The notes below the pieces were generated by a model. That model did not search any database and was not told the origin of the DNA. It worked only from the letters and a program-made list of their open reading frames with translations. A stretch of DNA of 64,000 nt from Paragordius varius (taxonomy: Eukaryota > Animalia > Nematomorpha), in NCBI GenBank assembly GCA_964247055.1, contig OZ176055.1, positions 5,394,001 to 5,458,000 of the forward strand. Reading direction: 5' to 3'. How positions within the stretch are numbered: position 1 is the first letter of the stretch; every line of letters begins with the position of its first letter. Position numbers and translations under genes: made by a program. This document shows, in pieces, positions 1 to 64,000 of the stretch.

Positions 1-334
1 AAAAAGGTATGATCATCAAAAAATTATGTTTGTGTAATATAAAAAATTTAAGTCGCGTTCCACTTCTGGTCTCCAATCATCACATTATTTCTTGTTTTAG
101 TTATTGTATATTTCTTATTTTTATATTTTCCCTCCGTCTAATCTGTCGTTTTTTACGAGACATTGATGCCTGGCTATATGACCTAAGTGATTAACTGCAT
201 ATTTTCGAATTTTGTCCAACATCATTAGCAATGAGAGATAAAGAAATTGCATTTTTATCAAACAAATCATATTCTCGTGTCACAAATTTTTCGGAATACT
301 GATTAAATTTAATTAACACACCCTAAAACTACAT

Positions 335-602
335 TACTTACAAAACGGAGATAAGGTTACTTTGGCCACGTCATCCGCAACAACAAATTGGATAAAACAA
401 TCATGCTGGGCCTGGTAGAGGGTAAGTGTAAAAGAGACAGACCCAGAAAAAGATGATTAAAACAATCAACAGACAACACTCACCTAACAATATCCAATCT
501 GATCAATTTATTCTCAGACAGATCAGCCTACAGAAAATTTGTTTATGAAGTCCAGCAAAAGTTGAATAATTAACTACGCTGTCATTCATCATTCATTCCA
601 TT
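335..602 (+). mobile_element. 5'-truncated RTE-clade LINE, 3' end (degenerate)
   Basis: One frame reads KRR*GYFGHVIRNNKLDKTIMLGLVEGKCKRDRPRKR*LKQSTD...DRSAYRKFV, matching the C-terminus of RTE ORFs (YFGH..R...LEK.IM.G.VEGKR.RGRPR.RW). It has two in-frame stops and is followed by a (TCAT)n-like tail at ~582-602. Confidence 0.8.
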
Positions 603-1494
603 CGGGATTTAAAATATCAATAAAAAATAAATATCGTATTGTAACAATTAACTTACCATGACTGCTAGGCAAAGTATAAAGAATTTTATAAAGTTATAAA
701 TTCAAAAAGTATTCAAATTTGTAAAAATTTTAAATTTTTTAACAATTTTTTTTGAATTTTTAAAGGGTAAAGGCTATAAATATTCTATAAAAAAATTTAA
801 TTGACAAAATGATAATTAATATGATAGCGATTCAATAGGTCAAAAAATTATGAAAAAATAAAATTATTTTTGTCCATTTTATAAATGTTTGATAATTATA
901 TTTAGCAACAATAATTACCATAATATTGCAAAAGTTGTAACATCCACTCCAAAAAATACCCCAATTATTAAAAATTCGAAATTTTAATTCTGATATAGAC
1001 CAGTTATTAATGGTATGTGGGTAAAACCAAAGTGGCGCCAAAATCAAGATTTTATGGTAAGAAATTCCCTAAATCAAAATTCTGAGATTATAGAACTTTT
1101 TGCAAATATCGAAAAACTTCTTTTTCATATAAGGTAAGACAATATATTGGGTTCCCTCTATATATTAGAGTTAATAAATGTTGTTTTAATAAAAAATTAT
1201 TTATTTAACCGCATATTAACAATTCATCACAAAATGCGATATTTTAGTTTATATTCTTTAAAATCTTTCTCAAACCCACGACAGATGTAAAATCATGGTT
1301 GATAATATAATGCGTTTAGAATTATCCTTATGCTATAAATAAATAAAATTTAGTGGACACGTTTTAATCTATTGATTTTATTTGACCTAATATGCGATTT
1401 TTTGATATTGGCTAATAATAGAAAAATTAAAATAACTTTTTTTCTATTTTAACCGCATATATCATTTCGATATTCATTATTCTGAAGCTATTAA

Positions 1495-1953
1495 CTATCT
1501 AATATTATATGATTCATTAACATTTATTTGATCCCCATTTTCGCAGCACAGTGTTTGAGGATCCTTTTCATTAAGATTATGGTCCAACTTCAAAGTTATT
1601 TTTAAAGATTTGATTACTCGGTGTATAGTGGATTTAGATAATTTTATTATTTTTTCATCTTCTATCATTTTTTTTAATTGGTTAATCGTTAATGACGGCT
1701 GATAAGTTAGTTTATTATTTATGAAATGCATAATATCTTCCGTAACTTTTTTGTTTCTAGTGCCTCCACGAGTTTGAATTTCATAACTATTGTTTTTTTT
1801 ATATTTATACAAAATTTGACGAGCAGTATTATAGTTTATGTCTAAATCCTTTGATACATCCACAGTCGATTCTCCATCAAAAAAAACTCGTTTTACTAAT
1901 AGCTTCCTATCTTGAGATATAACTAATTTTTTCTTGATTCCTGTTTCTGACAT
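1495..1953 (-). mobile_element. Truncated IS630/Tc1-mariner transposase ORF (DNA-binding HTH domains only, no DDE domain)
   Basis: 152-aa ORF with two HTH-like blocks (STVDVSKDLDINYNTARQIL; LTINQLKKMI...LSKSTIHRVIKSLKIT) joined by an RGGTRNKKVT linker typical of IS630/Tc1 transposases. The ORF stops before any catalytic D/D/E motif. TIRs were not identified. Confidence 0.75.
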
Positions 1954-2724
1954 TACTAAAATATTATAAAATAAAATACCTTTTATGGGTAATTTGATTT
2001 TTGCAAAACAAAAAATTATTATCTGAACATAAGGTTTTTAATCGGATAAATAAAAAGTAGACGAAAAAAAATAAATGCACACACCAGATAGTCACAGAAA
2101 AGGTTACACAACTCGTTACACACTAAAATTTAATCGTCTGCGAAATTCCATATAAATAAGTAATAAAAATATATCCTATTTGCATTTCAAGTTAGCCCTT
2201 AACATAAAATTTGGTCCTTAAACATTTCAAATTGACATAAACTTGCGTACCATAATTTATATTATGTATTTGTCTTTTAGCCAATATATTTTTTTAATTC
2301 AATCAACATATTGATATAAAAAATATATTTTGTAAATTATTTTTTAGTATTTTTATCCTCAAGCATAATTTGTTTAAAACAATTAAAATTTTAAATGACT
2401 AATTTTAGATGAAAATGGTATTTTTTTTAAAATTCTATTATTTCAACCGAAACGATAGATTTTATAGGTTAATCCCATGTATTAATGCGAACCATCGATA
2501 TTATAAAAAAAATATTTTTATAAATATATCAAAAACCATATATTACTTATCCAGTTAATAAAATAAAACTTTCAAAGAATAAGTCATTAATAATTGTGCA
2601 TTGATATATAATAGGAAAAATTCTCATTATGTTTTTATAAAAAATAATATCCTAATCTTACACTGATAATGGTTAAAAGTTATTTTTGTATCTTGTTTTG
2701 ATAATTATCATCGAAAATAAAACC

Positions 2725-2830
2725 GTTTTCATTGACTAGGGTGATGTTTTTATTGATTGGGAAAATTTTTCAGTTTTGATTGACTGGGAAAATGTTTCGA
2801 TTGACTGAGAAAACGTTTTTTTGACTGGAA
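2725..2830. repeat. Short tandem repeat, ~5 degenerate copies of ~21 nt (gttttcattgactgggaaaat-like)
   Basis: The motif 'gttt(t/c)(a/g)ttga(c/t)t(g/a)gg(a)aaa' recurs at roughly 20-25 nt spacing. Confidence 0.75.
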
Positions 2831-3509
2831 ATGGTTAATATAATCAATTGTTTAATGCTTATAGATTTACATGAAAGTTATTCACTGTGCCCGCACTTCC
2901 TCATCAATTAAAATAGATGCCGTAATCCCTAATTTAAATTGATTATTTGGCCTCATTGTAAGGATGTCGTTTACCCTTATTATATGTTTAAACAATAATT
3001 TTTATAATTTTGTTGCATAATAATTTATTAGTATGATTCATCCTGGAGTATAATCACGGCTGAAATAAATCTTGGCTTAAAAATCGCTACGTTTAAGGAA
3101 GATGTTTTGTTTGACTGAAATACAATCATCTTAATATGTTAAACGCTTTTGTTTTAGATATTATTATTGGAGAGAGAGAATCATTATTATATAAAGAATG
3201 GCGTTTTATTATATGATTAAAAAAGTTCTCAAATACTAATAAGTTATTGTTTTGGTCCGTAATTACAATATCTGGCATATCACACCCATTCAACCTTATA
3301 TAAGCCAATCATCAACTCAACTAACGTGTAAATGGATTCTGATAGGCCTTTGTTGAGAATATCAAAACTTTTTATCTATAGATCTTTATTAAACAACGGA
3401 AGGATTGCAATAAATTAATATAACTTGGTGAAAACAATAAAAAATGTATGCCAAATTTATTAGATAAAAGCAAGAGGTAATTTTTGCAATTCTTTTTGAG
3501 ATTGATATG

Positions 3510-6500
3510 CTATTCGCTTTCATCTTCCTCCTCAGCTTCCTTTAACCAGGTAATAAAATCAGACACCTATTGTAAATATATAATTTGTGATAAACAAAAA
3601 TAGTGTATATTGTTAAAATTGATATAAAAAAATAAAAAACAAATATTATTTAAAAAAACCATACTTAGTGTCCTATATTTTTTATAAAAGAATGATGCAA
3701 AAAAAGAGATGTAAATTTATAGCGTACTCAATTATAGAGTATAAGAAGGGAAAAAATAACAATATCTGACGTTTTATAATTTTGGTTTTTCCAGAAAAAA
3801 CTTACATTAATGATTTTCGGCAGAGCTATGATTTTAACATTTCTAACATAATAGAGACCCAAATTAATTAAGACAGAAATGAAAAATTAATCAATGTAAA
3901 GTTAATGCTTTTACAGAAACAATTACTTGTTTGTAAATTGCAGGGGTAATGGAACTATTGAAAATGCTTGTATTGTTTTGCGAAACAGTATTAATGAGTT
4001 TGCTTGAATCAAACCATTCTATAATATGAGGTTCATCAATCAAATCAGCATTGTAAAGGTAATGCAATAGTTTAATGATTGGAAATGCCGACTCCAAAGA
4101 CCTTTCATTGTTATTAACACTACTAATTGGTAATTGTAGAGCCACCCAGGTTATTTTATCGAGAAGAATGGATTGAGCCAAACTTCCTTTAAAATATTTT
4201 CTCATCAATTCTTGGTACCGCTGACATCTCTAAAAAATAATTTATGTGACAAAAAAACTATAGAGAGCCGATTTAAATTTTTTAAAAAATGATTAAAATT
4301 TCGTTATATATCAAATTTTTTCACTAAATTTATTCAAGAAGAACATTTTCTAATTTAAGATCAACATCTTGAAGGATATATTTCAATCAACCTTAAAACT
4401 TGATGTATCAACTTATAATTAATAGCTGTAAAAATAGTTTTTACTGTTAATAATAAACCCGTATATTTCAAAGTATTTTAAACGTTATCATTTCTTATTT
4501 TTTTATTCATTTTTAAATTATGTTTTCATCTCAATATTTAATAGAATTTTGATAATTTTAGCCTTAAAAAACATAAAATAATAATTAACTCATTACGGGC
4601 TTCCAGAATAAAAATAAATTAAATAAGTTTTCGATTGATAGTCGAATTTAGACTCGGGAAAAATCAATGAAGCACAGATTGAGAAAATTTATTTGCCAAA
4701 TTATATCTTTATTAATATCCTTTCTCTATGTTGATATGTTTAGAGTATAAAATACTTACAAAATTATGCCGTTCAGAGTTTTAGGAAAGTATAATAATTG
4801 ATTTTTTATCCTTTAGAAATTTATATGTTGTGGAAATCAATTTTTTTTATTTAACATTCGAAACAAAAGATTAAATCACCGTTGCTGATAATCATAATGA
4901 TATTTGACGCCTGAAAGATAAGACAATCCAAGATATCCAATACCATAGAATATTAAAATAAACAAAATCGAAAAATTAGATTTTAATAAACTGATTTTCT
5001 GTATCTCGCCTATAAATACTGCATTTGTTGGTTTTTGATACATAAAAATCTTTATGTCAATTTTCAACACACTATCACAAGTTATAAAAATTCGATTTGG
5101 CATAGAAATATCTATATTTATATCCTGGCCCTCCAATTGAGTTATTCCCAGTAAGAAACAAAATTTTCTGAAATCAACTGTTGATTAACAATCTGTTTAG
5201 CTCCATTCTTTAATAACAATAATATTGATCCATAAATAATAAATTAATCATCATCGAAGTCGTAATATCACACCTGAATTTTGCTGGTCATATTCCTCGT
5301 AACAATATTAATTCTTGTTAATCACGAAATTTAGGGATTCTTCCCACAAAGACTTTATAAAAACGATAATAGATTGGTTCCAATTTAACATTGGAGATGC
5401 GTTCGATCGCACCCTTTGAAAAAGCTATATGACTACATCAATGATAAACAAAAGTCAACAGCCAATTAAGAAAATATGAAATAGCTCTAAAGGTGTTAAA
5501 TTTTAAGTGTTAAGATTGAATAAAAAATAATTGTTTTCATCTTTCTTAAGATTATAATCACGGTTTAAAAGCATAATTTGAGGAAATATTAATATTAACT
5601 TTAATATAATGGGCAAGCAAAGCATCACAATTTGTATTTGGTGGAGATGTTGGCTGTTTAATTAATTGATGTGTTAAACATGTCCAAACATCTTCCAAAT
5701 CTATATTGTAGGCATGTTTTGATGCATTAATTTCTAGGATAAGATTCGATAATGGAAATGTAGCATTTGGCTCTTGATTAGATATGGCTGTTTCATCGAT
5801 TCTATTCATAAAAAAAACTATATAACCAAAATAAAATTGGCCATTACACCTTTTAAAGAAATTTCGGCAAAAATTCCTTGTTCAATTACATATGATTTCC
5901 ATCCAATCTTATTATTTTAATTGGATAGAAAACAATAAACGATCCTTAAATTTATATATATTGAAATTGGATAAAAAACAATAAACAATCCTTAAACTTA
6001 CATATTTTGTAATTGGATAGAAAACAATAAACGTCATAAACTTAACATATAACCAAACAATTTTTATACACACACACCACAACTTTATACGTATATTTGG
6101 AGGACGGACCCAAATGCATTTCCATGTTATCTGGACATATTTTAAAAATTTACATATTTTTTTATCCACAAAAATATCAGTCAAACCTTTCAAATGATTC
6201 ACAAAGTTCGGCATAAAACGTTTTAACATCATTATCAATGAGGTGTGATATGCTTTTGGGTATGTCAGGACCTTGCAATAAGGATTCTTCATCAAGCCAA
6301 TGAAATGTGTTTAGTGTTAATTGTTGCGTTTGATCACTCAAACTTCCCACTGATGAAGCATTGCTATTTTCTGAGATGGTACGAATTTTCCCACGTTTCG
6401 AACCAATAATATTTTTTTCATTGATTTTACTATTCATTGTTGATTGATTATGAGGTTTGTGGTGTGATAATTTAGCCGCACTTATGTCATGATCCCCACC

Positions 6501-9500
6501 TTTTATTGAATTAATAAGGGATGTTTTGTGAGGCTGAGATTCAACCTGTAAAAGAAAAAAAATCAAGGATTGAGGAATTCTAGTTAAAAATGTCATGTTT
6601 TATTTGTAATTTGTAACGGGTTTAAAGTGATTCATAAAAAGATATATTTTTTTTCCATGCAACCAATTATTTTTTTTAAAACCAAAAAGAGTTTTTAAAA
6701 CAATTTATAAAATATGGACCAATTTGGATTGCATTGCAAAAAATACTAATCATCTTACAGAAAAATTAATCAAAAACCAACGACATACTTTTAGTACTTT
6801 AATATCAATTTTTGTTCTATAATCCTTGGTTTTTTCGCCAATAGTTTGATTGTTGAAACTTTTCTCATTGTCACTGCTAAGATTGGTTTCGTGCAAATTT
6901 TCAAGAGAATTTGCTTGTAAAGACGAACCTTCTCCCGCGTTTTCAAACGATTCGGTGGAAGAATCGCTGAAATCGTCAGAATCCGCGTCTTGCGGTAACA
7001 AAAATTCGTCATCAGAAAAGTCAGAACCTAGGTAAATATTCATTTATATGCATATATAGTGGCAAAATTTTTAAGCACAATGGTTGATCATTTTGTTTAA
7101 TATTAATAGTTTTATACAAATGTCACCAATAAAGTAGCTGTTTCTTACAAAACCTCATAATTAATCAAAATAGATATGTGAACTAAATATATATATTAAT
7201 TATATTAATATTGTGCTTATTATTTCTAAAGTTCTGTAAAAACTAAGAATAAATACTTTTCCAAATTTATATCAAAAATCCATATTATAAGGTATCCGGT
7301 CGGTTATAAAACAAAGCAATATTTTTAAAATGGTTAAATATGTGAAATGGGTGGGGAAAATTAAATGAAAAATAAATAACTTCTTCATTAGTTAGTTTAC
7401 ATAGGATAAAAATAAACTATATGAACTTATAAGCATGATTTAAAATCAAAACAGAATTTAAAATAATTTTGAATCCAAAATTAAGCCTTGTGAGAAAAAC
7501 TATAAAATTGTAAAATAAAATTAACCTATATTTTATAGTTAAAATAAATAATTTATGTTTTGAAATAAGTGATATGTTAAGAAAGTTTTTTAAGAAGTTA
7601 ATACATATAAAATATATTTTTCATGTAAAATCCATACCAACAATTTCAAGTGAAATCCCGGTATCACTAAAATTATACGTTGAAGCAACATAAGACTTTA
7701 AGATTTTTTCTTGTTGTGTGCTGTTGGGCTGATCTTTGGGATAACCATTTGATGTTGTAATATGACAAATATTTTTGTCAAAATAATTTGACTGTTTTGT
7801 GTTAACAAAGAGTGGTCTTAAGCCAAATGACATATACTCGGAAGATTTGAACACGTAAATCGGTGGCCATTGAGTTATGTTTTCGAATGATGTCTTTTTT
7901 TCTAAAAAATATATTCAAAACGATTGGTGTTAATCATATTGATGTAATCCTCATGTATAATTATTTTTGCTAAAATACATTTTTTATTTCAAATCCTCCT
8001 AATATTATTTATAAGTTCTAAAGCAGGAGTGTTCAGCACGCGGCCCTCCAATATAATTCTTCAACCCGCGAGGAATTTTAGATAAATTTAAGCAAATTTG
8101 ATTTTCTGAATCTATTTTTCGAATTTTGGCAATGAAATAACTAAAATTGTTAAAATAAAGAATAGTTATTACATTATGTTTGAAATCTAATAAATTTGTT
8201 AAAACCCATATGTTTTACGAAAGCGGCCGCTAAATTTTCTGACCCAAAAATGCGGCCCGCAATGCCATTTATGTTGAACCTTGTTCTAGAGTATCGAATT
8301 ACTTTTAAAAGTTCTTAAAAATAATACTATTAACAACTTAATACATAGGATTTTGTAAAATAATTTAAACTTTAAAAATGTCTGACATTTATCAAAAAGA
8401 TATATATATATATATATCTATATATATTCCAAAAGCATGTTTCATATTAATGCTACAGAATAGTTAAAATAATTTAAATGTGCAAATGTAAATTAACCTT
8501 CATAAGCCGCATTGTAAATCAATTCTAAGGTAGATATTGCACATATAACATAGGTTGAACCAATTGTTGAGTTATCTATTTATTATAAATGAGATAAGTA
8601 AAAGTTGTTTTTAAAAAATTAAAATATTATACCAATTTTGGTGTAATGTACGTCCGTATCATCGATGAGGTAGTTACTATTTGATGTTTTAAAGATTTTA
8701 TAATGTTCAAAGCTTAAAACAAATGTTTTTAGGTCCTCTAAACTTGCAAATATATGGCTATAACTTGGAAGATGAATATTTTCTGGTATTTTGCACTAAA
8801 ATGTAAATGCAATAAAATAAATGTTATTCTGATCTCTATAATTTAGAGTTGTTATAATAAATGACACCATTTAAAATAAACCACACAACTTATTCGAAAT
8901 GGTTATCCTTGAATTTTAACTGAGATTAAGACATATATATATATATATATATATACAAGCAGATGAAAATAGATCGAACAAATTATTGTAATCCTATATA
9001 TTATTATCTCTTAGAAAAAATTTGGGAAAACGTGAGAAACAATAATTATTTGTAGATATACCTTGTTAGTTACTATGCTGTGTTTACCAATTGTAGTATT
9101 TGAGCCAATATGTACATCCTCGCTAAGAATGCAAGTATTGAGTTTACATTTATTATCAATTAACACATTACTCCAGATAATACAATTCGTTATATGACAA
9201 TCTGAGCCTATATTATTTGGTGAATATATTATTGATTCTTCAATATGTAGCTTTTATAAATAAATTTATTTAAAAAATATTACAAAATTATTTACCAATC
9301 TTTGAGCTTTGCCCAACGATGGATCTATTAATGAGAGTATTATCGGCAATGCATACATTTTTGCCCAAAAACACATTATTTCCTATCTTTGTGCTCCTTA
9401 AAATTAAATATATACCGGTTATTTGAATACTATATATATATATATATATATATATCATTTACAGCTTTAACAATTCAAATCCATCTTCGAACAATTCATA

Positions 9501-11870
9501 TTCACCCTAAAATACTTTTTTTAAAAAAGATGGCCTATATTTTTTTAAAAAATGAAATTTTGTTTAAAAATAAAATAATATTGAAAAAATAACAAACTAT
9601 GCTATTAAGATATGTTTCATATAATGATAATTTATATTATCCCGAAAACACATAATTTTTTCAGGGTGAATTAGAATTGTTCGAGGGCGAATTTGAAATG
9701 TTTAAGGGTGAATTTGATTATAAATGGTATATATGTATATAAATATGAATTGTTGATAATAAGGCGCTTTTTTGCTAAGTTAAACCATTTATGTTAAAAT
9801 CATTTATAAGAGTTTAAAAAATATAATGAATAATTTAATATTATATAAATTTTATTTCGAACATTGAAAAAAAGCTATATTTACTGAGAACATTTCCATT
9901 CATTCGGGTTGTATGGTACATAACTGTTATTTTGTTGAGTCCATTTTGTGTTCTCATTAAGAAGCGTGTATAAAGGCTGATCTAATGTTCCATTTCTCCA
10001 CCGTTCAGGCATTATGGGAAAGAGCCATCGATTCATAAGGTCTAAACTAGGAAAAAATAAATATATCATCCCTTTATAAAAACTGTATAATGATGCTGAA
10101 AATATATGCTTTTAAAAATAATTACTTTAACTTTTAATGATGCCGCTACAAAAATTAGAATTCAAATTGGACCGATTAGAACAAACTGGTTATAGACAAA
10201 ACCTTTAACTTATATGAATAGAATCCAGAATAGAAAATATGTATTACATTAAAAACTTATAGTGATTTTTAGCTGTGAAATCAATTTTTCAAACGGCGAT
10301 AAAAATCAAACCAATTCCTGATCCGAGATACATTTAAATAACATTAATCTTGTTACCAGGGGCAAATAAATATCGCAAAAATACGTTTTTGTTGAAAATT
10401 CATGGTAAATTTATTATGTTCAAAATTAAACCATATCCTGGGATATATGACTAGGTTATCGAAAGGAAGTGCATATCCATTTTGTAAGAAATTAACATGA
10501 ATTTGACTCCCTAATATCTAAAATGAGTGTTCAGAAATAAAAAGTTAAAATTTATCAACATAGAAGATAAAAAACAAATGCTATAAATAATAGGGTTTGA
10601 TATTTTTTCTTAAAACAAAAAATAAAGAGTCATTATTATTGTTTCATTTAACCTGAAATATAGATTAATAAAATTGACTCAAAAACAGATAGTAAAAAAA
10701 TTTCCTTATTTTAATATATCATCCAACAAGTAGTAATTGAATAAATGGTAATGTTAATATAATTTTGTAAGGCCCTGAAAAATATTTTTTCAAAACCATT
10801 TTTATTTATTTTGGACGAGAAAATATATCATTGAAATATAATAAATCATATCCATTTAGTCAATATTTTTGACTAAAAAGTTATCAAAACTACTCATTGT
10901 CTTACCTCTTCATTAATTAGCACGTCGGTTATAAAATGTGATATAGTTTGATAATCAAAATTATCAGCAAAAAATTGGGGAACTTGGGGACTACAAATGC
11001 ACACACCAATATCCAGCAGGTTGTATACGACTGTTAATTGTTTACATTTATTCAGTGCATCCTAAAGCAGCAATGGCGTATTAATTTATTTTTAATGCAT
11101 TTAGTTGGAAATTTATAGTTCAGAAAAAAGGCAAAAATAATATAAGGCAAATTTATATACTATGGGGACTTGAATGCGTTTATTCAAAGTTTGGTGGAAA
11201 ACGGAACCGGGATAATATGAAACTAATTTCACCGAGTTAGCATTACTGTCATCGACAATTAAAGCGACCCGGTGGCTTGTTAACATTGGTATAGTTGAAT
11301 CAGAAACTTGAGGTTTAACATATACCAAACTCATTAATAAATCAATTTTCTCTTTTTGTCTTTTATTCCTAATAAAATGTGATTAAAAATATTAAAAAAT
11401 AGATATTTTTATATTACTTATGTAAAAGAAGGTAAGATTTGAAATTTATGTTCGATACAATGACTCCATTGATGAATATAAAATCATTTTTTATGACATT
11501 TCCACGATGATATAATTCCCGAAACACATCTCCGGGGCTATTGCAAGATTCAGAAATAATTAGGTTTATAATAGATTTTCTATATTTTAATGACCATTTC
11601 GAAGAGCTTAAATTAATATTGTTATACTTAAGATAATCTTTAAGGTCATCGTTTACGTTAGAAGTCACTATATATATTTCTTCGAAATTGGACGCTATCA
11701 AAAGCTCTAACAAATAATCAATAGATGGTATATTTAAAAGGGTAACGTCGGCCTACCATTAAATAAAATTATACAATTGAGTGTTTTAACGTTAATGGAA
11801 AAAAATTGGACCGTTTCGCATCCAAAAATATTACTGCTTGTTTGATATCTGGCCTTTGGATATTGGACAT
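3510..11870 (-). CDS. EIF2B5: Translation initiation factor eIF2B subunit epsilon (multi-exon, ~16 exons)
   Basis: Exon 1 (11775-11870) MSNIQRPDIKQAVIFLDAKRSNFFPLT; exon 2 (11418-11752) ADVTLLNIPSIDYLLELLI...SPGDVFREL...DFIFINGVIVSN; exon 3 (11161-11368); 10906-11061 LLDIGVCICSPQVPQFFADNFDYQT; 10432-10517; from 10046 down RWLFPIMPE. LbH hexapeptide exons lie at ~9060-9360 and acidic linker exons at ~6200-7870. W2-domain exons are ~5585-5820 (NLILEINASKHAYN), ~3915-4227 (LLHYLYNADLIDEPHIIEWF) and 3510-3566 (FITWLKEAEEEDESE*). The junctions I checked are GT-AG and in phase; the middle exon boundaries are approximate. Confidence 0.93.
5921..6050. repeat. ~45-bp tandem repeat x3 in an EIF2B5 intron
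   Basis: 'ttggata(g/a)aaaacaataaac...' occurs three times at ~45-46 nt spacing. Confidence 0.8.
8024..8283. mobile_element. hAT (Charlie/Buster-like) MITE in an EIF2B5 intron
   Basis: Degenerate TIRs (caggagtgttcagc... / ...gttgaaccttg) with subterminal GCGGCCCGC motifs. The 8-bp flanks ttctaaag (8016-8023) and ttctagag (8284-8291) fit the NTCTAGAN target preference of Charlie elements. Confidence 0.7.
9455..9730. mobile_element. Old palindromic MITE-like element (inverted arms ~60 bp)
   Basis: 'ttcgaacaattcatattcaccctaaaa' pairs with 'tttcagggtgaattagaattgttcgag'. Related motifs occur at ~63140-63420 and ~2215-2235. No TSD was resolved. Confidence 0.45.
11753..11774 (-). other. 22-nt spliceosomal intron (EIF2B5 intron 1)
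   Basis: Sequence GTATAATTTTATTTAATGGTAG. It contains an in-frame TAA, and removing it joins ...LKHSI to ADVTLLNIP... in phase 0, restoring the conserved eIF2B-epsilon N-terminus. Confidence 0.85.
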
Positions 11871-11919
11871 GTTAGCAAATGACGCTATTATTTACCATTT
11901 GGTCGCATATGAGCTATTC

Positions 11920-11933
11920 ACGTTCCGGAACGT
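11920..11933. promoter_or_regulatory. Perfect 14-bp palindrome ACGTTCCGGAACGT, 50 bp upstream of the EIF2B5 start codon (ETS-like CCGGAA core)
   Basis: The palindrome is directly visible and is GC-rich against an AT-rich background. A regulatory role is inferred from position only. Confidence 0.35.
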
Positions 11934-12216
11934 AAAGGATGGGATTACTTTAATTTTGTATTATTTCGGAAAATTTATCGGATTTTTTAATCTATGCACA
12001 ATAACATTTTTTTTTATCCTAAATATTATTTTAATAGGCCAAAAGCTGCCATCGTTTCCTTCATTTTCAAATATCAAGATAGCTTTAAATTTTAACTGAT
12101 TGCGTTAATTTAACGCTTTTCTTTTAATTTATAAAAATTATATTTTAGGTAAATGCTGCTATATAATAAAATATAAATAAATATAGATTAACTAATGTGT
12201 GATAACTATTAAATTA

Positions 12217-12290
12217 GATATTTATTAAATAAATTAACTATTTATTTTTTAAAAAATCATTTATACGCGTTTTTGCCATTTACTTTACCT
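12217..12290 (+). repeat. Solo copy of the 3' end of the Penelope-like terminal repeat found at 14814-14885
   Basis: ~70 nt near-identical direct repeat: agatatttattaaataaattaactatttattttttaaaaa(a)tcatt(t/a)atacgcgtttttgccatttacttt. Confidence 0.75.
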
Positions 12291-12530
12291 TGATTTATAA
12301 ATGCGTAATTCCTTACTTTTTAAACATTCTCATTCCTCCAAATAAATTTTTTTGTATTGCTAATACATAATTAAATACAACTTTACAATATAATATTATA
12401 TTATTTTACTGTGAACTTCGAAAGTCTCAAATTTTCGGACCCCGGTTAAAGGAGCAATTTTTCAAAATAAAAAAATTTTCCTAAATGGATGTTTTCCTCG
12501 AAAATTTATTTATGGCAAAATTTTTGTTAA

Positions 12531-13351
12531 CACTGGGTTACAATACACTCATTTTACTCCTTCGAATCAAATTGGGGTAGTTGGATACCCCAGGCCTGTT
12601 TAAAATCAAATACTTTAAAAAGTATGGAAGCAATCAAAACCATGGCAAAATTTTGCACTTATATAACATTAATAAACCGAAATATATAAAAAATTTTATT
12701 CAAAAATACTTGAAATTACTTATTTTGAGCTAAAACTGAAAGGTAAAAATTTAGTCAACGTGACATGTGTCAAATTGTAAAATTAAAAAATAATACAAAA
12801 TAAAACGCTTTTTCTATTTCTATCTATGTTAGATGTAATTTATATAAAAAATAAGCTTTAGTTTTACCCTTAAAATTAAATAAAGACGATATTTTGAATA
12901 AATTTAAAATAAAAATGTCGAAGAGGTTTGAGATGAAGCTTTTTTTTCAAAACAAAATTTAATCAAGATATTTTGGTATATATATATATAATATTTATCA
13001 GGATAGAAGCATAAATTTAAATTGGGACCGTTTCCTTCAGGAGTTTTTTAAAAATATTAATTTAAAATTAGCCTGGGGTATTTAGATACCCCAATTTGAA
13101 TCGAAGTGTTAAAATTGAATGAAGACGATATTTTGCAAAATTTTTGTAAAAACAAAATGGCGTCGAAGTAGTTTGAGATGGAACTTTTTTTTCAAAACAA
13201 AATTTTATCAAGATGTTTTGGCATATTTATATAATATTTATCAGGATAGAAGCATAAATTTAAATTGGGACCGTTTCCTTCAGTAGTTTTTTAGAAATTT
13301 TAATTTATATTTAGTCTGGGGTATTTAGATACCCCAATTTGGATCGAAGTG
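12531..13351. mobile_element. piggyBac-like MITE (TTAA-flanked) built from ~240-bp modules
   Basis: Ends read TTAA|CACT...AGTG|TTAA (TTAA at 12527-30 and 13352-55). Subterminal inverted repeat cttcga..caaattggggta..gatacccc at both ends, and two tandem ~240-bp modules at ~12885-13351. A reverse-oriented relative lies at 41954-42722. Confidence 0.75.
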
Positions 13352-14246
13352 TTAAAGTGATTATTATATATTAAAGCATAATTAAAACGGTCTGAATGTG
13401 CTTTAAGATATTATAAGCTTTTAAATTTGATGATGGGGAACATTTCTAACAATTTCGATTGAAAGGTTAGTTACTTTGAAATCTGGGTAAAATTTATAAA
13501 AAAAACACAATTTTAAATTAAATCTGAACAATAACATAATAAAAATATGAGGTGATGGAAATGTTCAAATGACTTGGAAAAGGTGGTTCTTAATAATTAT
13601 AACAATTTTATACCATTTCTACAATGAAACTCTCTTTACCAAAATTTTTCCATAATTAAAATTTTAAGCAAAGATTTCGGAAAAAGTTTTTCTAAAATAT
13701 AACAATTATTTAAAATTTTACAATGAATTTTGTGTTTAGTTTAAAACCTGCCAATTTTATATATGTCCAAAAATTTCAGACTTTTGGAGCCCACATCTAA
13801 GATAATTTTTTATATAAAATATTGATTTGCTCCTATACTTCATGATATTTTTTAGCGTTTTTAGAATAAACCATTTAGCTTATGAAAATCTTGTAAATAT
13901 GAATATCAGTATATATATTAGATTTTACACCAAATACGTGCGCTATGGAATCATAAAGAGTAAACTTTTTTTATGTCACTCAGCACACCAAAAAGACCAG
14001 AGTCCAGATGCATTTTTCTAGAAAACATACAAAATATTTTTTTAGTACTGTGTTATATGATCAAATTTTGCAATTTTTTGATAAGAAATCATAAGTAGAC
14101 TCAATGATTCGCAACGCCCAAAAAAGCACCATGAGAACCTATTGCATTCTATCAGAATTCATTAATATTGGTAAGATATTTTTCCGTGCAGTATGTAGAG
14201 ACTGTTAAATATTAATATATCTAATAATAGTCATCAACCAATATTA

Positions 14247-14885
14247 TTTGTATAACCTTCTTTAGGATAAAGAAAAGAAATTAAAACTAAATCAAAAAAG
14301 ATATAAAATGATGAAAATGATTAGGGGGAAAGGTATTTTACCAAGTGAAAAAAATCAGTATACATTACTGGCCTACACAATACATACGCTCTAATAAATA
14401 TAATTCCGGACTTGCTAAACACATTTGTTCTCAAGCCCACCACATAGCTAAAACAGAAGTTTTGGATAACATTGAAGATCGTTCAAAACGATTTATACGT
14501 GAAGCTATCGAAATTAAAAAACAAAATGCAAATCTCAACCGTGCCGACGGTATGATATTGTCTAACATCTGGAATTACAACCTAAAATAGTATTATATAA
14601 TGCAACTATAACACAACCAATTATACTTAATTATTATACAATTGTATAATCCATTCATTAATTAAGGGTATTTATAACTATTTTTTCCAGTAATGTTTAC
14701 TGGTTTTTTCCCTAGTTATAAATATCTTTACCACACATCATTTTATATCTTTTTTGATTTCGTTTTAATTTCTTTTCTTTATCCTAAAGAAGGTTATACA
14801 AAAATAGCCGAAAAGATATTTATTAAATAAATTAACTATTTATTTTTTAAAAATCATTAATACGCGTTTTTGCCATTTACTTTCG
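14247..14885 (+). mobile_element. Penelope-like element remnant: C-terminal GIY-YIG endonuclease fragment flanked by inverted terminal-repeat copies
   Basis: ORF 14345-14590 contains SGLAKHICSQAHHIAKTEVLDNIEDRSKRFIREAIEIKKQNANLNRADGMILSNIW, the typical PLE EN C-terminus (S.LA.H...GH......IL..E.....R...EAI.I......LNRD.G..L...W). Segment 14247-14370 is an inverted copy of ~14688-14803. Confidence 0.75.
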
Positions 14886-15151
14886 AATGAGAATGTTTGT
14901 TTGTATGAGAATGATTTGTAAGAGAATGTATATCCGTGTGAGATTTAGGAATGTGTGTTGTGTTTCTGTTAATCATGTTATGCCTCTTTTCATGTGTCTT
15001 AAAATATATTTTTGTGATGTTTTTGGAAAAAAATAGTTTACTGAATGTCCGCTACTGCGATTTTTCGATATTAAGCAAACACCACAAATATAAAAAAACT
15101 TATATCACTTGTAATAATAACCATGATTCTGATTTTATTAGAATATATATA

Positions 15152-18100
15152 CAGTATGCATTTTAATGTCTGTTAAGTAATTTTATTGCCTGCCAAATAA
15201 CATAAATGGTTTATCAAAAGCGTAAAATACTGACCCACGAAATTATTTCGTAGTACACATATGAAAAAGATTGACGTGAGAATTAACATAGGCTTTAATT
15301 TGATGGATATTTTGTAATGTTAAATTTTGGGAATATTATAGCAATTTATGTTAACATTTGTAATATTGTTGTTACGTATTTAGATGCGGAATTTTGTGGG
15401 TTTTTATCTTTGATAAATTAATAAATAGTAAAATACGTATTTTAAGATATTTTATGTTAATTATTCCTAAATTTAATAATAAATATTTTTCAACATGCTA
15501 AATACCTGTATTAATTAATCTTGGTATCATAATTTTATATAGTTGTTATTACTAATTAAAAAAACACAGGTAAATATATATTTGTGAAAATTTAAGTAGA
15601 TTTTTGTCTTTTATGTTTTGCATTATTTTTATCAGGTAAAAATTGCGGTTTTTAATAAATTTCCTAAAAATTTAGTTTTTTTTGTTTTTTAGGTTTTGCA
15701 TTGTTAATTGTAACTAACTACTGCATATTTTGGACATTATAATAATTACAGGTAAAAATTGCGGTTTTTAACAAATTCAGTAAAAATTTAGTTTTTTTTG
15801 TTTTTTTTAGGTTTTGCATTGTTAATTGTAACTAACTACTGCATATTTTGGACATTATAATAATTACAAAATTTAGTAAAAAGTTAATTTTTTTGTTTTA
15901 GAGGATTTTCATTGTTAATTGTAATTATTTAATTTTGGACATTTCAATTAATAAAGGTAAAAAATGAGGTTGTTTTTATATTTAATAAAATTTAATATTT
16001 TCTTGTTTTTTTATTTAATATTGTTAATTGTAATTAATTACTACATATTTGGAAATTTTAATAAATACAGGTGAAAATGGCGGTTTTTAACAAATTTCAA
16101 ATGTAACATTTTTTGTATCTTGTATCATTGTTATTTAATTAATTACTAAATATTTTGGACATTTAAAAAACTTGTGTAAGTTGCGGTTTTTATTAAATTA
16201 GTGAATTTTATTTTTTGTTCAACCTTGCTAATTTATTTATCACTATATATTTGTGATACATTGATATATACAGGTAAAAATTACTATGACTTGCGGTTTT
16301 TTGAATTATTTAAAATATTTTTTTTACATTGATAACTTATATAATAAATATAGTTAACATATCTGAGTAGGTAAAAATGCATGTTACGGTTTTATGTTTG
16401 ACATTTCCATCAACTATTTATATTTTAACAAACAACTTATGTCACCAAAGATTGAAAATAAGATCAAGATATATAAAACATCTTTTAAAGTATCTGAATA
16501 TCGCCAAATATAAATAAATTTATTTAAATTATAAATGTATAATTATACAAAATATTCATATTATGTTTGAAATTAACATTCTTCTTATTGATATTAATAC
16601 AGGTAATTTATTTATATAAATGATGTACGATGCGGTGTGCGTTCATGATGATCATATGGATTGAAGAATAGTATAAGATGTAGATAATCCTGAAAATTTT
16701 AATCACCATCATTTTTTAGGTAGACAAAATATAAGATAATTGATATATTAGAAAATTGATACCTGGAAATATTGGGGGAAACATTCATAGTTTGAAAGGA
16801 AACTCAAAAGGTTGACTTGGCTTTTTAACAATTAAATTTGCAAAAAAATATTTTCTTCATGATAAAATATTCAAAAATGATTTATGTTTTTTTCGTTCTA
16901 CCATCCTAAACTATAAATATGAAAAGGCTTATATGATTTCACCATACCAATGACGTCAAATAGAAAATAGAAACAAATAATTTTTTTCAAAAGCTTGGAA
17001 TGCAACAGCACTCCAAAAGCAGGCAACACTAACATTGTTTGCTTTGGTGAAGAATAATTTTTTATATTTATAGTTTAGGATGGTAAAACGAAAACGTAAA
17101 ATAAGGTATCATTTTTGAATTTTTTATCATGAAGAAAATATTTTTTTGCAAATTTAGTTGTTAAAAAGCCAAGTCAACCTTTTGAGTTCCCTTTCAAACT
17201 ATGAATGTTTCCCCCAATATTTAATCCAAGTATCAATTTTCTAATATATCAATTATCTTATATTTTAGGTGATAGAATCTACCTAAAAAATGATGGTGAT
17301 TAAAATTTTCAGGATTATCTACATCTTATACTATTCTTCAATCCATATGATCATCATGAACGCACACCGCATCGTACATCATTTATATAAACAAATTACC
17401 TGTATTAATATCAATAAGAAGAATGTTAATTTCAAACATAATATGAATATTTTGTATAATTATACATTTATAATTTAAATAAATTTATTTATATTTGGCG
17501 ATATTCAGATACTTTAAAAGATGTTTTATATATCTTGATCTTATTTTCAATCTTTGGTGACATAAGTTGTTTGTTAAAATATAAATAGTTGATGGAAATG
17601 TCAAACATAAAACCGTAACATGCATTTTTACCTACTCAGATATGTTAACTATATTTATTATATAAGTTATCAATGTAAAAAAAATATTTTAAATAATTCA
17701 AAAAACCGCAAGTCATAGTAATTTTTACCTGTATATATCAATGTATCACAAATATATAGTGATAAATAAATTAGCAAGGTTGAACAAAAAATAAAATTCA
17801 CTAATTTAATAAAAACCGCAACTTACACAAGTTTTTTAAATGTCCAAAATATTTAGTAATTAATTAAATAACAATGATACAAGATACAAAAAATGTTACA
17901 TTTGAAATTTGTTAAAAACCGCCATTTTCACCTGTATTTATTAAAATTTCCAAATATGTAGTAATTAATTACAATTAACAATATTAAAAAAAAAACAAGA
18001 AAATATTAAATTTTATTAAATATAAAAACAACCTCATTTTTTACCTTTATTAATAATGTCCAAAATTAATTAATTACAATTAACAATGAAAATCCTCTAA

Positions 18101-18847
18101 AACAAAAAAATTAACTTTTTACTAAATTTTGTAATTATTATAATGTCCAAAATATGCAGTAGTTAGTTACAATTAACAATGCAAAACCTAAAATAAACAA
18201 AAAAAACTAAATTTTTACTGAATTTGTTAAAAACCACAATTTTTACCTGTAATTATTATAATGTCCAAAATATGCAGTAGTTAGTTACAATTAACAATGC
18301 AAAACCTAAAAAACAAAAAAAACTAAATTTTTAGGAAATTTATTAAAAACCGCAATTTTTACCTGATAAAAATAATGCAAAACATAAAAGACAAAAATCT
18401 ACTTAAATTTTCACAAATATATATTTACCTGTGTTTTTTTAATTAGTAATAACAACTATATAAAATTATGATACCAAGATTAATTAATACAGGTATTTAG
18501 CATGTTGAAAAATATTTATTATTAAATTTAGGAATAATTAACATAAAATATCTTAAAATACGTGTTTTACTATTTATTAATTTATCAAAGATAAAAACCC
18601 ACAAAATTCCGCATCTAAATACGTAACAACAATATTACAAATGTTAACATAAATTGCTATAATATTCCCAAAATTTAACATTACAAAATATCCATCAAAT
18701 TAAAGCCTATGTTAATTCTCACGTCAATCTTCTTTCATATGTGTACTACGAAATAATTTCGTGGGTCAGTATTTTACGCTTTTGATAAACCATTTATGTT
18801 ATTTGGCAGGCAATAAAATTACTTAACAGACATTAAAATGCATACTG
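15152..18847. mobile_element. Giant foldback-type non-autonomous DNA transposon (3.7-kb palindrome) with Tc1/mariner-type ends
   Basis: Arm 15152-~16925 is the reverse complement of ~17058-18847, with a spacer of only ~130 bp. Ends read TA|CAGTATGC...GCATACTG|TA. Each arm contains ~8 tandem ~110-bp subunits (caggtaaaaattgcggtttt...). No transposase ORF. Confidence 0.88.
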
Positions 18848-18940
18848 TATTTCATCAAGATTTTCTTGCGTGTGCTGTGTTATGTTAAAATTATTTGGTG
18901 AAGCTAAATGCTCTTTCTTAAATAATATCATTTATATAAC

Positions 18941-20040
18941 ACTGTGTGCAAAAAAATTTAACAAAATGTTTATCATCAGATAGCTTATAGGGAAATCATT
19001 TGCCGCAAAAATTTTATTTATTGACGACCAAGTTTTTACAATATTGAGAGAAAATCGAAATCAAAAACTGTAAATTAAGGATAATTGAAAAAATATTAAT
19101 AAAATTTGAGATATTAAGGTATCTTGTCATTTTATCAGATATTTACAAAATAGCTTAAAATTATATAATTAGGGTTAAACTCAGATCAAAAAATCCTATT
19201 TTTTCATTAACATACCTATATGCAAAAATTTTATGATGAAACTATATTAAATTAAAACTCACTATTAAAAGCTTAATATTTTTTTATACAGTAAAAATTA
19301 GTTATATATCAAAATAAAATTGATAAAATATTGTTTTTTATTTTTTTCATCTGGTTCATGAGTGTATAATAAATTTAATTAGTTTGGAATGTTACATGAG
19401 CGGGAATCAGAAAGTATATAAATTAATACAAAATACAATTTACATGTAGTGGTATAAAATTCTTATAAATTCTAGGAACAGGTTTGTTTTAACAACAAAT
19501 TAATATTTTTGTTGCGATTTGTACGGATTTTTGGCTGATTTTCCATTACTTGTAAATTCTATTTTTATAAATTTATATACTTTGTGATTCCCATTTAAGG
19601 TTCCAAAATAAAACATTAACTTTAGTATATACTCATATGCCATACGAAAAAAATGAAAAAATAAAAAACAAATTATTAATTTTATTTTTTATATATAACT
19701 TATTTTACTGTATAAATTAATAATTAAGATTTTAATAGTGAGTTTTATAAAGTATGTTAATGAAAAAACAGGATTTAGATCTAAGTTTTGATATAATACC
19801 TGATTATATAATTTTAAGCTATTTATAAATTTATATCTGATAAAATAATATATCAAATTTTATCATTATTTTTTTAATTATTCTTAATTTTCAGTTTTTA
19901 GCTAATTTCGATTATCTCTCAATATTTCAAAAACTAGGTCGTCAGTAAATTATATTTTTTGCGGCAAATTAATTCAATGGTTATATATCTCATGAAAAAA
20001 AATTTTGTTAATAAAATGAACCCTCTTGTTTGCACAATAT
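18941..20040. mobile_element. Degenerate ~1.1-kb palindromic element
   Basis: Matching inverted blocks along both halves, e.g. tttgccgcaaaaa/ttttttgcggcaaa, gacgacc/ggtcgtc, aaaatagcttaaaattatataat/attatataattttaagctatttt, aaaactcactattaaaa/ttttaatagtgagtttt. Centre near 19480. Termini and TSD not resolved. Confidence 0.7.
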
Positions 20041-20585
20041 ACTATATTTAAACCCAAAACAATATTTTAACATAATTATAATTTTGAGATATGGGCTCCT
20101 AAAGTTTCAGAATTTTTGCATCCATCTAAAATAAGCTAGTTCTCGTAATTAGGCAAAAATGCCGAGTTTTCGATAATGTGGAAGAAATGAATCAAAAAAG
20201 ATAGCAAAATCCATCTTATTGGATTATTTACTTTAATTGAGACAAAAATATGGAAATATATACTAACTTTATAATAATATAACGGCAGCAAATTTTTTTG
20301 GATTTAAGCGTTTGATTTCATTTTTTATTTAACTTTTATACTATTACGTTTTTATTATATAAGAATTACAAACTCCAAAACTAAAAGCACCGTGGGAATA
20401 CAGATTCAATTTTCTAATAGATAATGGATATATAAATATTTTAATGCGCTAAGCAAATTTGTGGGCTGTGTCTACAAAATAATCATGTTGCTGTTAATTC
20501 AATATCGAAAAGTCATAAATATTCTAATTTATTAAAAACTCAATCACATATAATTGACAATTTGGCTTATGCTTTAAATGTAATA

Positions 20586-23500
20586 TTACTCTAACAAAAC
20601 ATTCGATTCTTGATACTGTGATATGCACCAGTCTTCAATGATTGCGATCACAGCTTTATATCTTCTACCAATGGCCTTAAAATGTTCTTCTGTCATAAAG
20701 GGCTCTAATTGATCATTTTCTGTAGTAAGAGAATCTCTTAAAGCTTTAACGAGACCAGCTGATCCTAACATTTTTAGCCGATCGTAAGTTGACTTTCGCA
20801 TCCTAACCGAAGTATTCAATATAATAAGTTCTGTTTAATTTAAGATGTGGTTATAGTAAAATTAGTGGTGTAGCCAAGGGAGGCTGATGGACCGGGCGCT
20901 ATAGTTGAAGGAGCGCCGGATTTTAAAAAATTTCATTGTTAAAAAAATAGGTATTTAAAAGTTATTATTTTCAATAATACATAAAAATAGCCCATTTATG
21001 ACGGGTCAAATTTGATTATTGATTAAAAATGCAAGGAATTTATGGATGGGTGAGGGGCGCCAGAAATGCAAGCTACGCCTCTGACTAAATATCTATTAAC
21101 AATAATAACTTTTCAAAAAAAATTATAAAATACGTGGATACTTGCAACATTGGTATAAAGGCGCTAGGGTTGTAAATGTATCTACGCTGGGATCTGGAAA
21201 ACTAACATAAAAAGATATTTATTTTAATATGTGTAATGCTTAAAATAAAGTCATGAAAAGTTAAAAAGTTAACCAATTTCCAGAATCCAACATAATTAGA
21301 TGGAGGGGAGTTGTATCTGGTTCCTCCGCATAAGTATTAAATTTTGGTGGCTTCATGTATTCAAATGAACTTCTGTCGATATTATCAATTATGAAATCGT
21401 ATATGGCTATGTCAACTATATCCAGCAATAAGTTCTTTTTGTATGTGTTAGCATATCCCTTTTTATCTTGTGAAAGTATATCCTTCATATTTGTTAAGCA
21501 AAACTCATTGGAAACATCATAGCTAAATAGATTAGTTAAAATTACTATGATAGACTTATAAATTTTCTATTCCACTACATCCATTGAATAAAATTATTTT
21601 AAAAATTTTCCATAAATGGTGCAGAAACAGACTAGGCTAGCTTTTTCCAAATTATATGATTAACATTTAAAATAAATTGACACGTTAATAATTTGTTGGA
21701 ATATATAGAATGAATGATAGAGTTGGAATTGAGAAATTTGATTAATTTTACTTACGGTTGATAACCGTCACAATTTTTAAATTCTCGGTCCCAATACTTT
21801 GGATGCCAAGGGTTATCCAATATACCTAATGAGTGAGGTAACCACATAATCATTGCGCCCGAAATAAATCCTTCGCTGTCCGTGCATAATTTTTTTGATT
21901 TAAGTTTTTTCTGTTTTGTCACACCGTCACTGGATTTGGTGTATTTGCGTCCCTTGTAAATTCGAAAACAAAAGCTCCCTTCTCTTTCCTCTATTAAAAA
22001 CATAAAAATGCATGTGTTAAAATGCCATTACTCCTGCCTTAGAGTCAAGCGTTTTTTAATAATCAAAATAAAATTATCTTTAAACCTGTTTCGAGTGGCT
22101 GTAACTAACTCTAAAGTAGGGGTGGCTAACATGCGGCCCGCGAAAAATTTGGCCATAAATTACAAAATTATGCTCACAAAATTTTAATGAAATTGATGTT
22201 TCTTAAATTTGTTAAATAAGTATATCCAATTGCCAAGAATTTAAAAAATTGCTATATTGCGTTTTCACTTTACTGTTTTATGTTATCTAATAAATTCTTA
22301 TGAATGCCCATATATCGAATGCGGCCGGCCGGGTTGGGATGTTAAATTATTTTTCGGCATTAAATTAAAGCTTGAAAACTGGTAGAAATGAAATAATATG
22401 AATTTTTTATAGTTACCAGATTATTTTTAAAACAAATAATAGTCTGAACATATTTTGGTAATAAAAAACCGTATCAATATGTAGTTTGATTATTCCTTTT
22501 ATAAATAATATATTCAAAATTAATAAACCAATAGTATAATATCATGAACAAAATTTTTTAAATAAGGTACAGGAATAAGGAATTTAAATAAACTTGATTA
22601 ACAGCGCATTAAGGAAGGAAATATGGGATCAAAATTTAATATAAATACGGATAAAAAACTTAAATGAAAATATTTTATAAAATAAATACCATTTTCGGAA
22701 ACATCTTTTATTATATGGTGGGCATCTGCAGGGAGTAACTCGTTAAATAAATGGAACTTTCTGCCTGCGGTAATAGGTGTTTTGTTAAATCCAAAAATTC
22801 TGCAGCAAAATAATTTAGATTGGATGTTATTTACAATATTTAATTTTTATTATCCAATATCGTAAATAGTAATTTAATATTTGCGAAAAATAAAAGGTTA
22901 CCTACATATTATTGTACCTGCTAAGATGAAATGCTAGAATTTCACATTGAAACCTTTCTCTCCCATGGAAGGCTGGCCAAAATCGATCTTTAATAAATTC
23001 AGTCATTGAAGATCGGGCTGGTTTAAACAGAAAACGCTGACCCTGACTAAGCTGTACAATGAGTTTAATAGTACTTCCTCGCATGCGATTTAGCGTAACC
23101 TGTTTTTTTCGGGCCTGTGATGATTTAGATTTCAAAGGAGGCTTATCTATGTCGTTAGTGTTTGGAAATGTATCAGTATCTTCGATTTGGAGACTTTTTG
23201 TGGAAACCCTTTTGTTGGGGGAATCGATTTTTTCGATAGGATCTTCTTTTATGGCGTGATAAATGCGAGCTAAAAGTTTGTGCGTTGATTTGCCTTGATT
23301 GTAGAGTTTCGACGAGGGCCAAGACTTTTCAACCCATTTGGCAGCTAATGTCCATGGATTAATTGTATTAAGTGCAGATTTATTACTGATCGCATTTTTC
23401 GATAATATTATATCAAGGTTCGGAATTTCATCAGTATTCGTTTGGGTCGTTGTGTCAGATGTGAATATGAGGTCGTTTCCCAATAGATTTTTAGAAAGGA

Positions 23501-25770
23501 CGGAATGTGTTTTAATTAAAATAAGTCTCGCTTTAATCTCAAATTTTCGTCTAGTTTTGTGTGCCAATCTTTCATTTAACTCATCAGATATTACGGAATC
23601 ACCGAAGGGGATTTTGTGAATAGCTTCGGTTAAAGTTGAATTATTGGACGATGCACTATCAAGATTTAGGGTTGACTCAATAAACGTATCTAGTGCCATT
23701 TCATTGTCTGACGGTTTGAATGGCTCATAATTATCGCAAGTATCGATAGGTTCGGTTTCCATATCATATTCAAATTCGGGGATAACCGTAGCATTTGAAT
23801 TTTGCAATGTAGAATATTTTTTGGAAAGCATCGATGAAAATGTTGTTTTTTGTTGCTCATTACCTTCAGTTAGATGTGAGCCTGTTTTATGTTCTTCTTC
23901 ATATTCATATAGTTTTACATCTTTGTGTTGATTAATAAAAAATGCTGGTGGCGTTTTACCAAACGTTAACATTTTTTCCATCATTGAATAATATTTATCC
24001 TGATTTTTATGGGTCATTTTTTCTTTATAGCTAGTTTGTGTGGTAGTCATTACAGTTTCTACAAAAAATTAAAGTAAGTTTATATATATGTAGAAGAATT
24101 AATAAGTATAATTTTATTAAACCATCTTAAGATTATTGCATGTCCCGTAGCAACAGATTGAGAATATAGGAAAAATAAGACTTACGACTCTAAAATTAAA
24201 TAAAAATGATAGATATCCCATATGTAAACATATTTTCCGAATAAACATTAATTGCCTTATACCATTAAAAACTCAACTTAAACAAATCAACACCTCTTTT
24301 TGCGGAGCATTATAATGCCATGGTTTATGTGGTGTGGAAATCACGTTAGGGCTTTTTAATTAATGACAGTGTTAAATCACTCCAAACTTTATGGTTAAAG
24401 CATTTTTTACAAAGATGTTTTTATTACAACTTTTTGGGTTTCCAAAAACATTAAATCACATCCTTCCTTAAGTAAATCTTATAAAATACGCAGAAACATT
24501 TACAAATTAAATTATTCATCAGACAGGCCAATATTTGGTAACCGAGACTTGATTAATCTGTCAATATATATGCTGAACAATCTAACGTAATAAAAGCTTA
24601 AATGTGTGGCTTATTGATCGCATATTTTTTTAAAATATGTCTATTGGTTATGCATGCAAACGTCTATTACTGGATCGTCAAACATTTGAAAGCACATGAC
24701 ACTCACTATTCGTATTTTCTGTAATCAAGGTTTAATTTGTCCTTATATAAAAGGGAAGTTTTTGACTAACACAATTGTACATAGATTGTAAAAAAAATAA
24801 TTATTTTATGATCTAATTGAATTCGAAAACCAATTATTTTAAACATTTAGGGCGAAAAATAGATTTAAAAAAAATTATTTTTGTGGATTTTGTTTTTTGA
24901 AAAAAAGGCATTTTAAGATGGCCTAAATCAAAAAAGCGAGACGACTATGTTCGGCGCAATCGAAAATAAGTAAACAAAGATAATATTTGAAATTGAATGG
25001 TCCAACACGTTCTCCAGAAAATTGTCTCAAAGATACGATTTTTGTGGACTTTTGTTTTCAAAAAAAACCGTTTTTCACACGGGGTGGGCCCGAACTGGGG
25101 ACCTATTTAAAAAAAAGGCGCAGCTATTGTCGAGGCATTCATTAATGATTATATTTTTTCGAAGTTTGGATTTGAATGGGTCTACCGGTTTTCCGGAAAC
25201 AGATCACAAAGCCAGTATTTTCCATTTTTATAAATATATAGATTAAGCAAAACGATTTGTAAAAAGAATTAAACAATTGTTACCGGTATGTCTATCAGAT
25301 AACTTTGGCGTGTAAGCGTACTTAGATTCATACTTTGGCCATCTCCAATTAGCCTGTTTAATCAATTGTTTCCATTGAGAGGATAATTTATTACTATTAG
25401 AATGGTTATCGATCGATTTATCTCGTTCCGAATTTCGCGAATCAATTAAAACATTTTCTGCTGAAGTATTAGAATAAAGTTGATTGTTATCGTCATAAAA
25501 TACCATAGTAAATTTTTGATAGTCTACATTAAGGGCTCTTATGTTTGAAACAACGCCCTTTGCCATTTTATAAGATTTAAGACGATCATAGTAATATGAG
25601 GTTGAGCTAGTAAGTAACTTTCTGGGACTAGTTGTATACATCAAAGTAAATAAAAATATTGTGCTACAAATTAAGACCAAGTAGAAACACGGGTTTCGAT
25701 TGCCCCAAAACCATTTTTCTATAATAAGAATAATAATAAAATATAAGTGCTGATAAGCATATTTTGTCAT
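20586..25770 (-). CDS. FAM20-family secretory-pathway kinase (Fam20C/Fam20B-like), type II membrane topology
   Basis: Exons 25284-25770 (hydrophobic signal anchor), 22918-24058 (long stem, then GSTIKLIV...FLFKP...ERFQCEILAFHLS), 22690-22799 (FGFNKTPITAGR), ~21760-21975 (GAMIMWLP..LDNPW), ~21270-21520 (LDIVDIAIYDFIIDNIDR...MLDSG), ~21140-21200 (LAPLYQCC) and 20586-~20802 (MRKSTYDRL...HFKAIGRRY). These match Fam20C motifs in order. Confidence 0.88.
20863..21083. mobile_element. Old hAT-like MITE in a FAM20 intron
   Basis: TIR-like ends tagtggtgtagc ... gctacgcctctg and a GC-rich interior. The flanking 8-mers match only 5/8. Confidence 0.5.
22117..22340. mobile_element. Partial hAT (Charlie-like) MITE; related pieces at ~27170-27404 and 32811-~33058
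   Basis: Starts ctctaaag|taggggtggctaacatgcggcccgc. It shares the GCGGCCCGC/GCGGGCC subterminal motif with 8024-8283 and internal sequence with ~27205-27260. The opposite end is degenerate. Confidence 0.5.
24850..25242 (-). mobile_element. Helitron-like element, 5' ~390 bp (short copy of 55819-56220)
   Basis: Reverse complement of 55819-~56220, with similarity ending at A|TCTATATATTTATAAAAATGG, a Helitron-type 5' TC terminus. Confidence 0.6.
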
Positions 25771-27879
25771 ATTTAATTATACAGTAAAAATTTAAAATTA
25801 TATAGATAATTTTTTTTACAATCCTATTTTTTAAAACTTAATTTTTTCCCATAAAAATTATTTGATTAAGATTGTGAAAAACATAATTGATTTTATACCA
25901 ATATGTACAATAATTTATCTTTGCAATTTATAACATAAAAAACAAGTTTTAAAATAATTGAGCGGTCATTTAAAAAATAATTTTTGACCTTATTACATTT
26001 TGTCAAAATTTTTAGTCTATATGAGTTAAAATATATTTAAGTACATATAAAATAAGGGTTAATATATTACTTGAGACTTGCTGCAACCCAGTTTTAACAA
26101 GATGTGCCATTACGAATTTGAAACAATACTATGACATTCGAATAAACCAAATTTTTTGGCGATAAAAATAATTTAGCTTTATTTTGTAATAAAAAAATGC
26201 AAAGTGGGGATATTTACTCAAAGAAGTACATAATTAGTAAATCCTTGTTTTATGTATTGATATATATAAACCTTAATTCCTCATTTCCTATTAATTTTAT
26301 AGATTGATAAATAAATGTGTGTACAGGTATAATACCTTTGGTGTTTAGACTAATACATCTTTCTTATTTTTATTATTAATATTTATGATCGAAGTTTTAA
26401 TAAAATATATAACATTGAATATATGTTATTAACAATAAATAAGTTTATGATTTCCTCAAACAAACAATGAGAAATATAGGTTAAAGCTTGATTTGTAAGA
26501 ATAGAAAGTATATTTTCACCTTAAATAGATTTAAATAAAACAGTTCTGATGCAAATTATAATATCTCCTTTTCCCTTATGGTCATATGTAGAAAATGGAT
26601 ACTATAAATTGATTACACAATGTAAAAAATCGGGGGCATAAAAATATGACATAAAAGTATACATTCGGATAGATAAATGTATTGCAGGTCTTATGTTTGT
26701 TTTGAACTTTACATGTCAGTTGAAAAAATATACTTTGTAATAATTGATGCATATCGATCAAGCATATTATGCTATATAAATATTTTTAGTGATAGCTAGT
26801 TGTTTATAAGGTACATAAAAATATATCACAAACTACATTATAAAAAGCATTATGTTAAATTTTCTGGGCTCAAGAATGTTTTGGAGTCAAACTGACTAGT
26901 TTTTATAAACTTTAAATGCCGTGGCGCTAAAACACAATTTTGCTGAGCGTAGTTTAAGGCTGAAGCATAGTAAAAATAAAAACACCTAGGATATTAAAAA
27001 ACACATATCAATGGAACCGATTCTGCTGAAAATTTCTATTACCTCAAAAATTTTGGACAAAAGATTCGTTTAATATGTATTTTTTTTAAAAAAACACCAG
27101 TTATATTAAGCCCAAAATTCCTATAAAGTATCGAACTATATAAAAAAATTTGTAACTAAAACATTAATGCTCAACACACAGCCCCCCACACTCTCTGTGC
27201 TGCTGGCGAAAAATTTGGCTATCAATAATATACAAAATTATGCTCATAAATCTTATTGATAAGTCTATGTAATTGGCAACAAAGTAGATAAAATTCTCAA
27301 ATATTATTTTGAATAAAATATTTATAAATGCCCATGTATATTTCAAATTGGGCCCGCCGTTTTTTTATGAAATGCGCGCGAATGCAATTGTGTTGGGAAC
27401 CTCTAATTTAACGTATCACATGTAATTCTAGTTGTAACAATTTGTAGAATAAATAAATGAAAAAATTTTATTCAATATTAACTGTGTTGGGCTTTTAGTT
27501 TTTAACCAAACCAAAATAGTTAAACTTAATACTGTCTAATTTAATATGAGATTAGCTCCTTAATGTATATATTACAGAAATCTTACCAAATGCGTATTTT
27601 GAATATTTTTTAGAAGCAGTAATTACTTTATAAAGCAAAACAAATAATTTTCATTAGAAAATCTGAAAAATTATTTAACATAAGGCACGATGTCCATATA
27701 TATATATATATATATGAATCACTAGACAATTGTATTATACAGATATCAAATTTAATTAACATATCCAAAGCCAAAATGAGACTCGTTTTTTAAAATATTG
27801 CTAATGAGTATTAACAAACTGTCGGTTAAAAAGTGCTTATACAATAAAAATTTCAAATCAAACTAAATGCCACTGATTG

Positions 27880-28030
27880 AATGATTTAAAGGAATTGATT
27901 GAAGAGATTCGAAAGGAAAGTTTGAGTTATGGTCTTATGCTTAACCCTAACAAAACGATAATATTATGTACTGGAGAGCCTACAATTATTATTGGTGGAG
28001 TTGAAATAGGAGTAGTTAAACAATTAACGT
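27880..28030 (+). mobile_element. Degenerate LINE (RTE-like) reverse-transcriptase fragment
   Basis: Reads DLKELIEEIRKESLSYGLMLNPNKTIILCTGEPTIIIGGVEIGVVKQ, resembling the post-YADD region of non-LTR RTs (L...L.......GL.IN..KTK.M......I.I.G..IE.V..F). Confidence 0.6.
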
Positions 28031-29085
28031 GACCAAAGCAACACATAATCTAATAATAATCCTAAAGCCAAATACGCTTTGATTATTGGAAAACCATATT
28101 TTTTGTTCAAAGCGTTCATTTAAACACAAATATATGATATTTTGGCCCATCGATACCAGATTGGCTATATATTGTACATGCAAATTATAAAACATTTCGC
28201 ACTATAACATATGGTAAACGTCCACATATTTAGGTTTATATATCATAGCTATGGATTATTGAGATAATTTTCTTTCTAAAGAGATTTTAAACAACATTAA
28301 CTCAAAATACGTTTAATGGATGGTCTTTTATGGACTTTATTTTATAAATAATTTAAAGATATATATTGTGAAAATCCCCATCTCAAACTTAATACCAACA
28401 AACATTAATTTTACAATTTTCGTTAAATGGCTTAAAAACTGGCAAATAAAATAATCCTTTGGTTAATTTTGATTTTGAAATAAATTTGAGTGCCATTTTT
28501 ATGATAAGTAAACCAGTTTCGCTGTTAAAATATCCAACGAATTTTCGATAGACACTGGTAAGAAAGTATTCAATTTTTAAAGAAGGCACTATTAACATAT
28601 TTCTTCGATTTGTTAAAATAAAGGTGTTTACAACATGAGCTAAAGATGATGAATATTTCAAATTACAACGAAATAGTTAGCATAAATTGCAAAATTAATT
28701 TTTGGACTTTAATAAACCTTTTTTATACCCATGTTCCAATTAAAAATATGGGCCTGTTGATCTTCAGTATCAGGGTAAAACCAGGTCAATCTAATTTGAT
28801 AGTTTTCTGCAGGAAGACTCCCCAATCCCCTTCATATTAAATCCTTGACGGGGGCATTGATTAAAAAGCTTGATTTAATCCAAAAATAAAATTTAATTTA
28901 AGCTATATTTAATTTAATTTTTTATCATTATCTTAAAGATTATGATATTCTATTATTTTGTGTTAATATTATCATTATAATTTATGTTTAGGTGTAATAA
29001 ACAGTTTGGAAAAAATGGTTACATGGTAGCATATATCAGTTGATTATGCGGCCGGGTGATTATAAAAATATGTTTATACGAGTGT

Positions 29086-32000
29086 ATGAACAGCAACCCT
29101 TGCAACATTTTATCATTTCAAAATCTCATAAATCTCTTTCTGGACAATAATGGCTTAAAAGAAGATTCAAGTTTGATTTATATTTACATTTTTTGTTAAC
29201 TTTAGTATAAACCAAGATAATTTTTGGTTAAAATTGTTTTTTGAACATGTGCTAGCGAATGCCCATTTGAGCGATGATCTCATCTTTTATGTTGAAAAAC
29301 AATTTGATGTATAAAATTAATTTAATTACCATTCTAATATAATTATATATATTGTTAATTTTTTTAATTAGGTAACCGTTAATGTAATTCGACGCGGATC
29401 TAAAATCAATTGGGAATTATTAAAAAATCCCTATGTTGATTGGGAGGAAACAGTCTATTTAAACTTTATTATGCAACGTTTTGAGTATGATCTCACTTGT
29501 TGCGTATGTGCGAAAATTGGAATGGACATGCAAGTTTTGAAAAAAGTGACTCATGTAATGTTTGATAATTTAAAATATTATATTATGATGGCCATTTTTA
29601 ATATGTTAACATTAAATTAATCTATAAGAGATTTTGTTCGCGGTCTAATTTTTAAAGAGAGCTCTATTGACTATTCTTATATTTAACTTAGTCCGATATT
29701 GAAATTAAGCGGTTGAAATTAATTGCAAAATTTCTTCTTATCTCATTATTCTGGTATTTAAATTTAAATTAAAAAACAATTATATTTGTATAATTAATGT
29801 AAAAACGATTTTGAAATCTTTTGAGTAAATTATTGATGTTATTCTTCCAAATTTTTCATTCAAAGCTTAAATTTCAACCCTTTTGACCCGCGTATTCTGT
29901 ATTGGAATATCTTATATATAATATATTCAAATTATTATTTTATTATTTTAAATATGAATTAATTGATAAATATATTAGTGATTCTGATTCATAACAATTC
30001 TTTGAGGGTATACGAAGCTTTGTTTGATATTTTATTTTAAAATCAATTTTTATATATGGCAAAATTTCGAGATTAAGACCGTTTAGATCAGACCGAATTG
30101 AAATGATTGCGCTATTAAAAATTTAGCAGGAAGGAAGCATCGGCAAAAGTTTAGGACCCACACGATTTTTGATTTTATTAAATGTGAATTTAAAATATTA
30201 TATAAAATCGCCGAAAATAACTAATATCCATTATATGACGGTAAATTGCAATTGTCTTGAGGTCTTAAGATGATATCAGATATTATAAAATGTAAAAAAA
30301 TTGGTAATGCAGAGTTATTGATAGAATTATAATTATATTGTGGATTTTTATTCTCTAATGTTATCATATATTGAAATATTTTTTTTCATTTAGCCAGTAT
30401 ACCCATCACCATCACGCAGGCGCATGGATAAAAAAGGGGAAGAGGAAATAATTACTTATCCCGACATCTTTTTTTCCGTTGATAATTACGATGAAGTATT
30501 TATAAAATTATATATTATAATTTTATAAAAAAATTATCGGTTGTTTGCCTTTAAATGATTTTTTTTAGAGTCGTATAGGATATTTAAAAAATTTACTAGA
30601 TTTCAGTATGTATTTCGGTTTTATGCACAATAATTAACATCTATTTATTTTCTATGATGTTAATGTGAAATAAGCGGTCTATCGCGTGTCCCTTTTTTCT
30701 AATATAGCTAATACTGCAATTTAATGGATTATTAATTTCTATATTGATCAGTTCTAACGTTTTCGTTACAATTTTTTTTCTTAAATTTTGTTTCCGCATC
30801 ATATGGGATATTGTTTTCGTTAATGTTGTTTTTAAAAGTAATTTTAAATTTCATTTAATAAAAGAGCAATAAACATGAACTTTTGTCCATGCGTATTTTA
30901 TAAATACGTATTATATATTTGCATAGAATTTTTCTAAATATTAATAAATAACAATAGTCAATTTGTTATAATTTTAAATGAATTATAAATAAAATCCTAA
31001 ACTTAAATTTTTTACAACTTTTACTTACATTATTTAATTTATAAAAAATGTTATTTTTATTAATTCATATTTTATAAATAACGAGATAAATAGTCCAATA
31101 ATATTACAATCGCTGAGTATTCACGAAATATAAAAAAGGATAATTTTGTAGTTTTTTTTTATTTTTATAGATTAATATTTTTGATTATTTGGGCCATATA
31201 AGTATCCCTTCTAAATTAATATTTAAAATTATTATATAATTATCAAGCTTTTTAGATCAATGTCCTTACGTGAACATGAATTCATTTGTATCGAACTTGT
31301 TTGTCGAACAAAAAGCGGACAGTTAAATATACTATCTGATCATTGTTTAAATGATAATGAAAATACTTTATCAAAGTTTTTTGAAGTATCAAAAAGTCCT
31401 CAACCAAAAGCGGTGACAAATAACATTCTTTTGTTTTCTGGATCTCTTAAATTCCATACCCTTAGGGAATGTCATCAAACCAAAGTCAGTAGTATGCTTA
31501 AGTGTATAATCAGATTTTCAAAAAATAAATAATATGCCAATTTATATATGGTTGATAATTCTATGATTATGCTTTAAATTTACATTTACAGTTAAAAACC
31601 TCTTAATTTTATTTTTGTTATATAGATCAATTAAAGGATTTATTTGTTACTTCAAGGTTTACAAAGAGAATCGTTTACTCCTTGAACGCTTTACTAGTCC
31701 ATTAGATATTGCTTTTGATCCGGTACTTTCACCTACACAATCATTCGCATATTACAAAGATAATTATACAATGCATTTATCCAAAAACAATCAGATGTAT
31801 GATGAAAGTAGGCGCAACAAATTAATTAATTCAAACGATGCTCACTCTGATAATACAGACTCGAGCAAACATATTACAAAACGCTTAAAAATTCCATCTT
31901 TTATGATCAACAATTTCAATAAAGTTCAGTTTGTACGTATGCACACACCTGATGGTCTGGGTATAAACTTATCCATAATTAAAGCATTTATATAGTTTTC

Positions 32001-32375
32001 CCAAATTTTTAAATCAAAATCCATATCGTTGTTATTAAATATCCAACGTTTCAAATGTGGGTAGTTTTACTAATTTACTCACAGAAAATTATATATAATT
32101 TGCTAGGAAGTATTTCCATATTTTTTTGTTAATAATTTACCCAATTAGGTCAAGCTGAGCTAGCTATATCATTCAATTCAAGCAATTCTCCAAATAATAC
32201 CACTTCCAACGGGAAAAGATGGAAGAAACTGTTTAGCATGAATTCCGGTAATATCGAACTTCACGATTCTATCAACCAAAAAGAAAATAATACTCATAAT
32301 TTATACTCGTATAATGGGAGAAAGCGTTTCAGTAGCCAACCTAGCAGTCCAACTCTCAAAATGTTTGAAGGTTAG
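29086..32375 (+). CDS. KIAA0930: KIAA0930-like conserved uncharacterised protein (multi-exon; first and last exon boundaries uncertain)
   Basis: Exons ~29206-29309 (NFWLKLF...DDLIFYV), 29372-29554 (VDWEETVYLNFIMQRFEYDLTCCVC), 30394-30495 (VYPSPSRRRMDKKGEEEIITYPDIFFSVDNYDE), ~31250-31480 (ICIELV...LFSGSLKFHTL), ~31657-31960 (QFVRMHTPDGLG) and ~32149 onward (GQAELAI). These are co-linear with KIAA0930 motifs. Confidence 0.85.
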
Positions 32376-35300
32376 CTTTTGTTAAATTAAATCAATACAT
32401 ATATCTAAGAATAAATTTTATTTTAATTTTGGTATCTCTCTAATACATTGCGCATATTAGATATTTTATCTTTAGGGTCATTGATATGTTTACTTGTTAC
32501 AAACACTGTTTTAATAAATGGTTTTTAATATGCATATTTTCGAAAATGTAGGTCCTGTACGCTTTATATTTACATGATTTTGCTACTATTTGTTCTAATA
32601 AATAAAAAATAAAAAATGCTATTAATTTTGTTGATTTTATATAGTGATTTGTTAAATAAAGGCGCAATAAGTAGTAGCATGTGTCTTTGGCCGAATATTT
32701 TTCATATTTTTAACAATAATATCTAATTTACGTTTTACCGATATTAATTTATTAGATCAAAAATCGCATTGATAGTTTACTAGTGTATATGAACCCTTTA
32801 TCGTGTAGATCAGGGGTGGCCAAAACAGATGGCTTTGTGGGCTGCATTTCGGGGTCAAAAAATCCGATGGGCATTAATAAACATTTATTATATTTCAAAC
32901 ATTATCCTCGAAAACATTTTTTTCTAGTTCATTGCCGAAATTTGAAAAAACTTAGTTTCGTAAAATCAATTTTACCTGGATTACTTATATATATTTGAAA
33001 TTTCTCGCGGGCTGCAAAACTTTTTTAAAGTACCGCATGTGGCCTGCGGGCCGTGTGTTTAAAAATTTATTAACGAGATATAATCCATGCTTAACCGTTA
33101 AAATATTCGTGTTATAATATTTACAAAATATTTTCTCTTTATAACATGTCTCGCAATCAGGCTTACTCAACATTATTTTTTCGATAATTTTTGAGTTTAG
33201 GGTGGAAGAACATTAAGTTAATATAAAGCCTATATAGATATATATAATTATTAGGAAACTTACCGATATCTGGGAACAACAATTTGAATAAAAGAATGTC
33301 AGAATCCCTCCAAAATATTATAAAATTGTTTAATAAACATATTGATAATGGCGAGATGCGTGATATTGATCTTTCCAATATTTCAGGTTTATTTTGTTTT
33401 TTTTTCCATTAAATACATAACACTAGTCGACAAATTTGGACATTTTTAAGCACCACCACTCAAACTTTTTAAATTATGACTAATTTCAGTGTTTTAAAAC
33501 CGAATTTGAAAAAAATTTTGATCCCGCCAATCAGAATTTTGAAATTTTATAGGTTTTTCAATTTTTCAAAAACAATAGAAAATCGAGAGAAAATTAAATA
33601 TAACTTTATAATAAAATGTTATTATATTATAAACTTAATATCATTAAATAAAGCGTTTTAAACTCTATCTTTTGAATATAAATATGTCATTTAAATATCA
33701 GAGAGAAAAAAATAGTACGGACTTAAACGTCAAAATTTAGTCTTTTTTTTCAAGTAAATTTTTAACACAAATAAAATTTTTTAAAAAAATACTAAAAAAG
33801 GCATTCTATGGTTTAAACTTTCGGCGTTCAGATAGGCTATATTTTTTTGTTAGATTTCGTTCTTTCGAGTACTTATTAGACTTTTTCTCTTGAGTTGGTT
33901 CTTATAAAAAATCCTTTATTTATACCTAGTGGATGTACCTTATTTTTTAAAAATTATTGGTTGTTTTGTATTTTGAATTTCAGATGGATGTTGTGTAGCC
34001 ACTTTTAGTAGAATTTACTGTTATGGGGTTGGACCATTTGTATTTACCTAATTTATATTCAATTTAATTGAATTTATCTAACTTTATTCTGTAAATTGGT
34101 TAATTTGCCATGTCAATTTGCCACGATTTTGCTTGCAAGTCTCTCTTATCGGACTTTACGATTACTTATTGTTATCTTTGCCATATCTGGCATAATTATA
34201 GGATCGCTTGGGGGATATGCAGAGCTTGTGCAGCCGCCCATATCTATCACACTATACATAAGCCCCTTTTAGATTTTTAATATTTTGGCTCTTAGCTTGT
34301 TTAGTATCTTATTTAATGCCTAGAATTTGTTATCCATGCATGGAATATTACTTGTATCGACTTAATTGTTTGAATATTTAAACATATGTACACGAAGAAT
34401 GATTGTTATTTTTGAATTAAATACAAATTTAAAAATTAAATTTTGGAAAAATCCTATTGGTGGCCTCAATTTTCTTTTTTGTTTTGGCCTTTCCATGCCA
34501 TTAGGTATCAGAAAATGCAAAAATATTGGGGTGGTGCAAAACCTTGTTGAGCAGTGTAATACATCAGGATTTTATTAATTTTTAAAATAAATAATTATAG
34601 ACACTACACACGGTTACAAAAAATGTCAATCGGATATTGAGGATTATGACACAATCGACTTGAATCACAACATTGATAAACGATTGAATTCGAGACATTA
34701 TTCAATTGGACACATTCCAGAAAGTATATATAGACAAAACGCAAAAACCATTTTTTATAAGTCAGCCATATTTTATCCGATTTTTTAAATACAACTCATC
34801 CGGGTTGCTAAATAGATACTAAAGATTTAAATTGTTAAAATACCAATTATATAATTTAAAGTTTTAGTTAAGTTAGTTTATGTGGGATAATCTAGGTTTT
34901 TAAAAGTATGGTTGTCTTTTTAAAAAAATATTTGTCTCTTAGTTTTTATCTTTGGTCTATATAATTTCAATATTTACTGATAACATATAACGATCTTTTT
35001 TCTAAAAATGTAATTTTAAAATACCTTAGATTGCATTCGAAAAAATATATCCCTTCCATTTAATAAAATAAAATCGAGATCATCTACTGTTCACAACAAA
35101 GATCAATCTTATATAAAACCACCAAAACTTCTTATCGATGCCAAAGTTACATACATAATGTTACCGCTTAAAAGTATTATTCAAAGTAAACTATTCAGTA
35201 ATATTTTTGATGCACCTTTACATATGTGATAATCGATTTGAATGTCGGCATTTTGAATCGAAATTTTTAAATAAACTCCATATGTCAACTTGTGTTATAA

Positions 35301-35449
35301 CAGTCTCAAAGTTAATATCTAATTTTACAAATTTAATCTAAAAAATAAGATATAGAGTCTAATAATGTATTTAACTTAAAATTGTTTTTCTGTTTTTGAA
35401 ATTTTTAAAATTGAATTACATAGAATTATTAAAACTTGAATATATACCA

Positions 35450-38400
35450 ATTCTTTTTTAGGGATAATGGAAATGAAGGAAAAGCCAGTGTTAACTTTTT
35501 GATCTACGCTTCCAAATATTTATGGCTTCCTTGTGCGATAGATGTACATTTAAATTTTTATATTGTGCTTATTTTAATAAATTTATACATATTAAGTTTA
35601 CAAAATGAGAACTCATTAAATAGATTAGAATACTGTATGCTGTAGTCAATTTTGACATCTACATTCTATATCAAATCTTTCCATTCAGGTTTTGTTTTTG
35701 TTTTCATTAACGAAACTTTCAAGCCATCAAATTTTTTTAGCTTTTACATATAACGCTAACTTATCCTAATATTGATTTTTTTACCATTTAATTAGTTTTC
35801 AGATGTGGCCGAGATAAGAGAGCCTAGCTGCTGAATAACAGTATTAATTAATTGATCGTATTGTGGTTTTGTCATTTCATTGAAAGGAGTCTTCTCTAAA
35901 CGAGAGAATTTATTAAACTTCATTTTTAAAATTGATCACTCCCGCCTATATAAATATGTCAGTAAAATGATTGTTTTGACTACCCACATTTCAATTTAAA
36001 CTTATGCCTATTTTTTCATAATTGTGCACTTGAGCTCAAGCCTGGTCCAGTTTCCGAATTTTTATATGTTTGTTTATTTCGCATTTGACAACAAAGTTTT
36101 TATATTACAGTGTTAACCAAAATTATCTGATAATATACGATTTAACTGATATATTTATTAAGATTCGCATGATGCTTTTCATTTTTTTATAGTCACTTTA
36201 TGTAAAAAAAAATATTTACAATAATACAAATTAAAATTGCAGTACAAATGTTAGATTAGTTTTTATTTGGAAGAAATTAAATGCTAAAAACCAAATTTAT
36301 TTCACAAACTAAATTTAAATAGCTTCACTGTATTTATTTCAATTCAAATGTTAAAATGCAATAACACATAATAACCTTTTTACTTTTTGTCCTAGTTTAA
36401 ATATTTAGGGTAATTTAACATCCTTGAGTTCTTTATGTAAATAAATTAGTTTTGCTAGTTATTTTAGTTGAAAATTAATTATCAACATTCATTTATTAGA
36501 TAAAAAAAGCTTATTTTAGAATTTTGTGACTTCTAGAGTCTAAAATTGGGAGAGTTCCCAAACATGATTGAAACGAACAGCTGATATGAAAACTAAATAT
36601 CACGTTCTGGTAAAATGTAGCCAAGCTTTTTAAAGTTATTTATTTACATTTGATAACCATAAAAAACATTTATCATGCATTAGCGATTAATGTTGAAAAA
36701 TATGGCGGCAAAAAAGTTTATGTCGAGATTTTTTTTAGTTTTTAAATTTTTTAAAAAAAGTCTAAAAAAGCATATTTTTAAATTTGGCTTAATTACCTTA
36801 AATATTATTTAAGATATTCAAAAATTAATCGCTCTGGGATGTAAAACTAACCCAAAAGATAATGGAGTGTTAATGTTAAAAAGCAGGGCTTGGAACCGGG
36901 TTCCTGGGATTTTAACAACGGTTCAATTGGGATGGAACTAACGCGGTTTCGGTTCCACTTCTCCGGGAACCAGCCCGGTACCGATTCCAAAATTTCAGGA
37001 ACTACCTCGGTTCTGTCTATAAATTTTTAGGAACCAACCCGGTTTCGGTTCAACCCCCTTAATTTCCGGTTCCGATTAGATTTTTATAATAAAAATTTTT
37101 GTTTATTATTTAAATTTTATTGTAGTACTACATATTACATACTTCAAACTTTAAACCTAAAACTAAGCACCTACTATTATATTAGCTATAATTTTGGGCG
37201 ATTCTCTTCTAAAAAACTAATATTCATAAGTTGAGTCTATTTATAATACATATGTTCGTATGTATAGGTTTCCGTTGAAAAGTGTTTTTTCACCCTTAAT
37301 TTTCTTTTTTAATTCTTAAGAAGCAGTTGATCAGCGAATTGCTTGGTGCAATAATTTAAAATTAAATAAAGAGTTTTTTAGATGCCACACTTATATTACT
37401 GTCATTTTATACCTTTGTATTTTCCTATTATATTTTTATAATTTGTTTCATTAATTATGATACACTATATTTTTTTCACTATAATTTGGCAATTTATAAT
37501 TAATTGTTTGATAATTATTAATAATTTGGTTGTATTATTATAACAATAATTTTGTAAATAATTTAATCAAAAGTCGCGAACCGAAAAGGGAACCGCTTCT
37601 AAATGTAAAGAACCGGTTCCGGAACCGCTAAATTTTTAAGGAACCAACGCGTTGCCGGTTCCATTTGTTCAGGAACCGACCCGGTTCCGGTTCCACTTTT
37701 TTGAACCGGTTCCAAACCTTGTTAAAAAGTTAGTTAAGCAATGAAAGTTTAAAAAATTAATTTTTCTAAAAAGATTTATACACTTTGCCTGTAAAATCAA
37801 ATTTTATAACTCTGTTCTAATACCTTAGACGCGATTAAAACGTCTTTTCTTTAAAATCTATATCTTCATAATAAAAATTGATTTAAATTTATTGATGATT
37901 AATAATTTTTTAAATGAATTGCGCTTATATTTTTAAATTAGTATTTTACAATAAATCAGGTAAACAGCATTCAAACAAAAATTAAAGAATAATTTGCCTA
38001 TAAAATACGGGCAAAAACAAAAACATAAATCTTAAAAACATCATTTGTTGGTTCTTGTGCCATAATTAGCAAACTTATTTTAAGTACTGACAATTAACAA
38101 ACCTGGCATGATAACTAATTTTAATTAGAAAATATAAAAATGATACATTAGTATATATTAAAATTTACAAAAGGGCCCATATATATCTGGTATAAAACGA
38201 TTGACATCTTTCTAAAGATATCATATTGACTCTATCTATAATGATTTATTTAATGAGTACAAAAAAATTCCAAAATTTATTAAAGATTTGATCATATCCA
38301 AATTTAATATATATAAATATAGTCGACTAAAGCATTTTTGTCAATTGCACGATTAAGTATTGCACTTTTTTAAAAACAATGAACTTTTTAAAGTTTAAGA

Positions 38401-39815
38401 TTTAATTCGTGTAGTATACATTCGATTTTTCGCAACGCTTCTTTGATTTCCAAATAATCTAATTATTAGATGTAAAAATATACTATTTTCAGGTTTATGT
38501 TGATTAGAGCATGTTAAATCCTTTATGTCTTCATCCACTTTCTTTGGTTTTTTAACCTAAAATTATTGTAAAATATTAAACCCTATTAAGTGTTTCAGCA
38601 ATGGAAGCTAAACAATCATCAATTGTGTTTTCGACCACCTAATTAATTTAAAAAAGACAAGTAATATTAATAACAATAGAAAAAATAAATTAGAGATAGC
38701 AAATTGATATTTTCAACAACATAAATTTTGATACCATCAAAAATTGTGAAGACGATTTTTATAGAAAATATATTTAATGAAATATTGTCTACTATCAAAT
38801 TAACATGATAAACTATTTGCCTGCCATGTACAAAAGAGCAATCTGAGACGCCTAAAACCAAATCTAAATTCTTAAATTTTATGCATGAACTTCCGCATCC
38901 CATTTTTCTGAAACCAGCCCGGTTACCGTTTCGATGTAAGAACCATTCCGGTTCCAGTCTATTTTTCAACCATTTCAGTTCTGCATGAATATAAGATTAG
39001 TTTGAACTTTAAACAGGGTTAACCAAAGTGATCGATTGTGAAATATACGCTTATATATTTTGTTATAGAAATTTGCGTAACTTAATATATACAACGCTTT
39101 TAGCACAAGCTAAGTGTAACCACGAGCTCGTTTTGTATATATTTTTGTGTAACTTCTCCAAAAAATATATTTTGTAACGCCTTTAAAAATATAAAAATTT
39201 ATTAATTTTTAGACTCGATCTAATAAATTTTATGGGATAAATATCAGAACAATTATGATAATTACAAGAGTTTTCGCTCATATATTTATTGCGATTAAAT
39301 TGAAAATTTTTAGCGATCAAAATGATTTTAGCGATACTTTTATATTCTCAATTTATAAAAAATATATCAAACATAAATAAGTTATGTGATTTAATTGCAA
39401 ATCACTCTAAATATGCTAATAAAATGAATGTAAGTATTACTTAATAAATGACACAAATTTTAAATTAACCTTTTCTTTATCCTTAACATCTTGTATGTTT
39501 TTAATCAAATCCGTATTATCCTTCAAATATAATTTTAAAAAACCTGGTGTATATCAACTTTTTCAATAATTGGATCTCGATTTTCATTCGTAATAATTTT
39601 AGACTTTTTTGCGGGCTTTTTCTTCATATTTTTAATATCGTTATTGCTGTAAAATAGACTTTCGTAATGGTTATGTATAGGATTTAAAAAATAAATATTT
39701 TCATCGTATTTAGGGTCGTACATTTGAAACATTCATTTACACATGTTATTTTTTGTTATCCATTGAATACAACTTACCCATCAAGTACTTATTGGGGTCG
39801 GTGTATAACCCATGC
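35450..39815 (-). CDS. Probable unrecognised multi-exon gene (no family recognised)
   Basis: ORF 39535-39732 splices through a 23-nt GT-AG intron (39521-39543) in phase to a 17-codon exon (39470-39520) that ends at a GT donor. Further coding-like stretches lie at ~39060-39180, ~38900-38985, ~38400-38640 and ~35640-35960. The full model was not assembled. Confidence 0.35.
36884..37721. mobile_element. hAT MITE with a perfect 8-bp TSD
   Basis: TIRs CAGGGCTTGGAACCGG / CCGGTTCCAAACCTTG, identical 8-bp flanks TTAAAAAG (36876-83 and 37722-29), and dense subterminal GGAACC/GGTTCC repeats at both ends. Confidence 0.9.
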
Positions 39816-40580
39816 CTGTTAAAAATTTATATTTTAAAAAACATGAATGAATAAAATCATGACCGATATATAAAAAAAATCAATCAAAAATATGTGATAT
39901 TACTTATTTTGCCATCATAACATGTGTGAACTAATTTAAATCCACATTAAACCACTTTTTCTGTTTCCACTAATGTTAGATGTGATTTAAAAAATAATTA
40001 GCTTTCATTTTGGCATTATAAGAAAATAAAGCCGAAATTTGCAAAAATGTAAGATAATGGCGTCGAGTATTTTTATCTAAAACCTCTTTTTCCAATACTA
40101 AATTTTATTTGGATATTTCGACTTTTTATATAGCTTTTATCATTAATTTGGGACCGTTTCTATGACACGATTCAAAAAAATTAACTTAAATTTATATACC
40201 CCATTTAAATCGAAGTGATATTCAGCATAAAAAATAATTTGAAAATCTGTTTTTATTTATAATTTATTACATTCGTCTTTTCATTTTTTTGTTCTAATAT
40301 ATCGTTCGGGTAGTTTGATATCCAAGAGCTCAATTTAGTATATTAACTAAAGTTTTGTTTTAACTAAAGTTTAATTATCAATAAGTTTTCTCTTGCATTA
40401 AATGAAAAATATACTTTATTACAGTTTTGTGACTTCCAGGGTCTGAAATTGGGAGTGGTACAAAACACGGTATTGATGTTGAAATCATAATATATCGAGT
40501 TTTTAGTCGTAAAATATAGCTTAAAAGTTTTTAAAGTAACAATAGTATCCGTTTAGTTGCGTGATATATAAGCGACTTAG

Positions 40581-41945
40581 CACTTCGATTCAAATTGGGC
40601 TATCTAAATACTCCAGACTAAATTTAAATTAACATTTTTAAAAAACTACTGAAGGAAGCGGTCCCAATTTAAATTTATGGTTCTATCCTAATGATAATTA
40701 TATAAAAAAGCCAAAATATCTAAATAAAATTTCGTTTTGAAAAAAAACTCTATGTCAAACTACTTCGACGGCATTTTTATTTTACAAAATTTTTACAAAA
40801 TATCGTTTTATTTGATTCTAACGTAAATTACGGGTCGGGTGATAAAAAATTTTTTTTGACTTGGCTTACAAATTTTTCAAGTATGGCTTGCTTTCATGTG
40901 ATAAAAAAAATTAACATTACACGACTTAAGTCAAGCAAGAAAACTTGATAAGGAGGTGATAAAAAATAATATGATCAAGTAAAACTTAAAGATTTTGCAA
41001 GTGTGGTGTAGGGCACACTTGACAGATTTGAAAATATGGATAAAATTATTTTGGAAACTATTTATGTATAAAATTTAGGTTCTATATGTAATTTAAACCT
41101 TTGTAAATTCTATAAATTGTTAATTTGATAAATTTTGGCTAATGAATCTATTCATCGGGTGGATACAAAAGAGGATAAATTTATAGAAAAACTCTGCTAT
41201 TATTTAATAACATGGTATATAAAAATATGCTAAATATATCAATTCCGTGACCGCAAAAAATTTTGGATTCTGGAAAATTTCTTAAAATTATTAATTAAAT
41301 ATTAATCTTGTAAAATTTCAAATCATTGTTTTATTAAAATGCAAAAGTTTTCTATTAACCAATGTAAAGAAATTATTTCATCATAAATTTATTTCGAATG
41401 TAATGTTTATAATCAATTAAAAATAATTATGTTATATTGTATAAACATATTTGCAAATGGCCTCCAAAAAAAATGTAGTCTGATAAAGAAATGGAAATTG
41501 TTTAAGGGCAAATGGTTTCATCAATCTAAAAATTAATACCAGGAATATTTAAAAAATTCTATAATATTAAATAAGATACTTGCCAGTATGTTTAAAAAAC
41601 GTCAATAAATGCATATTGTATTGATTGTTTATCTTTTTGCACCTTATTTTATAAATTTTGGCTGAAAATGATCAAATAATTTCTGTAAAATTCGAATCGG
41701 GTGGCAAAAAAATGTTACATTCATAAGCAAAAGACTTGACTTAAGTGTTTTTTTATCACCGATCTTCAATTGTACACTTACTGGCTTAAGTAATCTTGCT
41801 CAGCTTGCCACGCTTGACTTACAAGTCAAGTGCGACTTTTTTTTATCACCCCACCCTACATTTAACATTGATAAAAGTAGCAAATGGGGTCTATTTTCTA
41901 TTATTTTCAATTTAGCCAGTTGACTAAATTTTTAGCTTTAGGTTT
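40581..41945. mobile_element. Interrupted copy of the piggyBac-like MITE family (split by the 40831-41856 insertion)
   Basis: Begins ttag|cacttcgattcaaattggg and follows the 41954-42722 copy up to 40830, then resumes at 41857. An older fragment of the same family lies at ~40020-40220. Confidence 0.65.
40831..41856. mobile_element. TA-targeting (Tc1/mariner/pogo-type) MITE, ~1 kb
   Basis: TIRs (c)gggt(c/g)gggtgataaaaaa at both ends and subterminal ttgactt/aagtcaag repeats. TA is duplicated on both sides; the empty site 'gtaaattacatctaacatc' is present in the sister copy at 42222-42240. Confidence 0.8.
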
Positions 41946-41953
41946 TCTATTAA

Positions 41954-42722
41954 CACTTCGATTGAAATTGAATTATCTAAATACCCCAGACTAAATTTAA
42001 ATTAATATTTTTCAAAAACTACTGAAGGAAACGGTCCCATTTTAAATTTATGCTTCTATCCTGATAAAAATTTTATAAATATGCCAAAATATCTTGATAA
42101 AATTTTGTTTTAAATAAAAGTTTTATCTCAAACTACTTCGACGCCATTTTTATTTTACAAAAATTTTGCATAATATCGTCTTCATTTAATTTTAAGGGTA
42201 AAACTAAAGCTAATTTTTTATGTAAATTACATCTAACATCGATAGAAATAGAAAAAGCGGTTTATTTTGTATTATTTTTCAATTTTACCATTGCTCACAT
42301 GTCAGTTGGCCTAAATTTTTACCTTTCGGTTTCAGCTTAAAATAACTAATATCAAGTATTTTTGAATAATTTTATATAATTCGGTTTATTTATATCATAT
42401 AAGTGCAAAATTTTGCCATGGATTCAATTCCTTCCATATTTTTTAAAGAATTTAATTTTAAACAGCCTGGGGTATTTAACTACCCCAATTTAAATCGAAG
42501 GACTAAATTGAATGTGTTGTATCCAAGTGTTAATATACGTAATATCTAGTATTTTTGAATGAAATTTTTTATATATTTCGGTTTATTAGTATTATATGGC
42601 AAAATTTTGCTAATTTTGATTTCTTCCATATTTTTTAAAATATTTAATTTTAAACAGGCCTGGGGTATCTAACTACCCCAATTTATATCGAAGGACTGAA
42701 GTGAATTTGTTGTATACAAGTG
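41954..42722. mobile_element. piggyBac-like MITE (TTAA-flanked), reverse orientation relative to 12531-13351
   Basis: TTAA|CACTTCGA...AAGTG|TTAA (TTAA at 41950-53 and 42723-26). Long reverse-complement similarity to 12531-13351; duplicated terminal module at ~42330-42530 and ~42550-42722. Confidence 0.75.
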
Positions 42723-43678
42723 TTAAAATAGGCTGCAAAATTGCAATATGGGAGCTTTAGAGATCTTTTTTTAACTATAAAAACAATTATTTGACAGATT
42801 TATTCACGATTCTAAAAAAATTGTATAAAAACGGTTAAAAAGTTTGAGATGCTGATTTTTTCCTGATAAAAATTTTTTGTAGGCGTCGGATAGTGATAGA
42901 AAGCATATTTATAAATTTTGCCCTGTGCTATAAGATAATTTTAAATGAACCAAAAATCATCCCAAAAGGTCATTAACTGTTGATATACAAACAAATTCAT
43001 CAATAAAAACTCTGAGGTTATATTACCGCATAGAATATATCTATTTTGCATTAAAAAACCATAAAACATTCTACAGTAAATTTTACTGCGTACGGGAATC
43101 ATAAATTTAAATATTTTTTTGCATTATAGATTATATGATGCAGATCTTGCGATTATTATACATGGAGCTACCGAATGTCGTAATATCTTTTAAAATCACT
43201 AGCAAGGTCCAGAAACACAATTAGATTGCTGAAACATTTGACTATCAGAATATATATATTAAATTAGGATATTTTTGTGCGATTGTGTAATGAGTGCTAA
43301 ACACGACTTTTAAATATAAATCAAACATAGTGACAAATACTTGTTATGTGACTCGTATCCAAAACCAAAAACAAGATAATCGGATACATTTTTTAAATAT
43401 ATTTTCTACGTGTTATTTTGCCTGTCATTTCATAGATTTATCATGTTTAATATATTGACATATACATCTTTTCTAATAATCAATACTCTGGGACATTAAT
43501 CTCTTAAAATAATTTTATATAAGATTTAAAGGGATTTGAAGCGATAATGATGCATGAAAAACCTATCCACCATTTATTTAAAAAAATATGTCCTATTTTT
43601 TTCGCAGAAGCATAGTCCAGAAACTAATTGTGATGATATATAAAGCCCAGATGACTGACAAATATCTGCTTAAACCTC

Positions 43679-45537
43679 ATGATCTCAAATATTAAAATAT
43701 TTTTAACACTTCTATTATTTATTAAAAATTCGGACGAAGATATACAAATATTTGAAAAGCATATAAATGTACCCTTAGATCATTATAATGCTAGTGATAA
43801 TAGGCAATTTAAATTGCGATATCTTATAAGTGATGATGCATGGAATTTACCAGATTCCCCAATCATTTTTTATACCGGCAATGAAGGAGATGTATACCTT
43901 TTTAAATCAAATTGTCAATATTTGGAAAATTTAGTTTCTACTTATCAAGGCCTACTTGTTTTTGCTGAACATCGATATTATGGAACAAGTTTGCCTTTCG
44001 GCCCAAACAAAACATTTCTCATTCAAAATATGAAGTATCTGACTAGTGAGCAGGCTTTATTAGATTTTGCTTATCTTATCAAATACCTTTTGTCAGTTCG
44101 AAATGATGCTCCTCATAGGCCTATTATTGCAGTTGGTGGGTCTTACGGTGGAATGTTAGCTACATGGATACGACAGAAATTTCCACATTATATTACTGGC
44201 TCAATAGCGGCGTCCGCCCCATTGAATATGTTTTATCAAAAAGTGTCTTGCGAAACATTTTATTATATCACCAGTTCGGTTTACAAAAACGTTTCAATAC
44301 ATTGTTTTGATACCATACAAAAATCATGGGCCATAATTGATTCATTATTCAAGAATACGAGTAATTTACCTCTCATTAATGATATATTTAATGTGTGCAA
44401 TGATGCTCCACTCTTGGTTAATGAAAGCAGTTATCTTAAAGATTGGATATCTGACATTTTAGTTAGTGTTGCAATGGCCAATTACCCTTATCCAGCAAAT
44501 TTTTTGGGTGAAATGCCTGCTTGGCCTGTTAAAGAAGTTTGTAAACGTTTAGAAGTTGTCCACACAACCGATTCAGATGCATTACATTTAAAACGTCTCT
44601 ATAATGCCATTTCCGTTAGCTTCAATTATACAGGACAAGCCACATGTAATAATATTAATGGTAGATCATCACCATTGTTTGCTACGCAAAAATTTGGTAT
44701 ACCTAGATCTAAATTTTTAATCAGCTGGGATATATTGAGAAATCCACAAAAAATTAAACATTTACACTATGCCATAAACAATGATTTAAGTTATTCAGCT
44801 AACCAAGATTCCCCTTCTCTTGGGTATTTAGCTTGGGCCTATCAATCTTGCACTGAGATGGTGAATCCAATATGTTCACCACTTAATTTAACGGGTAACA
44901 TGTTTGAACATTCAGTTTGGAATTTTACTGCATACGCACAAAGTTGCCGAGAATTATTTAATGTAACGCCAACACCCGATTGGTTGGCTACGCAATATGA
45001 TAAGCCTATAAAGGCCCAGAAATTTTATGATAAAAGCATATCTTCAGCTCTTACACCAATAGATTCGTACTCACGGATAATTTTTACAAATGGGCTATTG
45101 GATCCTTGGTCAGGTATGTTAAACATACAAATAATGTTAAAATTACCATTTTTTTTCACAAATAAATATATAGTGATCTCCTTACTTATTGATAAAATAT
45201 ATCAAATCTTTGACCTTTAAGCCTTTTCACCAAAAATTAAAATGTATTTAGGATATATAGATATATTATATGACCATTTTTATTACTTTTAGGAGGTGGG
45301 GTATATAAAGAACAACCTTCTCGTGACATTTGGTCTTTAGTTATGCCTGAAGGAGCTCATCATTTGGACTTGCGGGCACCTAATATTAGTAGTGATCCTG
45401 AATCAGTTAAAAATACTCGTTTATTGGAATCATTGTATATTTACAAATGGCTATGTCCAGTAAAAATTGAATTATACAGACAAAACATAAAGTCTAGAAA
45501 AGACAAATATTTTTGTAGCATATTTTATGAAACCTTG

Positions 45538-45543
<6 letters not shown>
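43679..45543 (+). CDS. PRCP: Serine peptidase family S28 (lysosomal Pro-X carboxypeptidase/DPP7-like)
   Basis: Signal peptide; LDHYN, PIIFYTGNEG, AEHRYYGTSLPFG, GGSYGGMLATW (catalytic Ser), MANYPYPANFL, WAYQSCTEM, NGLLDPWS (Asp). The intron 45114-45292 is followed by exon 45293-45543 with EGAHHLDLR (His). Orthology to PRCP versus DPP7 is not certain. Confidence 0.9.

Positions 45544-45577
<34 letters not shown>
45542..45577. repeat. (TA)n microsatellite directly after the PRCP stop; other (TA)n tracts at ~8398-8425, 8935-8955, 9431-9455 and 27717-27735
   Basis: Directly visible dinucleotide runs. Confidence 0.9.
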
Positions 45578-45578
<1 letters not shown>

Positions 45579-46336
45579 CATTTTTGTTATTGTGATAAAC
45601 AGTAATATAAATATATTATTATCATGAAAAATAAGAATATATAAAAGAAAAAAAATAATTCATTTATTAATTCTATCCAAAAAATGTGTTCAATGGATAA
45701 TTTGATTAAGAAAAAATCATGATGTTTATATATATACCAATTGGGAAATTGTCATATACAGTAATATAATTATGATGTTGTTCATGGTAAATTTTATTGA
45801 ACAAAAGGCCTTTTCTAAGTTTTTTAAGAACACATCATGCAGAAAAAATTATAAAAATATTTATTATTACAAAAAAATTCATTCATTATCAACAACATCA
45901 TGATTTTATATTGTATCGAATTTATCAAACATATTCCATAAATTAAATAAATAATTATTTTTTCCTTTTAACATTAATATTTTTCCGCGATAATCATATA
46001 TTACTAACTGTATATATAACAAAGTAATCACGAATTATCATTATTTTGAAACTCAAAACGATAGGTTATATTAACTCAAGGTTTAAAAAAGTATGGATGT
46101 ACTTTTCAAAAATATATGCCTTTTTTTTGGGTTTTGTCACTATCACTTCAATTTTTACTTAAATTATAAATATAGGCATGCCGCATAGTATTAATATATG
46201 TGAAAATTATTTTTCATCTTTATAAATCTTGTTTTAAACCGAAAAACCTTAGAAATGAGTAATAATTTTACATTTATTTATAATAATAAATCGCTTTCAT
46301 ACAATAAATTGTGATTTAGAAAAAAGAACAATTAGT

Positions 46337-49300
46337 CTAATCTTTAACAATTTGTATGGTAAGATTTGATATAAGAGGTGCCAATTTATCTGTCACATGT
46401 GCTGCAACCAATTGTTCATTAGCATCTGGATGACATCGAACTTTAAGCGAACCCACCTAAAATCAATTAATTGATCACATAAAATATTTTATGCGTCTAA
46501 CAATTTATAGGAACTCTTGGCTTTAATAATATTCGTAACTTTCCATAATTTTAAGCTCGTTCAAATAGAATAGCATGAAATTTTTAATCTTTTTAATTAA
46601 TATAAAGTATTTAACATAGAATTAACTGTAATACTACCATGTTTAAGTTTGAGAAAAAATAATATAAAATGTCTTTTGGACGAAAAAAATTGTATTAAAA
46701 TGTCAGTAATTTGTTTTTGGCTTACCGTTTGACCAAAAGATAGGATCCAAAAATGTTCATGACAAATCTCTAGGACACCATCCAGGGTACAGGCTTCTTG
46801 AATGCATCGTTCCAATTGTCCCACCGTGTATTGAGGAGAAACGGTTTGAAGCAATATTTTACCCATGGTTCGTGCTATGGGGTACATTGTGACAAAAGTG
46901 GAAAACAATATAATTACACAACAAATCACATCCACCGTAATATTGTTGGTTTGAATGAGATTGGTTTGTTTACTAAACACAAGTGAATTATAACATTGTA
47001 ATAATCACAAAAGCATTTAAACAAAAAAGTGGTGTTTTCAATTTCATTCATACTAAAAAGCCTATCCTTTAAAAAGTTAAATCGAAAACCTTAAAATATA
47101 ACTCCATAATCAAGCGTTTTAATCAAATTTTAGGAATTGACATAAAATCAAGAGACCAGAATTTTTATATTTTAATTAAAAAAGCCAATTTAACTATTTT
47201 TTTTAATAATTATTCTACATTTGGTCTAAATCATTGATAATTTTTGTTTTATTAATTTTCCATAATCTGGCTTGCAAAAATTCATTTTCAAAGACTTAAT
47301 TATATTAATTCAAAATAATGTGCGCCATGTATATAAGAAAAATTCCATTAAGCTACACTGTTAATTTTGAAATAAGCGTTGACATTAATCAATATGTATA
47401 AAATCAATATTATTATTATATTTATTTACCATGAAACAATACTTTTGTTTGATGGAATAGTTAACATATGAATGAAAGTGAAAGACAAAATCGGAACCGT
47501 GACCAATTTTAATTTATTCTAAACTTTTAAACAGCGGTTCCATTTCAAACATAAACAACTTTTAAAACAAAAACTAAAATATAAATGTTGAATATTTCTT
47601 AAAACCCGAAAAACCAACATAATAATATGATTTTGATTTTTTTATAAAATTTGATGGAGACTGCGAGTACACATAAATTTCTAGATTTAATATTAATTAA
47701 CATCATACAAAGCATATTTAAATATTTTTATGGCTGCGAAATATATATACATAAATTAAATGCATACTCAGACATCGATGAGTCAGGATCGGTTTGATTA
47801 TAAAAGAAACCCAAGCCAACATAAATCAGAAGAGCAGACAATGAATTGAGAAGATTAAATGGATCATTTATATTAAATACGGGGTTGGACTTTCCCCAAT
47901 GTTTAACGTTGGCTTGCCCATTTAGATTGGCGAATTCGTAATCATGGTTAAGTTGATGCGAACGATAAAGAAACACATGAGGTGATATGTAATTTCGTAA
48001 AAATTTTGGCAGGTATTGACAAGAACTGAAATTTGAAAAACAATATTAAATACGCCAATATATGTTGTAAAAATAAAAGTATTTGATATATTATATTCAG
48101 ACAATTATTATCCGTTCTATATTTTTGCGGTGATACGCAACATTAAGCTAACACTTAAATACAACACATTCATTTCATCCTTCGATTGAAATTCGGGTAG
48201 TTTACCCTAGGCTCGTTAAAAACCAAATGTTTCAAAAATTATGGTATAAATTGAACCCATAGTAAAGGTTTGCACTTCTATAACATTAATCCAAAATATT
48301 AAAAAAATTTTATTAAAAGATACTTGATATTACCTATTCAGATGTAAAACCCAAAGGTTAAAATTTAGCCATCACATATGTGCTTAAGCTAAATATAAAA
48401 ATGATAAATTACCACTTTTTCTTTTTATATCAATGTTAAATGTGATTTTAATAAAGAGGTAAACTAAATTTTTGCCTTAGAATCAAACAAACACGATATT
48501 TTGCAAAAATATTGTAAAATAAAAATGGCGTCCAAGTTTGATACGGAACCTTTTTTTCCAAAACTAAATTTAATTTAGATATTTTGGCTTAATATAATTT
48601 TTATTAGGATAGAAGCATATTTTAAATTTGAACCGTTTCTTTCTGTATATTTTAAAAATTAAACTTAAATATCGTCTGGGGTATTTAGATACCACAATTT
48701 AATCAAAGTGTTAATAATAAGTAATTTAAACTCACTTTTGCATAATATCAATGATCTGTAGTTGTAAAGCGTTTGTTCCACTCAAAGCAATAGCTTTATC
48801 ATAAGAGGTTGCTCGATTATTATTCACAAATTTTAGGCCATAAGTTACGCATAATTGGGCGAGGAATCCTGCTAACAAAACATTTTTGAAATGATAAAAT
48901 CTCAAATCGATTTGCGAGGAATGGGAATGAAAATTATTGTTATTATCTGACATTGTAATAAAAGTCTCAAAACAATCCTTAAAGCTAAAGAATGCTGCTA
49001 TCTGTGCCAGAACCACAGAAACAAAAACACTCAAAATCTCAAAACGATCATACCTAAAAAATATAAATTTTGCATACCCATATGGGAAATTTAAATTTGG
49101 TTTCTGGATTTTGCACCAACTTGCAATCAAATAGGTTAAAACCCTATAAAAGTTTAAATGACGATATCGTACCTTAACACATCAAATAGAATTAAATGGG
49201 TAAAGGCTTTGATTGCCAAGGAATTGGTATGATGAGCTACGTGAGCACTATAATAAAACACTAAGCTGTGGCATGTAAACCAAAAAATACAAATTTTTTC

Positions 49301-49353
49301 CTTTAAAATAATAATAAACTTACAAATTTTCTGGACGTGTTTTTAACATCCAT
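46337..49353 (-). CDS. SLC30A6: Cation diffusion facilitator, ZnT6-like Golgi zinc transporter
   Basis: Exons 49324-49353; 49173-49300 (TNSLAIKAFTHLILFD); 49078-49143; from 49053 down (YDRFEILSVFVSVVLAQ); ~47760-48030 (DPFNLL); ~46735-46960 (TMYPIARTMGKILLQT...TLDGVLEICHEHFW); and 46337-~46457 (GSLKVR...DANEQLVAAHVTDKL...LTIQIVKD*). All are co-linear with ZnT6. Confidence 0.88.
48490..48710. mobile_element. Partial copy of the piggyBac-like MITE module in an SLC30A6 intron
   Basis: One ~240-bp module ending ...ggggtatttagataccacaatttaatcaaagtg|TTAA. Confidence 0.65.
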
Positions 49354-49425
49354 CAATGATCCTTGCTCATGCGGTTAATCTATCCAGAAATAACTTAATG
49401 ATATTCGGTCCATGTGTTTTATTTT

Positions 49426-52400
49426 ATGAAACACATTTTGGTTAGGGAAAAATCTGAGATTTATTTTATAACGCCCTATAAAATCCATCGCTTAAAATGG
49501 ATTATAACTCATATTCTAATATTCATAACTTGCGGTATATTAAAACTTTGGTTTTATTGGAAACCACATTGGGCGTTATATTTTATGTATACCCGTCAAG
49601 ACAAAATCGAAAATTGTACGCATCTTTTGATTAATAAGCATGGGAAAAAATATGTTTGCAAATTATACAAATTTGATTCAAGAGAAAATACTCAGTTATA
49701 TACTCCTCAGGAATCATTTCGCTTTACGCCTGAAAAATTGATATATCTTATTCGATTTGATGACAATATATATTTTTATGATTTCCAAGCCACGACATTT
49801 ATTAATGTTACATGCCTTTATGATAACATTCCAATTAATACTTTAATCAATTCTAAATGCCTTACAAATGCAGAGGTCAATGCAAGAAGCGTAATTTTTG
49901 GACATAACCTAATTGAATCCAAAGTTTGGCCTCTGTGGAAAATTATATTTTTGGAGGTTTTGACACCTTTTAATATTTTTCAAGCATTTAGTATAATATT
50001 ATGGTACAATGATGAATATGAATTATATGCCACATGTATATTTATCATAACTTTAATCTCAATCATCATTGCAAGTTATCAAATTAAACTAGATCAAATA
50101 AATCTCCAAAAATTATCTTGCGCAACTGGTATGATAGATGTCATTAGAAGGTTTGATAAAGACTGTTTTAAACGAATCGATTCAACTGAATTAGTTGTAG
50201 GGGATATTGTAAAGGTGTCTTGCTCCAATGTACCATTAACTTGTGATATGATATTACTCAATGGCAGTTGCATAGTTAATGAATCTATGTTGACCGGGGA
50301 ATCAAAGCCTGTTATTAAAACTCCGATACCTACCGATATGAGCGCTTCTTGTTACTTTAATGAAATGCATCATAATCAACACATTTTATACTGTGGCACA
50401 CGCGTCATTGAAACGCGAATTCATGGCTCCGACTATGTCAAAGCTCTAGTATTCCGCACCGGATATTACACAACAAAGGGATGTATCATAAAAACGCTAA
50501 AGGACAAAACCTGTGCTGTAAAGTTTGAATTTGAACGGGATTGCTATAAATTTATATGGTGTATGTTTGGGATTGCTTTGATTGGATTTTGTTATACAAT
50601 AACCCTTAAGGTATTGGCTCATGTGACATTTCTAAAGATATTTCTTAGGGCACTTGACATAATTACTATTGTTGTTCCTCCAACCCTGCCTGCAGCCCTT
50701 TCTATAGGCATAATTTATGCGCATAAAAGACTTAAGAAGTATGGCATAAATTGCCTTATACCAACTCGTATCAATATAGCTGGGTGTATTAATACAATTT
50801 GTTTCGATAAAACGGGCACTCTTACACAACAAGGTTTAACAATAAAGACTATTTTGATTAATGAACCGCCTGATTTGTATAAACGTCAAGCTACTGAAAA
50901 CTGTGCCAAATTTAGTTGTGCCACATTTAATGATAAAGATTTTTTTATAAATAGGCAGCGATTAAAGAAATTATCAAAGCAATGCACACATTCTCGGTAT
51001 TTTATTAAGTGTATGGCTACTTGTCATTCTTTAAGTTATATGAGACGTAATGATAATCCCTTGGAGGCAAAAAATGTGTTACTTGGCGATCCATTTGAAA
51101 TTCAAATGTTTGAATACACAGAATATCAACTTTTTTATGTGGGCGACCAATGTGGACGCTATGATAATTCATGTGCAATCAGCGAACAATATGACAAGTA
51201 TACATCTACTATAGAATATATAAATTATTTTTGACACATGGATGGTAAAAAAATTAACATGTCAGAATAAAAATAGGAATTAACAAAAGGATGTTTTGGA
51301 TGTGGTAAACAAATATAGGATATGTCGTACATATTTTTTTTATTCTATATGTAGAATAATAATATAAACCAATTTTTAAAATTAAAAGTAAAATATAAGA
51401 AAGAACAATTTTGAGTTGCGAACATAAAAATTTGAATGTATGGACTTAATCATTAGAGATGACTTTCTATATTTTAAATATTTTTTATCTTTTTCATTCG
51501 TGAAGTCTTTGGTGATGACTAATGCCATAAATCATTTTCTCAAACTTTTTGATTTTTATTCCATCAATGTTCTAAAAACATTTTTATATCTCTTTTAAGA
51601 TACATTTATTCTCATCTGGTGGTTTGGCCTATAAAAATTTGGCACACTCGTAGGAAACCCAAGGAATCTTAATTATTTTTTTATTATATATAAAGGAGTT
51701 TAGTTTTGAACCAGGTTGAAAACCCACCCCAATGTTTTAAAATATGACCAATGCGATCACTTAAATTTCGTACACAAGGGAATGAATTAAATATAGTTTT
51801 ATACCTGTGGTATTTATGTTTTAAATCATTCCGCTAATGAATAATGATACGTTTTATGTAATTAAATATTTGAATGATAGGAAAAATTAGACAACCTGGT
51901 CGGATTACTTGTATATCTAAAAACGGCAATTAATTATTGTTTACATATTAAACAGCAGTATATGGCCATATCGACCGGGAATTTTTTTGGTGTCATCCCA
52001 TAATTAGATATGTGTTAATGTACAAATTCCATTATGCTAAAATTGAGAAAACCGGTTAACTAGAAAAAGTTGTGTTGACACAAATTTAATTAAATACGAC
52101 CGATTATTTAGCTACATAGCCCTTTTTTAGCAGATTCATATGCGAAGGTTTGTAAAGCTATAGTGCTCAATTTTGCCTTAAAACAAAATTTTTTAACCGT
52201 TATGTCGACGATTTATATGATGACAGTTCTACCTTTTAAAAATGGGTATTCCAATACTTTTAATTTATATTTGAGAATTGAATATGAAAACAATCGTTTT
52301 AAATGTGCTGGATAACTAAAATGTTATTATATTTTGATCAAGCCTACACATTCAAATATAGTATATTTGCATAAAATTACCATTATTCTTCATAAAAATG

Positions 52401-55136
52401 TTTTAAAACATAAAATTTACCACGGGTATATATATTGATAATAATATATGCAAAAACACTATTACATGTTTTGAAATTAGTAGCTATTCTATGCAAAACT
52501 GTTTAGATACATGTTAGGTTTGGTCAAAAATCAAACTGATGATGAAATAGCGATTATGCGGCAACTGCCTTTCCAGCCCTCCTTACAACGCATGAGTGTA
52601 ATAACGCGTGAATTGCAAGATGGTCATTATAATGTTTACGTTAAAGGTGCGCCAGAAACCATTAAACAATTGTGTGATCCATTGAGTATTCCCGTCGATT
52701 TCGATTCATATCTTACGCATTATGCCTTACAGGGCTTTAGGGTTTTAGCACTAGCTTACAAATTGCTTCCAGACACATTAACATGGGCCAAAATCAACAC
52801 GCTCGATCGATCTCATGTAATAAATGTTTTTAATGACTCCGCATTTATATTTTTCCCTCTTTACCCTAAATAATAAAGATTTAACTTAATTTTTACTAAA
52901 TTCATTTTTAATTTTATATTTCAATATATCTTTAGCTTGAAATAGATCTAACCTTTTTGGGTTTCGTAATTTTTGAGAACAAATTAAAACCAGGGAGCAA
53001 AGAAACGATAACATTCCTTAAGAATAAAGCGAATATCCCTCTTTATATGGTTTCTGGTGATAATATTCTCACTTCCATATACACTGCTACCGAATGTGGA
53101 TTCATCAATCCAAATAATAAATTGTGTGAATTAGAAGAATACATGTTATCAAAACTTTGTGCGCCGTTTTACGCCTTAAAAGATGTCCAACAAAAATGCA
53201 ATTACTTTACCAATGGATATAATTTTAATGAAACAACTATCTCTCTTTACTTTGCAATTAGTGGTTCTCTTTATGAAAAATATTTAATGATTGATGACGC
53301 AGCGGATACGAGCATCTTCATTAAAAGCAAAAACCAAACTATAACGGAAGAATTTTATGTGAGACAAAGTTGCCTAAAATTTTTAATTATGAATAATCGT
53401 ATTGTTGTATTTGCACGTATGAAACCCAATGCAAAAGCTCATCTTATATCTTTATTAACAAACATGGAATATGAAAATTCTTCCACAAGGTATGTAATGA
53501 TGTGTGGAGATGGGGCAAATGATAGTTTGGCACTAAAGGCAGCACATGTTGGAGTAGCTTTAATATCCTTACCCAACAATGATAACAATTATAAATTTCA
53601 TTATCATTCAAACAATATTCTTTATAAATGCTTATCCAAATACTTCTCTAAAAGTAAAACATGTGCCAAATATCTCTTGAATAACTCAAAAACACATGAA
53701 ATAAAAAATCTTTCAACCAACGATCAAAAGGAAGATAGCGTATGTTTAATGGCACCATTTATAGTTCAATCTCAGAGCATTGCTTGTATCCTACATCTTA
53801 TAAGGGAAGGGAAGGCGTCTCTGGCTACCACTTTTGGTATATTTCAATTCATGGCAGTTACAAGTTTCGTTCAATTTTCTGCCGTGTTAATTATGCACTG
53901 GAACGGAGCCAATTATAGTGACCCCCAATTTATATACATAGATTTGCTAACAATAACTATTATTGCCGTTCTTTTTGGTAGGGCTGGTCCGTCCTCTACC
54001 ACATCCGGACAAGAAGAACTACCATTTAGCTTAAAAAAACCTATGATCTCTTTAGTTAATAAAAGTGTACTTCTTTCTGTCATTTGTCACACAATTTCAC
54101 ACATACTTATGCTAAGTCTAACCTTTAAATATGTTACCAATCAAAAATGGTATATACCCTACAAGCCGGATGAGGATCCCGATGAAAAATACTTATCCCA
54201 CGAGGTCACGGCAATTTTCATTGTATCACTTTTCCAATATATTTTTATCGCCATTACATTTTATCTATCGTCTGCTAATACGTTTCGGGCTTCCCTTTGG
54301 AATTGGCGAAAAAATACACTCTTTCTCGGGACACTTATATTTATAATAGGTTATTTTTTATCTACAAGATTTTAATTAAGCCTTAATTGATTTTTTTAAA
54401 AATATAAAATTTTAGATTGTTGGCCTGACTCCAATTTTTTATTTCCCATTTAATAAATGGTCATAGAACAACTTTAATGAAAATTATTACTGTTTTTAAA
54501 TTTTGATATTTTATTGGGAAAGTCCAAAACCAATAAAAGCAGTGATAGGTTATTAAAAGGTTATTATTTACGTAATTTTACCTACAAAACTAAAAATTAA
54601 TAAATTGATGTAAAAAATAAATGTTGCACAAAAATTTAATATTAATGATATTTTTCTAAAACAATTTTAATAATGGGTAAATACGTTTTCCTAAAGTTGC
54701 CTTAGTTTTGTTTTTTAGTTGAACTAAGATGAGAGCTTGAATTTATTTATTTTCTCATAAAAAATTTTAAATAAAAATATTATTTGGATTGATAAATTAT
54801 CATAAACAATATTTGGTAACCGACTTGCAATAAATACATTTATATAGAGTCTGGAGGTAAAGCACAAAATATAAGGAAATTTATAAACTAAATAAGATAT
54901 GTGCTAAGTTTAATTTTATTATTTAAAAAACTTTATACAAAAAATATTATTTTTTAGTTATGGCGATTTTGTTATGCCTTGGTGTTTTTCCCTCATCATA
55001 TTACAACTTTTGGATCCTTTTACTGCCACCAAATCTGTCGTCAAGACTGGTCTTGCTTGCCATTATTTTTTGTGATTTATGCTTAGCGATTGCAATAGAA
55101 TATATCATAGCCAAATATATTAGTCAATCAAATTAA
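49426..55136 (+). CDS. P5B-type ATPase (ATP13A2/3-like, putative polyamine transporter)
   Basis: Exons 49426-51197, 52507-52816, 52936-54349 and 54958-55136, all phases compatible. Motifs: LTGES, PPTLP, DKTGTLT, KGAPE, GDNILT, CGDGAND, LIREGKASL, QFIYIDL. The family is clear (ATP13A); the paralogue cannot be assigned. Confidence 0.93.
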
Positions 55137-55818
55137 AATACTCTTGTTTTATCTATATTAGTTTTTATATTGATTTTTATTCATTTTTAATTTTTGATAT
55201 TAATAAATAATTATATAATTTGTACAAATAAAAACGATTTAATGTTATATGTATACACTCAACATTCTAATGGGACCCTATACGTGATATAATTAGCAAT
55301 TGTTTTTGTTCATTTATTTTGACCTTATGGTTTGATGCTCATATTATTATCCTGCAATCATCATTTACACATTTATATATAGTTAATTTTTTATACATCA
55401 ATCAAATTCCTAATCATGTGCTCCTGTTATAAATCATTTTTCTAGGGTGATTTTATTTGATATACATGTATTATCAATTAAATAAATTTATTATATAAAC
55501 ATTTGGGGAATAGTAACATTTACAATGTTTGCCAGACCACTTTGAAGTTTAATTGCCAAATTGATTATTTTTTCATAATCAGAATATGATTAAATATAAT
55601 TGATTTAAGAATATGAGATTGGATGTTTATAGGTTGCATTGAGTAAGACGTGATAAAACATTAAATATAGAAAGATATCTAAATTTCGGGTATAGTAAAT
55701 TTAGGCTCGAATATTTGACTAATAAACAATGATATTATTACTATATAAAATAATTTGTGATCTTTAAATTGATACACTATAAAAATTGAAATTATAATAG
55801 ACAAAACGTAAAAAAGAA

Positions 55819-57740
55819 TCTATATATTTATAAAAATGGAAAATGCTGGCTTTGTGATCTGTTTCCGGAAAACCGGTAGACCGATTCAAATCCAAATTTC
55901 GAAAAAAATATAATTAATGAATGCCTCGACAATAACTTCCCCTTTTTTTAAAGTAGGCCACCAGTTCGGGCCACCCTGTGAAAAAACGTTTTTTTTGAAA
56001 ACAAGTCCACAAAAATCGTGTTTTTGAGACAATTTTCCGGAAAACGTGTTGGACCATTCGATTTAAAATATGATTTTTTTACTTATTTTCGATTGCACCG
56101 AACATATTCGGCTCGCTTTTTTAATTTAGGCCCTCTTTTTACCCGCTCCCCCCGTAAAATTTATTTTTTTTTCAAAAAACCAAGTTTACAAAAATAATTT
56201 TTTAAATCTATTTTTTGCCCAAGGTATGAGACTGTAAAAAGTCAATGTGGATTCCAGGTATTCCCTGTTAAAAGGCAAAAATTTTAGTCGTGCGGTTTTT
56301 TATATTGGCCGCTGGGTAAGGAGATACCCGATCGAAATAGCGTGCCTTTGGGGCTAAATTTCAAAAAAATCTATCATGCCATATGAGTTCAATTGGTGCT
56401 TAAAATATTACCCGTAACAAGACAAAAATAGATCGTGCGGTTTTTTAAATTAGCCGTTAATTGGGCCCTTCACGCCCTGTGCGCCACGATAGAATGATTT
56501 TTTAATTTTGATGCAATTTTTCCAAAAACCAATGAGAGCATATGGAATCATTCATGATTCCAGGTATTTTCGGTAAAAAGGCAAAAATTTTAATCAAGCG
56601 CTTTTTTGTATCAGCTGGGTAGGGAGATACCCGCCTAAAACTGCGCCACCATATCGAAAATGCGCTGTTTAGAAATTAATTATCAGAAAACTTATCAAGC
56701 CACATAAGTTTGGGCCTGAAATAATACCCGTAAAAAGGCAAAAATTTAAGTCGAGGGGATTTTTTAAATTAGCGGTTAAATAGACCCTTTACGCCCTATA
56801 AAATGCGCTATCATTGAACTATTATTTAGTTTTGAAGCCATTCTTCCATAAACTATTAAGAACATATGGAATAAATGATGATTCCAGGTATTCCCGTATA
56901 AAGGCAAATTTTTTTTATCTAACTACATTTTTATATTGGTTTCTGAGTAGGGGGCTACCCGCCTACAACTCTGCACCATATCGATACAGTCTGACTTTGG
57001 AGGCCAATTTTAGAAAACTTCTCAGGCCATATGAGTTCCATAAGGGCTTGAAATACCGTAAAAAGGCAAAACTTTAAGTAGAGTGGTTTTATTAAATTAC
57101 CCCTTAATTAGGCCCCCGCTTTGAAAAATGTGCCACTATAGAATTACTTACTGGTTTTGAGGCAATTTTTCGAAAATCCCACGAGAGCATATGGAATCAG
57201 TCATGATTCCAGGTGTTACCCGAATTAAGGAAAAAAATTTAATCCAGCGTTTTTACCCGCATAAAACCTGCAACACCATATCGATACAGCATGCCTTTGG
57301 AGACAAATTTTACCTATGTGTCTAATAGGAACATATAGAATCCATGATAATTCCAGATATTCCCCAAATAAAGACAAAAATTTTGCCCAACGCTTTTTTT
57401 ACCCCCTGGGTAAGGAGCTACCCGCCAAAAACTGCGCCACTATATAGAAATTGCGTTGTTTTAGAACTAATTCACAGAAAATTTATGAAACCATATGAGT
57501 TCTCATTAAAAGATTGAAATATTACCCGATTAGATAAAAATTAAAGTCGGATTTTTCAATCAGCCGTTAATTTGGCGCCTTTATGCCTCTAAAAATACGG
57601 CATCACATTGAGGTATTTTTCGATAACCCCATGAGACGATGGTATCAAAGATGATTCCAAATATTTTCCCTATAAAGGCAAATAATTTAACTCAACGCTT
57701 TTTTATATAGGTCTATGGGTAGGAGTCTACCGGTTTATAA
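55819..57740 (+). mobile_element. Helitron-like element carrying an internal degenerate tandem array (~310-325 bp period)
   Basis: 5' end A|TCTATATATTTATAAAAATGG is shared with 24850-25242. The motif atgattccagg recurs at ~56246, 56554, 56879, 57203 and 57651, with half-unit similarity (cccgtaaaaaggcaaaaatt). The 3' CTRR end was not resolved. Confidence 0.55.
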
Positions 57741-60133
57741 CTGATTAAGAAGACATACGAGTCAGTTAAACACATTTCTGGCGAATTTGTATATCATTCT
57801 TTCCTTACAAAAGGGACCAAAAAGTTACTTTTTATATCCCTTGATCCCAGCTGTTTGAACACAATTTCGAAATAAAACTTTTAAACATAATTTCGTAAAA
57901 CGAAAAATATAAATTAAATCCAATGATAGTTGTATATTAACTTTCATAAGGGACAGCTTAAATATGGTCAAGTTCGAATAAACAATATTTGAGCCTATGC
58001 AAAAACCCGTAAAAGAATAATAAAGACATTTTTTATTTGATTTGTTTTTCATTATTTTATCTCCATTACCTCTATTTATTGAAAATTGTTAAGAATAATT
58101 ATTGGTGAGACTACGTCTTAGCGAAGATATAAAAAAGACAGCAATACTTAATCAAACCTTAATTTATTCAATTTAATTTCTTTTGACGAAATTTGGAATA
58201 AAGATGTAAATTGGTTGCCAACTCAACTATATATTTCAGAATTGTAATCATTAGGTGACACAAAAACTAAGGTTTAAAATGTATAGTGTCTCCATAAAAA
58301 AATTGTCTTTACTGTAAGTTCTCTAAAAGCGAATGTGGTATCGGTTTTTTAATACTTTTCATTTCATGCTAAAACATCTTGGTATCATTAAACAAGGGTT
58401 GCTACTATGAAACTGTTTAATCGGACTATTTACAAAATGCAAAGCAATATTTTATTTTTTTTGATGTGGGATCCGAAAGTCAAATTTATATGGCATCTAA
58501 AATGGGCTTATGTGTTAAAAATAAACTGATATTGGGAAGATTGTATGATAAAAATTTTCAATATATGCTAGATTATAACGTCAAAGTTTTTTTGTATAAA
58601 TGCATACTTTTTTTAAAAAAATTTAACTTTGGCAAAATTAAGTTGAAGCGTAATGTATGGTATTTCAAAGCATTGTGGAAACGATAAATGACATCTTATG
58701 GTATTATTAAAATAATTTTTTACATAAATGATGATGGTCAACATTATCTTAAATATTTGGTTAAATATAAGTTTGTCTTCAAATTTTAATATATTTTTAG
58801 TGAAAACGCAATATATGTCTGACTTGTGTTTGAAGACGGATGATGCTATTTATAAATCTGATGCTGTATATATTGCGTTTTCACAAAAATATATTAAAAT
58901 TTGATATGGAAAAAAAGTTTTTTAAATGCGCTTTTATAACGTTTACAACATGGTCAAAATATCATGAATTCGCTTCATTCATTTTGCAAAAATTGAAATT
59001 ATAAATAAATCCATTATTTTTTGATCTCATAATCTAATTTATAATCAAAGCAATCTCGACTTTTTTGCGGTTATATTAAGAAGACTTGCCTATAACAAAT
59101 AATTGAGTTTCCCTATATGCTAATTATCAATATAAATATTGCTTTGCTTTTTATATATAATTATAATATATTGTAGCGAAATTATCGTAAATTTTGCCTT
59201 TTTTTGACACATAATAATTGCGACAAAAGTGGTGGTAACTATTTCAAATAATTTAAAGCCGATTTGATAATCTTGATATTTATCAGAAAAAATATGTTTC
59301 ATTAGGATTGTTTTGTGTGCGTTGTGGATACGGCCTTCTTACTGGTATGAAAAAAATTAAACTGAAAATAATATTTTTAACCCAGAAAAATGATGCGATT
59401 CCAATTTTACAATAATCTAAAAACAATTTAGGTGGTTTACGTCATTGAATAACGAAGAAAGATTTAACACACTCTATTTTATTTTTATTTTCATACACGA
59501 TGATATTTTGGGGTGTTTAACCCAGATCTTAAGGTCAATAAAGTTCTTTTTGAAAAATCGTTTGAATTTAATTACCAAAACCAATCTTCTTCTGGCTCAG
59601 ATAAAAAATTTATAATATATCAGTTTTTTTAACCTCTAAAGTCCCGAATTAACATGATTGAAGCAAACAGCTTAAAATTATATCAAAAATTGTGAAGTGC
59701 TTTTTGTAAGCTCTCCTAAGTTATTAATAAACCATAATGTATGTTTGCCTGATTTATTGATTAAAAAAAATATTATGGAAAAAGTTTGACAAAATTTTAA
59801 AAAAAAATATTTATTCATACGCCTAAAAGGTTAAGAAATCATACCTATTTTGACCATTATTTTGATTTCAATTTTAAATGTCTTCTAGGTATAATACTAC
59901 CCAAATATGTTAAAAAATGCTTTAAACATTAGAAAGCTGAAGCCGGTTTTAGAAAACAATACAGAAAATTTAATTTCTTTGCCACATATAAAAAATTTTC
60001 ATCACTGATATATATGAATCACATGCGTTCACCTTTATAAATTTTAACCAACTGATTAATGGATGAAGTCTTAAATGATGTTTTTTGCAGGATTTGCCAA
60101 TAACTTTCCAAATAAACTTTAATAAATAAGAAT

Positions 60134-63100
60134 ATGTCTTTAACTCCTACAACGGGCGGATCGTCTTCCGACAAAACACCTCCATTTTTAGATAAAATTG
60201 ATCCTTTTAAAAAGGCTAAAAGAAAACAGAAAAAATCACAATCTTCTTCTCGCTATAATACCAGTACACATACTGAGCTAACTCCACTGCCTTTGTTTAA
60301 AAGTAAATTATGAGATATTATATTTTTTATTACGTGTCGAAATATTATGTAAATACTTTAATGCAGATACACCACCTAATGAACAAACCGATTTACTGAT
60401 AAAAAAATTGCAACAATGTTGTGTAGTGTTTGATTTTATGGATCCCATGTCTGACCTTAAAAGCAAAGAAGTCAAACGTGCGTGTCTAAATGAGCTCATT
60501 GAATACATTATGGTATCCAAGAAGAATATACCTGAACCAGTTTACGCTGAAGTGATTAAAATGGTAAATATTAATTTTTTAACTGCAAAAATTATTAGTT
60601 GTTAATATTTGATTGCATAATGGTATTGGGTCTAATTTACTTAAGTATAATAATCAATACTTACAATTTGATCCAATATTCGATTAAGCATTGTTTACCA
60701 CATTTTAATTACATTTTTTGTTATAAGTATCTCTCATTTATTAATTATTATTAATCTTCATTTTTTATCATTATTATCAGAACTATTTTTGACATTATTT
60801 CAATTTTAAAAGCGAATTCGTTTGGTAAAAAGTTAGACAAAATAATTATTTTTTTAATAACTTTTGATATTTTCACCATTTTTTTTGCTCCTTATTTTTT
60901 TACTATTGGTTTTAAATTTTTGCTATAAGTCGAGATTAAGCTAACGCCTTATGCATAATTAAAAGGTAATTACAGTGGATCACAATACTGACTCCTTCTC
61001 ATAATGACTTATTGATCATTAGGTAAAATTTAAAAGATTAAATAAATTAATTTTATATAATTTTTAAAAAGAGTTATGATGCTGATTTTATCCCAAAATG
61101 GGGGTCAAACTGAGTAGGAATGTCCACCGTACATTCAAATACATTAACTTGTTCTGTATGTTAAAATTTTATACCGGAAATTGTGTAAAAACGTGATGAG
61201 AATAGTCGTATTTCTGAACGTGTTTTTAGTATACGAATTATATTTACCAACACACTAGTGCACATTAAATTTACATTGGGAATCCGAATTTATATGTTTG
61301 TAAAAAATTAACTATTTTATTGTTGTTAAAAAAGAGTTAAAATAATTTATTTAGCTCTTTTTTCGAAAAAATCGATCTTTCAACACACCATATATGAAGT
61401 AGGTTTGATATAAATTTACATATAAAAATAATCACATAATAATTTAATGTAATCGATTTAAATGTATTTTAATTTTATTCTATGGTTTTAAAATTGATTT
61501 AGAATTAATAATACTAAATTTTGAGATTGTTTAGAAAAACTCACACTAATAGATACAAATTTTCGAGACATATTTGTCATTTTCCCAAAAAAATATTTAA
61601 ACAAAGTGTGTCAAAAGGTTTTCCTAGTAAATATTTTTTGTTTGGAATTTTACTTTATTCTGTGGTCATTCTTCGTGTTTTACGCGATTTATTATATAGT
61701 ACATTAAATCGATATTTATTATGTTGTTTCGTGCAACACACAGTTATAACCATAGCTTAAATTTTTAATTAAATTTTATTGTATGTTTCATTCATACATT
61801 TTAAAAGGAGCAAATTTTATATGTTGAAAAAAATTTAATTTGGGTTCAATATGTGCCAAATAGTCAAATTTGTAAAATATTATTCAACATTATATGATGC
61901 AGATGTATAAAATATTAGTATATATATTAAATTTTCAAAATCTAAACAAGCAGTTAATAGTTTAAATTATTATTTATCCTTTTATTAAACTAAGAAATTG
62001 ACTATTTTTATACCCATATTTCTTATTCTAAGTTTTTTTCTATGATTGTCATATGAGTTAGTGCATATTTTAAATAACCAGTGGAAGTTTATATCTTTAT
62101 TATTATTTTAAATCTCTCTTGGGCAAATATTACCATATAAGACTCCAAATCTAAAAGTTATTTAAGGTGGCGTAAAATGTAAATTTTTTAATTAAAAATA
62201 ATTTAGATTTAAATTTGTGTCATTTAAACCTGTTAAATATTTATAATAACCAATAAAAACTATAATATATCAGATCTTTCCCATTTCATCCGCTCTCATC
62301 AAAAACCTTAGATTTAAATTTTACTATAATCTCATAATTCTAACGCACCGATTAAATCATGATAATTATTTAATAAAAAATATTTTTTTTTCATTTTTTT
62401 AGGTTGAAACGAATATTTTTCGAACCCTTCCCCCCAGTGAAAATCAAGAATTTGATCCTGATGAAGATGACCCGGCTCAAGAGGCATCTTGGCCACACAT
62501 TCAAGTAGGCTCTTTTGAGTTTTTTTTATAAATTTTATTTATATTGAGTTTTTTTGTTAATTTTAGCTAAATATTAAATTGAATTTAATAATATTAGTCA
62601 AACAAATAAATCATATGTAATTCTCATAAAAAAAGCAAAAATTTTTAAATCATGCAATTATATTTTTCAATGGATCAAATAAAATAAAAGAACGATAAAA
62701 TAATTATTAATACATAAATTATACCTGTTTACAACATTTATATTTTTTATACTGTAAAAATCTAAATTGTAAAGTCAAACATAAAGCTTAATAATTTTTT
62801 AACAAGAATACTATATTTTTTGATCCTGAAATGTATATGATAACAATTGCAAAAGTTAAATGTCTTATATTAAATAATATCATTATTCCATTTATCCAAA
62901 CCTAAAAAATAAATTTTATTAATATCAAATTAATTAAGTCTTCTTTTTATGTTTTGTCCTTTTAAATTTATTTATACTGTAATTTATAGCTGGTGTACGA
63001 TTTTTTTCTCCGATTTTTGGAGTCACCAGATTTTCAGCCCACGATCGGGAAGAAATACATTGATCAAAAGTTTGTGTTGAGGGTGAGTTTTTAAAAATTT

Positions 63101-63731
63101 TTAATAAATGTTTGATAGATTTTATATTTTTATTTTTTAGTTGGGAACTAATATACCACTAACACCTCAAATATTCACCCTTTTACATTTTTAACTTACC
63201 CGTGAATTTGAAATCATCCTAAAACTTAATTAAGTGTTTTTAGGCTAATCTAACTCATTATTATTATGGAATATTTTTTATGGCATACTTTATCATTTAT
63301 TTCTGTGTATTAAGTTAATTACAAGTTTTATTTTATAGATAATTTTTAATTCCCAAAACATTCTTTATTTTTAGGGCAAATATCAGATTTTCGAGGGTGA
63401 TTTATAGGTGTAAATTATTACCATTTTGGAAATTAATTTTATTTTTTTTAACAAAAACAGTTAATGGAGCTCTTTGACAGCGAAGATCCAAGGGAACGAG
63501 ATTGTCTCAAAACGGTTTTGCACAGAATTTATGGAAAGTTTTTGGGGCTTCGAGCTTTTATCCGCAAACAAATCAACAACATTTTTCTGAGGTAATTAAA
63601 TTTATAATAATTTAATTAAAAAATATTTTTTCAGTCATTAACAATTTAATTATTTTTTTACGTATACATAGGTTTATATACGAAACTGAAAAGTTTAATG
63701 GGATATCCGAACTTTTAGAAATATTGGGCAG
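60134..63731 (+). CDS. PPP2R5: Protein phosphatase 2A regulatory subunit B' (B56), alpha/epsilon-like; 5' partial, continues beyond the window
   Basis: Exons 60134-60302, 60367-60563 ([25 protein letters not shown]), 62403-62504 (NIFRTLPP...[16 protein letters not shown]), 62990-63082, 63461-63591 ([38 protein letters not shown]) and 63672-63731. All junctions are GT-AG and in phase. Confidence 0.95.
61201..61311 (+). mobile_element. Possible remnant of a hAT transposase C-terminal dimerisation domain in a PPP2R5 intron
   Basis: One frame reads SERVFS-(22 aa)-FVKN*, matching the hAT consensus SERxFS...LxFLKxN in motif and spacing. The upstream sequence is degenerate. Confidence 0.4.
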
Positions 63732-64000
63732 GTATTAGTTTGAATCTAATCATAATTTTTTACATTTGCTAACCTGATTTAACATATTTTTTTTTCTTTA
63801 GCAAATTTTATATATTAATATATTTTTGTTTAAAGATCGCAATATAAATTAAATTATACGCATTTTACCATTCTTTCTTTATATTTTATCATATTATACT
63901 TTTTGAATTTTATTATATAATAATTGTGTTTGATTTTATTTTTAATTATATTTCCATTTCTATTAAGTATTATAAATGGTTTTGCTCAACCGCTCAAGGC

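Follow-up and report, generated by a model that had tools for sequence, protein, structure and literature searches.

A foldback element with Tc1/mariner-type ends and modular arms in the genome of Paragordius varius

A near-perfect palindrome of about 3.7 kb in the genome of the nematomorph Paragordius varius raises the question of whether so long an inverted repeat is a mobile element in its own right and, if so, what moves it and how its body became palindromic. The palindrome lies in a stretch of 64,000 nt (positions 5,394,001 to 5,458,000 of contig OZ176055.1, assembly GCA_964247055.1), which is referred to below as the window. The assembly comprises 110.6 Mb in 44 contigs with a sampled GC content of about 21–35%, and the window is on contig C6. 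The evidence presented here makes it highly probable that the element belongs to a multi-copy family of non-autonomous IS630/Tc1/mariner transposons that has been active recently and whose members are foldbacks over their entire length. A length of about 4 kb, nearly all of it one hairpin, thus does not keep a cut-and-paste element from reaching about 100 copies in a genome.

Structure of the palindrome

The palindrome occupies positions 15152–18847 of the window and consists of a left arm of 1,774 nt (15152–16925, plus strand) and a right arm of 1,789 nt (17059–18847, minus strand), separated by a unique, non-palindromic and partly self-pairing spacer of about 133 nt (16926–17058). A repeat search of the window recovered four inverted pairs, at 15149–15266/18733–18850 (100% identity), 15264–15943/18055–18734 (99%), 15988–16724/17278–18014 (99%) and 16767–16881/17108–17222 (97%). 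The four pairs are collinear, and gapped self-comparison merges them into a single arm pair (element positions 1–1774 against 3696–1908) with 98.0% identity over 1,793 columns. The inverted pairs and the self-alignment bear out the preliminary description of this locus, which was made from its sequence and reported a palindrome of about 3.7 kb with arms of about 1.77 kb and a spacer of about 130 bp. In the predicted DNA fold of the element, the stem extends inward as far as a loop of about 100 nt.

The junctions of the element read atata-TA-CAGTATGC...GCATACTG-TA-tttc, that is, CAGT...ACTG ends between two TA dinucleotides, and this direct reading also agrees with the ends given in the preliminary description. 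The left and right copies of the TA target-site duplication are at positions 15150–15151 and 18848–18849, respectively. The outermost terminus, CAGTATGCATTTTAATG (15152–15168, plus strand), is the presumed transposase recognition site and the sole part of the element common to other families. Each arm has three zones: about 430–480 nt on the outer side and about 520 nt on the inner side are unique sequence, with an array of subunits between them.

Copies in the genome

To find further copies, we searched the genome with the terminal 41-mer (TA plus 39 nt), allowing at most 3 mismatches, and found 93 forward and 93 reverse matches, compared with 0 for the reversed control. The resulting end pairs, about 93 in number, are spread over 11 large contigs. 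With the first 251 nt of the element as a query, 42 genome matches were scored, 40 of them at 99–100% identity. Fourteen further copies all show TA-CAGT...ACTG-TA at their junctions and have unrelated flanks. TA is present at the junction in all of the 40 distinct family flanks that were read, with a preference for A/T at positions −3 to −5, and beyond the TA the two flanks of the copies differ, leaving no 7-bp or 9-bp duplication. As read from these junctions, the insertion sites show that the element inserts at TA and duplicates it. Searching the genome with the terminus and the subunit, as the preliminary description had proposed, brought many further copies, with TA at every junction read. 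In total, the family has about 100 copies in the genome.

All of the 18 full copies that were read are foldbacks with a common spacer, and the span of the end pairs listed ranges from 2.0 to 6.7 kb. The spacer and the slightly asymmetric inner arms are kept in every copy read (84–99% identity), and when the inner arm and spacer were used to query the whole genome, about 39 copies were found at 80–97% identity, nearly all with paired plus and minus matches. Because the same spacer and palindromic body are found in every copy, the family transposes as a palindrome and does not form one anew at each site. The palindromic body thus goes back to the common ancestor of the family and has persisted through several rounds of spread.

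The outer arms of the copies are 99–100% alike, too similar to offer markers for a flip-flop inversion of the spacer. Over the outermost 460 nt, identity has a median of 99.56% between the arms of a single copy and is 98.9% between different copies. Older subfamilies (80–88% identity) have the same foldback architecture. Such copy identity fits a recent burst and, judged by it alone, the family may still be mobile. The longest open reading frame (ORF) in the element encodes 62 aa, and a tblastn search using 27 ORFs of at least 200 aa from the transposase-bearing loci of this genome, which represent at least five transposase families, found no transposase remnants in any copy. The TA at 40 of 40 flanks, the CAGT ends, the end pairs and the lack of transposase remnants all agree with the proposal of a non-autonomous mobile element of the Tc1/mariner type.

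Subunit arrays in the arms

The left array (15584–16400, plus strand) contains about eight degenerate subunits of 103–118 nt with the core CAGGTAAAAATTGCGGTTTTT, as seen from direct repeats, Tandem Repeats Finder periods (118 and 205) and motif positions. The right array (17599–18415, minus strand) mirrors the left one, with direct repeats, periods of 118, 93 and 202, and four mirrored core motifs. The period of 118 corresponds to 2 copies at 95%. The core is found twice per arm as an exact match and four times per arm when at most 4 mismatches are allowed, with about 7–8 further degenerate units per arm at a spacing of 97–205 nt; the remaining 60 kb of the window have no instance of it. The earlier count of about eight subunits of about 110 bp per arm is thus roughly right, but the array fills only the stretch of about 15584–16400 and its mirror at 17599–18415, not the whole arm.

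Each arm of the 18 full copies has between 1 and 12 good core motifs, and in 13 of these copies one arm has more motifs than the other; the copy in the window is among the symmetric ones. Arm alignments in the copies are offset by about ±117 nt. These results show that the subunit array of each arm gains and loses units independently, in a minisatellite-like manner. Long modular arms of the Foldback/Galileo type had been suggested for this element, and its arms are indeed long, modular and variable among copies. Genome-wide, the core motif has 801 instances (402 forward and 399 reverse; control 0), and inside each cluster listed the motifs are in plus-then-minus order. Some plus/minus pairs are just 0.8–1.0 kb apart, which suggests that shorter relatives of the family are present.

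The preliminary description also took the subunits to be transposase-binding arrays. If the arrays were functional rows of binding sites, needed for or boosting the transposition of so long an element, it would be understandable that the core is the best-conserved part of the subunit, that at least one core is kept per arm in all 18 full copies and that its 801 instances stand against a control of 0; moreover, other Tc1-type families in the same genome have ends built of 21-bp repeats. Such arrays would be analogous to those of IR/DR elements, in which inner binding sites repeat the outer one. However, a local alignment of the terminal 45 nt with the subunit on both strands shows no more similarity than expected by chance (its score is reached by 231 of 500 shuffles), and nothing points to a required motif number, which drifts between 1 and 12 and is often not the same in both arms of a copy. 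In addition, sibling families share only the terminus and diverge from base 20 on. A binding function of the arrays is thus unsupported by these comparisons and seems to us unlikely. It is more likely, as judged from the sequences, that the subunits are passenger tandem repeats than required binding sites.

Shared terminus and candidate transposase

The only stretch of the element that is common to other element families is the outermost 19 nt, TACAGTATGCATTTTAATG, which consists of TA plus CAGTATGCATTTTAATG. This 19-mer is found with a different continuation at 91 further termini (control 0) and with a non-T next base at 347 termini (control 0). Among the 19-mer termini listed, several plus/minus pairs are 163–216 bp apart and thus represent MITE-sized elements. 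Because the outermost 19 nt are common to hundreds of other termini, one trans-acting transposase is the likely driver of the foldback family. The simplest reading would be that one transposase needing only the outermost ~19 nt moves several unrelated passengers. Under this mechanism, a Tc1-type DD(E/D) transposase supplied in trans would recognize the outermost ~19 nt, excise the element and paste it into a new TA.

The genome contains 135 DDE_3 matches, several of which have intact frames of 335–342 aa. Pogo-type DDE_1 is absent from the genome, and its mariner-type transposase genes are decayed relics only. TACAGT ends are also found on transposase-bearing Tc1-type elements of the same genome. 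Among the loci read, no transposase gene was found between ends of the foldback type, and among the termini and DDE_3 matches listed, no DDE_3 hit with an intact frame is within an element's length of a terminus. The intact DDE_3 families that were read end otherwise after TACAGT (TACAGTTCAAATTC..., TACAGTAAAATATG..., TACAGTAACATAAAC... and CAGTAAATGTTAAT...), and five intact or near-intact DDE_3 families were rejected as the partner because their ends differ from those of the foldback family. The 6.5-kb copy L031 was likewise rejected as an autonomous partner because it carries a non-LTR reverse transcriptase and no transposase, and the other long copies carry nested elements. At one solo family-like terminus (L071), a decayed DDE_3 remnant lies 3.3 kb further in, but it looked unconnected. 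The partner transposase may exist among the unread loci, may be lost or may have a frame broken by tiny introns. Ultra-short introns are reported, within one set of compared animal genomes, only for dicyemids and myxobolid myxozoans (PMC13644364).

A different role would be that of a hairpin-RNA locus similar to Mu killer, in which read-through double-stranded RNA or small RNAs silence the family or its transposase. Read-through of the whole element would give an RNA that folds into a stem of about 1.7 kb, and the site is intergenic and transposon-rich, lying in a gene-poor gap between genes at about 11–12 kb and 20.5–24 kb of the window. However, the arms are without transposase sequence, and any small RNAs could thus target only the non-coding DNA of the family itself; with about 100 copies, such RNAs would be a by-product and the element not a dedicated locus. 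We consider this role improbable. In the gene context of the window, there is no sign that the element affects any gene, and no known RNA families were found in the window.

Origin of the palindrome

The alternative to an ancestral palindrome is that each copy turned palindromic separately after its insertion, by local inverted duplication or by extension of the terminal inverted repeats (TIRs). This genome does tend to palindromic Tc1-type elements, some of which have a transposase gene in each arm; however, the copies of the foldback family have one spacer, one arm order and one asymmetric stretch of 80 nt at the inner arm ends in common, which independent events would not reproduce, so that a separate origin of each palindrome appears to be already contradicted by the alignments and is very improbable. 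Single large palindromes are a known type of artifact in long-read assemblies, but a fold-back chimera from library preparation or a collapsed inverted duplication has next to no chance of being the explanation here and appears effectively refuted by about 93 end pairs on 11 large contigs with different flanks and TA on both sides, by differences among the copies in the number of subunits and in nested insertions private to one copy, and by the same architecture in older subfamilies of 80–88% identity.

For an ancestral palindrome, the question becomes how the founder was formed. It has been argued that MITEs with long TIRs and whole-hairpin MITEs cannot come from simple deletion, and template switching during gap repair after excision has been proposed for them (PMC3814204). 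In a comparable way, template switching in the course of gap repair probably gave rise to the founder of the present family, starting from one end of an ancestral element. Such a model would suit both the foldback family and the palindromic elements with twin transposase genes in the same genome. Together with these twin-transposase palindromes, the foldback family provides a natural series for asking how long inverted repeats arise in DNA transposons and how genomes tolerate large palindromes.

Comparison with known elements

The element had been described as a hybrid architecture, possibly an undescribed one. The combination of Tc1/mariner ends with modular arms holds, but the claim is overstated since foldback Tc1/mariner derivatives with TA are known. 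Whole-element foldbacks of this superfamily with TA duplications include Tc6 (Dreyfus and Emmons 1991, as cited in PMC3814204), PALTA1_CE, CeleTc2 and others (PMC3814204). The Tc6, PALTA and CeleTc2 elements of Caenorhabditis elegans have in common with the present family that they are non-autonomous, have TA and Tc1-like ends and consist of a whole-element palindrome with a short unique center (PMC3814204). They are likewise presumed to be moved in trans, and their likeness to the present family is one of architecture. Tc6-type foldback elements are about 1.6 kb or less in length. Members of the present family, at 3–5 kb, reach two to three times that length and, unlike them, have a variable tandem array in each arm.

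In the latter respect, the family resembles Drosophila Foldback (FB) and Galileo of the P superfamily, which also have kilobase-long inverted arms that consist partly of tandem subunits, the number of subunits varying between copies and between the two arms of a copy. Most FB and Galileo copies have little or no coding capacity. However, FB duplicates 9 bp and Galileo 7 bp at the target, whereas the present family has a TA duplication and CAGT ends, which place it in a superfamily other than that of FB and Galileo.

The TA duplication, the CAGT-type ends and repeats that extend far beyond a minimal site of about 30 nt are shared with the Tc1-type elements that have long or structured inverted repeats, namely Tc3, Minos, Paris, Bari3 and Sleeping Beauty (IR/DR). 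These are autonomous elements or simple-deletion derivatives with repeats of 0.2–0.5 kb, in which the inner sites repeat the outer ones. In contrast, the arms of the present family are about 1.8 kb long and meet in the middle of the element, and their internal repeats are unrelated to the terminus. Within the same genome, L055, L056 and L057 belong to the same superfamily and also have TACAGT-type ends and a whole-element palindrome, but they differ in having DDE_3 ORFs of 313–316 aa in each arm and other termini, and no DNA similarity between these three and the present family was found. The family is also similar to MITE or Stowaway-like elements in being non-coding and in having about 100 copies, but its members are 2.0–6.7 kb long versus under about 0.8 kb; the separate family of 163–216 bp that shares the 19-nt terminus is closer to what defines a MITE.

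The present family thus joins the Tc1/mariner foldback with variable modular arms like those of FB and Galileo at an unusual size, and it is not a new class. In annotation, both this family and the MITE-like sibling should be treated as repeats of the Tc1/mariner type and masked accordingly.

Insertions at the palindrome center

Four private insertions were found in the 18 full copies, three of which are within 15 nt of the spacer. The insertion at the center of L031 is a 2.6-kb fragment of a non-LTR retrotransposon with an RVT_1 domain, that of L035 is an element of 1.1 kb that ends in CACTAG...CTAGTG and is flanked by a 3-bp duplication, and that of L061 is a 2.4-kb foldback of another family. 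The fourth, in L062, is a Tc1-type element flanked by TA and lies 86 nt into the arm. No insertions were found in five extra half-copies. The survey covered 69 kb, of which the central zone is about 4%, and three of four insertions in it give P of about 3×10−4 for a zone set post hoc and n = 4; with the zone widened to 10%, P is about 4×10−3 (n = 4). We infer that the palindrome has a weak point or an insertion target at its center, where unrelated elements have inserted far more often than in the arms.

This clustering, the only and indirect hint at the cruciform extrusion and double-stranded RNA that the preliminary description predicted, could be explained in two ways. The loop or its base may be exposed once the palindrome folds, which would fit insertions at the center; it would also fit if a longer spacer stabilizes a large palindrome, so that copies with such insertions persist. 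With a spacer of 133 nt, the extrusion of a cruciform from duplex DNA is unlikely, and it is more plausible that single strands form a hairpin while the DNA is replicated. If the excess of nested insertions at the center is upheld over all copies, it would be evidence of hairpin formation in vivo.

A broader view would be that a bias of the host's repair or replication turns Tc1-type transposons into whole-element palindromes that still transpose, that the foldback family is the non-coding extreme of this process, and that palindrome centers form hairpins in vivo and thereby serve as structure-specific landing sites for unrelated elements. We regard this view as possible yet rather doubtful. 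As judged from coordinates only, about 1.1 kb of foreign DNA also occupies the center of another copy, on contig C3.

Distribution of the foldback terminus and subunit motif

A pattern search of the whole 110.6-Mb assembly (G000) shows that the 19-nt terminus TACAGTATGCATTTTAATG, within which GTATGC is present, is identical in the foldback family and in a second family of MITE size. Among the matches listed, the inverted ends of the latter are separated by 163-216 bp, and its sequence diverges from that of the foldback family after the 19-nt terminus, GTTACTTAT... being the commonest continuation. Such termini, which carry the 19-nt sequence but continue differently from the foldback, number 347 in the assembly; examples of the MITE-sized family are found at C1:7196703-7196887, C1:13786073-13786264, C2:4826561-4826740 and C3:3539729-3539891.

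At several sites in the assembly (e.g., C1:4334488/4335462, C1:5151304/5152350 and C2:3275530/3276371), a core motif of the subunit in plus orientation is followed just 0.8-1.0 kb further on by one in minus orientation; such pairs probably belong to short foldback relatives that have a single subunit in each arm. One terminus variant occurs five times in a single orientation at C4:1674103-1722096, with a spacing of 6-20 kb, and four times, again in a single orientation and with a spacing of ~48 kb, at C5:11213333-11362013. This arrangement suggests large tandem segmental duplications, each containing one copy.

Palindromes with transposase genes

An 8.4-kb palindrome (L056:589-8982, corresponding to G000:C11:1381088-1389481) has arms of 4,067 nt each with 100% identity, and both arms bear a 313-aa ORF with the Tc1-type transposase domain DDE_3. 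Its outer ends are TACAGTAAAATATG. Since a second, inner inverted pair, TACAGTTTTTGCAC, at 2663/6908 encloses both ORFs, the locus may represent a twin-gene palindromic element nested at the centre of an outer foldback.

Two 3.2-kb palindromes (L055:3137-6335 and L057:3505-6758) lack a spacer, and their ends are composed of 21-bp repeats, CAATTCAAATTCACCCT.... L055 has two DDE_3 ORFs of 316 aa arranged head-to-head; L057 has a single full-length open 316-aa ORF and a shorter partner frame. At least eight head-to-head pairs of this kind were found in the genome by the DDE_3 search.

Elements within and around foldback copies

The spacer of the foldback copy L031 is interrupted by a non-LTR retrotransposon fragment (L031:2276-4874), whose 827-aa ORF carries RVT_1 and, in its C-terminal part, a weak match to an endonuclease-type domain. 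L035:1883-3005 is a repeated element of 1.1 kb that terminates in CACTAGACAAC...GTTGTCTAGTG and shows what looks like a 3-bp duplication (tag); it recurs at L056:843-1834, L056:7737-8728 and L026:1-517. Of these copies, one occupies the centre of a foldback, and the 8.4-kb palindrome has one in either arm.

Just upstream of the foldback in the window is a 556-bp unit (14247-14802) bounded by 67-nt inverted repeats of 99% identity, probably another small transposon, which includes an 81-aa ORF (14345-14590). Immediately downstream is a ~950-bp unit (19007-19959) with ~117-nt imperfect inverted ends (85-87%). The N-terminus fragment of a Tc1-type transposase at 1579-1929 (minus strand) is unrelated to the foldback; it shows 45% identity with the ORF type of locus L058 and a weak HTH_32 match under Pfam's cut-off.
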